This document shows positions 1 through 64,000 of a stretch of DNA of 64,000 nucleotides, piece by piece. The stretch spans positions 1,664 through 65,663 of the forward strand of contig QHUM01000046.1 of the NCBI GenBank assembly GCA_003222135.1, read 5' to 3'. The translations under genes were made by a program, and so were the position numbers. Origin of the DNA: Gemmatimonadota bacterium. Lineage in GTDB: Bacteria; Gemmatimonadota; Gemmatimonadetes; Gemmatimonadales; GWC2-71-9. Within the stretch, counting starts at the first letter, position 1; each line of letters opens with the position of its first letter. The notes under the pieces were generated by a model. That model worked only from the letters and a program-made list of their open reading frames with translations. It searched no databases and had not been told where the DNA came from.

Positions 1-163
1 GCCCCTTGGCGGTGCGGAGGATGACCAGGTCCTGGAAGGAAAACAGCAGCTCACCGCGGCGGCCGCGACCGGGCGTCAAAAAACCGTCGCGCGCGAAGCC
101 TCGCACCTGCGCGACGGTCAATCCCAACAGCTTGGCGACGTCTCGGGAAGTGTATCCCTTCAT
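1..163 (-). CDS. MerR-type HTH protein, N-terminal 54 aa only (gene continues past window start)
   Basis: ATG at 163-161 on the minus strand. Translation MKGYTSRDVAKLLGLTVAQVRGFARDGFLTPGRGRRGELLFSFQDLVILRTAKG has the MerR HTH pattern. It lies 13 nt downstream of the ku stop on the same strand. Confidence 0.55.
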   Translation of the reverse strand, partial: MKGYTSRDVAKLLGLTVAQVRGFARDGFLTPGRGRRGELLFSFQDLVILRTAKG

Positions 164-176
164 CCCGCACTAACCC

Positions 177-1046
177 CTAACCCCTAGCCCCTCCCACCTT
201 GCGCTTGGCGGTGGGCGCCGCTTTCGCCCCCTTGCCTTCGACTCGCTTCGCGGGCTTCCGCTCGCCCGTAGCCCCTTTGCCCTTGAGGCTCGCCTTCAAC
301 GCCTCCATCAGGTCGATGATCTGCGTCTTGGGCGCCTCGGTCGGCTCCTCCGTGATCTCCTTGCCCTCCACCTTCCGCTGAATCTGCTCGAGCACCCGCT
401 TGCGGACGTTGTCCTCGTACTTGTCGGGCTGGAAGGCTTGGGACGCCGCCTGCTCGACCAGCTGCACGGCGAGCTGTAGCTCCGGCTTCTTCACCTCGAC
501 CTTGGGAATCGGCACCTCTGCGATCGAGCGGATCTCGTTCGCGTAGCGCAGCTGCTCCATGACGAGACCGGTTTCCTCGGGACGCACGGCGATGAGGTAC
601 TGCTTGCCGCGCGCCGCGTACTGTCCTACCGCTACGCGCCCCGTCTGCTTCAACGCCTCCGCCAGCAGACGATAGGCCCGGTCGCCGCCCTTGTCGGGTC
701 CCAGGAAATACGACTTCTCGACGTATTTCCTGTCCACCTGGTCCGCCGGCACGAACTCGGTGATCTCGACCGTGTTGGTGGACTTCTCTTCGAGGGACTT
801 CAGCTCCTCCGGTGTGAAGATCACGTACTGGCCCTTCGTGAACTCGTAGCCCTTCACCATCTCATCCTTCTCAACCTTGTCGCCGTCCTTGGAGCAGACG
901 TACTGCTGCTTCAGGCGAGCGCCATCCTTTTTGTGCAGCCAGTTGAAGCTAATGGCGGCTGAGGATTCGCCGGTCGAGAACAACTTGATCGGCACGGAAA
1001 CGAGGCCGAAGGACAGGGTGGCGGAGCCAAGCGGGTGTGCGCTCAT
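177..1046 (-). CDS. ku: Ku protein (non-homologous end joining)
   Basis: 289-aa ORF. The N-terminus SATLSFGLVSVPIKLF and the core KGYEFTKGQYV are typical of bacterial Ku. It has a basic Lys/Ala-rich C-terminal tail and sits head-to-head with ligD. Confidence 0.95.
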   Translation of the reverse strand: MSAHPLGSATLSFGLVSVPIKLFSTGESSAAISFNWLHKKDGARLKQQYVCSKDGDKVEKDEMVKGYEFTKGQYVIFTPEELKSLEEKSTNTVEITEFVPADQVDRKYVEKSYFLGPDKGGDRAYRLLAEALKQTGRVAVGQYAARGKQYLIAVRPEETGLVMEQLRYANEIRSIAEVPIPKVEVKKPELQLAVQLVEQAASQAFQPDKYEDNVRKRVLEQIQRKVEGKEITEEPTEAPKTQIIDLMEALKASLKGKGATGERKPAKRVEGKGAKAAPTAKRKVGGARG

Positions 1047-1065
1047 GGGTTAAGATTTCACCCTT

Positions 1066-3618
1066 ATGCCGGCAAAATGGAAGCCCGGGTCCGATCCGCT
1101 CAGTGCCTATCGAGCCAAGCGGTCGTTGGACCGCACGCCGGAGCCCGGCGCTCGTCCCGCGGCCGCAGCCCCCTCCGCCGGCGGCCTGTTCGTGGTCCAC
1201 ATGCATGCCGCCCGGCGGCTGCACTGGGACCTGCGCCTCGAGATGGACGGCGTGCTCCGGTCCTGGGCAGTCCCGAAGGGGCCCTCGCCCGACCGTGCCG
1301 ACAAGCGGCTCGCGGTCCATGTGGAGGACCACCCGCTCGAGTACGGCGACTTCGAGGGGATCATCCCCGACGGCAACTATGGCGCGGGCGCCGTGATCGT
1401 GTGGGACCGCGGTCGCTGGGTACCGCTCGAAGACCCGCACGAGGGAATGAAGAAGGGGAAGCTGTTGTTCGAGCTGCACGGCTACAAGCTCAAGGGCAAA
1501 TGGACCCTCGTGAAGCTCAAGAAAGGCGAAAAAGAGTGGCTGCTGATCAAGGAGAGAGACGGCTACGCCGCGGCGGACGGCGGGGGCGCCCTGCCGCCCG
1601 AGTCGGTGCTGTCCGGGCTCACGGTCGACGAGCTGAAGGCGGGGAAAGACCGGGCGGCGCCCGTGGTGAAGGAGCTCGCGCGTCTCAAGGCGCCCAAGCG
1701 CGCCGTCACGCTCGAGCAAGCCGAGCCGATGCTCGCCGAGACGCGCGAGCAGCCGTTCTCGAAACCCGGATGGCTGTTCGAGCTCAAGCTCGACGGGTAC
1801 CGCGTCCGCGGCGGCCGCGAGGGAGGAGAGGCGCGGCTCGTCACGCGTAACGGACACGACATCGCGCCCGCGTTCCCCGAGATCGCCCGCGCCCTGACGG
1901 CCCTCCCGTACGAGGGGTTCATCTTCGACGGCGAGCTGTGCGTCCCGGACGAGGCAGGCCGGCCGAGCTTCCAGCGCCTCCAGAACCGCGCCAAAGTGTC
2001 CCGGGCGCTCGAGGTGCGGCGTGCGGCGGTTGAGACCCCTGCCGTTCTGTATGTGTTCGATCTGCTCGCGTTCGAAGGCTACGACGTTCGGCCGTTGCCG
2101 CTCGAGCAGCGCAAGGCCCTGCTCGAGCAGCTCGTGCCGCGCGTGGGTCCGATCAAGTATCTCTCGCACTTCGAGAAAGACGGCGAGGCGCTGTACGAGC
2201 AGATCGTGAAAATGGGGCTCGAGGGGATCGTCGCCAAAAAGGCGGACTCTGCCTACCGCGCCGGCCGGTCGCCCAACTGGCTCAAGATCCGCGCCGACCG
2301 GGTCGACGACTTCGTCGTCGTAGGCTTCACGCGGCCCAAAGGCTCGCGCTCGGGGTTCGGCGCGCTCGACCTGGGCGCGTACGAGAACGGGAAGCTGGTG
2401 TATGCCGGACGAGTCGGCAGCGGGTTCACCGCCGCGGAGCTCAAACAAGTGAGCGCCGTGCTGGAGCGCGGCATTCGCCCGACGCCTGCCTTCACTGGTC
2501 CCGTCCCCCAGGACCCCGGGCATACCTGGGTCGAGCCCACGCTGGTGGTGGACGTCAGATACAAAGAATGGACCGACGAGGGGCTGTTGCGGCAGCCGGT
2601 GTTCGTCCGGTTCCGCGACGATAAGAAGCCCGAGGAGTGTGTGAAACCGGGAGGCGGGAGGCGGGAGCCGGGAGACAAAGATCCCGCCGCGGCGCCTCCC
2701 GCCTCCCGCCTCCCGGCTCCCGATGAACGGAGGGAGATACGGTTCTCTAATCTCGACAAAGTCTTCTGGCCGGAAGAGGGCTACACCAAGGGCGACTTGA
2801 TCGAGTACTACCGGGCCGTATCCCTGTGGATGCTGCCCTATCTCGCCGATCGGCCCCTGGTGCTCACGCGCTTCCCCGACGGCATCACCGGGAAGTCCTT
2901 TTTCCAGAAGGACGCCCCGGAGTATGCCCAGGCGTTCGTGCGAACGGTCACGATCTGGAGCGAGGACTCGCAGCGCGAGCTTGACTATTTCGTGTGCGAC
3001 AACGAGTCCTCGCTCCTCTACATCGTCAACATGGCGGCGATCCTGCTCCATGTCTGGTCGTCCCGCGTGTCGACCCTGGAGACGCCTGACTGGTGCATCT
3101 TGGACCTCGATCCGAAGGAGGCCCCGTTTACGGACGTGGTCACCGTGGCGAAGGCAGTCCGGGCGTTGTGCGACGAGATCGGCCTGCCGACGGGCATCAA
3201 GACGAGCGGCTCGACCGGCCTTCACGTGCTGATCCCGTTGGGTCGCCAGGTCACCTACGAACAATCCCGCACGCTGGGCGGACTCCTGGCACGGGTCATC
3301 GCGGCCGAGCTGCCGGAAATCGCCACAGTAACGCGGCAGGTCCAAAAGCGGGACGGCAAGGTGTATCTCGATTACGTGCAAAACGGTCACGGGCGCCTGC
3401 TCGTCGCGCCCTTCAGCGCGCGGCCCTTGCCCGGCGCGCCGGTGTCGATGCCGCTCGCGTGGAGCGAGGTGACGCCCAAGCTCGATATCCGGAAGTTCAC
3501 GATCGCCAACGCGCCGGCCCGCATGAAGAAGCTGAACGACGACCCACTCCGTGCGGTGCTCGAGGAGAAGCCCGATCTTGTGAGCGCGCTCGAGCGGCTC
3601 CATGCCCGTCTCGGCTGA
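1066..3618 (+). CDS. ligD: ATP-dependent DNA ligase D (phosphoesterase-ligase-polymerase order)
   Basis: 850 aa. It has an N-terminal 3'-phosphoesterase motif (HMHAARRLHWDLRLE) and a ligase adenylation motif (ELKLDGYR). The C-terminal primase-polymerase domain shows NLDKVFWPEEGYTKGDLIEYY and SGSTGLHV. Confidence 0.95.
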   Translation: MPAKWKPGSDPLSAYRAKRSLDRTPEPGARPAAAAPSAGGLFVVHMHAARRLHWDLRLEMDGVLRSWAVPKGPSPDRADKRLAVHVEDHPLEYGDFEGIIPDGNYGAGAVIVWDRGRWVPLEDPHEGMKKGKLLFELHGYKLKGKWTLVKLKKGEKEWLLIKERDGYAAADGGGALPPESVLSGLTVDELKAGKDRAAPVVKELARLKAPKRAVTLEQAEPMLAETREQPFSKPGWLFELKLDGYRVRGGREGGEARLVTRNGHDIAPAFPEIARALTALPYEGFIFDGELCVPDEAGRPSFQRLQNRAKVSRALEVRRAAVETPAVLYVFDLLAFEGYDVRPLPLEQRKALLEQLVPRVGPIKYLSHFEKDGEALYEQIVKMGLEGIVAKKADSAYRAGRSPNWLKIRADRVDDFVVVGFTRPKGSRSGFGALDLGAYENGKLVYAGRVGSGFTAAELKQVSAVLERGIRPTPAFTGPVPQDPGHTWVEPTLVVDVRYKEWTDEGLLRQPVFVRFRDDKKPEECVKPGGGRREPGDKDPAAAPPASRLPAPDERREIRFSNLDKVFWPEEGYTKGDLIEYYRAVSLWMLPYLADRPLVLTRFPDGITGKSFFQKDAPEYAQAFVRTVTIWSEDSQRELDYFVCDNESSLLYIVNMAAILLHVWSSRVSTLETPDWCILDLDPKEAPFTDVVTVAKAVRALCDEIGLPTGIKTSGSTGLHVLIPLGRQVTYEQSRTLGGLLARVIAAELPEIATVTRQVQKRDGKVYLDYVQNGHGRLLVAPFSARPLPGAPVSMPLAWSEVTPKLDIRKFTIANAPARMKKLNDDPLRAVLEEKPDLVSALERLHARLG
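2648..2723. repeat. Heptad-built palindrome (4x CSGGGAG, 21-nt spacer, 4x CTCCCGS) in frame in the ligD Lig-Pol linker
   Basis: Sequence is ccgggag gcgggag gcgggag ccgggag - acaaagatcccgccgcggcgc - ctcccgc ctcccgc ctcccgg ctcccg. About 25 of 28 arm positions are complementary. It is translated as PGGGRREPGDKDPAAAPPASRLPAP. Confidence 0.85.
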
Positions 3619-4282
3619 CCCGGTCGCGATCACCGTCGGCGATGGCGCGGCCGGTGTGTCGGGCCTGCTGATGCGCCCGCCCGACGCGCGCTGCCTCTAC
3701 GTGCTCGCGCATGGCGCGGGCGCCGGGATGCGGCATCCCTTTCTCGAAACCATCGCGCGCGCGCTCGCCACGCGCGAGGTGGCGACGCTGCGCTACCAGT
3801 TTCCCTACATGGAGCGGCGGGCGAGCCGGCCCGATCCACCGGCGGTCGCGGGGGCGGCGGTGCGGGCGGCGGTGGCCGAAGCGGCGCGCATCGCACCGGG
3901 GCTACCCCTGGTGGCGGGCGGCAAGTCGTTCGGCGGACGCATGACCTCGACGGCGCAGGCGGAGCAGCCGCTCACCGGCGTGCGGGGGCTCGTCTTCCTT
4001 GGCTTTCCGCTGCATCCTCCCGGGCGGCCCGGCGATACGCGCGCGGAGCATCTCGCGCGGGTCGACGTTCCGATGCTCTTCTTGCAGGGCACCCGTGACG
4101 AGTTCGCTGACCTGAAACTGCTCGAGCCCCTTGTCCAGCGGCTCGGCCAGCGCGCGACGCTGCATCTTGTGGAGGGAGGGGACCACTCGTTCCACGTGCT
4201 CAAGCGGTCGGGCCGGACGGATGCAGAGGTGCTCGAAGAGCTGACAGTGGCTGTGGGGGAATGGGCGAGGAGACTACTGTGA
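3602..4282 (+). CDS. alpha/beta-fold hydrolase (KANL3/Tex30-like, COG3571-type)
   Basis: 226 aa with nucleophile elbow GGKSFGG, acid GTRDEF and His GGDHSF. The start overlaps the ligD stop by 17 nt. Confidence 0.75.
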   Translation: MPVSADPVAITVGDGAAGVSGLLMRPPDARCLYVLAHGAGAGMRHPFLETIARALATREVATLRYQFPYMERRASRPDPPAVAGAAVRAAVAEAARIAPGLPLVAGGKSFGGRMTSTAQAEQPLTGVRGLVFLGFPLHPPGRPGDTRAEHLARVDVPMLFLQGTRDEFADLKLLEPLVQRLGQRATLHLVEGGDHSFHVLKRSGRTDAEVLEELTVAVGEWARRLL

Positions 4283-4329
4283 GGGGGGACCAACCCCGGG
4301 GCCATGCCCCGGGGAAACAGGGAGGCGGA

Positions 4330-4743
4330 GTGCCCAACTACTGGATCGTGAAGACCGAGCCGTCCACCTACAGCTTCGACGACCTCGCCCGCCAGAAGAC
4401 GGCGGTGTGGGACGGCGTCAAGAACAGCCTCGCTCTGAAGCATCTGCGCGAGATGAAGCCGGGTGACCGGGTGCTGGTTTACCACACCGGTGACGAGAAG
4501 GCCGTGGTAGGGGTGGCCGAGGTCGTTTCCGAGGCGTATCCCGACCCCAAGCACAAGGACCCGAAGCTTGGTGTGGTGGATCTGAAAGCCGCCGAGAGAT
4601 TGCCGCACCCGGTCCCGCTCGCCGAGATTAAGAAGGAGCGGGCGTTCGCCGATCTGGGGCTGGTGCGGATCGGACGGCTGTCGGTGATGCCGGCATCCGC
4701 GGACCAGTTCAAGCGCCTGCTCGAGCTCGGTGGACGGAAATAA
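4330..4743 (+). CDS. EVE (PUA-like) domain protein
   Basis: VPNYWIVKTEPSTYSFDDL...WDGVKNSLALKHLREMKPGDRVLVYHTG is the canonical EVE/ASCH-like N-terminus. GTG at 4330 follows GGGAGGCGGA. The track ORF starts at ATG 4261, so the start is uncertain. Confidence 0.8.
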   Translation: MPNYWIVKTEPSTYSFDDLARQKTAVWDGVKNSLALKHLREMKPGDRVLVYHTGDEKAVVGVAEVVSEAYPDPKHKDPKLGVVDLKAAERLPHPVPLAEIKKERAFADLGLVRIGRLSVMPASADQFKRLLELGGRK

Positions 4744-4768
4744 CGGACGACACCAGGAGGCTGATCTC

Positions 4769-4918
4769 ATGGGCAAAGGCGATCTCCGCACCAGGCGGGG
4801 CAAGATCTACCGCGGCACGCACGGCAACGCGCGCAGCCGGAAACGCGAGAAAGCCCGGAAGCGCAAGCGCGGCAAGGAAGGACCGGTCTCCGGGAAGGTC
4901 GGGGCGAAGCCCGCATGA
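4769..4918 (+). CDS. 30S ribosomal protein bTHX (with Lys/Arg-rich C-terminal extension)
   Basis: MGKGDLRTRRGKIYRGTHGNARSRK closely matches Thermus Thx ([25 protein letters not shown]). AGGAGG lies 7 nt upstream of ATG 4769. Confidence 0.8.
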   Translation: MGKGDLRTRRGKIYRGTHGNARSRKREKARKRKRGKEGPVSGKVGAKPA

Positions 4919-5280
4919 GGGCTGGGCTCGTCGTGTGGCTCGGCCTGATCGCCGCGCGGCCCGGCGTGGCGCAGGACCGGTGGCAGTTGACGCTCAATAG
5001 CGGCACGACGCTGTGGGATCTGCGGCTCGTCAAGCTCGCCGGTGATACGCTCGTCGTGCGCCGCGCCGACTCGACGTACGCGTTCCCGCTCGCGGAAGTC
5101 GACGAGATCCGTCTGGTCCAGAAGTCCACGCGGCACATCACGCCCGAGGCGGGTCGCTACGGAGGGGTGCTGGGCGGGATGGACGACGAGGTCCACCGGC
5201 TCACCCTCTACTCGCTGTCCGAGCGGCGCGACATCGTGCGGCAGATCTTCCAGGCCCACCCACCCGGGGCGGGTCCCTGA
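4915..5280 (+). CDS. hypothetical protein with N-terminal signal-like segment
   Basis: 121 aa starting MRAGLVVWLGLIAARPGVAQD. Third codon positions are strongly G/C in this frame. ATGA overlap with the bTHX stop. Confidence 0.55.
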   Translation: MRAGLVVWLGLIAARPGVAQDRWQLTLNSGTTLWDLRLVKLAGDTLVVRRADSTYAFPLAEVDEIRLVQKSTRHITPEAGRYGGVLGGMDDEVHRLTLYSLSERRDIVRQIFQAHPPGAGP

Positions 5281-5284
5281 GCTC

Positions 5285-6514
5285 CTGACCACTCGCTCGC
5301 CGGATCGCCGCATTCTGCTGGTCGACGCGGACGCGTTCTACGTCGCGGTCGCCCGGCTCGTCGACCCAGCCGGTGCGGGGAAGGCGCCCCTGCTGATCGT
5401 GGGCGGCTCACCCGAGCGCCGCGGCGTCGTGACCTCGGCGTCGTACGAGGCGCGCGCCTACGGGGTCCACTCCGCCATGCCGATGGCGCGTGCCGTGCGC
5501 CTGTGCCCCAATGCCACGGTGGTGCCGGTCCCCTGGGAGGCGTGCGCCCGGAAGAGCCGAGACATCAAAGAGGTGTTGGAGCGATTCACCCCGGCCGTGG
5601 AGCAGGCGTCGAGCGACGAGTTCTACGTCGACCTGACCGGCACGGAGCAGTTGTACTCGGGCGAGCCGCTCGCGGCGACCGCACGGCGGATGCGCGAAGC
5701 GGTGGCGCGCGAGACCACCCTCGTCGTCTCGATCGGTGGGGGTACATCGAAGCTTGTCGCCAAGCTCGCGGCGGGAGTCGCAAAGCCGCGGGCCGGGACG
5801 CCGGCGGACGGCGTGCACGTGGTCGCTCCAGGCGCGGAGCTCGAGTTCATGCGACGGTTCTCCCTCGCGGACATCCCCTTCATTGGACCCAAGTTCCAGG
5901 AGCGGCTCGCGAAGCTGGGCCTGCACGCGGTGAGCGACGTGCTGCGGTATGAGTCGGAGACCCTGATCGGTTGGCTCGGGCGGCGCGAAGGCGAGTGGCT
6001 CGCCGAGCGGGTTCGCGGCATCGATGCCACGCCGGTCGAGCCCCATCGCGAGCCCAAGTCGATCAGCCGGGACGAAACCTTCCCTCAGGACTTAGTGGAA
6101 GACGACGCCCTGGCCACGCGGCTCCTCGCCCTGGCCGACCGCGCGGCCGCCGACCTGCGGGAGGCCGGCCTGCTCGCCCGCACCATCACGGTGAAGCTGC
6201 GCGACGCTGACTTCACCACCCGCCAGGCCAGTCGCACGCTCGCCGACCCGGTACAGTCGAATCGGACGGTCTACGAGGTGGCGCGCGAGCTGCTCCGCAG
6301 GCTGCGCGCCGCGCGGCGCGTGCCGGCGCGTCTCCTTGGCGTCGCCGTGTCGCAGCTCGTGACGCCGGACGCGAGGGCGCAGCTCTCCTTGCTCGATGAG
6401 GTGCGGCCCCTCGAGACGGAGCGCGACCGCATCATCTCCCGCGTGATCGACGAGGTGCGGGAAAGATTCGGCCCCGACGCGCTGGGCCGGGCCCGGAGCC
6501 ACGGTTCTGCTTGA
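5285..6514 (+). CDS. dinB: DNA polymerase IV (Y-family)
   Basis: ILLVDADAFYVAVARL, SYEARAYGV and SIGGGTSKLVAKLA are DinB motifs. There is no in-frame ATG/GTG/TTG between the upstream gene stop (5280) and the conserved N-terminus. 5285 is an in-frame CTG, so the start is uncertain. Confidence 0.85.
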   Translation: MTTRSPDRRILLVDADAFYVAVARLVDPAGAGKAPLLIVGGSPERRGVVTSASYEARAYGVHSAMPMARAVRLCPNATVVPVPWEACARKSRDIKEVLERFTPAVEQASSDEFYVDLTGTEQLYSGEPLAATARRMREAVARETTLVVSIGGGTSKLVAKLAAGVAKPRAGTPADGVHVVAPGAELEFMRRFSLADIPFIGPKFQERLAKLGLHAVSDVLRYESETLIGWLGRREGEWLAERVRGIDATPVEPHREPKSISRDETFPQDLVEDDALATRLLALADRAAADLREAGLLARTITVKLRDADFTTRQASRTLADPVQSNRTVYEVARELLRRLRAARRVPARLLGVAVSQLVTPDARAQLSLLDEVRPLETERDRIISRVIDEVRERFGPDALGRARSHGSA

Positions 6515-6563
6515 CGTCTCTGCGTGACGCCTTTGCTTGACGCCTTTGCGTGACGTCTTTTTG
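6512..6563. repeat. 4 tandem copies of a 13-bp unit TGACGYCTYTKBK
   Basis: Units are tgacgtctctgcg, tgacgcctttgct, tgacgcctttgcg and tgacgtctttttg, beginning at 6512, 6525, 6538 and 6551. The first unit contains the dinB stop. The array fills the convergent gap to the ACT gene. Confidence 0.85.
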
Positions 6564-6564
6564 T

Positions 6565-6978
6565 CTACATGGCTCCCACTGCCAATGCGGCCTTTACGAC
6601 GTCGCGCGGCTTCACCCAGAAGATCGCGCCATAGCGGCTCATACCGGCGCAGACGGCGCTCAGCGCGGTGACGTTGATCTTGGCGTCGCCCAGCCGCCCC
6701 ATGACGCTCGCCAGCGCGCCGACTCGGTCGTCCCCTTCGACGAGGAAGACCGTCTTCGGCTTCGAGAGCTTGATCTTCGCGGCCTTCGCGGCGGCTTCGA
6801 ACGCCGCCGCGTCCGCCGGGACGAAATCGGCCTGTGACTTGCGCGCGCTCGGGAAGGCGTGGAACGCGAGCAGGTTGACGCCCGCGTTCCGCAAGGCCTG
6901 GAGCAACCGGGCGCCCTCGCCCGGTTTGTCCGGCGCAGTCGTGTAGTAGTAGCTCACCTTCCGGATGGTGTCGGCCAT
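6565..6978 (-). CDS. ACT-domain protein (tandem ACT-like)
   Basis: 137 aa. YYYTTAPDKPGEGARLLQALRNAGVNLLAF and GDDRVGALASVMGRLGDAKINV look like two ACT-type ligand-binding folds. AGGAGG precedes the ATG. Confidence 0.65.
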   Translation of the reverse strand: MADTIRKVSYYYTTAPDKPGEGARLLQALRNAGVNLLAFHAFPSARKSQADFVPADAAAFEAAAKAAKIKLSKPKTVFLVEGDDRVGALASVMGRLGDAKINVTALSAVCAGMSRYGAIFWVKPRDVVKAALAVGAM

Positions 6979-7038
6979 ATCGGCCTCCTGGGATGGGTCG
7001 GGCGATGACTATCGCCCCTGGGGCGCCGTCCAGCAAGT

Positions 7039-8394
7039 CTATCGCACGTAGAACGCCGTCCGCCCGAGCCGGCCCCCGCGCTCGAACCACACGGTCACGG
7101 CGCCGCCGCCCGCGGCGGTCGAGAAGGCGCGCCGCAGGTCCTCGGCGCCGGCGACCTTCGTGCGGTTGATCTGGAGCACCACGTCACCGGACCTCAAGCC
7201 CGTGGCCTGCTGCATCTCGTCCGGGATGTCGTAGATCAGCGCCCCGTGGTCGCTCTGGATGCCGCGCTCGGCGCGCACCGCGTCCGTCACCGTGACCACC
7301 TTCATACCGCCCAGAATGGCCACCTTCTCGGCGAGCGTGGTGGGAAGGTCCGTGACCGTGAGTCGCGCGGTGAGCGCCCGGCCGGCATGCTGGTAGGAGA
7401 CTGTGAGTGAGTCGCCGGGACCCGTGTCGAGCAGGACTGCCTCCCAGTCGAGGAAGGTGCGCAGGCGATGTCCCCTCGCAACCAGCAGCACGTCTCCCTC
7501 GGCGATCCCGGCGCGTGCCGCCGGACCGTTCCCGGCCACCTGCGTCACCCGCAGCCCACCTACCCGCTTCCAGCCGCGCAGGTCTTCCGCACCGGCGACG
7601 TCGAGTCCCACCCAGGCGCGGCGCACCGTCCCGAAGCGGCGGAGCTCGTCGGCCACGCGCACCGCACGCTCGATCGGGATCGCGAACCCCACTCCGACCG
7701 AGCCGCCGCTCGGCGTCAGGATATTGCTGTTGATCCCCACGACCTCTCCCAGCGCATTCGCGAGCGGTCCTCCCGAGTTCCCCGGGTTGATGGCGGCGTC
7801 GGTCTGGATCATCCCCACGTAGACACCGGATTGTCCCTCGGACGGGAGCAGGTTCCGCCCCACCGCGCTCACCACGCCCGCCGTGACCGTGGGCTCGGTG
7901 TTTCCAAGGAGATATGCGAAGGGGTTGCCCACCGCGACGACCCATTCACCGATCTGCAGATCCGTGCTCTTGCCGAGCGGCGTAACGGGGAGGCCTGCCC
8001 CGTCGATCTTGAGGACTGCGATATCCGTCAGCGGGTCCTCACCGAGGATCTTTGCCGGGAAGTCACGCCCGTCGCGCGCCGTCACGACGATTTGCTCCGC
8101 GCCCTGAGTCACGTGCTGGTTGGTGATCACGAGACCGTCCGGCGAGACGATGAATCCGGACCCGTACCCCTCGACCGCCTGCTCGTAGCCGCGCGGCATG
8201 AAGAAGAGGTCGAACGCGTCGGCGGCCACGCGACGCTCCCGCCGCAGCACGTTCACGCTCACGACGGCGGGCGCCACGCGGGCCGCGGCGGTGACGATCG
8301 CCGTCTGGCGCGAGCGGGGCGCGTCTTGCGCCCGCGCCGCTGGGCCGGCCGCCCCCAGCGCCGCTGAAAGCCCGCAGACCAGAAGCCCCCGCAT
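7039..8394 (-). CDS. HtrA/DegP-family serine protease with PDZ domains
   Basis: Motifs: TNQHV (His), DIAVLK (Asp) and GNSGGPL (Ser). The start is taken at ATG 8394 (MRGLLVCGLSAALGAAGPAARAQ signal) rather than the track ORF start at 8658. Confidence 0.9.
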   Translation of the reverse strand: MRGLLVCGLSAALGAAGPAARAQDAPRSRQTAIVTAAARVAPAVVSVNVLRRERRVAADAFDLFFMPRGYEQAVEGYGSGFIVSPDGLVITNQHVTQGAEQIVVTARDGRDFPAKILGEDPLTDIAVLKIDGAGLPVTPLGKSTDLQIGEWVVAVGNPFAYLLGNTEPTVTAGVVSAVGRNLLPSEGQSGVYVGMIQTDAAINPGNSGGPLANALGEVVGINSNILTPSGGSVGVGFAIPIERAVRVADELRRFGTVRRAWVGLDVAGAEDLRGWKRVGGLRVTQVAGNGPAARAGIAEGDVLLVARGHRLRTFLDWEAVLLDTGPGDSLTVSYQHAGRALTARLTVTDLPTTLAEKVAILGGMKVVTVTDAVRAERGIQSDHGALIYDIPDEMQQATGLRSGDVVLQINRTKVAGAEDLRRAFSTAAGGGAVTVWFERGGRLGRTAFYVR

Positions 8395-8446
8395 GGGGGG
8401 AATTCTATCACTTGCGGGTCCGGAGCGGGCGGGTAAAGGGCCGCGG

Positions 8447-9346
8447 TCAGGCTGCCGCGGGGCGCGGCGCCTGGCCCTTGCGCCACCGCCGCACTGCGAG
8501 CCAGCCGAGCGTGGTGACTGCGCCCAACGGCACGACGACTCCGAGCGACCCGATGCACCAGGCCACCAGATCGACGAAGTTCCGCCACGCCTGCTTGAAC
8601 GCCTCGGCCACGACGCTCGAGCCGGGATGGCCCACCACGGGAACCGGCTCGTGTACACAGATCGTGAGCGTGCTCAGGGCGGCGTGCGCCTGGAGATAGC
8701 GGAGCCGCCCCTCATAGCGCTCGATCTCCTGGCGCACTCGTGCCAGCGCTTGCTCGACATCCAGGACATCCTTGAGCTTTCCGGTTCGTGTGGCGATCAG
8801 CTCGATCAGGCGGGTCTCGAGTCGCCGCGCGTTCGCCATGCGGGCGGTGGCGTCGGTGAACTCCTCGCCGACGTCCTCGGCGCTGACGTTCACCGACTCG
8901 AGCTTGCCGATCGGTGCGAGGCCGCCCAGCCCTTCGTCGAAGCGGGGCGCCGGGATCTTCACCTCGAGGGTCGCCGAGCGGAGCTGGCCGCGGCCGGTCT
9001 GCATCGCCGTGTTCGCGACATAGCCGCCGAGCTGACGGGCGAGCTGGCGCACCAATGCGACCGCGGGCTCGAGCGAGTCCACCTCGATGCTCGCCTGGCC
9101 GGTGCGGATGATCATGGCCGAAGTCACGTCGCTGGGCCGGATCGGCGGGAAGTCCGATGGCGCTCGCTCCCGCGCGGCGACGGCGAGGCCCTGAGTTTGT
9201 GCGCTCAGGCTGGGGCGTTCCGCGTATCCGACCACTCGATCGGCCGCGCGGTCGCCGGCATCCGTGCGGGCGGCGCGCTCGAGGCACCCCCAGGAGGCGG
9301 TCAATGCAGTGGCGAGTGCCGTCGCGACGAGGATCGGTCTGCGCAT
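8447..9346 (-). CDS. DUF4349-like secreted/membrane-anchored protein
   Basis: Signal/lipobox-like MRRPILVATALATALTASWGC, a coiled-coil middle and a C-terminal TM segment. The architecture is typical of DUF4349. Start taken at ATG 9346. Confidence 0.65.
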   Translation of the reverse strand: MRRPILVATALATALTASWGCLERAARTDAGDRAADRVVGYAERPSLSAQTQGLAVAARERAPSDFPPIRPSDVTSAMIIRTGQASIEVDSLEPAVALVRQLARQLGGYVANTAMQTGRGQLRSATLEVKIPAPRFDEGLGGLAPIGKLESVNVSAEDVGEEFTDATARMANARRLETRLIELIATRTGKLKDVLDVEQALARVRQEIERYEGRLRYLQAHAALSTLTICVHEPVPVVGHPGSSVVAEAFKQAWRNFVDLVAWCIGSLGVVVPLGAVTTLGWLAVRRWRKGQAPRPAAA

Positions 9347-9447
9347 GCCGAATATCCCGGGGGTTTGGGTCCCATGAGAGACGCATGAAACGCGGCCGCT
9401 TGCACAGCAGAGGGAACCCGCGAGCGCCACGCCCCGTAGGGCCGGCC

Positions 9448-10167
9448 ATGGTGATCCGGAAGCTCGAGCTGGCGGCGCTGCGGCAATGGGAGTGGCTGGA
9501 GGCGCGCATCGCCGCGCCCGGACGGCCGCCACAGTGGCGGCCGCTCGCTCGCCGCGCCCTCGCGCTCGCCGGGAAGCTCGGCGTGCTCGCCGTACTGCCG
9601 TTCTTCGTGCTGGTGCGGGGCTCGGTGTTTCTGTACGCGCATAGCGGCTACGGGCCGTGGCTCGCGCTGGCGGGCGGCGCCGGGTGCACGCTGGTGGTCG
9701 TGACCGCGTACGCCGCCTGGCTCTCGCACCGGCTGACCGGCCGGGTCAACGTGCTGTCGCTCGCTCGGCGCGTCGCACTGCCGCTCGTGCTCGCCTATTG
9801 CGGCTACGCCCTGATCTACCTCTCGAGCGGCAACGCCAAGTCTGACCAGGTGCGCGCGTACTACAGCTCGCTCCATCCACTGCTCCGCGTGGCGCTCAGC
9901 ACCTGGATCCTCGTGGACAGGGATATCGTGATCACCGAAGTCGCCCGCCAGCGGTCCGATTACGCCGCGATGGGGATGCGGCCCAACGACGGGTCGCTGC
10001 ACTACGTGCAGGAAGACGGCTACATCCACGCCGTCGATCTGCGCACGCGCGGCCGTAGCGCGGTGAAGAACCGCCTGGTGCAGCTGTATTTCTGGACCGC
10101 GGGACTCGGGACGCTGCGTCACGTGGGCACGAGCGACCACCTGCACGTGGAGTTGCGACTGCGCTGA
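9448..10167 (+). CDS. membrane protein with C-terminal LAS/peptidase-M15-like motifs
   Basis: Four predicted TM segments, then SLHYVQEDGYIHAVDL and SDHLHVEL (SxH...D / HxH pattern of LAS metallopeptidases). Start chosen at ATG 9448; ATG 9385 is an alternative. Confidence 0.45.
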   Translation: MVIRKLELAALRQWEWLEARIAAPGRPPQWRPLARRALALAGKLGVLAVLPFFVLVRGSVFLYAHSGYGPWLALAGGAGCTLVVVTAYAAWLSHRLTGRVNVLSLARRVALPLVLAYCGYALIYLSSGNAKSDQVRAYYSSLHPLLRVALSTWILVDRDIVITEVARQRSDYAAMGMRPNDGSLHYVQEDGYIHAVDLRTRGRSAVKNRLVQLYFWTAGLGTLRHVGTSDHLHVELRLR

Positions 10168-10216
10168 CGGGCAGTAGCTTCTCCGGTCGTTCTTCACCTT
10201 CCGAGACACCACGCAC

Positions 10217-13200
10217 ATGCGCGCTCACTTGCCACGCGGCGGCGCGAGCTCCGTACTCGCCGTCGTCTGCACCCTCGCCGTTGCGCCGGCCGACGCGGCC
10301 GCCCAGGTGGCGAAGTACGACACCAGCCTGTACCGCGGTTTGGTGTGGCGCGAGGTCGGGCCGTTCCGCGGCGGCCGCGTGACCGCGGTCGCGGGGAGCT
10401 CGGCACAGCCCCTCGTCTATTACATGGGTGGCACAGGGGGCGGCGTGTGGAAGACGGTGGATGGCGGGCTGACGTGGCTGCCGGTCTCGGACAAGTTCTT
10501 CACCGCCGGATCGGTCGGTGCCCTCGCGGTGGCGCCGTCCGATGCGAACGTGGTCTATGCCGGCACGGGGGAGTCCCCGATTCGCGGCAACCTCTCGCCG
10601 GGCGACGGCCTCTACAAGTCCAGCGATGCCGGTAAGACGTGGAAGAAGATCGGGCTCGCCGACGCGGGCCAGATCGCCCACATCGAGGTCCATCCGCAAA
10701 ATCCCGATCTCGCATACGTCGCCGTCCTGGGCCACGCGTTCGGCGCGAATCCGACCCGCGGCGTGTTCCGCACCAAGGACGGCGGCAAGACTTGGGACAA
10801 GGTGCTGTATCGGAACGACAGCACCGGGGCGATCGACTTGGCGCTCGATGCGGTCAACCCACGAATCCTCTACGCGGGGCTCTGGCAGGCGGTGCGGCGC
10901 CCCTGGGAGCTGGTCTCGGGTGGGGCGGGCAGCGGGATCTTCAAGTCCACCGACGGCGGTGACAGCTGGACGGAGGTCACGCGCAACAAGGGCCTCCCCA
11001 AGGGGATCCTCGGGAAGGTGGGCCTCGCCGTCTCGCCGCTCGACCACGAGCGGGTGTGGGCGCTGGTCGAGGCGGATTCGGGCGGGCTGTTCCGCTCGGA
11101 TGACGGCGGCGCGACCTGGACCCGCACGAGCGACGACCACGAGATCCGGCAGCGGGCTTGGTATTTCACGCACGTGTTCGCCGATCCGGGAAACGTGGAC
11201 GGCGTATACGCGCTCAACACGGCGCTGCTCAGGTCGGTGGACGGCGGCAAGACGTTCACGACGCTGCGCGGCTCCCACGGGGACCACCACGCGCTGTGGA
11301 TCGACCCCCGCGATCCCGCGCGCATGATCAACGGCAACGATGGCGGCGCGACCATCAGCGGTAACGGCGGTGCGACCTGGACCACGGAGGGGAACCAGCC
11401 GACGGCCCAGTTCTATCATGTGATCGCCACGACGCATTTCCCGTACAGGCTGTGCGGCGCGCAGCAGGACAACAGCACCGTGTGCATCGCCGCACGGACC
11501 GATGGGATCGGGATCGGTGAAAAGGATTGGTACGACGTGGGGGGCGGCGAGAGCGGCTGGATCGCGGCGCGTCAAGACGACCCGGACATCGTGTTCGCGG
11601 GCAGTTATGGCGGGCTCATCACGCGCTACGACCACAACACCGGACACGAACGGGCGATCAACGCCTGGCCCGACAACCCGATGGGCTGGGGCGCCGCGAA
11701 TCTCAAGTATCGCTTCCAGTGGACGTTTCCGATCGTAGTGGCCCCGCTCAATCCCAACGACCTGTTCATCGCCGCGCAGGTGCTGTTCCGCTCGACCAAT
11801 GAGGGGCAGAGCTGGCAGGCGATCAGTCCGGACCTGACGCGTAACGACAAGAGCAGACAGGGCCCGTCCGGAGGCCCGATCACCAAGGACAACACGAGCA
11901 TCGAGTACTACAACACGATCTTCACGGTGGCGCCGAGCCCGAAGGATTCGAACGTGATCTGGGTCGGCACCGACGACGGCCTCGTGCAGGTGACGCGTGA
12001 CGGCGGGAAGTCGTGGCAGAACGTCACGCCCAAGGACCTGCCGGAGTGGGCGCTGGTGAGCACCGTGGAAGCATCGCCGCACGACGCCGCGACGGCCTAT
12101 GTCGCAGCCACGCGCTACAAGCTCGATGACTTTCGGCCGTACGTGTACAAGACGAGCGACTACGGCCGCTCCTGGAAGAAGATCGTGACCGGGATTTCCG
12201 AGACGCATTTCGTGCGCGTGGTGCGCGAAGATCCGGCGCGCCGCGGGCTGCTGTTCGCCGGCACCGAGTTCGGGATGTATGTGTCGTTCGACGACGGTGC
12301 GAGCTGGCAGACCTTGCAACTCAACCTGCCCGTCGTGCCGGTCCACGATCTCACGGTGAAGGACCATGACCTGGCTGCGGCAACGCACGGGCGCGCGTTC
12401 TGGGTACTGGACGACATCACCCCCCTCGAGCAGCTGTCGGAGGAGGTCGCGCGCGCGGACCGGCACCTCTTCACCCCGCGCGACGCCGTGCGATTCCGCG
12501 GGCCCGGCTTCGTGCCGGTGCGCAGTCTTACGGGGCTCGGGGCCAACCCGCCGAACGGCGCGACGGTGTACTTCTATTTGAAGCAGAAGCCCGAGGAGGA
12601 GGCGACGCTCGTGTTCCTCGACGCGCGCGACTCGGTGGTGCGCCGGTTCTCGAGCCGCCCGAAGGAGCCGGCGGACTCTCTCAAGGCCGAAGCAGGGCTG
12701 AATCGGTTCGTGTGGGACCTGCGCCATGCCGACGCACACCGCTTCAAGGGTCTCGTGTTTTGGGCCGGGAATACGCGGGGTCCGCTCGCGGTGCCGGGGA
12801 GCTACAAGGTCCGGCTGACCGACGGGGGCTGGTCGGAGACCCGGGGCTTGAACGTGGTGAAGGACCCGCGGGTCAAGGCCAGCCCGGCCGAGCTGCAACA
12901 GCAGTTCGACCTGCTCGTCCGGATCCGTGACCGCGTGAGCGCGGCGGACGACGCCGTGCAGCAGATCCGTGACGTGAAGGAACAGATCGACGCCGCCGCC
13001 AAACGCGCGAAGGGACTGCCTGCCGGGAAGGGTGCCGCCATCGCCCGGGCGGCGGATTCGCTCCAGGCGAAGCTCGGCGCGGTCGAAGAAGCCATCTACC
13101 AGGTCAGGAACAAGAGCAACGAGGATGCGCTCAACTTCCCGATCAAGGTGAACAACAAGCTCGCGTCGCTCGCGGGGGTCGTGGGCAGCGCGGACGCGCC

Positions 13201-13351
13201 GCCCACCGATCAATCGTACCAGGTGTTCGACCAGCTCGCGGCTGAGCTGCAGGGCTATCTCGACCGGCTGAAGACGATCGTGGAGACCGACGTGCCGGCG
13301 TTCAACCGCACGGTGCGAGAGCAGGACATCCCGGCGGTGCTGGGCCGGTAG
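10217..13351 (+). CDS. secreted BNR/sortilin(VPS10)-repeat protein (glycosyl-hydrolase-like)
   Basis: 1044 aa with a signal peptide. Many SxDxGxTW repeats are present (SSDAGKTWK, TKDGGKTWD, STDGGDSWT, SDDGGATWT, TRDGGKSWQ, SFDDGASWQ). Confidence 0.85.
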   Translation: MRAHLPRGGASSVLAVVCTLAVAPADAAAQVAKYDTSLYRGLVWREVGPFRGGRVTAVAGSSAQPLVYYMGGTGGGVWKTVDGGLTWLPVSDKFFTAGSVGALAVAPSDANVVYAGTGESPIRGNLSPGDGLYKSSDAGKTWKKIGLADAGQIAHIEVHPQNPDLAYVAVLGHAFGANPTRGVFRTKDGGKTWDKVLYRNDSTGAIDLALDAVNPRILYAGLWQAVRRPWELVSGGAGSGIFKSTDGGDSWTEVTRNKGLPKGILGKVGLAVSPLDHERVWALVEADSGGLFRSDDGGATWTRTSDDHEIRQRAWYFTHVFADPGNVDGVYALNTALLRSVDGGKTFTTLRGSHGDHHALWIDPRDPARMINGNDGGATISGNGGATWTTEGNQPTAQFYHVIATTHFPYRLCGAQQDNSTVCIAARTDGIGIGEKDWYDVGGGESGWIAARQDDPDIVFAGSYGGLITRYDHNTGHERAINAWPDNPMGWGAANLKYRFQWTFPIVVAPLNPNDLFIAAQVLFRSTNEGQSWQAISPDLTRNDKSRQGPSGGPITKDNTSIEYYNTIFTVAPSPKDSNVIWVGTDDGLVQVTRDGGKSWQNVTPKDLPEWALVSTVEASPHDAATAYVAATRYKLDDFRPYVYKTSDYGRSWKKIVTGISETHFVRVVREDPARRGLLFAGTEFGMYVSFDDGASWQTLQLNLPVVPVHDLTVKDHDLAAATHGRAFWVLDDITPLEQLSEEVARADRHLFTPRDAVRFRGPGFVPVRSLTGLGANPPNGATVYFYLKQKPEEEATLVFLDARDSVVRRFSSRPKEPADSLKAEAGLNRFVWDLRHADAHRFKGLVFWAGNTRGPLAVPGSYKVRLTDGGWSETRGLNVVKDPRVKASPAELQQQFDLLVRIRDRVSAADDAVQQIRDVKEQIDAAAKRAKGLPAGKGAAIARAADSLQAKLGAVEEAIYQVRNKSNEDALNFPIKVNNKLASLAGVVGSADAPPTDQSYQVFDQLAAELQGYLDRLKTIVETDVPAFNRTVREQDIPAVLGR

Positions 13352-13358
13352 GGACCCC

Positions 13359-13655
13359 GTGCCGTTCACGCGCGACGACATCCGGGCCGCCGTGGAGCGC
13401 GCCGGCGACGAGCACTGGAAGGCGCTGCGCGATCATCACGAAGACGCCTATCCCGACCCGAAGCCCACGCCCGGCGACGTGTGCAAGGCCGAAGCCGAGC
13501 GACTCAATGCGATGGGTTTGGGCGACGCCAACGAGTTCGAGCTCGTGGAGACCCGCGTCGAACGGGTGGGGGCCGAGGTGCGCCTGACCCACGTGTTCCG
13601 CTACAAGCCGCTCAACATCCGGCTCCTGACAGAGCCGTTCCAAGGCTACCGCTAA
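13359..13655 (+). CDS. hypothetical protein
   Basis: 98-aa ORF that fits tightly between its neighbours (7 nt after the upstream stop, 2 nt before the next start). No recognisable motif. Confidence 0.4.
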   Translation: MPFTRDDIRAAVERAGDEHWKALRDHHEDAYPDPKPTPGDVCKAEAERLNAMGLGDANEFELVETRVERVGAEVRLTHVFRYKPLNIRLLTEPFQGYR

Positions 13656-13657
13656 CG

Positions 13658-14380
13658 GTGGCTGCTCCTGCCGACCGCGCCAAGCTGTTCGAGGAGATGC
13701 ACCGGCGCGGGGAGCCCTTCGACTACAGTCGCCGGGCCGCCGAGCTGCTGCGTCATCGGTTCGTCGGTGAAGCCGTGCGGCGGCTCCACGCCCACCCGAC
13801 GCGGCTGCTCGACATCGGCTGCAGCATGGGACAGCTCACGGCGCAGCTCGCGGGGCTCCCAGATGCCTTGTTCGCCGTGGATCTGTCGCCGACGGCGATC
13901 CGGGCGGCGCGGGACCGGCTGCGCACGGTCGGTGTGCCCGCCCGGTTCGTGGTCGCGAGTGCCACCGCGCTGCCGTTCCGAGAAGCGGCATTCGACGTCA
14001 CCGTGCTCTCGGACGGGCTCCACAGCTGGCAGCTCACCCCCGAGGAGCGTCAGCGGGCTCTGGCGCAGACGCATCGGATTCTGAGACCGGGCGGCTGGGC
14101 CGTACTCACCGAGTACCTGCAACCCCGCGCCTTTCCAGCCTTCGTGACGCAGGTGCGCGCCAGTCCGCTCGCCGTGGTGTCGATCGAATACCTGCACGAT
14201 CGCTTGTGGTACCAGGTGGAGTCGTGGTTCAAGGCCGTGCGCGATTGGCGCTGGGTGCAACGCCTGTTCGGCAGCATGGCCTTGGCGCGGCTGCTCCGCT
14301 CGGTCGCGCGGCCGCTCGGACCCTTAGGGTCGCGGCACATTCTGGTTATTGCCCGCCGATCTGACGAGGTGCCGCAGTGA
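13658..14380 (+). CDS. class I SAM-dependent methyltransferase
   Basis: Motif I LLDIGCSMGQL and later VLSDGLH ... LRPGGWAV. GTG 13658 sits directly after the upstream stop. The track ORF begins at 13481 inside the previous gene. Confidence 0.8.
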   Translation: MAAPADRAKLFEEMHRRGEPFDYSRRAAELLRHRFVGEAVRRLHAHPTRLLDIGCSMGQLTAQLAGLPDALFAVDLSPTAIRAARDRLRTVGVPARFVVASATALPFREAAFDVTVLSDGLHSWQLTPEERQRALAQTHRILRPGGWAVLTEYLQPRAFPAFVTQVRASPLAVVSIEYLHDRLWYQVESWFKAVRDWRWVQRLFGSMALARLLRSVARPLGPLGSRHILVIARRSDEVPQ

Positions 14381-14415
14381 GGTGCTGCACTTGTTGCATC
14401 GGTGTCACACGAAAT

Positions 14416-14430
14416 GTGCATAATCTGCAC
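14416..14430. promoter_or_regulatory. perfect dyad GTGCA-N5-TGCAC (candidate enhancer-binding-protein site)
   Basis: gtgcataatctgcac. More TGCAC/TGCAT half-sites lie at 14386-14399. The centre is about 60 nt upstream of the sigma54-like element. Confidence 0.35.
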
Positions 14431-14480
14431 GGTCATTAGTACAGTCTAGCAAGCCTACCTGAATGGGTGGTTGCGCGCTG

Positions 14481-14496
14481 TGGTCCATTTTGTGCA
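14481..14496 (+). promoter_or_regulatory. sigma54-type -24/-12 element upstream of amtB
   Basis: TGGTCCATTTTGTGCA has GG and GC exactly 10 nt apart, as in TGGCACG-N4-TTGCA. It lies 58 nt upstream of the amtB ATG. Confidence 0.4.
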
Positions 14497-14553
14497 TCTT
14501 TTGCGCGAAATCGAAGACAAGCTGCATCCTTCAACCCCCGCTCGGGAGACTGT

Positions 14554-16026
14554 ATGAGACGCGCTGTTGGGCTTGGCTTGCTGATGATGGCAGCGACCCC
14601 GTTTGCTCTGGCGGCGCAAGGCACGCCGGCCGCGGACTCATTGGCGCAGGCCGCGAACACCGCGGCGGCCGCCAACACCGTGGCGATCAACTTCGTCTGG
14701 ACGCTCGTCGCCGGGTTCCTCGTGATGTTCATGCAGGCCGGTTTCGCCATGGTGGAGACGGGGTTCACCCGCGCCAAGAACGCCGCTCACACCATCACGA
14801 TGAACTTCATGGTGTACGGCATCGCGATGCTGGCGTATTGGGCGATCGGCTTCGCCATCCAGGCGGGCGGCGTGGGAGCCCTCGGCACGCTGGGGGGCTA
14901 TGACAAGCTCGCTCATGAGTTCTCCCTCACCATCGCGGGCAAACAGTGGGGGCTGTTCGGCGGCACGGGGTTCTTCCTCACCGGCGTCGCGTACACGGCG
15001 CCGGTGTTCGCCTACTTCCTGTTCCAGATGGTCTTCATGGACACCGCTGCGACGATCCCCACCGGCGCCCTGGCGGAACGGTGGAAGTTCCTAGCGTTCG
15101 TTGTCTTCAGCGTGTTCGTCGGTGCCTTCATCTATCCCATCTACGCGAACTGGACCTGGGGCGGCGGCTGGCTGTCGATGCTCGGCAAGAACCTGGGGCT
15201 GGGCCACGGCCATGTGGATTTCGCGGGATCGTCCGTGGTGCACATGACGGGTGGGGTGATGGCGTTCTTCGCCGCGGCGCTGTTGGGCCCGCGTCGCGGC
15301 AAGTACAACTTCGACGGCAGCGCCAACGCGATCCCCGGTCACAACATCCCAATGGCGCTGATCGGGACGTTCATCCTCGCCTTCGGGTGGTTCGGCTTCA
15401 ACGCCGGATCGACGCTGGCGGGCTCTGACCTGCGCATCGGGGTCATTGCGACGAACACGATGCTGGCTGGGGCGGCGGGTGGCGGGACGCTCGCCGGTTT
15501 GGTAGCGATCACGGCGCCCTGTGCCTTCGTCACCGCGCCGTCCGCGGTGCTGATCGGCGGGATCGCGGGGGTGCTGGTGTGCGTGGCGGTCTTCTTCGTC
15601 GAGCGCCGGCTGCGGATCGACGACCCGGTCGGCGCGATTTCCGTGCACGGAGTCAACGGGCTGTGGGGCATCCTGTCGCTCGGCCTGCTCGCCGACGGCA
15701 CGTACGGGGACGGGTGGAACGGCGTCAACGGGGCGGTGCGCGGGCTGTTCTACGGCGACGCGGGTCAGTTCGCGGCCCAGGTCGTCGGCGGCCTGGCCAA
15801 CTTCGTGGCCGTGGGGGCCATGACCTACGTCGCGTACAAGGTCACCGCGGTCCTCGTGGGCGGCCATCGCGTGGCCCCGGAGATCGAGGAGCTCGGGCTC
15901 GACCTGCCGGAAATGGGAGCACTGGCGTATCCCGACTCGCCGGAAGTGGCCTCGGCGGTCATCCTCAGCGAGCCCGCCGATGTCTCGCTGGGCGGCGGCC
16001 TAGAGCCGGCGACCGAAGCGGCCTGA
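14554..16026 (+). CDS. amtB: ammonium transporter
   Basis: Amt signature regions are FVWTLVAGFLVMFMQAGFAMVETG, DFAGSSVVHMTGG and GVNGLWGILSLGL. Start taken at ATG 14554 (signal MRRAVGLGLLMMAATPFALAAQG). Confidence 0.95.
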   Translation: MRRAVGLGLLMMAATPFALAAQGTPAADSLAQAANTAAAANTVAINFVWTLVAGFLVMFMQAGFAMVETGFTRAKNAAHTITMNFMVYGIAMLAYWAIGFAIQAGGVGALGTLGGYDKLAHEFSLTIAGKQWGLFGGTGFFLTGVAYTAPVFAYFLFQMVFMDTAATIPTGALAERWKFLAFVVFSVFVGAFIYPIYANWTWGGGWLSMLGKNLGLGHGHVDFAGSSVVHMTGGVMAFFAAALLGPRRGKYNFDGSANAIPGHNIPMALIGTFILAFGWFGFNAGSTLAGSDLRIGVIATNTMLAGAAGGGTLAGLVAITAPCAFVTAPSAVLIGGIAGVLVCVAVFFVERRLRIDDPVGAISVHGVNGLWGILSLGLLADGTYGDGWNGVNGAVRGLFYGDAGQFAAQVVGGLANFVAVGAMTYVAYKVTAVLVGGHRVAPEIEELGLDLPEMGALAYPDSPEVASAVILSEPADVSLGGGLEPATEAA

Positions 16027-16070
16027 CAGCGACCCGACAGCGTTTTGACACCTAGCGTGAAGGAGTGAAT

Positions 16071-16478
16071 ATGAAGCTCATCACCACTGTCGTTCGTCCC
16101 GAGCGCCTGCCCCAGGTGAAGGCGGCGCTGTTCCGCGCCGGCGTCACCGGCGTCACGATCAGTCGCGTGAGCGGGCACGGCGGGGAGCGGGAGCTGCACG
16201 AGCACTACCGCGGCGTCAATGTGGTGCTCGAATTCCGCGAGAAGGTGCGCCTCGAGATGGCCGTGTCGGAGCCGTTCGTGGAGCCGACCATCAATGCGAT
16301 CCTGTCCGCGGCGCGCACCGGCCAGGTCGGCGACGGGAAAATCTTTGTCCAGCCGCTGGAACGGGTGATTCGGATCAGGACCGGCGAGGTGGACACGGCC
16401 GCGGTCACGGCGGTCACGGCGGACGAGGTGCAGCGCCGGGCGCTGCAGCAAACGGCGCAGCATACGCCGAAGGTGTAG
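16071..16478 (+). CDS. glnK: P-II nitrogen regulatory protein with 23-aa C-terminal extension
   Basis: MKLITTVVRPERL...TGQVGDGKIFVQPLERVIRIRTGE is canonical P-II. AAGGAG lies 6 nt before ATG 16071. The gene is directly downstream of amtB. Confidence 0.9.
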   Translation: MKLITTVVRPERLPQVKAALFRAGVTGVTISRVSGHGGERELHEHYRGVNVVLEFREKVRLEMAVSEPFVEPTINAILSAARTGQVGDGKIFVQPLERVIRIRTGEVDTAAVTAVTADEVQRRALQQTAQHTPKV

Positions 16479-16521
16479 TGCGGTACGGACCGCTTCCCTC
16501 ACGTTGAGTTAAGGAGAGCAT

Positions 16522-17703
16522 ATGCGTCTTCTCAGCGCCCTGTTGGTCGCTCCCGTGTGGCTGGCCGCCCAGAGCGCGCCTTCGGCACCGGCAGACACGA
16601 CGGACAAGAAGGCCGCCGCGCCCCCGCCGCCTGCGCCGACCGTTAACCACCTCGAGACCACGCTGGCCGGCTTCAAGCTGTCCGGCTTCGCGGAGGCGTC
16701 GTACGCCTACTCGGGGCGCAGCCTCGGCGACACGGCGATCGTCGGGCGGCTGTACGATCGGCTGCAGAACCGCTTCGCCCTCAACGCGCTCGCCGTGGTG
16801 CTCGACCGGCCCTACGATCCGGCGAAGTTCAGCGCCGGGTTCCACACCGAGCTATTGGTGGGCCAGGACGCGACCGTAATCCAGTCGAATGGGCTCTTCG
16901 CGGGCGCCGCGACGCCGGTCCCGGTCGACGTGCCACATCTCTACGTCACGTTGAACGTTCCGACCGCCAGTGGCAACGGGCTGCAGTTCAAGGTCGGGCG
17001 GATTCCCACGCTCCTGGGCCTCGAGGTAATCGAGACCTACGCCAACCCCAACTGGTCGGAGGGGAACCAGTTCATCTACGTGGAGAACTTCACCGCGCTC
17101 GGGGTGAGCGTGGAGACGAAGTTCAACAACCATCTGGACGCACAGTTCCGTTTGATCAACGGCTGGGACCAGGTCGCGGACAACAACGGCCGCAAGTCCC
17201 TGATGGGACGAGTCGGGATCTATCCCGATGCGGCGACGTCGCTCGGCATCGTGGGGTTCTGGGGGCCCGAGGAAGCGAACATCAACAATGCCAACCGGTA
17301 CGGCGTCGAGGGGTTGCTGTGGCGCAAGCTCGGCAAGGCGGCCGTCTGGGTTCAGGGGGATTACGGGAAGGAGCAAGCCAACGCGGCGTTGCCCGATCCG
17401 ACGAAGGACGCGCAGTGGGTGGCGCTGGGTGGCTGGGTCACGTACGACTTCACGTCATCCGTCGGTTTGGCGCTGCGCGGCGACTACGTGAACGATCAGG
17501 ACGGCGCCCGCACCAGCGGCGTATTCGGTTTCCCAGCAAACGCGGGACAGAAGTTCGGCAGCGGCACGGCGACGTTGAACATCCGTGCCTGGCCGGACGC
17601 CGTGGTCCGGCCCGAGCTCCGGTACGACCGCTCGACCCTGGCGGCGTTCGCCGGCAAGAAGGATCAGGTCACGTTCGCGCTGGCTGTCGCGTATCTGTAC
17701 TGA
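16522..17703 (+). CDS. outer-membrane beta-barrel porin (OmpL-like putative porin family)
   Basis: Signal peptide MRLLSALLVAPVWLAAQ, an alternating amphipathic pattern and an aromatic C-terminus (VAYLY). It is the third gene after amtB-glnK. Confidence 0.6.
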   Translation: MRLLSALLVAPVWLAAQSAPSAPADTTDKKAAAPPPPAPTVNHLETTLAGFKLSGFAEASYAYSGRSLGDTAIVGRLYDRLQNRFALNALAVVLDRPYDPAKFSAGFHTELLVGQDATVIQSNGLFAGAATPVPVDVPHLYVTLNVPTASGNGLQFKVGRIPTLLGLEVIETYANPNWSEGNQFIYVENFTALGVSVETKFNNHLDAQFRLINGWDQVADNNGRKSLMGRVGIYPDAATSLGIVGFWGPEEANINNANRYGVEGLLWRKLGKAAVWVQGDYGKEQANAALPDPTKDAQWVALGGWVTYDFTSSVGLALRGDYVNDQDGARTSGVFGFPANAGQKFGSGTATLNIRAWPDAVVRPELRYDRSTLAAFAGKKDQVTFALAVAYLY

Positions 17704-18530
17704 GGCTGGCGAAAGAACCGGTACAGCAGCCAGAGGTCGAGCAGGCCCACCGCGCCCAGGACCGAGAACGCGGCGCCGCTGTCGATGAGGTGGAGCTGTC
17801 GCAGCAGGGTCGAGATGCCATAGCCGACGACCCAGGCGTCGAAGCTCATGCAGACGCGCCGGAAGGTTTCCGGTCGCACGTGCCGAATGACGCGCCCGCC
17901 GAGCGGGATCCCGACGATGAGGCTCGGGAGGATGTAGGGGAGCAGACCGGCGCTCTCGACCGTGAACATGCCGGCCACGTAGTACGCCGCGGCGGTGAAG
18001 GTCGATTCGGCGAGCCGGACGAGGCCCAGCCCCGCTCGGAAGTCCTGCTTGGCGAGTCCCTGGTTGCTCAACATCACGGCCAACGGCGGGCCGGAGATCG
18101 TGGTGACGGAGTACAGCACGCCGAGGCCGCTCCCGAAGAGCAGTCCGGCGCGCTGCTCCGCCTTGATCGGTCGGCGAAATCCGGCTGCTTGCAGGAGAAT
18201 CAGCGGCAGCAGGGCGATAAAGGTCGCGAGCTTGAGCCACCCCGGCTGCACCCGGTGCACGAGCGCCGTCCCGAGCACGACGCCCGGTGCCAGGCCGAGC
18301 ACCATCGGCAGGACCCGGCGCCACACCTGGGGGACGCTCGCTCGATTGACCCATAGGACATACGCGTTCAACACCACCTCGACCCATACGAGCGCCGGGT
18401 TGAGGATCCGATTGGTATAGAAGAGGAGGGCCACCGGCGCCGTGATCGACGAGAATCCGTACCCGAGGGATCCGTTGACCGTAGCGGCCAGCAATGTCGT
18501 GAGAACCAGGGCGAACGTGCTCGATGTCAT
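17664..18530 (-). CDS. TauE/SafE-family anion (sulfite/sulfonate) transporter
   Basis: Polytopic membrane protein with GSLGYGFSSITAPVALLF and a second half-repeat GPPLAVML. Start taken at ATG 18530. Confidence 0.8.
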   Translation of the reverse strand: MTSSTFALVLTTLLAATVNGSLGYGFSSITAPVALLFYTNRILNPALVWVEVVLNAYVLWVNRASVPQVWRRVLPMVLGLAPGVVLGTALVHRVQPGWLKLATFIALLPLILLQAAGFRRPIKAEQRAGLLFGSGLGVLYSVTTISGPPLAVMLSNQGLAKQDFRAGLGLVRLAESTFTAAAYYVAGMFTVESAGLLPYILPSLIVGIPLGGRVIRHVRPETFRRVCMSFDAWVVGYGISTLLRQLHLIDSGAAFSVLGAVGLLDLWLLYRFFRQPQYRYATASANVT

Positions 18531-18576
18531 GTCCAGCGAGGTCTGGCTCCCTCTCGTTTCAACGTTGAGGTGATGG

Positions 18577-18618
18577 CACAACAAACAGGCCCGGCGCACC
18601 GTGGGGTGGCCGGGCCTG
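18577..18618 (-). terminator. intrinsic terminator in the tauE leader
   Basis: On the minus strand: CAGGCCCGGC-CACC-CCAC-GGTG-C-GCCGGGCCTG, then TTTGTTGTG. The main stem is 10 bp with a further 4 bp. It ends 46 nt before the tauE ATG. Confidence 0.7.
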
Positions 18619-18653
18619 AAAGCGGCTCGAGTAGCGAAGAAACTAGCGGTTCT

Positions 18654-18746
18654 TCACAACTTCAAGAGGCGCGCTGCCGTGTCCGTCCAACCCTGCAGTT
18701 GGTCGTAGCAACAACAGACCGGGCAACACAGCGGCGTCGCGTGCAT
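18654..18746 (-). CDS. candidate Cys-rich leader peptide (30 aa) for tauE
   Basis: MHATPLCCPVCCCYDQLQGWTDTAARLLKL. Five Cys fall in 7 codons (18708-18728), three of them spelled TGT. The ATG lies about 10 nt after a -10-like box. The stop is 35 nt before the terminator stem. Confidence 0.5.
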   Translation of the reverse strand: MHATPLCCPVCCCYDQLQGWTDTAARLLKL

Positions 18747-18756
18747 GTGATCGGGC

Positions 18757-18785
18757 AAGCTAGGCCGGGCGTTGCGGCGTGTCAA
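18757..18785 (-). promoter_or_regulatory. sigma70-like promoter for the minus-strand leader
   Basis: On the minus strand: TTGACA (18785-18780), a 17-nt spacer, then TAGCTT (18762-18757). Confidence 0.35.
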
Positions 18786-18794
18786 CCGGGCGGG

Positions 18795-18823
18795 TTGACA
18801 GCCGAGCGCTCGGTCCGTAAATA
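18795..18823 (+). promoter_or_regulatory. sigma70-like promoter for the plus-strand leader
   Basis: TTGACA (18795-18800), a 17-nt spacer containing the 12-nt palindrome CCGAGCGCTCGG, then TAAATA (18818-18823). Confidence 0.35.
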
Positions 18824-18833
18824 ACCGGCATCC

Positions 18834-18950
18834 ATGATGACGCACCGCGCCTGCCGCCGTTGTTGTCCGTGTTGTCGGACGATCGACGCTCGCTCCCCGG
18901 GGAGCGGACGCGGTTGCGGCGCTCGAGTGCCGGCCGGCAACGGATGCTGA
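18834..18950 (+). CDS. candidate Cys-rich leader peptide (38 aa) for cysC-cysH-sat
   Basis: MMTHRACRRCCPCCRTIDARSPGSGRGCGARVPAGNGC has 7 Cys, five of them in 8 codons (18852-18875) and four spelled TGT. The ATG lies about 10 nt after the -10 box. Confidence 0.5.
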   Translation: MMTHRACRRCCPCCRTIDARSPGSGRGCGARVPAGNGC

Positions 18951-18977
18951 CCGACTAGTTTAAACGGCACGCGCGTC

Positions 18978-19025
18978 GCAGATCGGGCCCGCTTCCCAAG
19001 AGGGAAGCGGGCCCGCTGCTTTTTT
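18978..19025 (+). terminator. intrinsic terminator in the cysC leader
   Basis: GCAG-(AT)-CGGGCCCGCTTCCC-AAGA-GGGAAGCGGGCCCG-CTGC followed by TTTTTT. It ends 21 nt before the cysC ATG, which has its own GGAGG. Confidence 0.8.
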
Positions 19026-19046
19026 CTCGCTGCGGAGGTTCGAGAG

Positions 19047-19628
19047 ATGGCCCAAGTCGAGTTGGCGAGCGGCAGACGGATCAGGCAGGCGTCGGGCTTT
19101 ACGCTGTGGTTCACCGGCCTGTCAGGCGCGGGAAAGTCCACGCTTGCCGCCGCCGTCAGCCGGGAGCTGCGCCGTCACGGGATCGCGGTCGAAGTCCTGG
19201 ACGGCGACGAAGTGCGCCAGAATCTGTCACAGGGGCTGGGTTTCTCACGTGAAGACCGCGACACCAACATCCGCCGCATCGGCTACGTGGCGAGGCTGCT
19301 CACGCGGAACGGGGTCGCGGTGATCACCGCCGCCATCTCTCCGTACCGCGCGGTGCGCGACGAAGTGCGCCGGGAAGTGGGCGCGTTTGTCGAGGTGCAC
19401 GTGAAGGCCTCGCTCGACGAGTGTATTCGGCGCGATGCGAAGGGGCTGTACCGGCGGGCGCTGGCGGGCGAGATCCCCCACTTCACTGGGGTCTCCGACC
19501 CGTACGAGGAGCCGCTGCGACCCGAGCTGGTCGTGGACACCGAGCGGGAGGACGTCGGCGACAGCGCCACGCGGGTGATCGAGCGCCTCGTCGAGCTCGG
19601 CTATCTCCGGAGCGCGGCCGATGCCTAG
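19047..19628 (+). CDS. cysC: adenylyl-sulfate (APS) kinase
   Basis: P-loop [18 protein letters not shown], plus [27 protein letters not shown]. Confidence 0.95.
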
Positions 19629-20304
19629 CCCGGCGGAGGTGCGCGCGCACGCTCGGGCGCTGCACGGGGCGAGCCCCGAAGCGATTCTGACGTGGGCCGT
19701 CGCGACGTTCCCGCGAAAGGCGGCGCTCACCGTGAGCTTCGGCGGTGGCGGTGTGGTGCTCGCGCACCTGATCGGTCGCATCGACCGGACGGTGCCCGTG
19801 ATGTTCCTGGACACCGGGTTCCATTTCCCGGAGACGTACGCCTTCAAAGACCGGTTCGTCAGGCAATACGGCCTCAATCTCGTCGAGCTGCCTCCGTTGA
19901 CCGACCCCGGACCGCTGTACCGGACCGATCCCGATCGCTGCTGCTGGATCCGTAAGGTCGAGCCGCTCGAGCGGGCGCTCGCGGGGTTCGACGCCTGGAT
20001 CAGCGCCGTGCGGCAGGATCAGACCGACCACCGCGCGGCGACCGAGCTACTCGAGTATCACGAGGTCGCCGGACGCCCCATCGTGAAGGTGTTTCCGCTC
20101 GCTCACTGGAGTCGGGCGGACGTGTGGGACTACATCCGGGAGAACGACGTTCCCTATCACCCGCTGCTCGATCAGGGCTATACGAGTATCGGGTGCTGGC
20201 CCTGCACCAGACCGACGACAGCGGGGGAGCCCGAGCGGGCGGGCCGCTGGGCCGGCACCAGCAAGACCGAGTGCGGGCTCCACACCTTCAGCGTGAAGCG
20301 ATGA
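19621..20304 (+). CDS. cysH: APS/PAPS reductase (Fe-S, APS-reductase-type Cys pattern)
   Basis: [13 protein letters not shown], the Cys pairs [12 protein letters not shown] and GCWPCT, and the catalytic KTECGLH. 8-nt overlap with cysC. Confidence 0.9.
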
Positions 20305-21431
20305 GCGTGGACTTGGTCAACCGCGTGATCCCGGAAGACGAACGGGCCGCCGCGCTCGAACGCGCGGGCCGCCTGCCGTCGCTCACGCTCGATCCCCACA
20401 CGATGGCCGATCTCGAGCTGATCGCGACCGGGGGATACAGCCCGCTCACGGGCTTCCTGGGCTCGGCCGACTACCAGCGCGTGATCCACGAGATGCGCCT
20501 CGCCGACGGGCGGCCGTGGCCGCTACCCATCACGCTGCGCGTTGCCGTGGCGCCGGGATTGGGCGATGCGGTGGCGCTGAAGGCACCGGACGGGTCCATC
20601 GTCGGCCTGCTCGACGTGCGGGACGTGTACACCGCTTCCCGCCCGGAGGAGGCGCAGCTGGTCTTTGGCACGCGCGATGCTGCGCATCCCGGCGTGGCCC
20701 AGCTGTACGGGCAGGGCGATCTCGCCGTCGGTGGCGAGGTCTGGTTGCTGCGTCGCACCGTGCCGCCGTTCCCCGAGCTCGCGCTCGATCCAGCCGACAC
20801 GCGGCGGATCTTCGCCGAGCGCGGCTGGCGCACGGTGGTCGGCTTCCAGACTCGCAATCCCGTCCATCGCGCGCACGAGTACATCCAGAAAGCGGCGCTC
20901 GAAATCGTGGACGGCCTGTTGCTGCACCCGCTCGTCGGCCCGACCAAGGAGGACGACATTCCCGCGGACGTCCGCGTTCGGAGCTACCGGGTCCTGCTCG
21001 AGCGCTATTACCCGCCCGACCGGGTACTCCTCGCCGCGTTTCCCGCCGCCATGCGGTACGCGGGGCCGCGGGAAGCCGTCTTCCACGCGCTGGTGCGCAG
21101 GAACTACGGCTGCACCCACTTCATCGTCGGCCGCGACCACGCGGGCGTGGGGAGCTACTACGGCCCGTACGACGCCCAACGGATTTTCCAGCGGTTCCGA
21201 CCGGATGAGCTGGGCATCGAGCCGCTCTGCTTCGAGCACACGTTCTACTGTCGCCGCTGCGGGGCGATGGCTTCGCCCAAGACGTGCCCGCATGACGGAG
21301 ACGCGCGGGTGACGCTCTCCGGCACCAAAGTGCGCGAGCTATTGCGGAGCGGCGAGTTGCCGCCGCCCGAGTTCAGCCGCCCGGAGGTAGCCCGCGTGCT
21401 CGCTGACGGCTTAAAGGAGATACTCGCATGA
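20301..21431 (+). CDS. sat: sulfate adenylyltransferase (ATP sulfurylase, Sat type)
   Basis: Motifs [13 protein letters not shown] and [13 protein letters not shown] 20301 forms an ATGA overlap with the cysH stop. Confidence 0.9.
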
Positions 21432-21556
21432 CCGCATCGACCCTCCGCGAGGTCCTCGATCGGCTGGGACGGGCGTTGCGGGAGCGCTGGGCGTGGTATC
21501 GGCGCCAGCAACGCGACGACCGTGAGCGGCACTGGTGGGACGTCTACAACCGGTGA
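21428..21556 (+). CDS. candidate 42-aa Trp/Arg-rich small protein coupled to sat
   Basis: ATGA overlap with the sat stop. Translation is [42 protein letters not shown]. About 36 of 42 third positions are G/C. It is below the ORF-track size cutoff. Confidence 0.35.
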
Positions 21557-21563
21557 CGGGCTG

Positions 21564-23114
21564 TCACCCCCGCCGCCGTAACAACGGCAGCTCGAGCGCA
21601 TCCCGCAGTGCCTGCCAGCTAGCCTCGAGGATGTTCTCCGAGCAGCCGACGGTGCTCCAGCGCTCGTCGCCGCGCGCCGACTCGATGACGACTCGGGGTT
21701 TCGCCGCGGTGCCGAGGTGATCGTCCACGATTCGGACCTTGTAGTCCACGAGGCGCACGTCGGCGAGTTGCGGGTAGTGCGGCACGAGCGTCTCCCGGAC
21801 CGCGCGGTCGAGCGCGTTCACCGGTCCGGCTCCCTCGGCCGTGGCGCGCGTCACCACGTCGCCGACGCGTAGCGTCACGCTCGCCTGTGCCCGCACGGCG
21901 CCACAGCGGTTCTCGACCATGACGGTGTACTCGATCATCTCGAACGGCGCTCGATAGTCGGCGGACGAGCGCCGCAGCAGCATCTCGAACGAGCCTTCGG
22001 CGCCCTCGAACTGGTAGCCGGCGTGCTCGAGCTCCTTGATCCGCTGGAGCACGGCGGCCTCGCGCTCGCCGGCCGGCACGCCCAGCGCCGCGGCACGGAG
22101 GCGCACGGTGCGCCGCCCGGCGAGTTCGCTCACCACTACGCGCATCTCATTTCCCACGAGCGCCGGATCGACGTGCTGGTAGCTCTCGGGAAGCTCGGCC
22201 ACGGCGGCGACGTGTATCCCGCCCTTGTGTGCGAAGGCGCTCCGGCCCACGTAGGGGGCGTGGGGATCGGGGTTCAGGTTCGCGACGGCCGCCACGAAGT
22301 GCGCGGCGTCGCGCAGCTCCCGCAGCCGTTCCGGCGCGAGCACCTGGTAGTCGAGCTTGAGCTGTAGCGTGGCGATCAGCTGGACCAGGTCAAGGTTTCC
22401 GCACCGCTCACCGTATCCATTGAAGGTCCCCTGGACGTGGACGCAGCCGGCCTCGACCGCGGCGAGGGCATTCGCGAGTGCCAGGCCGCTGTCGTTGTGC
22501 GGGTGGATGCCCAGGGGTGCCGTGATCCGGTCCCGCACCTCCCAGACGCGGGCCTCCACGTCGGTGGGGAGGGCGCCGCCGTTGGTATCGCACAGCACGA
22601 CGCAGTCGGCACCCGCGCCCGCGGCGGCGTCGAGCGTCGCCAAGGCATATCCCGGATCGAGCCGATAGCCGTCGAAGAAGTGCTCGGCGTCGTAGATCAC
22701 TTCCTTGCCCAGCGCTTTGAAATGGGTGACGCTGTCGGCGATCATGCGGAGGTTCTCGTCGCGGCTCGTCCGGAGCACGCGGTCGACGTGCAGCGTCGAG
22801 CTCTTGCCCACAAGCGTCACCACCGGCGTCCCGGCTTCGACCAGGGCGCGACAGTTCCCGTCCTCCGCACAGTCGCCGCCCGCGTGCCGGGTCATACCGA
22901 ACGCCGCGATCTTCGCATGGTGCAGCGGGACGCCGGCGATGCGCCGGAAGAACTCCGCGTCCTTGGGATTCGAGCCGGGCCATCCGCCCTCGATGTAGCC
23001 GATCCCGAGCGCGTCCAGCCGGCAGGCGATCCTGACCTTGTCCTCCGCCGAGAGGGAGAGGCCTTCGCGCTGCGTGCCGTCTCGCAGGGTCGTGTCGTAC
23101 AGGATCGGGTTCAT
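21564..23114 (-). CDS. cimA: citramalate synthase / 2-isopropylmalate-synthase-family enzyme
   Basis: MNPILYDTTLRDGTQREGLSLSAEDKVRIACRLDALGIGYIEGGWPGSNPKDAEFF and HPHNDSGLALAN. Length and C-terminal regulatory domain fit CimA (TIGR00977-like). GGAGAG precedes ATG 23114. Confidence 0.8.
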   Translation of the reverse strand: MNPILYDTTLRDGTQREGLSLSAEDKVRIACRLDALGIGYIEGGWPGSNPKDAEFFRRIAGVPLHHAKIAAFGMTRHAGGDCAEDGNCRALVEAGTPVVTLVGKSSTLHVDRVLRTSRDENLRMIADSVTHFKALGKEVIYDAEHFFDGYRLDPGYALATLDAAAGAGADCVVLCDTNGGALPTDVEARVWEVRDRITAPLGIHPHNDSGLALANALAAVEAGCVHVQGTFNGYGERCGNLDLVQLIATLQLKLDYQVLAPERLRELRDAAHFVAAVANLNPDPHAPYVGRSAFAHKGGIHVAAVAELPESYQHVDPALVGNEMRVVVSELAGRRTVRLRAAALGVPAGEREAAVLQRIKELEHAGYQFEGAEGSFEMLLRRSSADYRAPFEMIEYTVMVENRCGAVRAQASVTLRVGDVVTRATAEGAGPVNALDRAVRETLVPHYPQLADVRLVDYKVRIVDDHLGTAAKPRVVIESARGDERWSTVGCSENILEASWQALRDALELPLLRRRG

Positions 23115-23146
23115 GTCGCTCTCCGTGTGTTCCACAGCCTATCGAC

Positions 23147-23177
23147 AAAAAAGTCGGCCTCTCGATGTGAGAGGCCG
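23147..23177 (-). terminator. intrinsic terminator after gltB
   Basis: On the minus strand: CGGCCTCTC-ACATC-GAGAGGCCG followed by ACTTTTTT. It lies 85 nt after the gltB stop. Confidence 0.75.
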
Positions 23178-23261
23178 CGTTGCCCGTGGCGCCGCGCTGT
23201 GCTCGTCAGCGGAACGCCGGCACGCTGCCTCTCGTCGAACGCGGGGTGGCGATGGCAATCA

Positions 23262-26200
23262 TCACGAGACCTTCTCCGCGGGCTCCTGATCGGCCGCGAC
23301 GCTCGCGACCGGCGCGCTCGCCGGGGGCGGAAGCGGGGCCACCTTGCGGAACAGGGGCAAAGCGCGGTGCCACGCCACGACCAGGTCCCGCGCCCGCGGA
23401 CTCAACGTCTTCGCGAGATGCTGCTCCACGAGGGTCAGGATCTGCCACTCGTCCTGCGGCTCGAGCGGGCGGATGGCGACCATGTCCCCGTTCAGCCGGG
23501 CGGCGAGGCTCAGCGTTTCATCGAGCACGTAGGCGACGCCGTTGGACATGCCCGCGCCGAAGTTCCGCCCAACCTCGCCCAGCACCACCACCGTGCCGCC
23601 GGTCATGTACTCGCAGCAGTGGTTGCCCGCGCCCTCGATGACCGCGACCGCGCCCGAGTTCCGCACCGCGAACCGATCGCCCGCGCGTCCGGCGGCGAAT
23701 AGGGTCCCACCGGTGGCGCCGTACAGAGCCGTGTTGCCGAGAATCACGTTGCGATGGGTCAGGCCGGCGTACGCCGCATCGCGGAACGGCTTGATGACGA
23801 TTTCGCCGCCCGACAGGCCCTTCCCCACGTAGTCGTTCGCCTCCCCTTCGAGCTCGAGGTGCATTCCGGCAAGCGCGAACGCGCCGAAGCTCTGGCCCGC
23901 GCTGCCGCGGAACCCCAGACGGACCCGACCCGCCGGCAATCCGGCGCTCCCGTGACGCTCGGCAATGCGTCCCGCGATCCGCGCGCCGAGCGTCAGATGG
24001 CCGTTCCCGACGTCATACGACTCGCTGAACGGCCGGCCGCTCTCCAGACAGGGCCCCAGCGTGGTGAGAATCGCGTCATCGAGCGACTCGACTCCAGGGC
24101 GGTCGTTGCGCGCGACGCTGCGGCGGCGCGGCGCGTCCCGTGGCTCCGGGTCGGCGAGGAGCAACGACAGGTCGAGCATCTGGGCGCGCGGCACGTCCGG
24201 GCGGTCGACCCGTTCCAGCAGGTCCACGCGGCCGATGATCTCGTCCAGGCTGCGGAACCCCATGTCCGCGAGGATGCGTCGCACATCCTCCGCGATCGCG
24301 GTGAAGTACGCGACCACCTGCTCCGGCGTACCCTTGAACTTGGCCCGCAGCTCCGGCCGCTGGGTGGCGATCCCCGTCGGACAGCTGTTCAGATGACATT
24401 GCCGCGCCATGGCGCAGCCGATCGCCACGAGGACCGCCGTCCCGAAACCATATGCCTCGGCGCCGAGCAGGGCCGCCATGACGACGTCGCGCCCGGTCTT
24501 GAGACCGCCATCCACGCGCACTTCGATGCGGTGACGCAGTCCGTTCTCGATCAGCAGCGCCTGCGTCTCGGCGAGGCCCAGCTCCCACGGAGACCCCGCG
24601 TGCTTGATCGAGGATAGCGGCGAGGCGCCCGTGCCGCCGTTGTGACCGGAGACCAGCACGTAGTCGGCGTATGCCTTCGCCACGCCCGCCGCCACCCGGC
24701 CGACGCCGGCCTCGGCCACCAGCTTCACACCGACGCGGGCGCGCGGGTTCACCTGCTTCAGGTCGTGGATCAGCTGCGCCAGATCCTCGATCGAGTAGAT
24801 GTCGTGGTGCGGCGGCGGCGAGATCAGCGGGATGCCGGGCACGGCGTGCCGGAGCCGGGCGATCAGCGCCGTCACCTTGTGACCGGGGAGCTGACCCCCT
24901 TCGCCGGGCTTCGAGCCCTGGGCGATCTTGATCTCGAGCTCGTCGGCGCGCACGAGGTACTGGGTCGTGACCCCGAAGCGGGCGGACGCGACCTGTTTGA
25001 TCCGGTTGTCGGCGCGATCGCCGTTCGGGAGCGGCACGTAGCTGTCCGGATCCTCGCCGCCCTCGCCGGAGTTGGACCGGGCGCCCATGCGGTTCATCCC
25101 GGTCGCGAGCGTACGGTGTGCCTCGGGCGACAGCGCGCCGAGCGACATCGCGGTGGAGATGAAGCGGCGCCGGATCGCCTCCGCCGGCTCGACTTCCTCG
25201 AGCGCTACGGGAATACCCGTGCGGATCGCCAGCAAGTCGCGCGGCCCCGCCGGCAGGCGCGCCGCGACCTTGGCGACGAAGGCGTCATAGCCGTGGCGCT
25301 GCAGCGCCGTGACCACGGGCGGCGACCACCCGTGGTCCTCGCCGTCGCGGCGGAACCGCACGCGCCCGTGGTCGGGGAGCGCCCGCTCCCCACTGTCGTC
25401 GCCGGAGGCGGCGACGTGGCGGGCGAGAACGTCCTCCGCGATTTCGGCGAATCCGATCCCGCCGATGGTGGACACCGTTCCCGTAAAGCAGCGATCGATC
25501 ACCTCCGCGCCGAGCCCCAGCGCCTCGAAGATCTGGGCGCCGCAGTACGAGGACAGCGTCGAGATCCCCATCTTCGAGAGAATCTTGAGCAGGCCTTTCT
25601 CGGCGGCCGCGCGGAATCCGGCGCGGGCCTCCGTCGTGAGCCGGGCCCGCACCGACGCGAGCGCGAGCCAGGGGTGCACCGCTTCCGCGCCGTAGCCGAT
25701 CAGGGCGGCAAAATGATGTACGTCCCAGGCGTCCCCGGCTTCCGCCGCCAGGCCGAGTCGCGTGCGGAGACCCTGGCGGAGCAGGTGCTGGTGCACCGCA
25801 CCGATCGCCAACAGCATCGGGATGGGCGGGTGCTCGCCATCCGCGTCGCGATCGCTCACGATCAGGATGCGCGCGCCGAGCCGCACGGCCCGCTCCGCAG
25901 CGGTGCACAGGACATCGAGCGCGGTGCGGAGGGCATCGCCTCCGCTCGCCGGGCGCCACAGCGCCGGCAGCGTCACTCCCTGGTCGCCCGCGAGGTTGCG
26001 CAAGGCCGCGATCTCGTCTTCCAGGAGAATCGGATGCTCGGTGCGGACCAGTCGCAGCGCGGCTGGACTGTCGGCGAGCAGCGACCCGCGCCGTCCGAGG
26101 TGCATGCGCAGCGACATGACGAGGGTCTCGCGCAGCGGATCGATCGCCGGATTCGTCACCTGCGCGAAGCGCTGGCGGAAATACGCGTACAGGCTCTGCG

Positions 26201-27749
26201 GAATCCGCGACAGCGGTGGGATCGGCGTGTCGTCCCCCATGCTCCACACGGTGTCCTGGCCCGCCGTCGCCATCGGCTCGGCGACGTAACGCAGGTCCTC
26301 GAAGCTCCAGCCGAACGCGAGCTGGCGCGTGACGAGCTCGGGGCCATCGCAGGGCGTGAGGGTGACCCCGGCCGCCGGGCGGAGCGGGCGGACGGAGCGG
26401 GCGGCCCAGCGCGCGTACGGGCGGCGGCGGGCCACCTCCCGCTTGGCGTCGGCGTTGCGGAGAATCGTCTGGCGCCGCGTGTCGACGACGATCAGCTCAC
26501 CGGGGCCGAGGCTCCCGCTTTCGACCACGTCCCGCGGGTCCAAGTCCACCAGTCCCACCTCGGACCCGGCAACGAGCAGGCCGTCGCGGGTGATCTTATA
26601 GCGACAGGGCCGCAGGCCGTTGCGATCCAGCGCCGCGCCGGCGATGACGCCGTCCGTGAACGCCAGCGCGGCGGGGCCGTCCCAGGGCTCCACCAGGCAC
26701 TCGTGGAACTCGTAGAACCCTCGCAGCGCGCGCCCCATCTCGGGGGCGCCCTCGTGCGCCTCCGGCACGAGCATCATCAACGCGTGCACCGGGTCGCGGC
26801 CCGCGCGGACCAGCAGCTCGAGCGCGTTGTCCAGGCTCGTCGAATCGCTTCCCTCCGCCCAGATGACGGGCTTCAGGCGATCGATGCGCTCGTCCCAGAG
26901 CGGTGACGCCAGGGCCGGCTCGCGGGCGGTCATCGCGTTCCGGTTGCCCCAGAGGGTGTTGATCTCGCCGTTGTGCCCGAGCAACCGAAACGGCTGCGCC
27001 AGCGCCCAGCTCGAGCTCGTGTTGGTCGAGTACCGCTGGTGGAACACGGCGATCGCCGACTCGAAGTCGGACGATACCAGGTCCGGGAAGAAGCTCGGCA
27101 ACTCGGTGCCGGTGAGAAGGGCCTTGTACACCACGGTCCGACACGACAGCGAACACGCGAAAAAGCCGTCGAGCTCGGGTCCCGCCGCCGCAATGCGTTG
27201 CTCCAGGATCCGGCGGGCGAGATAGAGCGACCGCTCCCAGGCCGGCGCATCCACGTGCCGGCCGCCCGTGGGCGCGGCGATCACGGCCTGCCGGACGGCG
27301 GGGCAGGTGGCGCGAGCGGTGGGCCCGAGCACTCGGGGCTCGACGGGGACGTCGCGCCAGGCAAGCACCGGCAGGCCTGCGGCGCGCAGCACGTCTTCGA
27401 TGATGATGGTGGCACGGTCCCGGGCCGCCGGGTCCGGCGGCAGGAAGAACATCCCCACCGCGAACGGTTGCTCGGGCGCGAGCGAGAGGCCCAGCCGCGC
27501 CGCCTCTCTGTGGAAGAAGGCGCGGGGGATTTGGACGAGCAGGCCCGCGCCGTCACCCGAATGGTCGGTGGAGGCGGCGCCGCGGTGCGCTACGCGGGCG
27601 AGGGCTTGGAGCGCCAAGCCGACAATCCCGCTGGAGCGCTCCCCCGACGCCCGCGCCACGCACCCGACCCCGCAGGCGTCGTGCTCGCGCCAGGGGTCGC
27701 GGTCCGGCGCCCGGCGATTGGACCAGCGCGATCGATCGCGTTCGTGCAT
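23262..27749 (-). CDS. gltB: glutamate synthase large subunit
   Basis: About 1495 aa. It has a propeptide then the amidotransferase nucleophile (HDACGVGCVA), FMN and 3Fe-4S regions, and the C-terminal GXGXG domain. ATG 27749 has GGAG 6 nt upstream. In-frame TTG 27779 and ATG 27833 are alternatives. Confidence 0.93.
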   Translation of the reverse strand: MHERDRSRWSNRRAPDRDPWREHDACGVGCVARASGERSSGIVGLALQALARVAHRGAASTDHSGDGAGLLVQIPRAFFHREAARLGLSLAPEQPFAVGMFFLPPDPAARDRATIIIEDVLRAAGLPVLAWRDVPVEPRVLGPTARATCPAVRQAVIAAPTGGRHVDAPAWERSLYLARRILEQRIAAAGPELDGFFACSLSCRTVVYKALLTGTELPSFFPDLVSSDFESAIAVFHQRYSTNTSSSWALAQPFRLLGHNGEINTLWGNRNAMTAREPALASPLWDERIDRLKPVIWAEGSDSTSLDNALELLVRAGRDPVHALMMLVPEAHEGAPEMGRALRGFYEFHECLVEPWDGPAALAFTDGVIAGAALDRNGLRPCRYKITRDGLLVAGSEVGLVDLDPRDVVESGSLGPGELIVVDTRRQTILRNADAKREVARRRPYARWAARSVRPLRPAAGVTLTPCDGPELVTRQLAFGWSFEDLRYVAEPMATAGQDTVWSMGDDTPIPPLSRIPQSLYAYFRQRFAQVTNPAIDPLRETLVMSLRMHLGRRGSLLADSPAALRLVRTEHPILLEDEIAALRNLAGDQGVTLPALWRPASGGDALRTALDVLCTAAERAVRLGARILIVSDRDADGEHPPIPMLLAIGAVHQHLLRQGLRTRLGLAAEAGDAWDVHHFAALIGYGAEAVHPWLALASVRARLTTEARAGFRAAAEKGLLKILSKMGISTLSSYCGAQIFEALGLGAEVIDRCFTGTVSTIGGIGFAEIAEDVLARHVAASGDDSGERALPDHGRVRFRRDGEDHGWSPPVVTALQRHGYDAFVAKVAARLPAGPRDLLAIRTGIPVALEEVEPAEAIRRRFISTAMSLGALSPEAHRTLATGMNRMGARSNSGEGGEDPDSYVPLPNGDRADNRIKQVASARFGVTTQYLVRADELEIKIAQGSKPGEGGQLPGHKVTALIARLRHAVPGIPLISPPPHHDIYSIEDLAQLIHDLKQVNPRARVGVKLVAEAGVGRVAAGVAKAYADYVLVSGHNGGTGASPLSSIKHAGSPWELGLAETQALLIENGLRHRIEVRVDGGLKTGRDVVMAALLGAEAYGFGTAVLVAIGCAMARQCHLNSCPTGIATQRPELRAKFKGTPEQVVAYFTAIAEDVRRILADMGFRSLDEIIGRVDLLERVDRPDVPRAQMLDLSLLLADPEPRDAPRRRSVARNDRPGVESLDDAILTTLGPCLESGRPFSESYDVGNGHLTLGARIAGRIAERHGSAGLPAGRVRLGFRGSAGQSFGAFALAGMHLELEGEANDYVGKGLSGGEIVIKPFRDAAYAGLTHRNVILGNTALYGATGGTLFAAGRAGDRFAVRNSGAVAVIEGAGNHCCEYMTGGTVVVLGEVGRNFGAGMSNGVAYVLDETLSLAARLNGDMVAIRPLEPQDEWQILTLVEQHLAKTLSPRARDLVVAWHRALPLFRKVAPLPPPASAPVASVAADQEPAEKVS

Positions 27750-28023
27750 CACGGCTCCGTGGATCGAGACGCGAAACAAGAAGGCCCGCTCTCGTGAGGG
27801 AGCGGGCCGGGGCGTTGCTCGTGAGCTTGCATTCTAAGCCGCCCGGTCGCTCCCAGTCACGGGACAGGCCGGAGTCAGGATCAGATTTGCGTTCGACGTG
27901 CGGACGGTCACGGGCACCTACCTGATCGTACTAACCAGTTCGTATTAATATGCGGCTTACAGAATAAATATACGCTACCCCGTCCCTGGTCAAGGGGTGC
28001 CTTTGGCCGGCGGGCGACACGGG

Positions 28024-28857
28024 TCACCGGGCGATCAGGCGTTGGATCTCCCCGAATGGGATCACGAGGTCGGCCATCGCGTCGTAGGTGCCGCGCTCGC
28101 GTAACTCCCGTGCGATCCGGCGGATCAACCCCAGCGTTGCCTGCACGACACGGGGGCCCAGGCTCGCGCGGCGCACGCCCAGCGCCTCGAGCTGGTCGAG
28201 CGGCGGGGCGGGGGGGCCGGCGATGACGTTCAAGGGACCGGTGATCTCGCGGGCCAGCCGCCCGATCGTTTCCAGGTCGCTCACGTGGGGAACGAACAGG
28301 GAGTCGGCCCCGGCCGAGCGGTAGGCGTTGGCGCGGCGCACGGCGGCGGCGAAGCGCTCTGCCGGTGACCATTGTTTCACCTCGAACGCATCGGTTCGCG
28401 CATTGACGACGACTGGCACCCGCGCCGCCGCGCCCGCCTCGCGCACCGCCCGGAGGCGTTCCACCTGGAGCGTGAGGTCGAGCAGCAGGCCCTCGTCGGT
28501 CGCGTCCTCGAGATTCAACCCGATCGCGCCCGCCGCGATCACGCCGCGCGCCGTTTCCGCCGCGGCCTCTGGAGTCGCGCCGTAGCCGGCCTCAACGTCG
28601 GCGGTCACGGGGATCCGCACACCCTGCACGATCCGCCGCACAACCGCGAGCATCTCTCCGCGACTGATGCGCTCGCCGTCGGCGTACCCCAGCGTCCAGG
28701 CGACGCCGGCGCTCGAGGTGGCGATCGCGGGGAACCCGGCGTCCTCGATCAGGCGGGCGCTGATCGCGTCCCACGCGTTGGGGAGGACGAGCATGCGCGG
28801 TCCGGCATGCAGCCCTCGGAAGCGCTCCGCCTGTTGCGACTGCGTCGGTGCGGTCAT
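28024..28857 (-). CDS. isocitrate lyase/PEP mutase-family protein (2-methylisocitrate-lyase-like)
   Basis: 277 aa with LVLPNAWDAISARLIEDAGFPAIATSSAGVA and VTADVEAGYG...NLED. Only the 3' third of track ORF 28024..31077 is real. Confidence 0.8.
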   Translation of the reverse strand: MTAPTQSQQAERFRGLHAGPRMLVLPNAWDAISARLIEDAGFPAIATSSAGVAWTLGYADGERISRGEMLAVVRRIVQGVRIPVTADVEAGYGATPEAAAETARGVIAAGAIGLNLEDATDEGLLLDLTLQVERLRAVREAGAAARVPVVVNARTDAFEVKQWSPAERFAAAVRRANAYRSAGADSLFVPHVSDLETIGRLAREITGPLNVIAGPPAPPLDQLEALGVRRASLGPRVVQATLGLIRRIARELRERGTYDAMADLVIPFGEIQRLIAR

Positions 28858-28938
28858 CGCCCCCCCTCCTTGCTGATCACTGGACCTCGCACGCTCGCCA
28901 CCGGGCGGTAAGTTTGTGGCACCCAAACTCACCGCTCG

Positions 28939-31149
28939 GTGGCCATCATGCGTGCACGATCGCTTCCCCGCCTGTTTCCCGTCACCCTCGCTGTCCTGCT
29001 CGTCGGGCCGCTGTGCGCCCAGGCGACGCAGGCCCCCGTTCTCACGGTTCACTCGATCTGGGGCACGCGTGAGTTCGCGAGCGACCTCGTGGCCCCGACG
29101 TGGACCAAGGACGGTGCGGCGTACACGGCCATCGAGCCGGACAGCGCGGGGAACACGGATCTGTACCGGGTGGATGCCGTAACGGGGAGGAAGGAGCGCC
29201 TCGTCCGCGGCGCGGACCTCGTCCCGCCCGGAGCGCCGCGGCCGCTGGCGATCGAAGAGTACCGTTTCTCGAGCGACGGCGCGAGGGTGCTCATCTTCAC
29301 TAACTCGGCGCGGGTATGGCGCCAGAACACCAAGGGCACCTACTACGTCTGGGACTTGCCAGCCAAGCGTCTCATCCCGGTGAGCGCGCAGCCGGGTTAT
29401 CAGATGTTCGCCAAGTTCTCCTCCGACGGGCGGATGGTCGCCTTCGTGCGCGGCAACAACATCTACGTGACGGACCTGACGACCGGAGCCGAGACCGCGT
29501 TGACCGCGGACGGCAGCGACAACGTCATCAACGGGACTTCCGACTGGGTGTACGAGGAAGAGCTCGATCTGCGCGATGCGTTCCGCTGGAGCCCGGATGG
29601 TCGCCGGATCGCGTTCTGGCGGCTCGACCAGACGGCGATCCGGCCCTTTTATCTGCTGAACGCCGACTCGCTCTACCCCGAGCTTGTGGCAGTGCGGTAT
29701 CCCAAGGCGGGGACGCCGAATTCGGAGGTCAAGATCGGAATCGTGGATCTGGCGACGCGCCGGACCGCGTGGGTCAGCCTCGGATCGGAAAGGGACGTTT
29801 ACGTCGCCGCGATGGACTTCGCCGGATCGGCAGACGAGATCTGGCTCACTCGCCTGAACCGTCACCAGAACCGGCTCGACCTCCTGCTCGCCGACGCGAC
29901 GAGCGGGGCGTCCCGCACCATCATGGCCGACTCGGACGCCGCCTGGGTGGACGCGCACGAGCCCCGTTGGATCGCGGGGGGCAAGCAGTTCCTGTTCGAA
30001 AGCGAGCGGGACGGGTACCAGCAGGTGTATCTCTTCGACCGGGCCGGCGCCCTCGTGCGCCGCGTCACGCCGGGCGGCTGGGACGTGCTGCAGGTGTTCG
30101 GCGTCGACGAGAAAAAGCAGGTGTTGTACTTCACCGGCGCGATCGATGGACCGCTGGGCCGGCCGCTTCTCGCCATCGGGCTCGACGGCAAGGGTCTGAA
30201 GCGGCTCGCCGCGGAGCCCGGAAGCCACGGCATCGAGTTCGCTCCCACGTTCCAGCTGTACGTCGACACGTACTCGCGGGCCGGCGTTCCCCCGGTGCAG
30301 ACCCTGCGGCGGGCGGACGGCAAGGTGGTGCGCACGCTGGCGGACAACGCGTCGCTTACCACGAAGGTCGCGGGGCTGGGCCTCCCGCGCCCCGAGTTCC
30401 TCACGATTAAGACGGCGGACGGTGTGGAGCTCAACGCTTGGATCATCAAGCCGAAGGGCTTCGATCCGGCGCATCGCTATCCCCTGTTGATGACCGTGTA
30501 CGGCGGGCCGGGCTCCCAGACGGTGACCGACGGCTGGGGTGGCGCGAGCTACCTGTGGAACGAGATGCTGGCGGCAGACGGCTACCTCGTCGCGAGCGTC
30601 GACAATCGCGGCACCGGCGCGCGGGGCGCCCGGTTCAAGAAGCAGACTTACCTCCACCTCGGTCGGTACGAGTCGGCGGATCAGATCGCCGCGGCCCGCT
30701 GGTTTGGCGCGCAGCCGTACGTCGATCCCGACCGGATCGGCATCTGGGGCTGGAGCTACGGCGGCTACATGAGCTCGCTCAGCATGTTCCGCGGCGCCGG
30801 CGTGTTCAAAGCGGCGCTCGCCGTCGCCCCGGTCACCGACTGGCGCTTGTACGACACCATCTACACCGAGCGCTACATGCGCACGCCGCAGGAGAACCCA
30901 GCGGGCTATGCCGAAGGCGCCCCGCTCGCCTACGCCGATAGCCTGCAAGGCCACTTCCTGCTGGTGCATGGCACAGGCGATGACAACGTGCATTTCCAGA
31001 ATTCGATCCGGCTGGTGGAGCGGCTCGAAGCCGCCAACAAGCAGTTCGGCATGCGGATCTACCCGAACAAGACGCACGCGATCGCCGGCGGGAACACGCG
31101 CGAGAATCTGTACGACCTGTTCACGGCGTGGCTGAAGCGAAACCTCTAG
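28939..31149 (+). CDS. dipeptidyl-peptidase IV (S9B prolyl oligopeptidase family)
   Basis: Signal peptide, DPPIV N-terminal propeller (SDWVYEEEL), and the catalytic triad GWSYGGY, GTGDDNVH and H in NKTHAI. Confidence 0.9.
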   Translation: MAIMRARSLPRLFPVTLAVLLVGPLCAQATQAPVLTVHSIWGTREFASDLVAPTWTKDGAAYTAIEPDSAGNTDLYRVDAVTGRKERLVRGADLVPPGAPRPLAIEEYRFSSDGARVLIFTNSARVWRQNTKGTYYVWDLPAKRLIPVSAQPGYQMFAKFSSDGRMVAFVRGNNIYVTDLTTGAETALTADGSDNVINGTSDWVYEEELDLRDAFRWSPDGRRIAFWRLDQTAIRPFYLLNADSLYPELVAVRYPKAGTPNSEVKIGIVDLATRRTAWVSLGSERDVYVAAMDFAGSADEIWLTRLNRHQNRLDLLLADATSGASRTIMADSDAAWVDAHEPRWIAGGKQFLFESERDGYQQVYLFDRAGALVRRVTPGGWDVLQVFGVDEKKQVLYFTGAIDGPLGRPLLAIGLDGKGLKRLAAEPGSHGIEFAPTFQLYVDTYSRAGVPPVQTLRRADGKVVRTLADNASLTTKVAGLGLPRPEFLTIKTADGVELNAWIIKPKGFDPAHRYPLLMTVYGGPGSQTVTDGWGGASYLWNEMLAADGYLVASVDNRGTGARGARFKKQTYLHLGRYESADQIAAARWFGAQPYVDPDRIGIWGWSYGGYMSSLSMFRGAGVFKAALAVAPVTDWRLYDTIYTERYMRTPQENPAGYAEGAPLAYADSLQGHFLLVHGTGDDNVHFQNSIRLVERLEAANKQFGMRIYPNKTHAIAGGNTRENLYDLFTAWLKRNL

Positions 31150-32393
31150 CGCGGACCGCCCTGGCGGTCCTGACGCTGATCAACCTGTTCAACTATCTCG
31201 ACAGGTGGATCGTTGCCGCGCTCGCCGAAAGCATGAAACACTCCGAGCTGCAGCTTTCGGACACGCAGCTCGGCGCGCTCATGACCGGGTTCATCGTCGT
31301 GTACATGCTCGCGGCGCCGCTGTTCGGCTCGCTGGGCGACAGGCGATCGCGCACGCGGCTCATCGGCCTCGGCGTGGCGATCTGGAGCGCGGCCACGGCG
31401 CTGGCGGGGTTGGCGCGGAGCTACACCGCGCTGTTCGCGGCGCGGGCCGCGGTGGGGATCGGCGAGGCGGCCTACGGGACGATTTCGCCGGCGCTGCTTG
31501 CCGACTACTTCCCGCGCGAGCGGCGAGGGCGAGTGTTCGCGATCTTCTTCGCCGCGATCCCGATCGGCTCGGCGCTGGGGTACGTGGTGGGGGGTCTCGC
31601 GGATCACTACTTCGGCTGGCGGCCCGCGTTCTTCGTCGCGGGCGTCCCCGGCCTCCTGCTCGCTGCCCTCGCGCTGCGGCTGCACGAGCCGCGACGCGGC
31701 AGCCAGGACCCCGACGCTCCCGCTCCGGCCGCGGCAGCGGGGCAGGCGCGCGGCGCGGCGACCCGGTCCGCGTACGTTGCGCTGCTCCGCAACCGCCCCT
31801 ACACCCTCACCGTACTCGGGTACGCCGCCTACACCTTCGCGATCGGGGCGCTCGCCTTTTGGACCCCCTCGTTCCTCGAGCGCGCCCGCGGCATCCCCAA
31901 GGCCCAGGCGACCGTGCAGTTCGGCGCGATCGTGGTGGTGACGGGGTTCGTCGGTACCTACGGCGGCGGCTGGTTGGGAGACCGGTTGTTGCGACGCACC
32001 CAACAGGCGTACCTGTGGGTGTCCGGGGTCGCGACGCTCGCGGCCGCGCCGCTCACACTCGCGGCCCTCGCCGCGCCCGCGCCCCCGGTCTATTGGACGG
32101 CCATCGTGGCGGCCGAGCTGCTCCTGTTCGCGTCGACCGGGCCCGTCAACTCGACGATCGTGAACGTCGTGTCCCCACACGTGCGCGCGACGGCCGTCGC
32201 GCTGAGCATTTTCACGATTCACATCCTGGGCGACGTGCCGTCGCCCTCGCTGGTTGGGGCGATCTCGGACGCGCGCTCACTCGGTGAGGCGATGCTGATC
32301 ATTCCGGTCGCGGTGCTCGTGGGAGGGATCATCTGGAGCTACGCGGCGTGGCGGTGCGACCGGGCCGTCGCTGCCGCTGCACGGACGATGTAG
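31128..32393 (+). CDS. MFS transporter (Spinster-like)
   Basis: 12 TM segments. Motifs LINLFNYLDRW and GSLGDRRSRTRLI (MFS motif A). GTG start overlaps the DPP-IV end by 22 nt, so the start is uncertain. Confidence 0.85.
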   Translation: MAEAKPLARTALAVLTLINLFNYLDRWIVAALAESMKHSELQLSDTQLGALMTGFIVVYMLAAPLFGSLGDRRSRTRLIGLGVAIWSAATALAGLARSYTALFAARAAVGIGEAAYGTISPALLADYFPRERRGRVFAIFFAAIPIGSALGYVVGGLADHYFGWRPAFFVAGVPGLLLAALALRLHEPRRGSQDPDAPAPAAAAGQARGAATRSAYVALLRNRPYTLTVLGYAAYTFAIGALAFWTPSFLERARGIPKAQATVQFGAIVVVTGFVGTYGGGWLGDRLLRRTQQAYLWVSGVATLAAAPLTLAALAAPAPPVYWTAIVAAELLLFASTGPVNSTIVNVVSPHVRATAVALSIFTIHILGDVPSPSLVGAISDARSLGEAMLIIPVAVLVGGIIWSYAAWRCDRAVAAAARTM

Positions 32394-32417
32394 GGGCGCA
32401 GCATGCTGCGCCCCTAC
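32390..32417. terminator. perfect 28-nt palindrome between convergent genes (possible bidirectional hairpin terminator, no U-tract)
   Basis: GTAGGGGCGCAG-CATG-CTGCGCCCCTAC. It contains the MFS stop codon TAG (32391-32393). Confidence 0.4.
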
Positions 32418-32445
32418 ACAGGGCTGTCACGACGTCAGCCGCGCA

Positions 32446-33348
32446 TCACGGTGTCGTCTTCGGACTCCGCCAGCCCTCGATCTCCTGGACGAAGCTCCGG
32501 GCGACGTCGGCGAGATCCACCGGTCCGATCGCCGGATCCTGCTTCAACCCCTCGACCCGCGTAAGGTTGACCGAGGCCTTCTGGTATGTGCTGTCGATCC
32601 CGAGCGCGGCCTTATAGGCGTCCGCACTCTGGGTAATGTGGCCCGTGCGCTCGAGAACCAGGCCGAGGTTGTTCTGGAACGCCGCTACGGTCGAATCGAT
32701 CCCGATGGCGTGTGCCAGCGGCCCGACCGCCTGATCGAACTTGCCTTGGCCGAGGTACACGATCGCCAAGTTGTTCAGCGACCACACGTCGCGGTCGTCG
32801 AGCACGAGGGAGCGGTGGTAAGCGTCGATCGCACCCGTGGCGTCCCCGAGCGCGCTCTTGACCCGTCCGAGCAGCCGGAACCCCTCACTCGATCCCGAAT
32901 CGATTTTGAGCGCCGCCTCGACGCTCGAAAGCGCGTCTTGTGGCTTACCCTGCTCGATAAGCACGCGGGTCAGGTTCAAGTGGCTCTTGACGTGGGTCGA
33001 GTCCTGCTCGAGCGCGCGCTTGAACGCGTCGACCGCCCCGTCGCGGTCTCCCGTCTTCCACGTGGAGAGGCCGAGCATGTAGTATCCCCACACGTTGTGG
33101 GGCTGGTCGGTGGTGTACGTCGCGAACATCCGTGAAGCTTCGTCGTAGCGCCGTTGCTTGAACGCAGCGTTGGCGCTCTCAAACGAGACGGGCGGGGTCG
33201 CGACTGGAGCGGGCGTCGACCCGCCGGTCGGCGTGGACGAGACGGTGGACACTTCTGCCGCGTTCGCGTCGGATGCCTTGGGGTGCTTGTCCCCGCAGGC
33301 GCCGAGGATGAAGGCGGCGATCGAGATGAGCGTGATGCGGTTCCGCAT
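32446..33348 (-). CDS. TPR-repeat lipoprotein
   Basis: Lipobox AAFILGAC. Repeated TPR-like units are present (AAFKQRRYDEASRMF, WGYYMLGLSTWKTGD, AVDAFKRALEQD and others). AGGAGG precedes the ATG. Confidence 0.8.
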   Translation of the reverse strand: MRNRITLISIAAFILGACGDKHPKASDANAAEVSTVSSTPTGGSTPAPVATPPVSFESANAAFKQRRYDEASRMFATYTTDQPHNVWGYYMLGLSTWKTGDRDGAVDAFKRALEQDSTHVKSHLNLTRVLIEQGKPQDALSSVEAALKIDSGSSEGFRLLGRVKSALGDATGAIDAYHRSLVLDDRDVWSLNNLAIVYLGQGKFDQAVGPLAHAIGIDSTVAAFQNNLGLVLERTGHITQSADAYKAALGIDSTYQKASVNLTRVEGLKQDPAIGPVDLADVARSFVQEIEGWRSPKTTP

Positions 33349-33384
33349 AAACTCCTCCTGGATTGGGGTTCGTGCCCCGTAAGA

Positions 33385-33399
33385 GCAGGAGGGGGGCCA
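33385..33399 (-). promoter_or_regulatory. sigma54-like -24/-12 element upstream of the TPR lipoprotein gene
   Basis: On the minus strand TGGCCCCCCTCCTGC has GG and GC 10 nt apart. It lies about 37 nt upstream of ATG 33348 and directly downstream of a sigma54-dependent activator gene. Confidence 0.3.
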
Positions 33400-33514
33400 G
33401 CAAGCGACGGTCAGCTATCAGCCGTCGGCACAATCAGTTGTGGGAAACGGCGAGGGCGGTCGTGTCCGGGTGGACACGCGATCAGATGGCGCAACGTGTT
33501 GGTGGGGACACGCG

Positions 33515-34885
33515 CTACTCGCGGCTGATGCCATGCCTCCGCATGATCTTCAGCAGACTCGCGTGATCGGACAGGCCCAGCTCCTCTGCGGTCTTCGTGA
33601 TGTGCCAATCGTTACGCTCCAGCGCCGCCACGATGATGCGCCGCTCGGCCTCAGCCTTGAGTGCGTGGAAGCTGGTAGGCAGCGGGCCGGGACTCGCTCC
33701 GGGCGCGACGCTCCCAGCGCCGTCCCGTATCTCGGCGGGCACGTCATCGAGCGCGATCACGTCCGTGTCGGTCGCGATGATCATGCGCTCCACGACATTC
33801 CGCAGCTCGCGGACGTTGTTCCGTTTCCACTCGTAGGCCAGCAGTGACTCGAGCGCCGCTCCCTCGACCTTCTTGGGACGCACCCCGAAGCGCGCGCAGG
33901 TAGTCGTGACGAGCTGCTCGACCAGTGCCGGGAGGTCGGACAGCCGCTCGCGCAGCGCCGGCACGCGCAACAGGTGCACGTTAAGCCGATACAGCAGATC
34001 TTGACGGAACCGCCCCGCGGCCACCTCCGCCTCGAGGTCGCGGTTGGTAGCGGCCACGACGCGCGCGTCCACGGTGATCGTACGGTTCCCGCCCAGTCGG
34101 CTGACCTGCCGCTGCTCGATCACCCGCAGCAGCTTCGCCTGCGCGGGCAGGGGCAGCTCGCCGATTTCGTCGAGGAACAACGTGCCGCCCGCGGCCGCTT
34201 CGAACGCGCCCTTGCGGAGCACATTCGCGCCGGTGAAGGCACCGCGCTCGTGCCCGAACAGCTCGTCCTCGACCAGGCTCTCCGGGAGGGCACCGCTGTT
34301 CAAGGCGACGAACGGGCCGTTCGGGCTCGCTCCGAGGCGATGCAGCTCCCGGGCGACGAGCTCCTTCCCCGATCCACTCTCGCCCACGATCAAGACGGGA
34401 CTCGGAATCTTGGCGACGCGCGCGATCGCGTCCTTGAGCCGCCGCATGGCGGGGCTGGCGCCCACGAGGGGCGCGTCGGTGCCGGTGCGCTCGCGCAGGG
34501 CGGCGACCTGACCGACGAGGCGCTGTCGGGCGAGCGCGTTTTCGACCTCCTGCACGACCCGCTCCATCGGTTCGGCCTTGTCGATGAAGCTCTGGGCACC
34601 GAGCCGGATCGCCTGGGTGCAGCGATCGTAGTTGCCCGTCCCGGTGTAGACGATCACCGGGATGCGGAGGCTGCGTCGCTCCATCGCCCGCAAGACCTCG
34701 AAGCCGTCCATCCCCGGCATCTCGAGATCGAGGATGACGCAGTCCACGGGCTCGCGCTCGAGTGCTTCCAGGGCTTCCCGCCCGCCGTGCGCGACCAGCG
34801 CGTCGTACGCGCCGAGCCGTTTCAGATCGTAGGCGTACTGCTCCGCCATCGCGGGGACGTCGTCCACGACCAGGATGGTGGTCAC
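33515..34885 (-). CDS. sigma54-dependent response regulator (NtrC family)
   Basis: Receiver domain (ILDLEMPGMDG), AAA+ domain (GESGSGKE, GAFTGA, the ESELFGHE-like DELFGHERGAFTGA), and a C-terminal Fis-type HTH. Confidence 0.92.
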   Translation of the reverse strand: MTTILVVDDVPAMAEQYAYDLKRLGAYDALVAHGGREALEALEREPVDCVILDLEMPGMDGFEVLRAMERRSLRIPVIVYTGTGNYDRCTQAIRLGAQSFIDKAEPMERVVQEVENALARQRLVGQVAALRERTGTDAPLVGASPAMRRLKDAIARVAKIPSPVLIVGESGSGKELVARELHRLGASPNGPFVALNSGALPESLVEDELFGHERGAFTGANVLRKGAFEAAAGGTLFLDEIGELPLPAQAKLLRVIEQRQVSRLGGNRTITVDARVVAATNRDLEAEVAAGRFRQDLLYRLNVHLLRVPALRERLSDLPALVEQLVTTTCARFGVRPKKVEGAALESLLAYEWKRNNVRELRNVVERMIIATDTDVIALDDVPAEIRDGAGSVAPGASPGPLPTSFHALKAEAERRIIVAALERNDWHITKTAEELGLSDHASLLKIMRRHGISRE

Positions 34886-36561
34886 TCAGCCTCTCCCGGC
34901 AGCTCCACGATGAACGTGCTGCCCGCCCCGGGTGCAGTCTCGACTCGGAGCGCGCCGTTGGCGTCGAGCACCAGACGCCGCACGATCGAGAGGCCGAGGC
35001 CGGTGCCGTCCGGCTTGGTCGTGTAGAAATCGTCGAACGCCCGGTTCAACTCCTCCCGGCTCATTCCCCTGCCCGTGTCCGCGACGGTGATCCGCACGAC
35101 GGAGCTGTCGCCATCTCCACCGGCGCCCCGCGTGGTCCCGACGATCACGGTCCCCCCGGGCGACGCGAGGCTGTCGAGAGCGTTGCCGATCAGGTTCTCC
35201 AGGATTCTCCGCAGCACGAGGGGATCCGTGCGGACGGCCGGCAGCGCGTCCGCCAACACGCTCTTGAGCTCACCCCGACTCGCGTCGCTGACGCGACGGA
35301 TCGTCTCGCGGACGGCTGCGTTGACGTCGCACGGCTCGCGGGCCGGCTGCGGGTAGAGGCGGGCGTAGTTCGTGGCGAGGTTCTCGAGATACGAGATGCC
35401 GGACTCGATCGTCCCCTGACGGTCCCGCAACGCCGCCGCGAGCCGATCGGGCTCGCCGCGCGCGGCTTCGAGCAGGTGCCGGAACACGTTACGGATGGGG
35501 ATCAGCCCGTTCTTGATGTCGTGGTTCACCTGCCGCGCGAGGTCCCCCACGGCAATGCGCCGCTCGGCCTCTCGCAGCCGGGCGGCGCCGGCCCGGAGCC
35601 GCTGGGTCATCGCGCCGAGCAGCCGCGAGAGCGCGCCGATTTCGTCGGCGCGATCGCTCTCGAACGCGACGTCGAGGCGCTCCATGTCGATCTCGGCCGT
35701 GCGGCGCGCCAGCTCCCGCAGCGGCCGGCTGATCCAGTTGGACAGCCAGCTTGCGAGCAACAGGGCGATCGCGCCGGTGAGCAGCACCGCTGCCGCGAAC
35801 GCCGCGTCCACGCGCCGGCGCAGCGCGGCGAGGGGGGCGAGGGAGTGCGTGACCACGATCCGTGCTTCCCCCAGGCTCGGAGCATCGCGGAGGTCGACGA
35901 AGGGAACCGCGAGCGCGCTCACAACCTGTGCCGCCGAGTCGACGCGCGTGGGCGTGTCGGTGGGGAGGGCGAGGGAGACGGCCAGATCGGAGTCGGGAGC
36001 GAGCCGCGCCAGGAAGCCAGAGTCAACGGCCACGCCGCCCACCAGGGTGAGGCGCCGGCCGCCGAGGCGCAGCGAGTCGGCCCGTGCCAGCGCCAGCAGC
36101 GAGGCTTCGGCGGTGCGGGTCTCGACCAGCGCCATCCCGCCGGGCGCGGCCGCCAGCAAGCGCGGCAGCTCCGGCTCGACACGGTCGTATTCGTTGCGAA
36201 AGTGGCCCGAGCTGATGATGCGACCCTGATCGTCCTGCACTTGGAGCATTGCCAGACCGGTGACGCGCATGGCATTGCCGGCGTAGTCCAGGAGATACGC
36301 GCGATCGGCTCCTTGTAGCGCGGCGAGCCGGAACCGGTTGTCCGCCGCGATCGCGTCCTTCAACGCATCGAGCCGCGCGGCCGTCCCGGCACTGTCACGG
36401 CTCAGGTCGGCGCGGATCACGGCCACGAGCGAAGCCACGCGCCGCTGATACTCGGCGGTGAGGCGGCCCGCCATGTCCGCTCGCACGCGGAGCTCGAACA
36501 CGGCGAGGGGGAGGAGTACGATTAGCCCGAGCCCGATGAGGATCCGGGCGCGGAAGCTCAT
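34882..36561 (-). CDS. sensor histidine kinase (TM-periplasmic-HAMP-HisKA-HATPase)
   Basis: H-box NHDIKNGL, N box NLIGNALDS, and G boxes DTGRGM and GTGLGLS. Start at ATG 36561 forms an ATGA overlap with the upstream SBP gene. 4-nt overlap with the regulator. Confidence 0.85.
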   Translation of the reverse strand: MSFRARILIGLGLIVLLPLAVFELRVRADMAGRLTAEYQRRVASLVAVIRADLSRDSAGTAARLDALKDAIAADNRFRLAALQGADRAYLLDYAGNAMRVTGLAMLQVQDDQGRIISSGHFRNEYDRVEPELPRLLAAAPGGMALVETRTAEASLLALARADSLRLGGRRLTLVGGVAVDSGFLARLAPDSDLAVSLALPTDTPTRVDSAAQVVSALAVPFVDLRDAPSLGEARIVVTHSLAPLAALRRRVDAAFAAAVLLTGAIALLLASWLSNWISRPLRELARRTAEIDMERLDVAFESDRADEIGALSRLLGAMTQRLRAGAARLREAERRIAVGDLARQVNHDIKNGLIPIRNVFRHLLEAARGEPDRLAAALRDRQGTIESGISYLENLATNYARLYPQPAREPCDVNAAVRETIRRVSDASRGELKSVLADALPAVRTDPLVLRRILENLIGNALDSLASPGGTVIVGTTRGAGGDGDSSVVRITVADTGRGMSREELNRAFDDFYTTKPDGTGLGLSIVRRLVLDANGALRVETAPGAGSTFIVELPGEAE

Positions 36562-37865
36562 CGCGGCACGAGGCGGACGGCGCCGTCCCAGTCGACGCTG
36601 AGGCGCGGCAGACCACGGCGGACCAGCGCGTGTGTGCGCGTGTCGATGAGCGGCGTGACGGACCCGCGCGGCACCCACGCGGGCAGCTCTCGCGCCGCCG
36701 CGCAGGGATCGACCGTCCGGCGCCGGACCCGGAGCACGTACGCCGCCTCGGCTCCGCCCCGGAACGCGGTCTCGAATGCCGGGGGCGCGAGGCCCGCCAC
36801 GACTGCGCCGCGGCCCAGCGCGGCGAGGCCGACGAGGCGGGCGGCGAGGTCGCGCGCGTCGCGATCCGCTTGCTCGTACACGATGCGCCGTCGCGGTGGC
36901 GCCAGGGTCGGCGCGGCCGCGGCCGCGACGTCGCAGCGCTTGAGATCGGCCAACCAGAGCCCCCCATCATTTACTTGGGCGGCTCGCGCTTCGACGTGGA
37001 CCGCCTGCGGGAGGCTTTCCAGCCGCAGGGCGCCCAGCTCGAGGCCACTCGCTTCGGGCGCAAACAGCACGTACGTGTGATCCCACTCGAGCAGGGCGTC
37101 CTGATACTGGGGGCGGGTGCGCCCATATTCGAGCGCCGCAGGGTCGCTCGTGAGCAGGAGATCCACGTTCGCGTCGACGGCGTCGCGCGCCTCGCTCGCC
37201 GGTGCGACGGTGACCTTGAGGGCCGGAAGCCCGGCGCCCGCCATCGGACTCGCCCAGAGCGCGTCGGCCCCGCCCGCCGCCCCGGTCGTCCAGTACTGGC
37301 CGGTGCCGATCGGCCAACCACCACCCGGAGCGGACTTGGTCACCGCGAGCGCGGGGTCGGCGAAGCGTTGAAATGAGCGGCCGGACGGATCGATGCTGAG
37401 CGCTCGCTCGTCCAGCACCGCAATGGACTGCGCGAGACTCGAGTCGCGTGCCCGCCACGCAGTGAGCACGTCCCGCGCCGTCACCGGCGCACCGTCCCAG
37501 AACCGCGCATCAGATCGGAGCGTGACCGTCCAGCGCCCTGCGGCGCCCTGTTCCCAGGATCCGGCGAGCGCGGGCAGGACACGTCCCTGGCAGTCGACGT
37601 GGATCAACGTCTCGTACAGCTGCGCGAACAGGAACCGCTCGGCCACGTTGCGCGGCAGCGGCGCGTGGGCCGGGTCGACCGGCTCGGTCAGCGCGATCGT
37701 GACCGTGTCACGAGACGCCGGCCGGCCGGCCGCGATCAGACACGCCGTGTCCGCGTGGGCGAGGGCCGGCGCGAGCGGCGGCAGCTCGGCACGGGGCGCC
37801 GCCCCGCGGCACGCGGCCACGACGAGCATGCCGACGAGCAGGACCTGATGGTGCGCACGAATCAT
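36558..37865 (-). CDS. periplasmic solute-binding protein, family 5-like
   Basis: Signal/lipobox LVVAAC. FAQLYETLIHVDCQGRVLPALAGSWEQGAAGRWTVTLRSDARFWDGAPVTARDV matches the SBP_bac_5 N-lobe pattern. Confidence 0.65.
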   Translation of the reverse strand: MIRAHHQVLLVGMLVVAACRGAAPRAELPPLAPALAHADTACLIAAGRPASRDTVTIALTEPVDPAHAPLPRNVAERFLFAQLYETLIHVDCQGRVLPALAGSWEQGAAGRWTVTLRSDARFWDGAPVTARDVLTAWRARDSSLAQSIAVLDERALSIDPSGRSFQRFADPALAVTKSAPGGGWPIGTGQYWTTGAAGGADALWASPMAGAGLPALKVTVAPASEARDAVDANVDLLLTSDPAALEYGRTRPQYQDALLEWDHTYVLFAPEASGLELGALRLESLPQAVHVEARAAQVNDGGLWLADLKRCDVAAAAAPTLAPPRRRIVYEQADRDARDLAARLVGLAALGRGAVVAGLAPPAFETAFRGGAEAAYVLRVRRRTVDPCAAARELPAWVPRGSVTPLIDTRTHALVRRGLPRLSVDWDGAVRLVPR

Positions 37866-37869
37866 GGGG

Positions 37870-37923
37870 GGCTCGGGCTCCGGAGGCTCTGTCGAAGAAT
37901 ACAGAGGGCCGGAAGCCCGAGCC
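37870..37923 (-). other. 54-nt imperfect hairpin abutting the SBP start codon
   Basis: ggctcgggct/agcccgagcc (10 bp), ccgg/ccgg and ctctgt/acagag, with a small internal loop. The only GGAG near the ATG lies inside the 3' arm. Confidence 0.6.
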
Positions 37924-37934
37924 AGGACGGCGGG

Positions 37935-38330
37935 CTAGGCGCGCGGTTTGCGCATCATTAGCGCGAGCACGTTCCCCTCTGGATCCCGGAAGTCGGCCAG
38001 CCATAGCTCGTAGTCCGCCGCCCGGTGCACGAGGTGGGGTTCGGTAATGAACGCGACGCCCCGGCTGCGCAGCGTCGCGTGCGCGGCCGCGATGTCCGGC
38101 ACGAGGTAGTAGACGACCGACGCCGGATGATCGAGTTCGGGAGCCTCGGGGACGCCGAGCATGACGGTCGTCGCGCCGCATTGGAAGAACGCCATCTGAG
38201 GCGGCGCCTGGAACAGGAACGGCATGCCGAGCGTGTCGCGATAGAAGCGGACGGCGCGCTCGAGATCGCGGGCGCGGACGAAGATCTGGCCGATGGCGGA
38301 GAGACCGAACTGCTGGGTGGTGGCGGTCAT
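37935..38330 (-). CDS. VOC (glyoxalase/bleomycin-resistance/dioxygenase) family protein
   Basis: 131 aa with the VOC fold pattern: FVRARDLERAVRFYRDTLGM ... FRDPEGNVLAL. Confidence 0.8.
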   Translation of the reverse strand: MTATTQQFGLSAIGQIFVRARDLERAVRFYRDTLGMPFLFQAPPQMAFFQCGATTVMLGVPEAPELDHPASVVYYLVPDIAAAHATLRSRGVAFITEPHLVHRAADYELWLADFRDPEGNVLALMMRKPRA

Positions 38331-38333
38331 GCC

Positions 38334-39401
38334 TCACTCCTCGAGTGCCGGTTCCTGCTGCGTCAAACAATGGAGCGTCCCCAGCCCCCACACCAGATCC
38401 ACCGCGTGAATTCCCACCACCGGCCGGTCCGCGATCAGCTCGCCGAGCAGTCCGAGCGCGACCCGGTCGTTGGGATCGTTGAACGTCGGCACCACCACGG
38501 CGCCGTTCGCGATGTAGAAGTTGGCGTAGCTCGCGGGGAGCCGCTGGCCCTCGAAGTAGAGGGGCGCGGGCATCGGCAGCGGCACGACCTCGATCTTCGC
38601 CCCGTCCTCGAGCCGCATCCCCTCGAGCCGCTCGCGGTTCTCCTGCAGCGCCCGGTAGTTGGCGTCGCGGGAGTTGGTCTCGCTGCACAACACGACGGTG
38701 CGCGCCTCGACGAAGCGGCACAGATCGTCCACGTGCCCGTGCGTGTCGTCTCCCGCGATGCCCCGGCTGAGCCACAGCACGTTCGTCACGCCGAGGTGGT
38801 CACGCAGCACGCGCTCCAGCTCGACGCGCGACAGGCCGGGGTTCCGCACCTGCACCGCCGGGTCGAGCAGACACTGTTCGGTGGTGAGCAGGGTGCCCCT
38901 GCCGTTGACGTCGATGCTCCCCCCTTCCAGCACCACGTCGCGGTCGCCGGCCCGAGCGCGCAACAGCCGCAGTCCGAGCCGTTTCGCGACCCGCTCCGGC
39001 ACCTGGTCGTCCCGTTTCCAGTCGGGGTATTTCGCCCAGGCGTTGAAGCGGAACCGGGCGATCGCGACCTCGGGGCGGGGGCTCTCACGCCGCACGAACA
39101 GGGGCCCGAAGTCGCGGGTCCACCCGCGGTTCGTCGGGAAGCGGAAAAACTCGACGCGCGCCTGGTCCACACCGACCCGCTCCAGCACGCGCCGGGCCTG
39201 GCGCTCGTGCGCGGCCGAATTCACGAGAATACGTACCACTTCACCGGGCACGAGCTTGCGGACGATCTCGCCATACACCCACGGGATCGGTGCAAACTTG
39301 CCCGGCCAGTCGCTCGCGTTGTGCGGCCACCCGATCCAGGTGGCGTGGTGGGGCTCCCACTCGGCGGGCATGCGGAACCCGAGGGCGGCGGGGGAAGACA
39401 T
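38334..39401 (-). CDS. aguA: agmatine deiminase
   Basis: FRMPAEWEPHHATWIGWPH, GGSIDVNGRGTLLTTEQCLL, and the C-terminal GLGTLHCLTQQ with the catalytic Cys. Confidence 0.9.
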   Translation of the reverse strand: MSSPAALGFRMPAEWEPHHATWIGWPHNASDWPGKFAPIPWVYGEIVRKLVPGEVVRILVNSAAHERQARRVLERVGVDQARVEFFRFPTNRGWTRDFGPLFVRRESPRPEVAIARFRFNAWAKYPDWKRDDQVPERVAKRLGLRLLRARAGDRDVVLEGGSIDVNGRGTLLTTEQCLLDPAVQVRNPGLSRVELERVLRDHLGVTNVLWLSRGIAGDDTHGHVDDLCRFVEARTVVLCSETNSRDANYRALQENRERLEGMRLEDGAKIEVVPLPMPAPLYFEGQRLPASYANFYIANGAVVVPTFNDPNDRVALGLLGELIADRPVVGIHAVDLVWGLGTLHCLTQQEPALEE

Positions 39402-39425
39402 CGGGGAGCGGGGGAAGGGGGGCGG

Positions 39426-40328
39426 CTACGAGCGGTCGAGAAAGCGCTCGCCGATGCCGGCGTACGCGTCGATGCGCCGGTCCCGCAGGAACGGCCACCC
39501 CCGGCGCACCTCCTCGATGCGCCCGAGGTCGATCTCCCCGATCAGGATCGCCTCTCGATCCTGCGGCGCCTCGGTGAGGATCGCGCCGAACGGATCGGCG
39601 AGAAAGGACGAGCCCCAGAAGTCGATCCCGTCTCCCTCACGCGATCGCTCGAGGCCCACCCGGTTCACGGCCGCGACGTAGCATCCGTTGGCGATCGCGT
39701 GGCTCCGCTGGATCGTCCGCCAGGCGTCGAGCTGCGCGGCGCCGTGAGCGGCCTTCTCCTTGGGATGCCAGCCGATCGCCGTGGGATAGAAGAGAGTGGT
39801 GGCGCCCTGCAGCGCCGTGAGGCGCGCGCCCTCGGGATACCACTGGTCCCAGCACACCAGCGTTCCGATGCGACCGACGCGCGTGTCGAACGCCCGGAAG
39901 CCCAGGTCGCCGGGGGTGAAGTAGAACTTCTCGTAGTAGGCGGGATCGTCAGGGATGTGCATCTTTCGGTACGTCCCGACGATACGGCCGTCGGCGTCGA
40001 TCACCACCACGCTGTTGTGGTACAGCCCTGGCGCGCGTCGCTCGAACACCGGCGCGAGGACGACGACCCCCGACCGCTGGGCGGCCTTCCCCAGGACGTC
40101 GGTGGTCGGCCCGGGCACGGGCTCGGCGAGGTCGAACAACGCGGCATCCTCGTGCTGCGCGAAGTAGAGCGAGCGGAATAGCTCCGGCAGGCAGACCAGC
40201 TGCGCGCCGGCCGCCGCCGCCTCCTGGATCTTGGCGACCCCCTTCTTGAGGTTGGCGTCCGGATCGGCCGACATGCACATCTGGACGAGCCCGACCTTGT
40301 ATTTCGTCGGAGCCTGCGAGCCATTCAT
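39426..40328 (-). CDS. aguB: N-carbamoylputrescine amidase (nitrilase superfamily)
   Basis: KVGLVQM..., LVCLPELF (Glu), YRKMHIPDDP (Lys) and TLVCWDQWYPE (Cys). Start taken at ATG 40328. Confidence 0.9.
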   Translation of the reverse strand: MNGSQAPTKYKVGLVQMCMSADPDANLKKGVAKIQEAAAAGAQLVCLPELFRSLYFAQHEDAALFDLAEPVPGPTTDVLGKAAQRSGVVVLAPVFERRAPGLYHNSVVVIDADGRIVGTYRKMHIPDDPAYYEKFYFTPGDLGFRAFDTRVGRIGTLVCWDQWYPEGARLTALQGATTLFYPTAIGWHPKEKAAHGAAQLDAWRTIQRSHAIANGCYVAAVNRVGLERSREGDGIDFWGSSFLADPFGAILTEAPQDREAILIGEIDLGRIEEVRRGWPFLRDRRIDAYAGIGERFLDRS

Positions 40329-40417
40329 GGGGGAGAAGACTACTACGTTCGGGTCGAGCGCGCACCCGGCCGGGTCTCTCTTTACAACGGACCTGTGCGC
40401 TTGTCGATTCACATCCG

Positions 40418-41797
40418 ATGCGTAACGGCGTGCTCGAGCCGCTCCTGCGACGCGCGGAACTATGGTTCCGCCTGGTCACTCCGGTCGACCGACGTACCTA
40501 TCTCGCCACCGGCCTCGGCCTGATGGTGTTCAAGTACACGGTCGACGCCGGAGCCGTGTCTCTCGCGACCGGTCGCTTCTGGTCGCCGCTCGATTATCTG
40601 CTGCCCTTTTATCTGCTGCGTGCCGAGAAGCTCGCCGGTGCTCCCGCCTGGTTCCTTCCCGCGTTCGTCCTCTGGACGCTGCCGTTCCTGTGGATCGGCG
40701 TCGCCATGACGCTGCGGCGGGCGGTCGACGCCGGTCGTTCACCCTGGCTCGCGCTCGTCTTCTTCGTCCCGCTCTTCAATTACGTCGTGATGCTCGCGCT
40801 GTGCCGGCTCCCCACGGTGCCGCTCAGTCCCCGGGAGGAGCGCGCGGGCGGCCGGACGGTGGACGCACGGCCCGCCCTGGCACTGTACGGCATCGCGGCC
40901 GGTCTCGCGGTCGCCATCCCCGCGATTCTGTTGAACGTCTACGTGCTAGGTCGCTACTCGACGTCTTTGTTCTTAGGCACTCCGTTTACGCTCGGTGCCG
41001 TCACGGCCTATGTGTTCAACCGCGAGACGCGGCAGGGCGTCGGTGCCACGCTGCAGATCGTGACCGTCAGTCTCATGCTGCTGGCCGGTGCCATGCTGCT
41101 CTTCGCGCTCGAGGGTCTCGTCTGCGTGGCGCTCGCCTTGCCACTGGCGCTCGCGCTCGCGCTGCTGGGCGGGATCTTCGGGCGGGCGATCGCGCTCCAC
41201 GCGCCGGGCCGGACCGGCCATCTCGCGAGTCTGGTGCTCGCGGTTCCCCTGCTCGCCGGACTCGACGAAGCGCGCGGGCCGACTCCGCGCTACGAGGTGG
41301 ACGACTCCGTCGTGGTCGCCGCGCCCCCCGCGGCGGTGTGGCGCAACGTGGTGAGCTTCAGCGAGCTCGCCCCGCCCGCCGAGACGCTGTTCCAGTTGGG
41401 TATCGCCCACCCGATTCGCGCCCGGATTGACGGGGCGGGGGCGGGCGCCACCCGTCGCTGTGAATTCTCGACGGGGACGTTCGTCGAGCCGATCACCGAG
41501 TGGGAAGCCCCGAGCCGCTTGTCCTTCGACATCGCCGCGCAACCCGCACCGCTGCGCGAGCTGTCCCCCTACGGGACGATTGCGCCGCCGCATCTGCACG
41601 GCTACTTCCGGGCCCGGCGCGGCGCGTTCCGGTTGACGGCACTTCCGCGGGGCCGCACGCTGCTGGTCGGCGCCACGTGGTACGAGCTCGATATCGAGCC
41701 ACGGGGGTATTGGAAGGTTCCAGCGGACGCGATCGTATCGGCGATCCACCGGCGCGTCCTCCTGCACATCAAGCAACTCACGGAGGCAGGGTCATGA
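40418..41797 (+). CDS. membrane protein: DUF805-like N-terminal part, multi-TM middle, C-terminal SRPBCC-like domain
   Basis: LRRAVDAGRSPWLALVFFVPLFNYVVMLAL resembles the DUF805 core. The C-terminal 150 aa (VVAAPPAAVWRNVVSFSEL...WYELDIEPRGYW) has the SRPBCC ligand-binding pattern. Confidence 0.55.
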   Translation: MRNGVLEPLLRRAELWFRLVTPVDRRTYLATGLGLMVFKYTVDAGAVSLATGRFWSPLDYLLPFYLLRAEKLAGAPAWFLPAFVLWTLPFLWIGVAMTLRRAVDAGRSPWLALVFFVPLFNYVVMLALCRLPTVPLSPREERAGGRTVDARPALALYGIAAGLAVAIPAILLNVYVLGRYSTSLFLGTPFTLGAVTAYVFNRETRQGVGATLQIVTVSLMLLAGAMLLFALEGLVCVALALPLALALALLGGIFGRAIALHAPGRTGHLASLVLAVPLLAGLDEARGPTPRYEVDDSVVVAAPPAAVWRNVVSFSELAPPAETLFQLGIAHPIRARIDGAGAGATRRCEFSTGTFVEPITEWEAPSRLSFDIAAQPAPLRELSPYGTIAPPHLHGYFRARRGAFRLTALPRGRTLLVGATWYELDIEPRGYWKVPADAIVSAIHRRVLLHIKQLTEAGS

Positions 41798-42912
41798 AGC
41801 GTGCACTGGTCTGTGTGCCGGTCGCGGCGGCGCTCCTCGGGCCGCCGCTGGCTCACCGCGTCCCGGGGCAGGCGACGTGCGTCTCCCACCCGGCCGTGCC
41901 CGTGCCGCCGGTCTATGCGGCGACGGTCGCGCGCGCGCGCGCCCTGGTGTGCGACAAGCTCGCGGGGCGGATCAGCGGACTGCAGGTGGCGGTGGGGGTG
42001 GACGGCAAGCTCGTGTGGTCGGAGGGCTTCGGCTACGCGGATGTCGCGCGCAAAATCCCGGTCACGGCGGAGACGCAATTCCGGATCGGGAGCGTGTCCA
42101 AGCCCATCACCGCGGCGGCCGTGGCGCTGTTGTACGAACAGGGGAAGCTAGACCTCGACGCGCCCGTGCAGCGCTACGTGCCGTCGTTTCCGGATAAGGG
42201 CTTCCCGATCACCACGCGACAGCTCGCCGGGCACCTGGCCGGCATTCGGCACTATCGGGGCGACGAGTTCCTGCTCAACCGTCACTTCAACACCGTGCTC
42301 GAGGGACTCACCATTTTCCAGGGCGATTCGCTGCTGTTCCCCCCGGGCACGAAGTTCTCCTACTCGACCTACGGCTGGAACCTGATCTCTGCGGTGGTCG
42401 AAGGCGCGGCAGGGCAGGACTTCCTGAGCTACATGGGCCGGAACGTGTTCCGGCCACTGGGCATGACGCACACCGCGGCCGATCGTGTCGACAGCCTGAT
42501 CCCGAACCGCACCCGCTTCTACGAGCGCGGGGCCGACGGCGGGTTCGTCCTCACGCCGCCGGTGGACAACAGTTACAAGTGGGCGGGGGGCGGCTTCGTC
42601 TCCACCGCCGAGGACCTCGTGAAGTTCGGCTGGGCGATGCTCCGCCCGGGGTTTTTGAAGCCCGAGACGCTCGAGCTGCTGTTCACGTCACAGCGGACGA
42701 CCGCGGGGGAGCCGACCGGGTATGGCATCGGCTGGTTCGTGAGCACCGACAGCCTGGGCCACCGCTGGGTGTTCCACGGCGGCAGCTCGGTCGGGGGGAG
42801 CACGGCGTTCGGCGTGGACCGGGACTCGCGGATCGTCGTCGCGATCACGTCGAATCTGTCGGACGCGCCGCTCGAGCCGGGACAGGGGATCAGGGCGCTG
42901 TTCGACCGCTGA
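41794..42912 (+). CDS. serine hydrolase, beta-lactamase (class C/esterase) family
   Basis: Signal peptide, SxxK motif (GSVSKPITAAA) and YSTYGWN. ATG 41794 forms an ATGA overlap with the upstream stop. Confidence 0.85.
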   Translation: MKRALVCVPVAAALLGPPLAHRVPGQATCVSHPAVPVPPVYAATVARARALVCDKLAGRISGLQVAVGVDGKLVWSEGFGYADVARKIPVTAETQFRIGSVSKPITAAAVALLYEQGKLDLDAPVQRYVPSFPDKGFPITTRQLAGHLAGIRHYRGDEFLLNRHFNTVLEGLTIFQGDSLLFPPGTKFSYSTYGWNLISAVVEGAAGQDFLSYMGRNVFRPLGMTHTAADRVDSLIPNRTRFYERGADGGFVLTPPVDNSYKWAGGGFVSTAEDLVKFGWAMLRPGFLKPETLELLFTSQRTTAGEPTGYGIGWFVSTDSLGHRWVFHGGSSVGGSTAFGVDRDSRIVVAITSNLSDAPLEPGQGIRALFDR

Positions 42913-42918
42913 AGGCCG

Positions 42919-43641
42919 TCAGCTCCTCGCCTTCTTCCACTGGCGGGGATCGAACAGGACGTCGGCGAGTGGTGTGTCGGTCTTGATCGCGGTGTACTGC
43001 TCGAGCCAGCGCTCCTGCCCATCCACCAGGAACGCCACCTCCGCCGAGAGCCAGGCGCTCCCGGCTGCCTGGTACTTGTTGAAGCGGATGTCGCTGGTGC
43101 GGGTGGTGTCCCGCTGACCCGGCTCGAGCAGCCGTACGAAGACGAGGCGCTCGCGGTCCACCCAGAACTGCCGCGTACGCAGATCGCCCGATTTGGCGCC
43201 GACGACGTAGACGGGACGGCCCTCCCACGAGTCCCCGTGCACGGTCGCGAGGTCGAACTTGAGCCGCTCGAGCCGCGCCACGGTCTGCTCCACCGGGTCG
43301 AAATAGACGTCGAAGCCCAGCACCATGAGCGGATGAATGAACGCCGACGCGTTCCCGATCGTGTCGGCGGCGAAGACGAACTGGGAATCGTGCACGAACA
43401 GGATGCCGCTCCCGGAATCGGGGGGGACGAACTCGATGCGCAGCTTTCCCGGAAGCGCGGCGTACTCGCGCCACACGGAGTGCTGCCGCGAGCCGTCGGG
43501 CCGGGTCGCGGTGTTCTGCTGGACGAAGGTGAGTGTGCGGTACCACTTTCCCGCGTAGCGGTCGTGCATCGCTTTGATGACGTCGCGCCCACTGGGCGGC
43601 GACGGTACGAGCGCGCACAGGAGCAGTAGCTGTTGCAGCAC
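42919..43641 (-). CDS. secreted hypothetical protein (LolA-like / lipoprotein-sorting-like fold suspected)
   Basis: 240 aa from GTG 43641 with AGGGGGA upstream. N-terminal hydrophobic LQQLLLLCALV. The fold call rests only on size, context after a two-component pair, and sequence style. Confidence 0.45.
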   Translation of the reverse strand: MLQQLLLLCALVPSPPSGRDVIKAMHDRYAGKWYRTLTFVQQNTATRPDGSRQHSVWREYAALPGKLRIEFVPPDSGSGILFVHDSQFVFAADTIGNASAFIHPLMVLGFDVYFDPVEQTVARLERLKFDLATVHGDSWEGRPVYVVGAKSGDLRTRQFWVDRERLVFVRLLEPGQRDTTRTSDIRFNKYQAAGSAWLSAEVAFLVDGQERWLEQYTAIKTDTPLADVLFDPRQWKKARS

Positions 43642-43649
43642 GGATCCCC

Positions 43650-44342
43650 CTAGCGTTCGAGCCGATACCCGGATTTGCGAACCGTGAGAATATGGCGCGG
43701 CGCCGCCGGGTCGTTCTCGAGCTTGCGGCGCAGCTCGGCGACGTGCGTGTCCACCGTGCGGCTCAGCACCTCGGCGCTGTACCCCCACACCTCGCGCAGC
43801 AGGTCGAGCCGCGTCACCACGGCACCGCGACGCCGCAGCAGCGCGACCAGCAGGTCGAACTCCTTCGGCGTGAGCGGCACCGACTGGCCGCCCCGGAGCA
43901 CCGTGCGGGAGGCGGGGATCACCTCGACGTCACCGAAGCGCTCGGGCGGGGGGCCGCCGTTTCCCCCGGGGAGGGGTGGCGCCGCACGGCGCAGCAGGGC
44001 CTCCACGCGGGCGAGCAGCTCGAGCACGCCAAACGGCTTGGTCACGTAGTCGTCCGCGCCCAGCCGCAGGCCGCGCACTTTGTCCGCCTCCTCGCCCCGC
44101 GCGGTGAGGATCAGAACGGGCATGGTGCGGCCGGCCTCGCGCAACGCGCGCAACACGCGAAAACCGTCCATCCCGGGAAGCATGAGATCGAGGATGATCA
44201 GGTCGGGCCGGCCGTCGCGCGCGCGCGCCAGTCCCTTCGTGCCGTCGTCCGCCACCTCGACCTGATAGCCTTCGATCTCCAGGTTGTTGCGCAAACCGTA
44301 GGCGAGATCGGGGTTGTCTTCGACCACGAGGATGCGCGTCAT
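43650..44342 (-). CDS. OmpR/PhoB-family response regulator
   Basis: MTRILVVEDNPDL..DLMLPGMDG..LTARG (receiver) and LTPKEFDLLVALL...RTVDTHVAELRRKL (winged helix). Confidence 0.92.
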   Translation of the reverse strand: MTRILVVEDNPDLAYGLRNNLEIEGYQVEVADDGTKGLARARDGRPDLIILDLMLPGMDGFRVLRALREAGRTMPVLILTARGEEADKVRGLRLGADDYVTKPFGVLELLARVEALLRRAAPPLPGGNGGPPPERFGDVEVIPASRTVLRGGQSVPLTPKEFDLLVALLRRRGAVVTRLDLLREVWGYSAEVLSRTVDTHVAELRRKLENDPAAPRHILTVRKSGYRLER

Positions 44343-46042
44343 GCCGGCACGCTCGCGGAGCCGTCGGGCCGTCCCGCGACGCGGGAGGATGGCTCGAGCG
44401 GCAGCTCGATGACGAACCGCACTCCCCGTCCGCCCGCGGCGAGCGTGCCGTTCTGTCCGTCCTCCGCCCAGGCGCGCCCGCCGTGCAGCGCCACCAGCTC
44501 GCGCACCACCGCGAGCCCGATGCCGGTACCGGCGACGGCCGAGCCCCGGTCTCGCTCGAGGCGCCAGAAGCGGTCCCACACGCGCTCGCGGTCCGCGGCG
44601 GGGATGCCGGGCCCCTGGTCGTCGACCCAGATCCGCGCGCGCTGGTCGCCGGCGGCGAGGCCCACGGTCACGACCTGGCCCGGGGGTCCGTACTTGACGG
44701 CGTTGTCGAGCAGGTTGAGGAGCATCTGGCGGAACGCCTCGGCGTCCACCGGGGCGACGACGCCCTCTGCGAGCTCGGACCGGAGGCTGACGCCGCGCGC
44801 GCCCGCGAGCGGCGCGAACCCTTCGAGGGCTTCTTGCACCAGCGGCGCGAGCGGCGCGCGCGCCGGCGACAGGCGCGTGGCCTGGCGCTCCGAACGGGAG
44901 AAGTGCAGCAGGTTCTCCACGAGATGGGTGAGCCGGCGCGCTTCCTGATCGATGATCTCGAGCGAGCGACGGCCTTCCTCTTCGGATCGCACGCGCCCCA
45001 GCAGCAGCGTCTCCGAGAACATCCGGATCTGCGCCAGCGGCGTCCGCAGCTCGTGGGACACGCCCGAGACGAAGTCGGTGCGCAGCCGGGCGAGCTCGTA
45101 TTCGCGCCGCAGCTGGACCAGGGCGGTCACGATGAGCCCGGCCGTGAGCCCGAGCGCGCCGAGCAGGAGCGGGAGGCGAGAGCGCGGCAGGCCGCCGATC
45201 ACGAGCTGCGACGCTAGCTCGGGGCGGAGCGCGACCGCCACCTGCATCGCTCCCATCATGGCTTCGACCGTGTCCCGCGCCGAGAACGTGGTCGCGTACT
45301 GCACCGGGGAGCGGTACAGCTCGGCGCCGTCCGCGGCCGTCACGACGACCGACATGAGGGAGTCGAACACAACGCCGCCGGTGAGGGGGCGCGGCAACAG
45401 CGGCTGCTTCTCGGCCCCCATGGTATAGAACGGCTCGAACGCTGCGGGATCGACGTCGACGCCGACGACCGTGCGGGGCACGCCCGTCTCTTCCTTGCCC
45501 GCGTAGATGAGCGCATGGCGCACTCCGGCGACCCGCGCCACGATCACGGCGAGGTGCTCCATCGGTTGATATACGGTGCGGGCGTGCGCGGGCAGCGTGT
45601 CCAGCAGCCAGGCGCGCTCTGCCGCCGACGGCGTGCCGCCCGAGGTTTCGAGGCGGCCGGTCGCAAGGTCCAGGCGAAAGGTGTAACGCGCCAGCTTGAG
45701 GAAGGCCGCCGCGTGGGGCTTTAGCCCGGGCGCGAGCCGCTCCGGGCGCGGGAGCGGCGGCCCCGCTCCCGGTGCGGCGGCCTGCGCGTGCAGCAACGCC
45801 TCCATCGGCGGCCACGCCGCCATGTAGTAGAGGTTGGCTCCCGTGCGGAGCGCGAAGCGTGACGCCGCGAGCCGCGCATAGTCGCGCAATACCCGCTCGG
45901 CGGTGGCCCGATGATGCAGGAACGTCCGATGAGCCTGGAACGCGAGCAGGCCCGCCAGCAGCAGACTGGCGAGCAACATCACCGCGATCAAGACGCCGCG
46001 CGGGCGGCGGGGGACGTGCCGCATCTCGTTGGCCAGGTCCAT
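44339..46042 (-). CDS. sensor histidine kinase
   Basis: H-box SHELRTPL, N box LLNLLDNAVKY, and G boxes DQGPGI and GTGIGLAV. Two TM segments flank a periplasmic domain. ATGA overlap with the regulator. Start at ATG 46042. Confidence 0.88.
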   Translation of the reverse strand: MDLANEMRHVPRRPRGVLIAVMLLASLLLAGLLAFQAHRTFLHHRATAERVLRDYARLAASRFALRTGANLYYMAAWPPMEALLHAQAAAPGAGPPLPRPERLAPGLKPHAAAFLKLARYTFRLDLATGRLETSGGTPSAAERAWLLDTLPAHARTVYQPMEHLAVIVARVAGVRHALIYAGKEETGVPRTVVGVDVDPAAFEPFYTMGAEKQPLLPRPLTGGVVFDSLMSVVVTAADGAELYRSPVQYATTFSARDTVEAMMGAMQVAVALRPELASQLVIGGLPRSRLPLLLGALGLTAGLIVTALVQLRREYELARLRTDFVSGVSHELRTPLAQIRMFSETLLLGRVRSEEEGRRSLEIIDQEARRLTHLVENLLHFSRSERQATRLSPARAPLAPLVQEALEGFAPLAGARGVSLRSELAEGVVAPVDAEAFRQMLLNLLDNAVKYGPPGQVVTVGLAAGDQRARIWVDDQGPGIPAADRERVWDRFWRLERDRGSAVAGTGIGLAVVRELVALHGGRAWAEDGQNGTLAAGGRGVRFVIELPLEPSSRVAGRPDGSASVPA

Positions 46043-46253
46043 CGAGCGTTCCCGAGAAATGCACGCGATTCGACCGAGTTTCAAGGCGGTCTGACGGTTT
46101 GCTGACAATCTCCGCACCGCGTCTCCACCTGAAGGGCCGTGGCGCTGGATAGAATGCATGTGGGTCGCGGCCGAAGGGTGACGGCCACTTCGTCCCGACC
46201 AGTCAACCCGGGGTGCAGTACACGGCCCCGGGTTTGGCTTTTATGTTCCGATC

Positions 46254-46730
46254 ATGTCACTGTCGCTCTCAAGTGCAGCATTCAAAGAAGGCGCGGCCAT
46301 CCCCGGCAAACACACGTGCGACGGCGCGGACGTATCGCCCCCGCTCGGCTGGAGCGGCGCGCCGCCGGGCACCGCCGCCTTCGTGCTGATCGCCGACGAT
46401 CCCGACGCGCCGGCCGGGACCTGGGTGCATTGGGTGCTGTACGACCTTCCGGCAGCCGTGCTGCAGCTGCCCGAGAACGTCGACAGGAGCGACGCCCCGG
46501 CGGGCCTGGGCGGCGCGCGACAAGGGCGGAACGACTCCCGGCGCGTCGGGTACGCCGGGCCGTGCCCGCCCCCCGGGCCGGCACACCGCTACTTCTTCAA
46601 GCTGTACGCCCTCGACGCGCCGCTGAAATTGAAGGCCGGCGCGACGAAGCGGGAGGTGGAGACGGCAATGCAGGGACACGACCTGGGAACGGCCCAGCTG
46701 ATGGGGATGTACGCGAGGCAACAGCGGTGA
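46254..46730 (+). CDS. YbhB/YbcL-family PEBP (Raf-kinase-inhibitor-like) protein
   Basis: CDGADVSPPLGWSGAP, DDPDAPAGTWVHW and GYAGPCPPPGPAHRYFFKLYALD are PEBP signatures. Confidence 0.88.
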   Translation: MSLSLSSAAFKEGAAIPGKHTCDGADVSPPLGWSGAPPGTAAFVLIADDPDAPAGTWVHWVLYDLPAAVLQLPENVDRSDAPAGLGGARQGRNDSRRVGYAGPCPPPGPAHRYFFKLYALDAPLKLKAGATKREVETAMQGHDLGTAQLMGMYARQQR

Positions 46731-47281
46731 GAACCCTCGGCGTTGTGCTGCTAGCGTGCAGCGCTGCCTTCGGGAGCCGGGGGGGAGAGGTACCCATCGC
46801 CCCTCCGTTCGAGGTCATCGTTCTCCCCGCGGGGCTCCGCGGCATGATGAGCGCCGTCTGGATCCAAAACAACCGTCACTGGGACGAGCTCGCGGGCCAG
46901 AACACCCTCACGCAGCTGCTGGGGACGGGGAAGCCGACCCAGCGCGAGTACTTGGGATGCCTCGCCGGCGAGGTCGCGAACGACACGCTCTGGGTGCGCG
47001 AGCTCCTCGCGGCCGCTGAGCTCAAGCAGCTGCAGTTCGCGGTGGCGGGCAATTGCGACCAGGTCGACCACTTGGTGGGGACGTGGCACACGCACCCGTA
47101 CCGGGCCGGCCCGGACGGCGGTGCCTTGAAAGAACGCGGTCTGTCGGCGCTGGACCTCGCCACCTTCGCGGCCGCCCGCGATCTCATCAGCGTCGTCATG
47201 TGGGACATGGATTCGATCGACGTGGCGGCGAAGGCGCCCGACGGGTCGGTCCGCCATCCGGTCGCGCTCAGCCCGCGCTAG
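46727..47281 (+). CDS. lipoprotein with JAB/MPN-like metalloprotease motif
   Basis: GTGA overlap with the PEBP stop. Lipobox VVLLAC. Motif GEV...HLVGTWHTHP-(16 aa)-SALD resembles E..HxH..SxxD of JAMM, but with a longer His-Ser spacer. Confidence 0.45.
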   Translation: MRTLGVVLLACSAAFGSRGGEVPIAPPFEVIVLPAGLRGMMSAVWIQNNRHWDELAGQNTLTQLLGTGKPTQREYLGCLAGEVANDTLWVRELLAAAELKQLQFAVAGNCDQVDHLVGTWHTHPYRAGPDGGALKERGLSALDLATFAAARDLISVVMWDMDSIDVAAKAPDGSVRHPVALSPR

Positions 47282-48786
47282 CGCGCGGCGCCTACGTCCG
47301 CGTCGAAAACTCCCGTCAGAATCCGGCCATGGCGCTTGACCTGCACCCACAGGCGGTAGCGCCCCGGCGTGGGAAACGCATAGGGGAAGGACACTGCGTC
47401 TGGGGGTACCTCTCCCTTCTCCCATCTCCCCATAGCCATCGCCGCAAGTCGCTTGCCGAGCTCCCCGCGGATCGTGTCTCCCGGCTGGCGCAGCATGAAC
47501 GTTTGCTGCGCGGCGACCGAGATCGTCCCGGCCGGATGGAGGTGCACGAATACGGCGCCGTCGTCGCGCGTGATCATCGCGTGCGCCGCCATGCCCATGT
47601 AGGGCTCGAGCGCCGCCGGCTTGCTGTCCGGTGTCCGGACCAGGAACGTGAGCGGAGCGTCTCGATCGACGACGATCGGGGCATCCCCACGGTTCCAGGT
47701 CATGGTCGAGCCGTCCGCTAGTAGGGAAACGGCTCCCGTCTCCCGTCTCCCGCCTCCCGACCACCAGGCGTCGTCTGTGCCGCCGGGAGTCGGGAGACGG
47801 GAGACGACGGCGGGCGGCAGATCGAGCCTCGCAACCAGCGTCTGTGCGAACCCGCTCTCATGCACGATGTCTGCGTAGAGGCGATACGTCCCGGGCGGAA
47901 GCGGGGGCAGCAAGGTCTCGAACGTGGTCGAGTCGACGGGAAGGGGATGGAGGTGGGCGAACGCGTCGAGCCCGCCGTCTCGGACGAGAAACAAGTGCAT
48001 CAGGTGGCCGTGGTCCGGGATGAGCGGCGTCCACTGGCGCTGCCGGTTTGCCCAGGAGCTGTCGTCGATGGCGAAGCGCAGCACGCTTCCGGTGGCGGTG
48101 GCCCGCACCGTGGCAGCGGCGTGGAGCGGCTGGTACAACCCGCTGCGGTACGCGGCGTCGACCGCGTTCCACCACGCCCGGCCGCCGAGCAGCGCGAGAG
48201 CGAGCACCAGGGCCCCCACGAAGATCGCGATCCGCGAGCGGAGCGTGCGACGGCGGTCGGGCTCGGCGCCGGGCTCGAGCCCGCTCTCTCGCACGGCGGC
48301 ACCGACGATCGTGAGCGCTCCCACGCACAGGAATGCCCCGAGCGCGAGCAGCGCCGCACCGAGCGGCTTCTCGAGCGCGAGTCGCCGGGTCGCCACGGCC
48401 ATGACGGGAACGAGCGTCGTGCCGGTTCCCGCCTCTCCCTCGACGGTCACCCGCACGCTGTAAGCGCCGGCGCTCATGAGCCACAGGGCTGCGCTGTAAA
48501 GCGTCGAGTCGCCGGGGACGGGGGCCGCGACGTCGGGGGGTGGCGGGGCCGCGGTCCGCGGGTCCCAGAAGACGGGTAGCACCAGCACGCGCCGGATCAC
48601 GTGCGGGGTGAGCAAGCGGACGGTGATCTGGGCGAGTCCGGGCACCACTCCGGGATTGCGTACGATCACGCGCACCGGGTACGCGCCCGCGGCGCCTTCG
48701 AAATATGTGTCCGGGCTCCCCACGTGCGCCGAGGCGACGAGCGCGATCCCCGCGAGCGCACCCAGCCTGAGCCCGCGGCCCGTCAT
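47278..48786 (-). CDS. hypothetical periplasmic/membrane protein with duplicated H-L-H-P domains
   Basis: 502 aa from ATG 48786 (ATGA overlap with the upstream gene). Signal ending ASA|HVGSP, a central TM pair, and two similar domains (AHLHPLP..PPGTYRLYADI and VHLHPAG..TPGRYRLWVQV). Confidence 0.55.
   Translation of the reverse strand: MTGRGLRLGALAGIALVASAHVGSPDTYFEGAAGAYPVRVIVRNPGVVPGLAQITVRLLTPHVIRRVLVLPVFWDPRTAAPPPPDVAAPVPGDSTLYSAALWLMSAGAYSVRVTVEGEAGTGTTLVPVMAVATRRLALEKPLGAALLALGAFLCVGALTIVGAAVRESGLEPGAEPDRRRTLRSRIAIFVGALVLALALLGGRAWWNAVDAAYRSGLYQPLHAAATVRATATGSVLRFAIDDSSWANRQRQWTPLIPDHGHLMHLFLVRDGGLDAFAHLHPLPVDSTTFETLLPPLPPGTYRLYADIVHESGFAQTLVARLDLPPAVVSRLPTPGGTDDAWWSGGGRRETGAVSLLADGSTMTWNRGDAPIVVDRDAPLTFLVRTPDSKPAALEPYMGMAAHAMITRDDGAVFVHLHPAGTISVAAQQTFMLRQPGDTIRGELGKRLAAMAMGRWEKGEVPPDAVSFPYAFPTPGRYRLWVQVKRHGRILTGVFDADVGAAR
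47733..47806. repeat. second heptad-built palindrome (4x CTCCCGN, 23-nt spacer, 3-4x CGGGAGN), in frame in CDS 47278..48786
   Basis: Sequence is ctcccgt ctcccgt ctcccgc ctcccga - ccaccaggcgtcgtctgtgccgc - cgggagt cgggaga cgggaga cg. On the minus strand it is translated as SRLPTPGGTDDAWWSGGGRRETG. Confidence 0.85.
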
Positions 48787-49946
48787 CGCCGCAGCCTGGC
48801 CATCCAGTTCCCCCACCCGAGGCCGAGCCGCGCGGAGAGCACGGCGAGCAACGCGGCGATCACGAACGCGCGCGGCGTCACCGGATCGGTCTCGGCACGC
48901 CAGAAGTGGTAGCGCCAGGGCCCGGGGCGGCTCGAGTAGTCCCAATGGTCCACGCCGAACAGATAGTTGTGGCTGTGCGGACTGAGCAGAAACTCGCTGA
49001 AGAACCATTGGGTCACGAAGAACACCGCGAGGAAGGCGAGCCCAACCAGGCCGGACAGCCGCCAGTCGCGACCCGGGCCGACGCGCTGCATCAAGAGGTC
49101 GATCGCCAACGCCGGGACCACGAGCAGCAAGGGGAACGGCGGCGGCACCATGTGTGTCAAGGGATTGAAGACCGGCGCGAGCTTCGGGGTCGCGGGCGCG
49201 AGCTGCAGGATCCAGATCATTGCGAGCGAGAAGCCCATGTAGACGAGGGCAGCGGTCGTCGCCGGCCAGCGGAGTCGGACGGCGCGCCCGGCCGCGACGA
49301 GCAGGATGGGCATGGCGCCGGCCGCCACTTGGTAGTAGACCGCGCTATGAGCCACGTTGGGAAAGCCGATCTGCTCGATGCCGATGGTCGCGGCGTTCTG
49401 CAGCAGAATGCCGATCACGTAGGCGCCGAGCAGGCCATATAGCCGTGAGGCCTGCTGCGCCGGACTGCGGTTCTGCAGCGAGAGCACGAGGAAGAGACAG
49501 CCGAGCTGAATCGCCCAGATCCCGAGCGCGAGAATCACGTGCGGAGGCGACAGGACTTTCACGTCGAGGCCGTACGCGTTGTGCCACCAGTTGTCGAACG
49601 GGGCCGAGGTGATCATCGCGAAGGCGCCCCAGATGCACACCCAGGCTCCCAGCGGGCCGCGGAAGCCCCAGAACCCGACCGCAGCGGCCCGCTCTTCCGC
49701 CGTGCCCGCGAAGCTCGTCCGGAGCACGAGCCAGCCGCACCCCAGGCCGGCGAGCACGCCGCCCAGGTAGATGGCTGCGTGCGCGGGGGTCCAAAAGGTG
49801 TCGCGACCGATCGAGCGGTGCCAGGAGATGTCCCAGATGATGCCGACTTTGGCGCTCGTCGCCGCGACGAGCGTGGCGGCGACGTACCAGGGCACGTGCG
49901 CCGCGAGCGGCGGGGCGCGCGTGGTGGGCGTGGCCGCCGCCGTCAT
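48783..49946 (-). CDS. polytopic membrane protein of unknown function with internally repeated W-H...P-x-H motif
   Basis: 387 aa with about 10 TM segments. WDISWHRSIGRDTFWTPAHAAIYLG is repeated as FDNWWHNAYGLDVKVLSPPHVILALG. Confidence 0.6.
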   Translation of the reverse strand: MTAAATPTTRAPPLAAHVPWYVAATLVAATSAKVGIIWDISWHRSIGRDTFWTPAHAAIYLGGVLAGLGCGWLVLRTSFAGTAEERAAAVGFWGFRGPLGAWVCIWGAFAMITSAPFDNWWHNAYGLDVKVLSPPHVILALGIWAIQLGCLFLVLSLQNRSPAQQASRLYGLLGAYVIGILLQNAATIGIEQIGFPNVAHSAVYYQVAAGAMPILLVAAGRAVRLRWPATTAALVYMGFSLAMIWILQLAPATPKLAPVFNPLTHMVPPPFPLLLVVPALAIDLLMQRVGPGRDWRLSGLVGLAFLAVFFVTQWFFSEFLLSPHSHNYLFGVDHWDYSSRPGPWRYHFWRAETDPVTPRAFVIAALLAVLSARLGLGWGNWMARLRR

Positions 49947-49950
49947 CGGA

Positions 49951-51372
49951 TCAGTGGTCCCCCGAGCCGCCGGCGACCAGTCCTTTGCCGCGCCATTTCT
50001 CGAAGATCTTCTTCACCTGCTGGTGGGCGTCGTCCAGCGCCTGCTTGGCGGTCATCCGGCCCGTCGCCGCGTTGGCGAACATGGTGGGGAGGACGAAGGT
50101 GTCGAACACCTCGCTCTCCGCCGGGTTCGCCGGTCCGGGGTGCCCGATGTTGGTCGCCCACTGCAAGGCGGTGCTGATCGGCTTGAGCTTCGAGGGCGGA
50201 TTCGAGCCGAACGGATCGCTCGCCGTCACTTGCTCCAGCCACTTGTTGCCTGAGGCGGCCTTCTGTGCCATGGGCACACCCGGGTCCGCGACAGAGCCCG
50301 TGAACGACGGGAAGTTGTACAGCTTGCTCCCCAGGACGGCGTCGCGGTAGTGGCCGATCAAGTCGACCAAGAACTGTCTCGCGACGTCGGGGCTCTGGGC
50401 GAACTTCCAAATCACATAGATGCCCATCACGTGCTCGCTCGCCCAGCCCGTCCCGCGCGGCCCCTTGAGCGCCGGCACGAAAAAGATGTCATCCGCCACC
50501 GGCAGCTTGTTGTCCTGGGCCGTGCGATATGCGGAGATCGAGTTGAGGATGTAGCCCGTCTGTCTTGCGTTCAACGCTTGGTTGTTCGACGCGGCGTTCC
50601 AGCTCATGACCGATGGGTTCATTCCGGCCTTGAAGAGGCGCACGCCGAACTCCAGCGCCTCGAGCGTGTGATCCGACTTCAAGACCACGTTCTCATTCGC
50701 ATCCTGGACCGATCCGTCGAACGACCAGACCATAGCACGGGCGGCCATGTTGGAGTCGAGCTCCTGCGACATCCCGATCCCGATCGGAATCTGGATTTCG
50801 GGATGCTTTCCTTTGATCAGGGGCGCCGCCTTGACGAGATCTTCCCACGTCACGGGGCCGTCGGGCATGCCGATTTCGGTCCAGAGCGTCTTGAGATAAT
50901 CGCCGGGGTCGGGCACGTAGTTGTCGCTGAAGCCGAACCACTTGCGCGTCACCGGGTTGTAGGTGCTGCGCTTGCACAGGTCGAGGATCGGCCCGTGCTG
51001 GCGCTCCGCCTGCTGCACCACGTCCGCCATGTCGAGCACCTGGGACTCGAATGCGCCGGGAGGCGACAGGAACTGGAACAGGTCGTGCCCCTGCTGCGCC
51101 GCGACCTCGGCGTTGGCGCGCGTCCCCAGGTCGGAGAGCGCGATGTGGTCGACGGTGACGTCGATCTCTTTGGCCGTGCCCCAGTCCTTGGCGTACTTGT
51201 CGAACCACACATCATACGAAGGAACGAAGTGGCTCCACTGGAGGATCTTGAGTGTCTTCTGGGGGCGCTTGAGCCAGATGGTGGGGCCAAGAGCGACGGC
51301 CGCGGCCGCCCCGGTCGTCGTGGTGACGAACTCGCGCCGATCGATGCTGTTCGGCCGCTTCGGCTGCGTCAT
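49951..51372 (-). CDS. ABC transporter substrate-binding protein (family 1, sugar type) with Tat-like signal
   Basis: MTQPKRPNSIDRREFVTTTTGAAAAVALG (twin-Arg). GGAGGA precedes ATG 51372. Length and pattern fit SBP_bac_1/8. Confidence 0.8.
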   Translation of the reverse strand: MTQPKRPNSIDRREFVTTTTGAAAAVALGPTIWLKRPQKTLKILQWSHFVPSYDVWFDKYAKDWGTAKEIDVTVDHIALSDLGTRANAEVAAQQGHDLFQFLSPPGAFESQVLDMADVVQQAERQHGPILDLCKRSTYNPVTRKWFGFSDNYVPDPGDYLKTLWTEIGMPDGPVTWEDLVKAAPLIKGKHPEIQIPIGIGMSQELDSNMAARAMVWSFDGSVQDANENVVLKSDHTLEALEFGVRLFKAGMNPSVMSWNAASNNQALNARQTGYILNSISAYRTAQDNKLPVADDIFFVPALKGPRGTGWASEHVMGIYVIWKFAQSPDVARQFLVDLIGHYRDAVLGSKLYNFPSFTGSVADPGVPMAQKAASGNKWLEQVTASDPFGSNPPSKLKPISTALQWATNIGHPGPANPAESEVFDTFVLPTMFANAATGRMTAKQALDDAHQQVKKIFEKWRGKGLVAGGSGDH

Positions 51373-51402
51373 GGACCTATCCTCCGTTATTCGCGGGAGC
51401 AG

Positions 51403-51438
51403 GGCTCGCAACGGGACAGGGAGTCACCGTTGCGAGCC
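51403..51438 (-). other. perfect 12-bp intercistronic hairpin between the porin and SBP genes
   Basis: ggctcgcaacgg - 12-nt loop - ccgttgcgagcc. No U-tract follows on the minus strand. Confidence 0.6.
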
Positions 51439-51448
51439 TCGTGTCGTG

Positions 51449-52690
51449 TTAGAGTGTGTACAGAACGCTGAGCGCGACCTGGTCGGCGCTCGTCGGCCCG
51501 GTGTTCCAACGCGTCACCGTCCGGAACCATTCCATCCCCAGGGCGTACCGGCCGGCCCGGAAGCGGAGCAGGCCGTCACTCACGTGGCTCCCCTGGCGGG
51601 GGAGTGCAGCCGCCCCTGGGTTGTCCGTCAGGTAGCGCTGTGCGTCCGGCTGGTCCAGACCGTAGAAGGCCCACAGGCTCCAGTGCGGGTCGAAGTCGTA
51701 CCCCGCCTGGGCCCAAGCACCCCAACCCCGGATGTTGCCGTGCTGCGTGATGTGGGCGAACAGCTGGCCGAGATCTTTGCCATAGTAGACGTTGCCATGC
51801 AGCGTGAATCGGCCCGGCGCGATGCTGCCGCCACCTTCAACTCCCCAGGACGTGATGTTGCTCCCCGAGGCATTCGTCCCACTGGTGTCCTTCCAGTCGA
51901 GATGGCCGACGGCGTAAAAGGTCCAGTTCAAGTCCTTGGATCTCTTTCCGAAATTCAGCCGTCCCTCGAGCTGGGGGAGCCCCGAGGCTTCACCATTGCC
52001 GATGTTGTTGGTGGCAGCGGCATCCTGGCCAGCGTGTGCCGGTCCCGCGCCTTTCATCGCCGCCAGCTGCAGCTGCACGTTGACCGGCTTCCCGACAGTC
52101 AGGTCGTGGAACAGAAAGATGCCTGGGAACCGCCAGCCGATCTTGCCCGTCGCGCCGTATCCGACGGGGAAGGCGATGTGTGTCAACGACACCGGCGTTT
52201 CGGCGAAACTGGGCGACCAATCCTGCCCGATCCTCAGTGTCGTGCGGCCGTTCGTCAGATCGGCGTACACGAGGCGACCGCGGATCTGCGGCTGCTCGTC
52301 CGCAAACGGGGGGGCGCCGGTGCCGGTGAAAGACCCGAAGAAGTCGAACTCGACCGTCGCCTTCGGCGCCCACTTACCGAGCACTGGTTGGGCGGCGAAC
52401 GTGAAGTTCATCCGCGTATTCCGGAAATCCCCGTCGGTGAAGGTCTTGTCGGTCGTGTCCGCCACCTGGGCCGACAACTCGGAGTTCTGGCCCTGCCCGA
52501 ACGGTGCACTGAACAGTCCGATGTTGGTGAACAGCGTGACGTTGGCGAAGCCGGTAATGGTGAGCGTCTCCCCCTCTCCCAGCTTGACCACCTGCCCGGT
52601 CGGCTGCTGGGCGGGAGCGGAGCGTGCCCCTCCCAAGACGGAGATCACGACTACGGCGAGCCCAGAGAACGATGCCACTCCCTTTCTCAT
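51449..52690 (-). CDS. outer-membrane beta-barrel porin
   Basis: Signal MRKGVASFSGLAVVVISVLGGARSAPAQ. Alternating beta-strand pattern with many G/Y/F/W residues. GAGGGGGA precedes ATG 52690. Confidence 0.6.
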   Translation of the reverse strand: MRKGVASFSGLAVVVISVLGGARSAPAQQPTGQVVKLGEGETLTITGFANVTLFTNIGLFSAPFGQGQNSELSAQVADTTDKTFTDGDFRNTRMNFTFAAQPVLGKWAPKATVEFDFFGSFTGTGAPPFADEQPQIRGRLVYADLTNGRTTLRIGQDWSPSFAETPVSLTHIAFPVGYGATGKIGWRFPGIFLFHDLTVGKPVNVQLQLAAMKGAGPAHAGQDAAATNNIGNGEASGLPQLEGRLNFGKRSKDLNWTFYAVGHLDWKDTSGTNASGSNITSWGVEGGGSIAPGRFTLHGNVYYGKDLGQLFAHITQHGNIRGWGAWAQAGYDFDPHWSLWAFYGLDQPDAQRYLTDNPGAAALPRQGSHVSDGLLRFRAGRYALGMEWFRTVTRWNTGPTSADQVALSVLYTL

Positions 52691-52787
52691 GACATCCCCC
52701 TCGTGTGAGAAGGTGGGTACGACGTCACTCGGTGGCTCTATCTTGAGCCGGTCCAGCCGGGTGCGCCAGAGCACACGCTCATCCTAA

Positions 52788-53624
52788 TTATCCCTTCACC
52801 GCCCCCATGGTAAACCCCTGGATGAAGCGGTCGATGAACACGTTGTAGACGATGGCGAGCGGAATGCTGGTGAACAGGGCCGCCGCCATGAGCGCCCCCC
52901 AGTGGTACACGTCGCCGCGCACCAGCGCGATCGGCACTCCCAGGCTCACCGTCATCTTGTCTACCGAGCTGATGAACGTCAGGGCGTAGACGAATTCCTG
53001 CAGCACCAGCGTGAAGCTGAACACGATCACCGTCAAGATCCCCGGAACGATCAGGCGGGGCGCCACTTTTACGATCACGGCGAGCCGGCTGTACCCGTCG
53101 ATCATCGCTTGCTCCTCGATCTCCCACGGGACCGAGCGGAGAAACCCCATGACGAGCCAAGTGCAGAACGGGATCGTCATGGTGGGATAGATGAGGATCA
53201 GCGAGGCGAGCGAGTCCTGGAGCCCGAGCACCGAGACGAGCCGCGCGAACGGGACGAACAGCAGCGTGGGGGGAATGAGATAGGTGAAGAAGATTCCCAT
53301 TCCCAGACGCTCGCCCCACCGGCCGGCGAGGCGCGCCAGGCTGTAGCCCGCCGGGACCGCCACCGCCACGGTGATGACCACGACCGCCGCGACCACGAGC
53401 AGCGTGTTCAGGACCCAGCGGAGGAAGTCCGTCTGGCCGAACAGCAGCTTCACGTGCTCGAGGGTCGGTGGGTCGTTAAAAATCCACGGGATGTGGCTCA
53501 GGTCCGACGCGCCGACGTACAGGTCCCGGTTCTGCTTGAACGTCGTGATGAGCATCCAATAGAATGGGAACCCCGCGAAGAGCGTGAAGCCGAGCGCCGC
53601 GGCATACAGTGCCACCCGCTTCAT
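52788..53624 (-). CDS. ABC transporter permease (MalG-like)
   Basis: Six TM segments and an EAA-loop region (EEQAMIDGYSRLAVIVKVAPRL). Confidence 0.9.
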   Translation of the reverse strand: MKRVALYAAALGFTLFAGFPFYWMLITTFKQNRDLYVGASDLSHIPWIFNDPPTLEHVKLLFGQTDFLRWVLNTLLVVAAVVVITVAVAVPAGYSLARLAGRWGERLGMGIFFTYLIPPTLLFVPFARLVSVLGLQDSLASLILIYPTMTIPFCTWLVMGFLRSVPWEIEEQAMIDGYSRLAVIVKVAPRLIVPGILTVIVFSFTLVLQEFVYALTFISSVDKMTVSLGVPIALVRGDVYHWGALMAAALFTSIPLAIVYNVFIDRFIQGFTMGAVKG

Positions 53625-54526
53625 CGGGCCGCGCCCCCGACTTCGGCGCGCCGGGCGACCCGCAGCATCGCGATCGCGACCACGATCAGAAACGGCAGCA
53701 GAAACACCGCGATCGCGGCGCCTTGTCCGAGATCGGCGCCCAGGATGCCGCGTTGAAACGCGAGGGTCGGAAGCACGTGTGTGGTGTTGGCCGGCCCGCC
53801 ACCCGTCAGGATGTAGACGACGCCCAGATCGGTGGCCGTGTACACCACGCCGAACAGCACTGCGACCGCGACGACCGGGAGCAACAGCGGCAGCTCGATC
53901 TGGAACAGCCGCCGCCAGAACCCGGCGCCGTCCACGATCGCCGCCTCGAGGATCTCCTGCGGGATCGAGGACAGACTAGCCAGCACGATCACCGTGGCGA
54001 ACGGAAAGATCCGCCACGCCTGCACGATGATGATCGCCAGCAGTGCGAGTGCGGGGTCCCCGAGCCAGTACAGCCAGCCGTGCAGCAGCCCGGTAGCCTT
54101 GAGCGTCCAGTTGATCACGCTGAAGGTCGAATCGAAAATCCAGGTCCACGCGATGGCCGCCAGTGAGACCGGCACGGCCCACGGCAGCAGCATCACGAAC
54201 CGGGCGACGCGCTTGCCCCGGAACGTGGCGCGGAACACTTGCGCCGCGGCGGTCGCCAGGATGATCACGAGCACCTGGGTGCCGACCGTCACGACCACGC
54301 TGTTCCGGAGGGCCCGGAGGAAAATCGGATCGCGCAGGATCGCGGCATAGTTCCCCAGGCCGGTCCATTGGAAGCTCAAGCTGCCGGCGGTCGCGTTGCT
54401 GAAGCTCAGCGCGATCGCGAGAAAGAAAGGCACGCCGACGAGCAGGACCACGTAGGCGAGGGCGGGGGCGAGCATTACACCGCCCAGCACGTCCTCGCGG
54501 TCGGCCAGCGTGCGCCGCGAGGTCAC
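53621..54526 (-). CDS. ABC transporter permease (MalF-like)
   Basis: EAA loop (LEAAIVDGAGFWRRLFQIELP). GTG 54526 forms a GTGA overlap with the ATPase stop. The upstream part of track ORF 53621..55135 is an out-of-frame read-through of the ATPase gene. Confidence 0.85.
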   Translation of the reverse strand: MTSRRTLADREDVLGGVMLAPALAYVVLLVGVPFFLAIALSFSNATAGSLSFQWTGLGNYAAILRDPIFLRALRNSVVVTVGTQVLVIILATAAAQVFRATFRGKRVARFVMLLPWAVPVSLAAIAWTWIFDSTFSVINWTLKATGLLHGWLYWLGDPALALLAIIIVQAWRIFPFATVIVLASLSSIPQEILEAAIVDGAGFWRRLFQIELPLLLPVVAVAVLFGVVYTATDLGVVYILTGGGPANTTHVLPTLAFQRGILGADLGQGAAIAVFLLPFLIVVAIAMLRVARRAEVGGAAR

Positions 54527-55569
54527 GGCCGTCGTCGCAACCCAGTGTCGGCGTCGAAGTACCGCAGCAGGCGTCGCGGCACCGCAAACTCGTGCGTCTC
54601 CCCTTCCGGGATGGTGAGCGGGATGGTGCCCGGCAGCTTGGCGATGATTGTGGCTTCGGGTGCGGCGCTTTCCGCCACCGCGCCGTACACGTAGCGATCG
54701 GAACCGAGATACTCCACGCGCCGCACCGCGAAGCGGAACGTGGCGAGCTCTTCGCCCGGGCCGAACACGTTGCGCGGCAGCAGGTGCTCGGGTCGGAACC
54801 CCACGAGCGTGCCAGGGGGCAGCGACGCGTCGCGCAGGGCGAGCAGGTTCATGGGCGGCTGGCCCACGAAGGTCGCTACGAACGTGTCGACGGGATCCTC
54901 GTACACCTCTTGGGGCGTGCCCACCTGCCGCACCTTGCCGTGCTCCATCACGACGATCCGGTCGCCCAGCCCCATCGCCTCCACCTGGTCGTGCGTCACG
55001 TACACGGTCGTCGTCTGGATCCGCCGCTGGAACTGCTTCAGGTCGTCCCGGGCCGTATTGCGCAGCTTGGCGTCGAGGTTGGCCAGGGGCTCGTCGAGCA
55101 GAAAGACCTTGGGATCCCGCACGAGGGCGCGACACAGCGCGACCCGCTGGCGCTCCCCGCCCGAGAGCTGGCGCGGATAGCGGTCGAGGTAGCGAGTGAT
55201 GCCGAACATGTCGGCCGCCCAGCGCACCTTCTCCTCGATCCGGTTCCGGGGCGTCCGGCTGGCTTCGAGCGGGAACGCGATGTTCTGGAAGACGGTACGG
55301 TGGGGATAGAGCGCGTAACTCTGAAACACCATCGCGATCCCGCGGGCCCTGGGCGGGACGTCGCCGTCCACGCGCTCTCCGCCGATGTGAATCTCCCCCG
55401 CCGTGGGGTGCTCGAGTCCCGCGATCATGCGCAACAGCGTCGTCTTCCCCGAGCCCGAAGAGCCGAGCAGCACCAGAAACTCTCCGTCGCGGATCGAAAG
55501 GTTCACGCCATCGACCGCGGGAAGGTCGCCGAACTGTTTTCTTAAATTCCGGATCTCGATGCCAGCCAC
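54523..55569 (-). CDS. ABC transporter ATP-binding protein (MalK/UgpC type)
   Basis: Walker A GSSGSGKTT, signature LSGGERQRV, Walker B FLLDEPL, and a C-terminal TOBE-like regulatory domain. Confidence 0.95.
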   Translation of the reverse strand: MAGIEIRNLRKQFGDLPAVDGVNLSIRDGEFLVLLGSSGSGKTTLLRMIAGLEHPTAGEIHIGGERVDGDVPPRARGIAMVFQSYALYPHRTVFQNIAFPLEASRTPRNRIEEKVRWAADMFGITRYLDRYPRQLSGGERQRVALCRALVRDPKVFLLDEPLANLDAKLRNTARDDLKQFQRRIQTTTVYVTHDQVEAMGLGDRIVVMEHGKVRQVGTPQEVYEDPVDTFVATFVGQPPMNLLALRDASLPPGTLVGFRPEHLLPRNVFGPGEELATFRFAVRRVEYLGSDRYVYGAVAESAAPEATIIAKLPGTIPLTIPEGETHEFAVPRRLLRYFDADTGLRRRP

Positions 55570-55579
55570 CGTCGGAGCG

Positions 55580-55795
55580 CTAGCTCCGAGGCTTCCGGCC
55601 GTGCGCCGTCGTGTCGGCCGGCTTGGCGAGGCTCACCGGCGGGGAATAGATGATACGGTATGGGCTCTCGGGCACTTGGAGCGGCCGCAGCACCTCTGCT
55701 GGCGGGGCCGCCGCGGCTGCCGCCCGCCCGCGCGCGGCGCTCCCGCCGCCGCACGCCGCCAGCAGAAGGAAGACGCCATACACACGCACGTTCAT
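55580..55795 (-). CDS. small lipoprotein (71 aa), unknown function
   Basis: Lipobox FLLLAAC. ATGA overlap with the upstream ORF. 10 nt upstream of the ABC ATPase start. Confidence 0.45.
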   Translation of the reverse strand: MNVRVYGVFLLLAACGGGSAARGRAAAAAAPPAEVLRPLQVPESPYRIIYSPPVSLAKPADTTAHGRKPRS

Positions 55796-56166
55796 AGTCC
55801 CCCCTCGTTACGCGCGGCCCGATCACGTGGGGCATCGTCCGAGGGCGCCCCACGTGCGAGCCAATCGCGAAAGTAGTCCGCCTCTCCCGCCAACTGCCAT
55901 TCCTCGAAGATCGACAGCGCCATCGCGCGCACGCCGCCCTCGCCGGGGCTGGCCGCGAAGCATTGCTGTTGCAACCACCCTTCGAATTGGTCCGGCTCCG
56001 GGTCGGCCGCGATCGCCCGTTGCAGCAGGTCGAGCTTGATCGCCAGCCCGATCGCGTCGGGAGTCGTGTCGCGCTTGCGGCGCTGGCGCCTTCCCTCCGA
56101 CGCGTCGAGCGCCGCGAGCAGCTCGCGGCACACATCGGCGGGGCGGGCCGGGGTGCGGTCGGTCAC
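55792..56166 (-). CDS. hypothetical protein (124 aa)
   Basis: GTG 56166 forms a GTGA overlap with the fdhE stop. No recognisable motif. Confidence 0.45.
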   Translation of the reverse strand: MTDRTPARPADVCRELLAALDASEGRRQRRKRDTTPDAIGLAIKLDLLQRAIAADPEPDQFEGWLQQQCFAASPGEGGVRAMALSIFEEWQLAGEADYFRDWLARGAPSDDAPRDRAARNEGGL

Positions 56167-57017
56167 GCGGGCCGCCCCTCGATGCGCGCCTCGAGTGCGT
56201 ACCCTGGCCGCTCGGGTCGCCGATATCCACGCTCCAGGGCCGCGACGTCCAGATGGACCGTCATCAGGTCATCGATCAGGATCGACCACGCGGCGGTCGG
56301 GCGCACGGTAGCGACCCCTTTCAGGTATCCGTTGCACGTTCTGCAGATCTCCACCCTCCGCGTCTGCTCGCCCTCCTCGGGCGTCAGATAGGCGAGGTTG
56401 TCATGCTGGATCTCGTCACAGAACACGCACCGCAGCAACGGGATCGCCCATCCGGTAGCGCAACGCCCGCAGCGCAGCAACCGCTTGCGCTCGAGCCCCG
56501 TATACTCGGCGACGACCGGCCAGGCGCCGCACACCGGACAGTACCCTTCCCACCAGGTCGCCGGGACCTGGTCCGCGACGGAACGCGCACACGCCCGCAG
56601 CAGCGGCACGGCCGCCATCTGTCCCACGACGCGCACTGCGTGAGGGTCGGCGCCCGCGCTCGCGGCGAGGGCGTCCGAGCGCGCGTCGTCCTGACATACC
56701 GCAGCCTCGAGTAGCGCGACGCCGTCCACGTCCCGTCCGTTGCCGTTCATGTCCAGGAGGCGGCGCACCCACTTGCGGACCGCGCGTCCGTCGACCGTCA
56801 CGTGCGCCCGATACAACAACGGCGCCTTGACCGGGCGGTCCGCCGCGGCCTGCGGCACGGCGGCCTCCCACCGGGCGCCATCCTCGCTCTCGTCGAGCGC
56901 TGCTTCCAACAGCCCGAGCCATGCCTCGGCTTCGGGGTTTTCGCGGCGGGCCTGGGCCAGCCGCTCGTCGATCTCTACGTTCCGCGAGCGCCGGAGACGG
57001 GCAGAGGGCCAGAGCAT
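56163..57017 (-). CDS. fdhE: formate dehydrogenase accessory protein FdhE-like
   Basis: Four Cys pairs in FdhE spacing: CPVCGAWP, LRCGRCATGW, LRCVFCDE and ICRTCNGYLK. Start at ATG 57017. Confidence 0.8.
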   Translation of the reverse strand: MLWPSARLRRSRNVEIDERLAQARRENPEAEAWLGLLEAALDESEDGARWEAAVPQAAADRPVKAPLLYRAHVTVDGRAVRKWVRRLLDMNGNGRDVDGVALLEAAVCQDDARSDALAASAGADPHAVRVVGQMAAVPLLRACARSVADQVPATWWEGYCPVCGAWPVVAEYTGLERKRLLRCGRCATGWAIPLLRCVFCDEIQHDNLAYLTPEEGEQTRRVEICRTCNGYLKGVATVRPTAAWSILIDDLMTVHLDVAALERGYRRPERPGYALEARIEGRPA

Positions 57018-57205
57018 CGCACTTTCTCGGTGCGGCAGGGAGTCCGGTAATACATCGTCGCGCCCGCGTGCAGCCGGGCGACCGGGTCGTGGTTGCCCAA
57101 GTCGGCCCCGGGGCCGCCACCCCGAGCGCGGGTGGCCTCGGGGCTGGCGCACGCGGCGACGCCGAGCAGCAGCCAGAGCAGGGTCCCGTGATGTGCCGCG
57201 CGCAT
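56975..57205 (-). CDS. possible small lipoprotein (76 aa)
   Basis: Lipobox LLLGVAAC. ATG lies 2 nt after the nrfD-like stop. It overlaps the fdhE start by 43 nt, so its reality and extent are uncertain. Confidence 0.3.
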   Translation of the reverse strand: MRAAHHGTLLWLLLGVAACASPEATRARGGGPGADLGNHDPVARLHAGATMYYRTPCRTEKVRCSGPLPVSGARGT

Positions 57206-57207
57206 GG

Positions 57208-58128
57208 CTATAGCCCCGCCGCGACGCGGTAGCGGTCGACTCCCTCGGACGCGAATATCGTAGCGAGTCGCAACAGGAACCCGCCGAGCAAGACGAGCTT
57301 GGCTGCACTGGCCACGGGGCGCCGCTGGATGTGCAGCCGCAGCGGGGCGAGGATCCCCAGGCCGACGACGCCCACCAGCAGCACCAGGCCCCAGAGCCCG
57401 ATCCAGACCCGGTTCACCGAGCCGAGCGATGCGAGAAACAGGACGAGCACCAGCAGCTCGACGACGAGGGCCTTGGTGTCGAACGCCGACAATCGGGCCA
57501 GCGACTGCTCATTCGCCCCGCGGCGCGGGCTCAGCAGGATGAGTGCGGCGGCCCCCGTGGACGCGCCCGACGCGATGAACAGGGCGCCCAGCCACGGGCT
57601 GTCCGCCCAGATGGGACGGTTCGTCACGGAGAGGAGGACCCCTGTGTAGCCGGCGATGAATATGCCGAGCAGGCCCGCCACGCCCCCGACGACCTTCGCG
57701 AGCCCGCTCCCGCCCCGTACGGCGCCGCCCACGGCGCGGAGCGCCGGATTCCGCAGCCGCCCCTCCTCTGCCATGCCCCCGAGCGCCGACAGGACCGCGA
57801 AGAACCCGAACACCAGAAGCCCCCAAGCCCCGAAGGAGATGGGCGACCATCCCTTGAACATGATGGCCGGAAAGTTCGCGGACTGGAACACCATGTGCCA
57901 GAACCGCAGCGGCTTTCCGAGATCGATCGTCAGGAGCGCGCCCGAGAGGATCGCGCCGACGGCGGCGACGTTGTACCCGGTACGGACGACAGGCCGGTCC
58001 CCCGGCCCGCCGAACCAGTCCAACACGGCCGCGAGGAAGCAGGCGCCTCCGGCGATGCCTCCCACGAAGAAGTACACGATGATGAACCAGGTCCAGTGCG
58101 GCGCCCCGCTGAAGAAGGTGTCGGACAT
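57208..58128 (-). CDS. NrfD/PsrC-family integral membrane subunit of the formate dehydrogenase
   Basis: MSDTFFSGAPHWTWFIIVYFFVGGIAGG and LGKPLRFWHM are NrfD-family hallmarks. Eight TM segments. Its start overlaps the beta-subunit stop by 1 nt. Confidence 0.85.
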   Translation of the reverse strand: MSDTFFSGAPHWTWFIIVYFFVGGIAGGACFLAAVLDWFGGPGDRPVVRTGYNVAAVGAILSGALLTIDLGKPLRFWHMVFQSANFPAIMFKGWSPISFGAWGLLVFGFFAVLSALGGMAEEGRLRNPALRAVGGAVRGGSGLAKVVGGVAGLLGIFIAGYTGVLLSVTNRPIWADSPWLGALFIASGASTGAAALILLSPRRGANEQSLARLSAFDTKALVVELLVLVLFLASLGSVNRVWIGLWGLVLLVGVVGLGILAPLRLHIQRRPVASAAKLVLLGGFLLRLATIFASEGVDRYRVAAGL

Positions 58129-58934
58129 CAGTTCGATCCTCCCGTGCCGCCGGCGCCGACCTCGTCCATGCGGCGCTTGCGCAGGCCGACGAGCGCGAGC
58201 ACGCCCAGCACGCCGGCACTCAAGAGGGAGAAGCCGGCGCTCTTCGCCAGATTGCGCGACGGCAGTTGCGGCTTGCGGGGGAGTCCGTACACCTCGGGTT
58301 CGTCGACGAGGAGATAGAACGAGTTGAGCCCCCCGAGCGGCCCGTTGGAATCGGCGCCGTACAGCGCCGCCTTGACGCCCTGCGCCTTGAGCTGGTCGGC
58401 GCGCTTCTGCGCCCGCGTCCGCAGCTCGGTGATCGTTCCGAACTGGATCGAGTCGGTGGGGCAGGCCTTCGAGCAAGCGGGCTCGAGCCCCACCGTGAGC
58501 CGGTCGTAGCACAGCGTGCATTTCTGCGCCGTGCCCGACACCGGGTTGACGTCGATGACGCCGAACGGGCAGGCGGCGATGCAGGCGCGGCACCCGTTAC
58601 ACACGTCGGACTGGATCACGACCGTGTCGAACTCGGTGCGGATGATGGCGCCGGTCGGACACACCTCGAGGCATCCTGCCTGGACGCAGTGCTTGCACAC
58701 GTCGCTCATCATCAACCAGCGGCCGTCGTACGGTCCTTTGAACTGCTCGATGAAGCGGACGTGCCGCCAGTGAATGCCGTCCAACCGGCGGGTGTTGTCG
58801 TAGCTGTCGCCGCTCAGCTCTCGGATACCGCCGTTCTCGGCCGGGAGCTGGTTCCATTCCTTGCACGCGACCTCGCACGCCTTGCACCCGATGCAGACCG
58901 TGGTGTCGGTGAAGAATCCCATGGGCTCGGGCAT
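58128..58934 (-). CDS. 4Fe-4S ferredoxin-type beta subunit (FdnH-like) with C-terminal TM anchor
   Basis: Four Cys clusters (CIGCKACEVACKEWN, CKHCVQAGCLEVCP, CNGCRACIAACP, CTLCYDR...CSKACP) and the tail FSLLSAGVLGVLALVGL. Confidence 0.9.
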   Translation of the reverse strand: MPEPMGFFTDTTVCIGCKACEVACKEWNQLPAENGGIRELSGDSYDNTRRLDGIHWRHVRFIEQFKGPYDGRWLMMSDVCKHCVQAGCLEVCPTGAIIRTEFDTVVIQSDVCNGCRACIAACPFGVIDVNPVSGTAQKCTLCYDRLTVGLEPACSKACPTDSIQFGTITELRTRAQKRADQLKAQGVKAALYGADSNGPLGGLNSFYLLVDEPEVYGLPRKPQLPSRNLAKSAGFSLLSAGVLGVLALVGLRKRRMDEVGAGGTGGSN

Positions 58935-58935
58935 A

Positions 58936-61900
58936 TCACGCCTTCTCCACGTTGCAGACGAACGCCTTGCCTTCGTGGATCGACACGTTGGGATCTCCGA
59001 CCCAGGAGGTCAGATCGTTGACCACGTCCCCCGTGGAGAGCCCCATCCAGCCCCAGTGCCACGGCATGCCGACGTGATGGATACGCTTGCCGGCGATCTG
59101 CATCACGCCGATGCGATCGGTGACCAGTGCTTTCGCGCGGATGCGGCCGCGTGGGCTCGACACCACGACCCAGTCGAGATTCCTGATCCCCTTCTCCTTG
59201 GCCAGGTCCTTGCCGAGCTCGATGAAAAGCTCGGGCTGGAGCTCGGCGAGCCACGGCAGCCACCGGCTCATCGCGCCGGCCAGGTAATGCTCCGTGAGCC
59301 GGTACGTGCTGATGACGTACGGGAACTTCGGGTCGCCCACCGCCGCGAGCTGGTTGTACGGCTTGCCCGGCGCCCAGACCTTGTGCACCGGGCTGGTCTG
59401 CTGCTTGTACAGCGGGTTGTGGATCGGCGACTCGTGTGGCTCGTAATGCGTCGGCAGCGGCCCGTCGACGAGGCCCGCCGGCACGAACAGCCAGCCCTTA
59501 CCGTCCGCTCTCATAATGAACGGCTGAGTGCCGGAGAGCGCGTCGAGGCCGATGCCGTCGGGCTTGGGCTGCGCATCCGGCGCCTTGGTCGCCGCGAAGT
59601 CGGGCACGTCGTAGCCGACCCACTTGCCGCGCGGCACGGGCTTGGCGGTCTTGGGATCGGGCGGGTTTACGAACGTCGGGTCCCACCAGATCCAGCGCTT
59701 GCGCTCGCTCCACGGATTGCCCTTCAGGTCGGCGGAGGCGCGGTTGTACATGACGCGGCGGTTGGCGGGCCACGCCCAACCCCACTTCAAGTGCGCCCCC
59801 GGCACGCCCGGCGGATCGGCCTCGCGCCGCGCCGTGAGGTTCTGATCCCAGGCCGGGAAGCAGCCGCAGTAGATCCACGACGCGCACGTCGTCGAGCCGT
59901 CGTCCTTCAGCTCGCCGAACCCCTTGAGGTGCTGCTTCGCGTCGGCCGTCTGATACCCGTTGATCTCCCGCAGCACCTTGCGTGCGCTGATCTCTCCGGG
60001 GTACAGCGGCTCCTCACCCGCATCGGGGTCGAAGTCCCAGCTCAGGTTGTTCCAGCCCTGGTCGCGCGGCAGCTTCGAATCCGCGTACGCCTTCTTGAGC
60101 CGCTTGGCCAGGTTGTGGTAGAACCAGCTGTCGGTGCGGCAGTCCCCCGGCGCCTTGGCGGCGAAGGAATGCCACTGCAGCATCCGCTGCGTGTTCGTGA
60201 AGCTGCCGTCGTACTCCGCGATCTGGGTCGAGGGGAAGAAAAAGATCTCGGTCTTGATGTCCTCGATCTTCACCTCGCCGTTCTTGACCTCGGGGCCGAG
60301 ATACCAGTGCGTGGCGGTCTCGGTGAGCCAGTTGTCCTTCACCACCAGCCACTCGAGCTCGCGCATCGCCCGCCGGGTCGCCCCGCCGTTGAGCGTCGTC
60401 GCGGGGTTCTGGCCGACACAGCACATCCCCTTGACCTTCCCGTCGGCCATGGCGGCAAAGCTGGCCATGTGGGAGTGGTCGCCCAGGATCTTCGGATGCC
60501 AGTCGTAGCCGAAATCGTTCTCCGCCGTCGCGGCGGCGCCGTACATCGATTTCAAGTACGACACGAGGAACTTGGGCAGGTTGCCGTAATAGCTCGTGGG
60601 GCTGGTCTCGGCCGCCATGTAGTCCCGCAGCGTCTCGTGCGGCCGGAGCGCCGAGGGGGCGTTCAGGTATCCGTGGATACTGTGGTACAAGGTCGGCACA
60701 TCGGTCGAGCCCTGGATCGCCGCGTGGCCGCGCAGCGCCATCACGCCGGCGCCCGGTCGGCCGATGTTGCCGAGCAACAGCTGGAGCAGCGCGCAGCAGC
60801 TGATCATCTGGACGCCGTAGGTGTGCTGGGTCCAGGCCACCGCGTAGGCGAACGCGCTCGTGCGGTCGCGCCCCGAATTCTCGAGCAACATCTCCGCGAC
60901 CTTGATGAACTTCTCCTTGGGCGAGCCGCACACCTGCTCCACCATCTCCGGCGTATAGCGGGCGAAGTGCCGCTTCAGGATCTGGAACACGCAGTGCGGG
61001 TTCTGGAGCGTCGGGTCCTTTTCGGCGGGCCCGGGCTTGAGGGACCGCACCAGGTCGTCGAACGGCGGGCCTGCGCGCTTGGCGATCAGATCCTTCGTGG
61101 CCGCCCCTGGCGCGACGCGGGCAAGCTCGCCGGGTGTTACCGCGCCGATCGGACCCGGTGGGGGCTTGGGTCCGCGCTTGTACGCCCACGTGGCGTTGTC
61201 GTAGCGACCCTCGAGCCCGTTGTACGGCCAGAACGCCGGCTCGGTGAACTTCACCATTCCCGAGAAGACGCCTTCCAGATCCTCGGTGTCCTTGAATTCG
61301 TCGACGATGATCGTCGCCGCATTGGTGTAGTTAACCGCGAACTCCTTGAAGAACGGGTCCGAGTTCCACCGCTTGCTGTTGATGACGTAATTGATCAGCC
61401 CGCCGAGGAACGCGATGTCCGAGCCGGCGCGGATCGGGACGTGCAGGTCCGCGACCGCGCTGGTGCGGGTGAAGCGGGGGTCGACGTGGATCAGCTTCGC
61501 CCCGTTCAGCTTCGCCTTCATGGGCCAGCGGAACGCCACCGGGTGACATTCCGCCATGTTCGAGCCCATGATGACGAAGCAGTCGGTGTGCTCGAGGTTG
61601 CGCGGATACAGGGTCGCCGCGCCACGACCGAACCGTGTCCCCAGACCGGGGACGCTAGAGCTGTGTCATATCCTGGCCTGATTCTCGATGGCGACGACCC
61701 CGAGCCCACGCCAGAACTTCTGGCATACGTGGTTGAACTCGTTGTCGAGCGTCGCGCCACCGAGCGCGAACATCGCGGGGCTCATGTTCACGAGCTTCCC
61801 GTTGGGGAGCTTCTCGATGAACGTCTCGTCGCGGGTTTTCTTGATGAGCTCGGCCACGCGGTCCATGGCCCACTCGAGCTCCACCACCTCCCAATCCCTG

Positions 61901-62241
61901 GCGCCCGGCTTGCGGTGCAGCACCTTGGTCGCCCGGTTGGGATTCATGTGGAGCTGGTAGATCGCAGCGCCCTTGGGGCAGAGGGTACCCTCATTGTGCG
62001 GGCTGCGCGGATCGCCTTCGATGTTCACGATCTTGCCGTCGACCGTGTGGATCAGGGTGGCGCACCCCACCGAGCAGAACGGGCAGATGCTCGGCGTCGT
62101 CTTGGCGTCCTTGATGCGCAGCTCCTGCGCGCGGGCCGTGGCCGGCGCCAGCGTCACGCCGAGTCCGACCAAGCCGCCGATGGCGGTTCCCGCCCCGGCG
62201 TTCGTAGTGAGCCGCAAGAAGTCACGCCGACTGACCTGCAT
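58936..62241 (-). CDS. fdnG: formate dehydrogenase alpha subunit, selenocysteine-containing (UGA at 61668-61666 read as Sec)
   Basis: Track ORFs 61666..62241 and 58936..61569 are in the same frame, separated by a single TGA. The Tat signal is RRDFLRL and the FeS motif is CPFCSVGC. IENQARI-U-HSSSVPGLGTRFGRGAAT aligns with E. coli FdnG NQARV-U-HGPTVASLAPTFGRGAMT. Confidence 0.9.
61637..61665 (-). promoter_or_regulatory. bacterial SECIS hairpin
   Basis: The mRNA reads UGA CAC AGC UCU AGC GUCCCC-GGUCU-GGGGAC. The GGUCUG loop starts 22 nt from the U of UGA. This is the same register as E. coli fdhF (UGACACGGCCCAUCGGUUGCAGGUCUGCAC). Confidence 0.75.
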
Positions 62242-62306
62242 AGAATCCTCCGCGCTGTGGAGTGGGTGGGATGCGCGAGGCGTCTAGCTGTCCGCTCGTG
62301 CCGGAT

Positions 62307-62335
62307 GATATAGGCGGGCCTTTCGGGGGGCGCAA
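62307..62335 (-). promoter_or_regulatory. sigma70-like promoter candidate for the formate dehydrogenase cluster
   Basis: On the minus strand: TTGCGC, a 17-nt spacer, then TATATC. It lies about 65 nt upstream of ATG 62241, which has GGAGGA. Confidence 0.3.
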
Positions 62336-62391
62336 CCCCCACTTCCTCCGGGTCTGGCGGCCTGCCCGGAGTTGCTCTAGAGTCTCGAGCC

Positions 62392-62955
62392 ATGCCGGAA
62401 TTGCCGAAGCTTACGCCTGAGCATTTCGAGATTCTCGTCGTGCGCGAGCTGCGCAAGGTCGGGCTCGACGTGTCCGAGCTGCGCGTCCATCGGCGCGCGA
62501 CCCTGCCGGAGCCCGAGCAGGGCTATCTCCTCGAGCTCAAAGGCGCGGTGCGCCGGGGGCCCTGGCGCCGGCGCGTCCTGATCGCCTGCCGGCGCCAGGA
62601 CGCGCCCGTGGGCCGGACCGAAGTGGAGTCGCTGCGCGGCCATCTCGGGGAGGCGGGCGTCGAGGCGGGAATCCTGTTCGCCACGGCGGCGTTCGATCGA
62701 GCGGCCCTCGCGGCCGCCCAGGACGCGAGGATAGCCCTGTTGCGGGTCACCGACGGGCGCACGGCGTTCGACACGAGCGGCTGGGGCCCCCCCGGTCACT
62801 ACCCCGCCTGGCTCCCCGCCTACTGCGCCCAGACCATCGCCCGCGACATCCTGGGGGAGCCGCGTTACCAGCTCTTGGAGAGCGGCCAAGGGGACGCGAT
62901 CGTGGAGCAGCTGCGGACGGAGACGATCGACCCGGGTGAGGCGCCGCGCGCCTAG
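62392..62955 (+). CDS. restriction-endonuclease-fold (Mrr_cat-like) protein
   Basis: FEILVVRELRKVGL ... GYLLELKG ... VGRTEVESLRGHL ... GILFATAAFDRAALAAA...IALL follows the Mrr catalytic-domain layout. 187 aa with no other domain. Confidence 0.55.
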   Translation: MPELPKLTPEHFEILVVRELRKVGLDVSELRVHRRATLPEPEQGYLLELKGAVRRGPWRRRVLIACRRQDAPVGRTEVESLRGHLGEAGVEAGILFATAAFDRAALAAAQDARIALLRVTDGRTAFDTSGWGPPGHYPAWLPAYCAQTIARDILGEPRYQLLESGQGDAIVEQLRTETIDPGEAPRA

Positions 62956-62971
62956 CGACAAAGGGGGGAGC

Positions 62972-63262
62972 ATGGCGGACGAGGGACGTCAGAAGGACGC
63001 GATGGACGTGCTGCAGGCGTGGGTCGATCAGTACAACGGCCGCGCTGGGCCGACGATTCGGCTCGGCTCGGCGGGCGAAGCCGGCGGGGCACAGCTGCGC
63101 CTGAAATACAGTCCGGCCGAGGGCCAGGTTTCGATCTTGCACTTGGTCGCCGTGAACCGGGACGGTCGCGCCGCGATCCTGGTGCGGCGGTTCGAGGGAC
63201 CCGCGGCGGAGGCTGCGGTCGAGGCGGGGATGTGGGCCAGCACTCAGCTCGGGCGCCGCTAG
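62972..63262 (+). CDS. hypothetical protein (96 aa)
   Basis: GGGGGGAG precedes ATG 62972. The composition is protein-like. No motif recognised. Confidence 0.4.
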   Translation: MADEGRQKDAMDVLQAWVDQYNGRAGPTIRLGSAGEAGGAQLRLKYSPAEGQVSILHLVAVNRDGRAAILVRRFEGPAAEAAVEAGMWASTQLGRR

Positions 63263-64000
63263 TCTCGATTCAGGAGCTTGGCTCCCTGGGCGGCGCCGTG
63301 AGCCAGGCCAAGGCGGTGAACAACCTGGGTCACGTCGCCGGCACGAGTCGCGACGGCTCCGGGCGGAGCCGGGCCTTCCTTTGGAAGGAGGCGGTCGGTA
63401 TCACCGATCTGAACCCGCTCACCGGCGTGAACGCCTCGGCCAACGATATCAACGCGATGGGCGACATCGTGGGCGGCGGGGACACCGGCTTCGGCGACTT
63501 CCACGCGTACTTCCTGTCCGAAGGCACGAGCTTCGATCTCGGCACGCTCGGCGGGAGCGAGAGCGAGGCGCTCGCCGTCAATCGGCTGGGACACGTCGTA
63601 GGACACAGCAGGGTCGCCGGCGGGCCGGCCAAGCGGGCTTTTCTCATGTCCGAGCCGGGCCGGCTGGTCGACCTTGGGACGTTGGGTGGAGCGACGAGCA
63701 TCGCGCATGACGTGAACGACCGCACTGAGGTCGTGGGCTTCGCGGAGACCACCGCGGGTCAGCCCCACGCCTTCCTGTGGACTGCGAGCGACGGCATGCG
63801 GGACCTCGGAACGTTGGGCGCCAGCGCCAGCATGGCGCTCGCGCTCAACAACCGCACGGCAATCGTGGGCGGGAGCGGGCGCGCGTTCATCTGGACCGAG
63901 CAGCTTGGCACCGTCGACCTGGGGACGCTCGGAGGGCGGACGAGCTGTGCCAGCGACATCAACGATGCCGGCTGCATCGTGGGCGTGAGCCAGACGGGCG
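63232..64000 (+). CDS. HAF-family extracellular-repeat protein, 5' part (runs off window end)
   Basis: This is an open frame not in the ORF track because it has no stop in the window. Repeats of about 45 aa read (H)AFLW...DLGTLGG..S.A..IN..G.IVG, e.g. RAFLWKEAVGITDL, PHAFLWTASDGMRDLGTLGA and RAFIWTEQLGTVDLGTLGG. The start is uncertain (in-frame GTG at 63232 or 63298) and no signal peptide is seen. Confidence 0.7.
   Translation, partial: MGQHSARAPLVSIQELGSLGGAVSQAKAVNNLGHVAGTSRDGSGRSRAFLWKEAVGITDLNPLTGVNASANDINAMGDIVGGGDTGFGDFHAYFLSEGTSFDLGTLGGSESEALAVNRLGHVVGHSRVAGGPAKRAFLMSEPGRLVDLGTLGGATSIAHDVNDRTEVVGFAETTAGQPHAFLWTASDGMRDLGTLGASASMALALNNRTAIVGGSGRAFIWTEQLGTVDLGTLGGRTSCASDINDAGCIVGVSQTG

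Follow-up and report, generated by a model that had tools for sequence, protein, structure and literature searches.

The locus described here lies in a 64-kb stretch of Gemmatimonadota DNA (hereafter, “the window”). On its plus strand, cysC, cysH and sat follow a promoter, a short Cys-rich open reading frame (ORF) and an intrinsic terminator. The features of this region are given below, with coordinates counted from the first nucleotide of the window.

18795-18800, plus strand: -35 hexamer TTGACA of the cysC-leader promoter, read in the sequence
18818-18823, plus strand: -10 element TAAATA, separated from TTGACA by a 17-nt spacer; (G)TAAATA is conserved in relatives
18834-18950, plus strand: leader ORF of 38 codons with seven Cys, MMTHRACRRCCPCCRTIDARSPGSGRGCGARVPAGNGC, read and translated
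18852-18875, plus strand: Cys-codon run, codons 7-14 (C7 is TGC; C10, C11, C13 and C14 are TGT)
18978-19025, plus strand: intrinsic terminator, comprising an outer GCAG/CUGC, a hairpin and T6 (-37.5 kcal/mol)
19034-19038, plus strand: GGAGG Shine-Dalgarno (SD) sequence of cysC, read in the sequence
19047-19628, plus strand: cysC (APS kinase; Pfam PF01583, E = 3.5e-61)
19621-20304, plus strand: cysH (PAPS/APS reductase; Pfam PF01507, E = 6e-47)
20124-21431 (longest frame), plus strand: sat (ATP sulfurylase; Pfam PF01747 and PF14306)

The true start of sat is probably near the cysH stop codon; good alignment with relatives begins only at residue ~64. A sequence-only reading had placed cysC-cysH-sat downstream and tauE upstream of the region; Pfam confirmed both, with tauE divergent. 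The same reading had located a sigma70-like promoter, the leader ORF, the Cys run, and the GGAGG and ATG of cysC, and all of these positions were correct. Its terminator (GCAG...CTGC-T6) was right in position, stem and T6, but an AT bulge (18982-18983) between GCAG and the main stem must be added.

The promoter and the leader ORF

The alignment comprised 49 relatives. In most of them, both hexamers of the cysC-leader promoter and their spacing are kept, and TTGACA shows almost no variation. The promoter was not called by a simple promoter scan because TAAATA is without the final T. Its TTGACA is back to back with a minus-strand TTGACA at 18780-18785. The distance from the -10 element to the leader ATG is 10 nt in the window, 7-8 nt in 41 of the 49 relatives and 7-10 nt overall. 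Because this spacing is so small, the transcript would have a very short 5' leader or none, without an SD; the sequence is compatible with a leader of 0-4 nt.

Five of the seven Cys codons of the leader ORF fall within codons 7-14, and TGT spells four of those five. All 49 relatives keep the frame open, over 31-47 codons, with a family mean of 6.1 Cys per 36.7 codons. Cys thus makes up 16.6% of leader-family codons v. 0.96% in the 33 long ORFs of the window (ca. 17-fold). TGT accounts for 84% of the Cys codons in the leader family v. 22% in the same long ORFs. When all short ORFs of the 64 kb were inspected in six frames, at least five Cys in eight residues were found only in the cysC leader and in a minus-strand twin (described below). 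The codons TGT TGT CCG are essentially invariant across the leader family, third positions included, and the N-terminal codons vary freely, even at second positions. In the window, GAC replaces a Cys codon (TGT) that abuts segment 1 (defined below) in most relatives.

Insertions and deletions within the leader ORF came in multiples of three in all ten distinct runs (3, 6 or 21 nt), v. only five of 14 downstream of the leader stop codon. In three relatives (L084, L098 and L174), a GGGAGG SD has been inserted before the leader ATG. The indels in threes, the conserved phase of the ATG and the acquired SD constitute a coding signature, which lends indirect support to translation of the leader.

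The unit was found at ca. 55 related loci in Gemmatimonadota-like genomes and soil metagenomes, where its order is TTGACA/TAAATA, ATG, tandem Cys run, GGGGAGCGGACGCGG block and a terminator of 12-14 bp. It is followed by cysC-cysH-sat at ca. 45 loci and directly by cysH at two (L140 and L162), and it precedes a sulfite reductase gene in L103 and a cysG-like siroheme synthase gene in L086; the gene that directly follows it on its strand always belongs to sulfur assimilation. The ORF, its frame, the Cys run and the terminator are all conserved in the comparison with relatives that the sequence-only reading had called for, an outcome in favor of its interpretation. When 12 leader peptides were searched as a protein profile, two called ORFs were all that was retrieved, and the family was not widened.

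Several other candidates were set aside. A Cys-rich short ORF (RCCTCC, 14377-14439) upstream of an ammonium transporter was dismissed; it has no terminator and lies within TGCA-type repeats, which are typical of enhancer-binding sites. The Cys-rich frames before cysC in six further loci (L007, L010, L019, L029, L040 and L061) were rejected as long TTG/GTG frames that overlap neighboring genes.

Alternative pairings in the family and in the window

The terminator hairpin, CGGGCCCGCTTCCC-AAGA-GGGAAGCGGGCCCG (18984-19015), has 14 bp, 12 of them G-C, and its T6 is at 19020-19025. The 5' arm (18984-18997) is termed segment 3 and the 3' arm (19002-19015) segment 4; AAGA is the loop. This hairpin was present in the full-length fold of all 49 relatives, among which the distance from the terminator to cysC and the sequence between them vary freely. 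The remaining RNA elements are these:

18860-18869, plus strand: Cys-tract strand UGUUGUCCG, the anti-antiterminator of the family consensus, with 18905-18913 as its partner (RNAalifold, 99% of cells paired)
18880-18898, plus strand: local segment 1; 18880-18896 pairs with 18901-18916 in a 15-bp hairpin (single-sequence folds, -19.3 kcal/mol)
18899-18913, plus strand: segment 2, the switch strand GGGGAGCGGACGCGG, inside the ORF (codons 22-27)
18927-18974, plus strand: middle helix, 18927-18936 with 18965-18974, found in both conformations

Segment 2 is invariant in the family and resembles the 3' arm of the terminator at 11 of 14 positions; it cannot show covariation because the pattern used for the metagenome scan itself fixed most of it. 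No further copies were found when segment 2 was sought in the 64-kb window. The competing antiterminator that the earlier reading had proposed to seek by folding exists and is pairable in all 49 sequences: 18900-18913 pairs with 18983-18996 over 12 bp (100% of cells paired). When RNAalifold was given the full transcript, the anti-antiterminator and the terminator were returned; when the 3' arm was withheld, the 12-bp antiterminator appeared in their place. For these two outcomes, 98.4% and 98.6% of cells were paired, v. 33-49% with the partners slid. The two alternative helices are backed by conservation and one-sided changes only. Among the latter, a U-to-C change in the 5' arm of the terminator (L174, L084 and L093) converts a G-U pair of the antiterminator to G-C and breaks a U-A pair of the terminator. 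The middle helix, which encloses the leader stop codon (18948-18950), is the only one with changes on both sides (UGCCG/CGGCA to GUCGUC/GACGAC in L086, L103 and L140). The SD of cysC lies past the terminator, outside the conserved alternative pairings.

Upstream, what competes with the antiterminator in the family consensus is the very Cys tract that a stalled ribosome would cover. Once a ribosome was masked on most Cys codons, the antiterminator appeared in nearly all single-sequence folds. The median predicted advantage of the antiterminator was +1.2 kcal/mol without a ribosome, +2.1 kcal/mol with one at the stop codon and +9.4 kcal/mol with one stalled on the tandem Cys codons. Masking the Cys codons therefore moved the balance by ca. 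8 kcal/mol towards the antiterminator, but part of this shift is trivial because masking any upstream RNA somewhat favors downstream pairings.

The window's own leader region folds better than all 200 of 200 shuffled sequences (z = -3.3). In its minimum-energy fold, segment 2 is paired in the local hairpin 18880-18916, which contains CGCTCC (18891-18896), and the Cys-tract helix is absent (-18.7 kcal/mol when enforced v. -26.3 kcal/mol for the alternative). The sequence-only reading had given the switch strand two partners, the 5' arm of the terminator and CGCTCC. The former was upheld; the latter is a part of the hairpin seen in the window, but the upstream partner in the family consensus is the Cys tract. 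That a stalled ribosome would cover the competitor, taken there as the segment at 18891, fits the Cys tract of the consensus better than it fits the window, whose hairpin would only be half opened: the run ends with a Cys codon 4 nt short of the hairpin base, and a ribosome on Cys14 would open the lower half alone. Moreover, the antiterminator of the window was predicted to be favored whether or not a ribosome is stalled (7.0, 7.7 and 9.8 kcal/mol), and the balance hardly changed; since it was favored either way, the decision in the window would have to be kinetic or need a ribosome translating through the 5' strand of the antiterminator. A further hairpin of the Cys tract, seen in the window's fold (GUCCG/CGGAC, 18865-18880), is not conserved, its pairing being broken in relatives by a synonymous change of Arg CGG to CGA, and it was therefore not counted as part of the switch.

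The leader towards tauE and leaders at other loci

A second Cys leader with its own terminator diverges from the same intergenic region towards tauE (18746-18578, minus strand). This leader had not been described in the sequence-only reading. Its features are the following.

18757-18785, minus strand: tauE-leader promoter (TTGACA at 18785-18780, 17-nt spacer, TAGCTT at 18762-18757, 10 nt to the ATG)
18654-18746, minus strand: second Cys leader ORF, MHATPLCCPVCCCYDQLQGWTDTAARLLKL, with Cys codons at 18728-18723 and 18716-18708
18681-18695, minus strand: segment 2 of the tauE leader, CAGGGTTGGACGGAC, conserved
18578-18618, minus strand: intrinsic terminator, CAGGCCCGGCCACC / GGTG-C-GCCGGGCCTG and then TTTGTTGT, conserved in relatives
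17664-18530, minus strand: tauE (TauE/SafE-family permease; Pfam PF01925)

The mechanical ORF list starts tauE with the GTG at 18599, but the position of the terminator and the alignment with relatives make the ATG at 18530 the likely start. Homologues of the Cys-rich ORF were found before tauE at nine loci (L084, L098, L109, L114, L174, L127, L100, L150 and L184). The promoter is kept in six relatives in which tauE adjoins the cysC leader, and a similar one (TTGACA with TAGGTT or TAGACT) was seen in three further relatives with the tauE leader. Segment 2 of this leader may pair with the Cys-tract region or with the 5' arm of the terminator, CCGGCCACCC. In L098, a 1-nt frameshift past the Cys run alters the tail of the peptide while the RNA is kept. 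On the proposed model, the tauE leader is a second attenuator, built alike but evolved independently, on the opposite strand.

Before cysC in two Planctomycetota genomes (loci L060 and L066), a Cys leader was found that is unrelated in sequence but follows the same 1:2 / 2:3 / 3:4 logic. The cysC-, tauE- and Planctomycetota-type leaders have in common only the run of Cys codons and the terminator logic, with no aptamer-like core. On the same Gemmatimonadota contigs, an ORF with a run of His codons and a candidate terminator hairpin were noted by eye before an apparent hisG, which suggests that leader-peptide control is used in this group.

Proposed mechanism and comparison with known systems

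On this computational evidence, the leader is probably a ribosome-mediated attenuator of transcription through which the supply of charged tRNA-Cys is signaled to cysC-cysH-sat. The analysis shows the parts and how they are conserved, a coding signature in the ORF, and pairings that exclude one another; the position of the transcription start, the translation of the ORF, ribosome stalling on the Cys codons and the response to cysteine are inferred. Transcription would begin within a few nucleotides upstream of the leader ATG (18834), and the RNA on which the ORF is translated would therefore be leaderless or nearly so. Along it, a ribosome would meet the Cys run (18852-18875), then segment 2 (18899-18913) and then the rest of the 5' strand of the antiterminator rod (18899-18997), with the stop codon (18948) at the tip of that rod. 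With ample Cys-tRNA, the ribosome would trail the polymerase through segment 2, which would then be occupied or be re-captured by upstream RNA, namely by UGUUGUCCG in most relatives and by the local hairpin 18880-18916 in the window. The 14-bp terminator (18984-19015 plus T6) would form, and transcription would stop ca. 20 nt before cysC. With scarce Cys-tRNA, the ribosome would halt within the Cys run and so cover or open the upstream competitor. Together with the strand behind it, segment 2 would zip with 18983-18996, sequestering the 5' arm of the terminator, and the polymerase would read through into cysC-cysH-sat.

Could the ORF instead be an independent small gene, encoding a Cys-rich (e.g., metal- or redox-active) micropeptide, that merely adjoins cysC? 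Its own promoter and strong terminator amount to a self-contained gene layout, CCPxC...GSGRGCGA is conserved at the peptide level, and two such peptides were predicted by gene callers. The GSGRGCGA block is, however, also conserved at synonymous sites, which points to a constraint on the RNA; the N-terminus and the tail are unconserved as protein, the position of the stop codon varies, and the tauE-leader frameshift in L098 spared the RNA at the expense of the tail. The ORF also overlaps a strand able to pair with the terminator, and the unit, always directly 5' of a same-strand sulfur-assimilation gene, travels with different ones. We regard a free-standing small gene as very improbable. The chance is equally slight that the ORF is incidental and that the conserved RNA controls the terminator by binding a metabolite, as a riboswitch, or a regulatory protein. 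Nucleotide conservation is very high from 18899 to 19015, a long structured rod is predicted, and sulfur genes are under riboswitch control in other phyla (S-box/SAM). Against this, the coding signature is unexpected for an incidental frame, the three unrelated leader types have no common aptamer-like core, and no Rfam family was matched at gathering or permissive thresholds: Rfam 15 returned nothing for the whole window at gathering thresholds, and the matches to RsmW, Pxr and miRNA families obtained permissively (18400-19200, E up to 10) were at chance level and reflected merely the GC-rich terminator hairpin.

It is also conceivable that the ORF senses cysteine but that the output is translation of cysC or Rho-dependent polarity, the hairpin serving mainly RNA stability or insulation. 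The only Cys short ORF (sORF) dissected by experiment acts on translation (bioRxiv 10.1101/834739), and thermodynamic discrimination at the terminator is weak in the window. Nevertheless, the conserved hairpin and its U-rich tract have every feature of a strong intrinsic terminator, the SD of cysC is downstream of it and outside the conserved alternative pairings, and the stretch from terminator to cysC is free to vary in length and sequence; an output of this kind is accordingly judged highly unlikely. Attenuation at the terminator remains the preferred reading.

More tentatively, and with slightly less confidence than would be needed to favor it, Cys leaders on nearly leaderless RNAs followed by intrinsic terminators may make up an attenuation regulon of several operons in this lineage of Gemmatimonadota (cysC-cysH-sat and tauE in the window; cysH, sulfite reductase and cysG additionally in relatives), with an independently evolved counterpart in Planctomycetota. 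Two Cys leaders diverging from one intergenic region and, in relatives, copies before other sulfur genes point to a ribosome-read regulon, and a TauE-family permease under the same signal suggests a role for it in sulfur acquisition. To our knowledge, no regulator of assimilatory sulfate reduction is known in these phyla; if the regulon exists, terminator-based cysteine attenuation would be a widespread and overlooked control of this pathway. The ca. 55 aligned sequences can seed a covariance model with which the cysC-type element may be annotated.

Leader-peptide attenuation is textbook knowledge for Trp, His, Leu, Thr, Ile/Val and Phe. Like the enterobacterial trp, his, leu, thr, ilv and pheA attenuators, the cysC leader has a promoter-proximal short ORF rich in codons for the end product, an intrinsic terminator ahead of the structural genes, a switch strand able to pair upstream or with the 5' arm of the terminator, and regulatory codons in or beside the predicted upstream competitor. 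Unlike them, it would sense cysteine, belongs to a different phylum and is unrelated in sequence. Its ORF apparently starts at or within a few bases of the RNA 5' end, without an SD, and extends beyond the switch strand as far as the rod's tip, whereas the classical ORF ends just past segment 1.

The sequence-only reading knew of no characterized Cys-sensing example. Such leader ORFs have in fact been demonstrated by experiment in mycobacteria (bioRxiv 10.1101/834739) and predicted elsewhere (PMC1262725, PMC8632094), and the novelty is therefore below its estimate; in the literature, Cys leader-peptide switches are rarely described, and none was found for this bacterial group. The polycysteine leaderless sORFs of mycobacteria (Ms5788A, “Cys ribulon”; Canestrari et al. 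2020, bioRxiv 10.1101/834739) are likewise unannotated, apparently leaderless ORFs with consecutive Cys codons before operons of cysteine or sulfur metabolism; there, too, several operons per genome have their own copy, and the signal, as proposed for the cysC leader, is ribosome pausing on Cys codons. The dissected mycobacterial case is translational, with a pairing that hides the downstream ribosome-binding site and no terminator (bioRxiv 10.1101/834739), whereas a strong intrinsic terminator and an antiterminator are conserved parts here. The mycobacterial Cys tract is often C-terminal, v. codons 7-14 here, and the sequences are unrelated. Judged from its sequence, the cysC leader is akin to these sORFs at the putative sensing step and is not a member of their translational class. 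For cysteine, the only dissected attenuator is translational and confined to mycobacteria; on the present model, the classical terminator-based mechanism would serve this amino acid too, and would extend to the little-studied Gemmatimonadota and Planctomycetota.

In Rhodobacterales, cysS is preceded by the uORFC-8-2 motif (Brewer et al. 2021, PMC8632094), whose predicted uORF has tandem Cys codons within a stem; a terminator-like stem and a U run come next. The motif has been read as ribosome-mediated attenuation and, like the cysC leader, is a computational prediction. It controls a tRNA synthetase gene rather than sulfate assimilation, has two Cys codons v. 5-7 in the cysC-type leader, and comes from a different phylum with unrelated sequence. 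Candidate Cys leader peptides before cys operons of Actinobacteria (Seliverstov et al. 2005, PMC1262725) are similarly short ORFs with Cys runs before cysteine biosynthesis genes that were found by comparative genomics. For those candidates, no terminator hairpins were found and the mechanism was left open, with Rho suggested (PMC1262725); the cysC leader, by contrast, has an explicit terminator and alternative pairings.

Parts of the cysC leader in the window

The promoter proposed for cysC was found as placed (TTGACA at 18795-18800, a 17-nt spacer, TAAATA at 18818-18823), as was the 38-codon leader ORF (18834-18950), which contains seven Cys codons, five of them within codons 7-14. Four of these five are TGT, described in the sequence-only reading as a rare choice; TGT accounts for 22% of the Cys codons in the 33 long ORFs of the window, in which Cys makes up 0.96% of all codons. 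The terminator proved to be a perfect 14-bp hairpin with 12 G-C pairs (18984-19015) and carries the GCAG/CUGC extension, but a 2-nt bulge had been omitted from its description. Using Pfam, the genes 3' of the leader were identified as APS kinase, PAPS reductase and ATP sulfurylase, the sulfate-activation and reduction functions that had been claimed; a TauE-family permease is encoded divergently upstream. The remaining features, including those of a second leader directed towards tauE, were as follows.

Features of the cysC and tauE leaders
18785-18780, minus strand: tauE-leader -35 element (TTGACA), back to back with the plus-strand -35
After a 17-nt spacer from this TTGACA, minus strand: tauE-leader -10 element (TAGCTT), then 10 nt to the ATG at 18746
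18746-18654, minus strand: Cys-rich tauE-leader ORF MHATPLCCPVCCCYDQLQGWTDTAARLLKL (starting MHATPLCCPVCCCYDQ...), stop at 18654
18618-18578, minus strand: intrinsic terminator of the tauE leader, a 14-bp hairpin with a U-rich tail
19020-19025, plus strand: T6 tract after the cysC-leader terminator hairpin
19034-19038, plus strand: GGAGG before cysC, read in the sequence
19047, plus strand: ATG of cysC, read in the sequence

The leader region folded better than 200 of 200 shuffled sequences. When all short ORFs in the six frames of the 64 kb were surveyed, five Cys in eight residues were reached by the cysC and tauE leader ORFs alone. The features of the cysC leader are more than chance would give. 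No Rfam family was matched in the window.

Two further observations were made in this region. The back-to-back -35 hexamers form a perfect inverted repeat at 18780-18800 (TGTCAAC-N7-GTTGACA), which may merely reflect the divergent promoters or could double as a regulator-binding site. Immediately past the leader stop, a nearly invariant heptamer, CGA(C/T)TAG (18951-18958; alignment columns 217-224), contains a TAG at which two frames end, one in +2 (an ORF at 18860-18958) and a mini-frame reading ATG..(C/T)TC GA(C/T) TAG; the heptamer may have a structural role, may act as a reserve stop for ribosomes that have shifted frame, or may be due to chance.

Conservation and probable translation of the leader

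The nearest CysC proteins in the genome collection, at about 80% identity, came from three Gemmatimonadetes MAGs. In all three, cysC is immediately preceded by a short ORF rich in Cys and a terminator, and a 25-nt block, GGGGAGCGGACGCGGTTGYGGCGCT, is identical in these three and the window (4/4). A metagenome collection was then scanned with the degenerate pattern GGGAGCGGNCGNGGNTGYGGNGC, and chance hits were removed. About 55 loci with the same leader-terminator unit were kept (designated by L numbers; L127 is near-identical to the window), and 49 distinct sequences were aligned. In about 45 loci the unit is followed by cysC-cysH-sat; elsewhere it directly precedes cysH (L140, L162), sulfite reductase (L103) or a cysG-like siroheme synthase (L086). 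The element is therefore tied to sulfur-assimilation genes as a class and not to one neighbor.

Several lines point to translation of the leader ORF. Read from the aligned ATG, 49/49 sequences stay open for 31-47 codons, and the tandem Cys codons fall in that frame in every one. From the ATG to column 200 the alignment, made with a codon-unaware aligner, has ten distinct gap runs, each of 3, 6 or 21 nt, vs. 1, 2, 3, 5, 6, 7 or 9 nt for the 14 past the common stop. The N-terminal codons drift freely, second positions included, and the tail and stop position vary as well; TGT TGT CCG is invariant. The leaders average 6.1 Cys per 36.7 codons, and 84% of their Cys codons are TGT. The -10 element lies 7-8 nt from the ATG in 41/49 sequences (10 nt in the window) with no Shine-Dalgarno sequence; this short distance and missing Shine-Dalgarno suggest a leaderless or nearly leaderless mRNA. 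An insertion in L084, L098 and L174 places GGGAGG ten bases 5' of the same ATG.

In many relatives (L001:2935-2975 and, e.g., L137, L144 and L150) but not in the window, the stretch separating the terminator from cysC contains an additional element, CTCACCCCCTGTCCCCCTCTCC...GGAGAGGGGG, which forms a second hairpin lacking a T run. Rearranged copies were also seen: two inverted leaders (53-75, 857-879) flanking a cysC fragment in L154, a deletion joining the cysC start to the sat end in L130, and a deletion of the leader stop codon and middle helix in L141. Such copies may be genuine variants or may have arisen in assembly.

Alternative pairings and the proposed ribosome stall

RNAalifold was applied to the alignment with the full transcript and with the terminator 3' arm withheld, yielding two consensus states. 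In the former, the Cys tract (18860-18869, UUG-UGUCCG) is paired to 18905-18913 (CGGACGCGG), followed by a middle helix (18927-18936/18965-18974) and the terminator. In the latter, the antiterminator forms much as had been proposed for 18899-18907 and the terminator 5' arm, with 12 pairs between 18900-18913 and 18983-18996. Standard pairs occupy 98.4% and 98.6% of alignment cells, vs. 33-49% with the partners slid; for the antiterminator helix no cell is left unpaired. Two-sided changes are confined to the middle helix (UGCCG/CGGCA to GUCGUC/GACGAC in L086, L103 and L140); the switch strand (segment 2, 18899-18913) cannot show covariation because the scan pattern fixed it, a limit of ascertainment that does not count against the pairing. 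A U-to-C change in the terminator 5' arm (L174, L084, L093) converts an antiterminator G-U to G-C and breaks a terminator U-A. In the consensus helix A18908 is the partner of position 18866, where the second TGT of the tandem has its third base; this supplies a structural reason for TGT besides codon rarity.

A ribosome on a Cys codon was modeled as a mask reaching 14 nt beyond the A-site codon, and the terminator 3' arm was withheld except in the full-length condition.

Folding of the 49 leaders (median antiterminator advantage)
Full-length transcript: terminator in 49/49
No ribosome: 16/49 adopt the antiterminator as minimum-energy fold, otherwise segment 2 paired upstream (+1.2 kcal/mol)
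Ribosome at the stop codon: 17/49 adopt the antiterminator (+2.1 kcal/mol)
Ribosome on a Cys codon: at most Cys positions in the run, almost every sequence adopts the antiterminator (+9.4 kcal/mol for the tandem Cys codons)

The proposal that a stalled ribosome frees the antiterminator is supported by the predicted shift across the family (+1.2 to +9.4 kcal/mol), but in the window the antiterminator is favored in all three conditions (by 7.0 kcal/mol with no ribosome, 7.7 at the stop codon and 9.8 on Cys codons), so that the window discriminates less clearly than the family. Likewise, CGCTCC, the upstream partner originally assigned to the switch strand, does lie inside the window's lowest-energy hairpin (a local 15-bp structure at 18880-18916, -19.3 kcal/mol), but the consensus partner is the Cys tract, and that helix is missing from the window's best fold. 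Most relatives carry a further TGT adjoining the upstream competitor strand; the window has GAC in its place. Its antiterminator is a 99-nt rod (18899-18997, -53.2 kcal/mol) with the ORF stop codon at the tip; because of this placement, a ribosome finishing the ORF would have to unwind the rod's entire 5' strand while the terminator is being transcribed, and one stalled at 18852-18875 would leave that strand free. Switching in the window would, we infer, rest on this geometry and the usual kinetic argument.

The tauE leader, absent from the sequence-only reading, shares the intergenic region, and tauE itself probably begins at the ATG at 18530. Nine related loci have a homologous leader upstream of tauE. 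A distance of 7-8 kb separates tauE and the cysC leader in L100 and L150; the tauE leader of L184 lies about 7.5 kb upstream of its cysC leader. A 1-nt deletion past the Cys run in L098 alters the peptide tail of its tauE leader and retains the RNA sequence. The tauE-leader block CAGGGUUGGACGGAC, which is conserved, has two alternative partners, the Cys-tract region (three covarying positions) or CCGGCCACCC of the terminator 5' arm. Sharing the predicted pairing logic of the cysC leader, the tauE leader appears to be an independent replicate of its design.

Other leaders and comparison with known systems

Two Planctomycetota MAGs carry an unrelated leader, MNxKxKMCC(C/L)MCA..., then a terminator, directly 5' of cysC (L066:2843-2975, MNANKAKMCCCMCAPRGGTCAGMAL; L060:2850-2975, MNTKTKMCCLMCAHNGGLRSGMVC). 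In predicted folds its Cys codons pair with a strand that alternatively pairs with the terminator 5' arm, i.e. the same logic.

Other short frames were noted. On Gemmatimonadota contigs, a His-run ORF (MERTRLHHRHHHHH...; MERTRLHHRHHHHHP...) points away from the Cys leader (minus strand of L001:2490-2641, and likewise L002, L003, L130 and L162). Its ATG is only 6 nt past a TAGTTA -10 element, and it is followed by a candidate terminator hairpin, a short T run and an apparent hisG, recognized by eye only; the arrangement resembles a leaderless attenuator of his genes. A 42-codon ORF (21428-21556, plus strand), whose ATGA start overlaps the sat stop codon, may encode a translationally coupled small protein at the operon end. 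The frame at 14377-14439 (plus strand, RCCTCC), upstream of an ammonium transporter gene, is probably not a Cys leader: it lacks a terminator and lies amid TGCA-type repeats (TGCACTTGTTGCA, TGCATAATCTGCA), which resemble enhancer-binding sites.

Overall, the parts, their conservation in relatives and the alternative pairings agree in supporting the attenuator interpretation, and it is quite probable that the cysC leader works as a cysteine-reading leader-peptide transcription attenuator. The doubt left reflects the computational basis, the ascertainment bias at segment 2 and how weakly the window discriminates in thermodynamic terms.

The leader design matches that of the classical trp, his and leu attenuators. 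The sequence-only reading knew of no characterized Cys-sensing leader; Cys-specific leader ORFs have, however, already been described (bioRxiv 10.1101/834739, PMC1262725, PMC8632094). For Actinobacteria, candidates lacking terminators have been predicted (PMC1262725), and in M. smegmatis leaderless polycysteine sORFs were shown by experiment to control several cysteine-related operons, the mechanism in the dissected case being the unmasking of a ribosome-binding site (bioRxiv 10.1101/834739). The Rhodobacterales case, likewise a prediction, is a uORF with tandem Cys codons and a terminator 5' of cysS (PMC8632094). Full-text literature searches returned no Cys leader with an intrinsic terminator before sulfate-assimilation genes, and none in Gemmatimonadota or Planctomycetota. 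The present leaders probably make up two or three new families within leader-peptide transcription attenuation, with cysteine as the amino acid that is read. The attenuation mechanism as such would not surprise a specialist; the value lies in a Cys version built on a terminator, an apparently leaderless start, a pair of divergent leaders and the presence in neglected phyla.

Follow-up and report, generated by a model that had tools for sequence, protein, structure and literature searches.

The palindrome at positions 47733–47806 of the 64,000-nucleotide stretch of Gemmatimonadota DNA analyzed here (hereafter, the window) is, with a probability of roughly 65%, a member of the lineage-wide G-tract heptanucleotide microsatellites, (GGGNNNN)n, a class that arose at the DNA level through slippage and template switching. 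In Gemmatimonadales, these heptads typically come in inverted pairs a short distance apart, which are predicted to be able to form hairpins or cruciforms of 20–30 bp. The heptad hairpin is neither a mobile element nor a protein motif, which removes the tempting misreading that the window holds a new intragenic mobile element or a shared peptide module.

On the plus strand of the window, positions 47733–47760 read CTCCCGT CTCCCGT CTCCCGC CTCCCGA, or (CTCCCGN)x4. A 23-nt spacer at 47761–47783 separates this heptad arm from CGGGAGT CGGGAGA CGGGAGA, or (CGGGAGN)x3, at 47784–47804, after which CG follows. Another such hairpin lies in ligD. The features of the two sites are listed below, with the arms of the palindrome at 47733–47806 given for the sense strand.

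47278–48786, minus strand: host CDS, an ORF for a conserved uncharacterised protein of ~500 aa
47733–47760, minus strand: G-arm, (CGGGAGN)x4 with four GGG tracts, encoding S343–A352 (SGGGRRETGA)
47761–47783, minus strand: hairpin loop, encoding G335–W342 (GGTDDAWW)
47784–47806, minus strand: C-arm, (CTCCCGN)x3, encoding V327–P334 (VVSRLPTP)
1066–3618, plus strand: ligD, encoding an 850-aa PE-Lig-Pol protein; contains the first hairpin
2648–2723, plus strand: ligD heptad hairpin, G-first (convergent), encoding aa 528–553

The palindrome reported at 47733–47806 by the first-pass annotation proved to be real and beyond chance: its arms are as described, with 23 nt (47737–47759 and 47784–47806) pairing at 96%. 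The minus-strand ORF is uninterrupted across it (...VVSRLPTPGGTDDAWWSGGGRRETGA...) and the ligD ORF reads through its own hairpin (...PGGGRREPGDKDPAAAPPASRLPAPD...), placing both sites in frame as had been claimed. In the protein, the palindrome at 47733–47806 yields a low-complexity Gly/Arg/Glu and Ser/Arg/Leu/Pro loop. The effect on the nucleic acid is a stem predicted to be very stable in DNA and in both possible transcripts, with minimum free energies (MFE) of −58.8 kcal/mol on the plus strand (z-score −4.7) and −63.8 kcal/mol on the minus strand (z-score −5.9). The ligD hairpin consists of a G-arm, (CGGGAGN)x4, at 2648–2675, a 20-nt loop and a C-arm, (CTCCCGN)x4, at 2696–2723, with 93% complementarity over 27 nt (2648–2674 and 2696–2722). 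TRF reported period 7 and 3.3–4.3 copies for all four arms of both sites. Among the 25 longest inverted repeats in the 64 kb, only the arms of these two sites were at least 23 nt long and at least 90% complementary. The 3-heptad pattern CGGGAGNCGGGAGNCGGGAG matched the window 7 times against 0.05 expected (0/100 shuffles), and every match belonged to one or other of the two sites. Rfam 15 gave no match at gathering threshold anywhere in the 64-kb window, while a terminator scan found no terminator-like site at 47500–48000 or 2450–2950, where the ORFs read through, and a promoter scan found nothing either.

It had been proposed that the palindrome at 47733–47806 is a second copy of the one in ligD, encoding the same peptide words in swapped order. 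The shared unit is indeed the heptad arm and not a complete element, and the spacers are unrelated (23 versus 20 nt). The swapped order stands as a genuine topological difference: the palindrome at 47733–47806 is C-arm-first on either strand and the ligD hairpin is G-arm-first on either strand. Because a G...C palindrome is G...C again when reverse-complemented, the two sites are not one unit flipped. The identity of the words, on the other hand, follows automatically from heptad arithmetic, since 7 = 1 mod 3 and every frame of a heptad array therefore gives the same cyclic 7-aa peptide. Nor are the sites two copies of one element. Their arm orders are opposite and their spacers unrelated, the type of heptad is specific to the site, and ~20% of random site pairs match as closely as these two.

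Two CGGGAG-hexamer palindromes in 64 kb, both in frame, might suggest that a small palindromic mobile element of the MITE, REP or Rickettsia palindromic element kind had inserted into two unrelated genes. One MAG with two copies sharing a common inner core between heptad arms (L054, L093) points the same way, as does the patchy distribution of the loop haplotype on the host-gene tree. The unrelated spacers and opposite arm order argue against it, and no flanking direct repeats, target-site duplications or common termini were visible around either window site. The history of the host gene bears directly on this reading.

The host protein combines a signal peptide with two long helices and with beta-rich domains, and it matches no Pfam family. 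It has 4988 homologues, the best 120 of which are ~500 aa long. In the AF2 model (mean pLDDT 65.8), the arms are coil with pLDDT <50 at residues 331–336 and 345–349, and they flank a short beta-strand at residues 340–343. Placement in loops or linkers, a possibility raised at the first reading, was borne out elsewhere as well. The ligD hairpin occupies the Lig-Pol linker (aa 521–573), as the Pfam domain DNA_ligase_A_C ends at aa 520 and LigD_Prim-Pol starts at aa 574. A further array in the host gene, site B, falls within the disordered segment 420–461 of the model.

47409–47431, minus strand: site B, an array in the host gene whose sense strand reads (GGGGAGA)x3, translated as 'GRWEKGEV'; G-arm alone

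In many orthologues, the place of site B holds a full G...C hairpin and ~17 additional aa. The unit CGGGAGN is stop-free in six of six frames. Heptad arrays are tolerated within genes because they contain no stop codon in six frames, because three units make seven codons and keep the frame, and because they lie in disordered loops and linkers.

Among orthologues of the host gene, most already have the G-array at 47733–47806, and the DDAW of the hairpin loop was kept in 30/30 orthologues (D338, D339 and A340 invariant, W341 at least 90% conserved). As DDAW is invariant inside the hairpin loop, nothing contiguous was inserted, and the loop is, by its sequence, ancestral host coding sequence. In most of the best 120 of 4988 homologues, the G-array peptide is present and the C-arm peptide is absent. 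At this place, the arrays of orthologues are built from different units, among them GGGAAAC, translated as 'GNGKRETGN', and GGGACGA, translated as 'GTRDEGRGTG', and the DNA of P0115 has a G-array of ~9 GGGAAAC units without a C-arm. Within the best 120 of 4988 homologues, the C-arm was confined to the window, P0001, P0002, P0008 and P0016; P0003 is the closest relative without it. The carriers are not one clade on a loop-masked tree. Their C-arm stands where the common allele has 'xAWRPSD', and what separates the hairpin allele from it is a replacement, with a net change of +2 codons, and not a contiguous ~75-nt insertion. A palindrome decayed in orthologues was not seen: the arms co-vary and the palindrome is kept, as when the window (arms ...CCCGTCTCCCG... 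and ...GGGAGACGGGAGAC) and P0008 (arms ...CCCGCCTCCC and GGGAGGCGGGAGAC) differ in both arms together.

The invariant host loop, the lone G-arm in most orthologues and the allele change by replacement, along with a heptad that varies by lineage at a fixed position in LigD, largely refute the mobile-element reading of the two window sites, and we consider it extremely improbable. The alternative offered in the first-pass annotation, a process that generates palindromes, fits better.

Of the two halves of the hairpin at 47733–47806, the G-array, which lies downstream of DDAW on the sense strand, is older, and the C-arm is probably younger. The C-arm would have arisen as a later reverse-complement copy of the G-array that overwrote ~9 codons, changing 'xAWRPSD' to 'VSRLPxPGD', and copying upstream of DDAW would have produced the unusual C-first hairpin. 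The entire loop haplotype may then have spread between lineages via homologous recombination, as suggested by its patchy distribution. The site is compatible with a template-switch pattern, in which the reverse complement of adjacent sequence replaces a stretch. The idea that template switching created the C-arm anew in every lineage was rejected as the sole explanation, since sister sequences differ across the whole ~36-codon loop, which indicates cassette exchange.

We conducted a census of 928 kb of related Gemmatimonadales DNA gathered around ligD and the host gene. Outside the anchored ligD linkers, there were 94 period-7 arrays compared to 10 in shuffles, a ~9-fold enrichment, whereas periods 6, 8 and 9 had 28, 5 and 8 arrays. 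Composition alone therefore fails as a cause of the frequency, here as in the window. Canonical units started mostly with GGG or GGGG. The first-pass annotation had suggested a family of intragenic palindromes; the family is real and non-random but not specifically intragenic, as many of the copies in related genomes lie at gene junctions, behind stop codons or beside a tRNA. Other flank sites in the census were mostly at gene junctions, in a sample biased towards two genes. Several heptads coexist in the window (GGGAGSC, GGGAGAC, GGGGAGA and GGGGTTA), with no single one dominant. Between sites, the heptad distance was 1.96 within a locus and 2.13 between loci. A test for genome-specific heptads, of the kind that a trans-acting or genome-wide homogenising process would give, was negative or weak. 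Two additional sites in the window illustrate turnover of the class.

46771–46815, plus strand: site C, a collapsed heptad-hairpin remnant, CGGGAGCCGGGGGGGAGAGGTACC...GCCCCTCC, in the N-terminal part of a small gene beside the PEBP gene
168–193, no strand assigned: (CCCCTAA)x3.7 heptad array at a gene junction; the ligD hairpin lies ~2.5 kb downstream

The place of site C holds full G...C hairpins in L121 (6416–6505) and L124 (3064–3192) and is collapsed in the window, such that hairpins are both gained and lost among close relatives. At the position of the 168–193 array, L129, L130 and L132 have other G-tract heptads; the flanks of this array differ in GC3 phase. Gene callers run through heptad arrays, for example at the N-terminus of the site C gene, which calls for caution in annotation.

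Partner arms were identified with a fuzzy search and folding, as a strict regex missed most pairs. In the census, 49 pairs were G-first, mostly from LigD linkers, and these spanned 17 heptad types, with an arm-to-arm heptad distance of 0.41 compared to 1.99 when arms were permuted (minimum of 2000 permutations, 1.57). Only 6 pairs were C-first, and all 6 were the site at 47733–47806 and its orthologues. Scanning a genome collection for CGGGAGNx3 returned at least 119 loci from many phyla, with the Cyanobacteria Moorena, Lyngbya and Calothrix among the matches listed. Three of the four arms at the two window sites have exactly four G-tracts, the G-quadruplex minimum, and the putative quadruplex motif G3N4G3N4G3N4G3 is present in the four-unit arms. 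A four-unit preference was not reproduced among the CGGGAGN matches listed (72 arrays with 3 units versus 33 with 4) or in LigD arms, where the commonest number of G-tracts was 3.

The LigD linker offers an unusually clean natural experiment, with one orthologous site, 77 unique sequences and co-varying arms. We surveyed 80 LigD loci having 77 unique Lig-Pol linkers, with flanks 60–94% identical. A G-first heptad hairpin was present in 63/77 unique linkers and a C-first hairpin in 0/77. Stems reached at least 12 bp in 76/77 and at least 20 bp in 53/77, and the median stem was 24 bp in a set of 68 anchored linkers. Real linkers had a mean MFE of −56 kcal/mol versus −45 kcal/mol for left/right chimeras. 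Column covariation was 0.249, compared to 0.120 in shuffles (0/500 as high) and 0.168 in the best slid control; these controls were used because the window's register was imposed by hand, which biases covariation towards structure. RNAalifold returned no consensus structure from the MAFFT alignment of the linkers. Lig and Pol were in one frame at 80/80 loci, and linker lengths were all multiples of 3. Phase variation through 7-nt slippage was rejected, given that Lig and Pol were out of frame at 0/80 loci.

These results raise the possibility that a nucleic-acid structure is under selection, with a hairpin or hairpin/G-quadruplex acting as a cis element in mRNA or DNA. It could be a target of RNase III, make translation or transcription pause between domain segments or act as a structure-dependent regulator, and selection would preserve complementarity between the arms as their sequence drifts. 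The near-universal stem between divergent flanks, the compensatory turnover over 17 heptad types and the covariation exceeding both controls are consistent with such selection, as are the four G-tracts in three of the four window arms. Yet the modal arm in LigD has 3 G-tracts, so G-quadruplex potential is not conserved. Against selection on sense RNA, a symmetric comparison of sense and antisense folds gave no sense bias: antisense linkers folded slightly better (mean MFE −58.1 versus −56.2 kcal/mol) and had more G-U pairs (231 versus 151). G-U pairs outnumbered A-C mismatches (75 versus 42), although this count is biased by the folding program treating G-U as a pair. At 47733–47806, most orthologues have no hairpin since its partner arm is missing, the window has lost site C with no apparent harm, and neither an Rfam match nor a terminator signature was found in the scans described above. 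Selection on the stem also leaves the heptad periodicity and G-first bias unexplained. Overall, we regard a selected structure as a tentative and somewhat unlikely explanation.

Selection could instead act on the protein, favoring flexible low-complexity linkers rich in G/R/E and S/P/L, with the palindrome being incidental. This would fit the location of all sites in loops or linkers and the roughly conserved length of the LigD linker (96–141 nt). However, the peptides differ completely between lineages (for example, GGGRREPG, GEGRGERD, RDAGSEMRD, GRGTGDEGR and GLGPRASG) even as the DNA halves stay complementary. Nothing at the protein level ties a G/R/E peptide to the S/R/L/P peptide encoded by its reverse complement, and the same repeat class also occurs outside genes. 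The protein-level reading is contradicted by the co-variation of the arms, and we consider it very improbable.

Under the favored origin by slippage and template switching, replication slippage would lengthen and homogenise each array. Template switching within the palindrome, or conversion between arms, would make the inverted partner and could then hold the arms complementary as the heptad drifts. This origin does not predict the G-first bias (49 versus 6), for which an extra assumption is needed. Persistence of the hairpin at the LigD position across flanks of 60–94% identity is also expected under purifying selection on structure, and LigD linkers could tell mutational upkeep by template switching from selective upkeep of hairpins.

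A more specific mechanism would address the bias. The heptad hairpins might be self-renewing structures with a dedicated means of maintenance, with at least the LigD hairpin being functional, although we find this doubtful. A G-quadruplex in the template G-arm would stall the polymerase once the C-arm had already been copied, and the nascent strand would fold back and copy its own new G-arm, bypassing the replication block. Such a fold-back would imply that pairs are almost always G-first, that both arms switch heptad together and that the Lig-Pol linker hairpin persists through 17 heptad types. If true, the conserved LigD stem could also regulate this NHEJ enzyme in cis, for example as an RNase III or pause site.

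Several known systems resemble parts of this picture. REP and BIME sequences are short, GC-rich dispersed palindromes, often in inverted pairs, that are extragenic and non-periodic, have a genome-wide consensus and are associated with RAYT transposases. In contrast, the two window sites are intragenic, have period 7 and share no consensus beyond the heptad. The STRR (short tandemly repeated repetitive) sequences of cyanobacteria, reportedly described by Mazel and colleagues in 1990, are tandem heptanucleotide arrays dispersed over the genome that are mostly single, long and intergenic. We know of no conserved in-frame hairpins described for STRR sequences. The tandem heptanucleotide arrays are alike, but the Gemmatimonadales LigD hairpins are conserved and in frame.

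Rickettsia palindromic elements are contiguous units of ~150 bp with a family consensus that are inserted in genes (reviewed in PMC10969869). Like these elements and intragenic MITEs, the window sites are in-frame palindromic DNA in unrelated genes with a tolerated added peptide. They differ in having no consensus beyond the heptad, a loop of host sequence, a varying arm order and in-situ turnover in orthologues. Template-switch mutations can give rise to hairpins and keep them intact (Monttinen and Loytynoja 2022, PNAS, PMC8794818). The likeness lies in the reverse complement of a neighbor replacing a stretch of similar length and in multi-base compensatory changes, and the origin of the C-arm and co-variation of arms at heptad sites appear to match this pattern. 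Template switching is a mutational process and not a family, and alone it leaves the heptad periodicity and G-first bias unexplained.

The closest known class is the heptamer repeats and inverted pairs of Xanthomonas and Nostoc. Rehm et al. (2015, PLoS One, PMC4692102) described heptameric, G-rich, quadruplex-forming SSRs with units of GGGAATC in Xanthomonas and GGGGA(C/T)T in Nostoc. Xanthomonas has 70–75 convergent inverted pairs per genome that are able to form stem-loops or cruciforms, whereas few of the Nostoc repeats are paired. Between 7 and 11% of the SSRs are intragenic, and a given locus keeps its repeat type even though related genomes differ in the length and sequence of the repeat. 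The Gemmatimonadales repeats likewise have 7-nt units with G3–4 tracts and variable positions, few-unit tandem arrays and enrichment in a lineage, and their arrays often form convergent pairs on opposite strands. They differ in taxon, in having units of GGGAGNC and many others with several heptads per genome, and in showing no clear four-unit preference. The site at 47733–47806 is C-first (divergent), an arrangement absent from PMC4692102, and in that respect stands outside the convergent pairs. Moreover, the window sites are in frame within genes, and the LigD linker site is kept across deep divergence. These comparisons extend the heptameric G-tract class from Xanthomonas and cyanobacteria to Gemmatimonadales, where such repeats, being stop-free in six frames, can occupy in-frame protein loops and linkers.

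The palindrome at 47733-47806 lies within a minus-strand coding sequence (47278-48786) and is C-first, with its C-rich arm preceding the G-rich arm. A second heptad hairpin, in ligD, is G-first.

2648-2723, plus strand: ligD hairpin, within the linker that joins the ligase C-terminal domain (ends at residue 520) to the primase-polymerase domain (starts at residue 574)
47733-47760, read on the plus strand: left arm, CTCCCGT CTCCCGT CTCCCGC CTCCCGA, followed by a 23-nt spacer
47784-47804, read on the plus strand: right arm, CGGGAGT CGGGAGA CGGGAGA

The window contains seven matches to the three-heptad pattern where 0.05 would be expected, divided entirely between the site under review and that in ligD (2648-2722). 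Tandem Repeats Finder called period 7 for all four arms. At the site under review, where the sequence is as the first-pass annotation described it, the arms pair across 23 nt (96%); the ligD arms pair across 27 nt (93%). No further inverted repeat of ≥ 23 nt with ≥ 90% complementarity was present among the 25 longest in the window. Folding z-scores ranged from -4.7 to -6.9 relative to shuffles on both strands. Each site falls within a long open reading frame that runs uninterrupted across the hairpin, confirming that frame is preserved.

The two sites had been read as copies encoding the same peptide words in swapped order. Codons of the G strand (CGG GAG NCG GGA GNC GGG AGN) yield R-E-x-G-x-G-(R/S), and those of the C strand (CTC CCG NCT CCC GNC TCC CGN) yield L-P-x-P-x-S-R. 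Because 7 = 1 mod 3, a one-base change of frame amounts to moving along the array by one unit, and all three frames therefore give an identical cyclic heptapeptide. The unit is also open in all six frames because no codon in either strand can be a stop. Hence, shared words are an automatic outcome of a 7-nt period read in triplets. Nor does the swapped order mark a flipped copy, since the reverse complement of a G...C palindrome is again G...C: whichever strand is read, ligD has its G-arm first and the site under review its C-arm first, so the arrangements differ. The CGGGAG hexamer common to both sites is weak evidence of shared origin because random site pairs match as closely in about 20% of cases.

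Protein linkers of 120 LigD homologues resemble paired heptad peptides (e.g., GEGRGERD...SPLSPLP, RDAGSEMRD...HPASRISHP, and GRGTGDEGR...PPSLVPPP). At the DNA level, we used 80 metagenomic loci; their 77 unique linkers have flanks sharing 60-94% identity with the query. Ligase and polymerase shared one frame in 80/80 loci, and every linker length was divisible by three. Stems reached ≥ 12 bp in 76 of the 77 unique linkers and ≥ 20 bp in 53, with a median of 24 bp across 68 anchored linkers. Heptad pairs were G-first in 63/77 and C-first in none. The LigD heptad varied with lineage, and 17 types occurred across paired sites, including CGGGAGG, GGGAAAC, GGGGAGA, GGGGAGC, CGGGATG, GGGGGAC, GGGGAGT, GGGCCTA, and GGGGTTA. 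Nearly every pair had the same heptad in both arms, with a mean distance of 0.41 versus 1.99 when arms were swapped among loci (2000 permutations, minimum 1.57). Chimeras joining the left half of one linker to the right half of another folded about 11 kcal/mol worse. Once the window's register was imposed on a MAFFT alignment, covariation was 0.249 versus 0.120 for shuffles (0/500 as high) and 0.168 for the best slid control. We regard this linker series as the part most deserving follow-up in a finding that is moderately interesting overall.

The host protein of the site under review (~500 residues) is conserved and, like LigD, comes from Gemmatimonadales according to source names on several homologue matches. 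It matched no Pfam family. Its features include a signal peptide, a pair of long helices, and beta-rich domains bearing the motifs FAHLHP and VHLHP. Upstream is a 387-residue polytopic membrane protein, also without a Pfam match, and related contigs keep this gene pair (47278-49946 in the window) beside a PEBP gene and a two-component system.

The loop of the hairpin translates as G-G-T-D-D-A-W-W. Across 30 aligned orthologues, D338, D339, and A340 were invariant and W341 nearly so; therefore, the loop is ancestral coding sequence flanked by arms. Most of the best 120 of 4988 homologues carry a heptad-type peptide after DDAW, such as GNGKRETGN, from GGGAAAC units, or GTRDEGRGTG, which GGGACGA units would give. 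Ahead of DDAW, most of these 120 have 'xAWRPSD' rather than a C-arm peptide. We read the DNA of five orthologues: in P0115, about nine GGGAAAC units stand without a partner arm, and both arms occur in P0001, P0002, P0008, and P0016. When both are present they co-vary, as in the window (...CCCGTCTCCCG with GGGAGACGGGAGAC) and P0008 (...CCCGCCTCCC with GGGAGGCGGGAGAC). The first-pass annotation named, as a refutation, an ancestral protein segment whose palindrome has decayed in orthologues; the orthologues instead show arm co-variation that keeps the palindrome.

The hairpin allele is a separate haplotype of ~36 codons, 'LDLPxxPVSRLPxPGDxDDAWWSGxGRRExG'. When the loops are left out of the tree, this allele sits in three separate places, beside sisters bearing the common one, which suggests exchange of the loop cassette between lineages by recombination. 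At least three discrete haplotypes of residues ~320-356 are patchy over the gene tree: the common 'AW(H/R)PSDxDDAWLxGNGxxETGN', the hairpin allele, and 'DDAWLxESRQPSAV...'. In an AlphaFold2 model whose mean pLDDT of 65.8 indicates only moderate confidence, DDAWW forms a short strand (residues 340-343) and both arms are coil, with pLDDT < 50 at residues 331-336 and 345-349.

In the window and loci L120-L205, together 928 kb of DNA from Gemmatimonadales, period-7 arrays were about nine times commoner than in shuffles and far commoner than periods 6, 8, or 9, with units mostly starting with GGG or GGGG. Heptad type followed site rather than genome (distance 1.96 within loci, 2.13 between). Pairs were G-first in 49 cases and C-first in 6, all six being the site under review and its orthologues. 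Further heptad sites occurred at gene junctions, after stop codons, and beside tRNA-Gln, so the family is not specifically intragenic. The initial observation is real; calling it a family of intragenic palindromic elements is right only in part: the repeat class is genuine and enriched, but extends outside genes. Intragenic copies are limited to loops and linkers, a preference the first-pass annotation had raised.

168-193: gene-junction array, (CCCCTAA)x3.7, lying ~2.5 kb upstream of the hairpin in ligD
46771-46815: site C, a collapsed hairpin remnant at the start of a small gene adjoining the PEBP gene
47409-47431, sense strand of the host gene: site B, (GGGGAGA)x3, G-arm only, encoding 'GRWEKGEV'
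L121 9525-9546, L124 10610-10633, L159 11266-11294, L166 6916-6948, L168 776-809, L171 12514-12539: period-7 arrays without G-tracts, first group
L150, L179, L192; L129, L138, L142, L162: the same, other groups

In many orthologues, site B is a full G...C heptad hairpin with ~17 extra residues ('GSGERGAVP...EPLPAPRSLS'); its segment is disordered in the AlphaFold2 model. Site C is a full G...C heptad hairpin in close relatives (L121 6416-6505, L124 3064-3192), and in the window its loop and most of its C-arm are deleted. The annotated N-terminus there is doubtful because gene callers read through arrays. The position orthologous to 168-193 holds GGGGGGA in L129 (7797-7819), GGGGTTA in L130 (7816-7848), and GGGGCTA in L132 (506-532). 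Two intergenic heptad hairpins of one MAG, JBKOYV01 (L054 4365-4478, L093 3869-3993), have a common inner core hairpin (gaaccctCGGGAGgcctctct...cccgagggttctc) between their heptad arms and may be a genuinely repeated composite element. L103 3451-3680 holds a long (T/C)GGGAGA array, with a C-arm downstream, starting a few bases past a tRNA-Gln gene (3451-3522). Arrays without G-tracts recur in LigD-flank loci with units GGCTGAT/C, GACGCAC, and GGACAAC (the last lying ~2.1 kb downstream from the linker); this lineage therefore shows heptad periodicity beyond G-tract units.

The repeat is periodic, enriched, and stop-free, its arms evolve in concert, and hairpins are both gained and lost between close relatives. 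We infer that replication slippage grows and homogenizes arrays. The partner arm would come from template switching or inter-arm conversion, which would also keep it complementary; template switching is documented as creating and repairing stems (PMC8794818). At the site under review, an old G-array was probably copied as its reverse complement upstream of DDAW, overwriting about nine codons. More speculatively, a G-quadruplex in the template G-arm might stall replication and the nascent strand fold back as a bypass, which would account for the G-first bias and arm homogenization. The main rival is that the structure itself is under selection, as persistence of the hairpin at one position in LigD would suggest. 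However, arm complementarity is strand-symmetric rather than biased to the sense strand, and the antisense strand folds slightly better (-58.1 versus -56.2 kcal/mol) with more G-U pairs. G-tracts per arm are modally three, most orthologues lack the partner arm at the site under review, and a selected stem would not require periodicity.

RPE or MITE identity was rejected because the sites share no consensus past the heptad and have neither a contiguous insertion nor a target-site duplication. Terminator scans of both window sites were negative, so the hairpins are not terminators, and Rfam matched no curated RNA family in the whole window. The nearest described system, which works alike, is the heptameric G-rich repeat class of unknown function in Xanthomonas (GGGAATC) and Nostoc (GGGGA(C/T)T), in which a Xanthomonas genome carries 70-75 inverted pairs in convergent orientation and 7-11% of copies are intragenic (PMC4692102). 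The Gemmatimonadales heptads differ in taxon and units, in placing several heptads side by side in one genome, in having no clear four-unit preference, in holding a conserved in-frame LigD position, and in the C-first arrangement of the site under review. The palindrome is best classed as a variant of this already known class.
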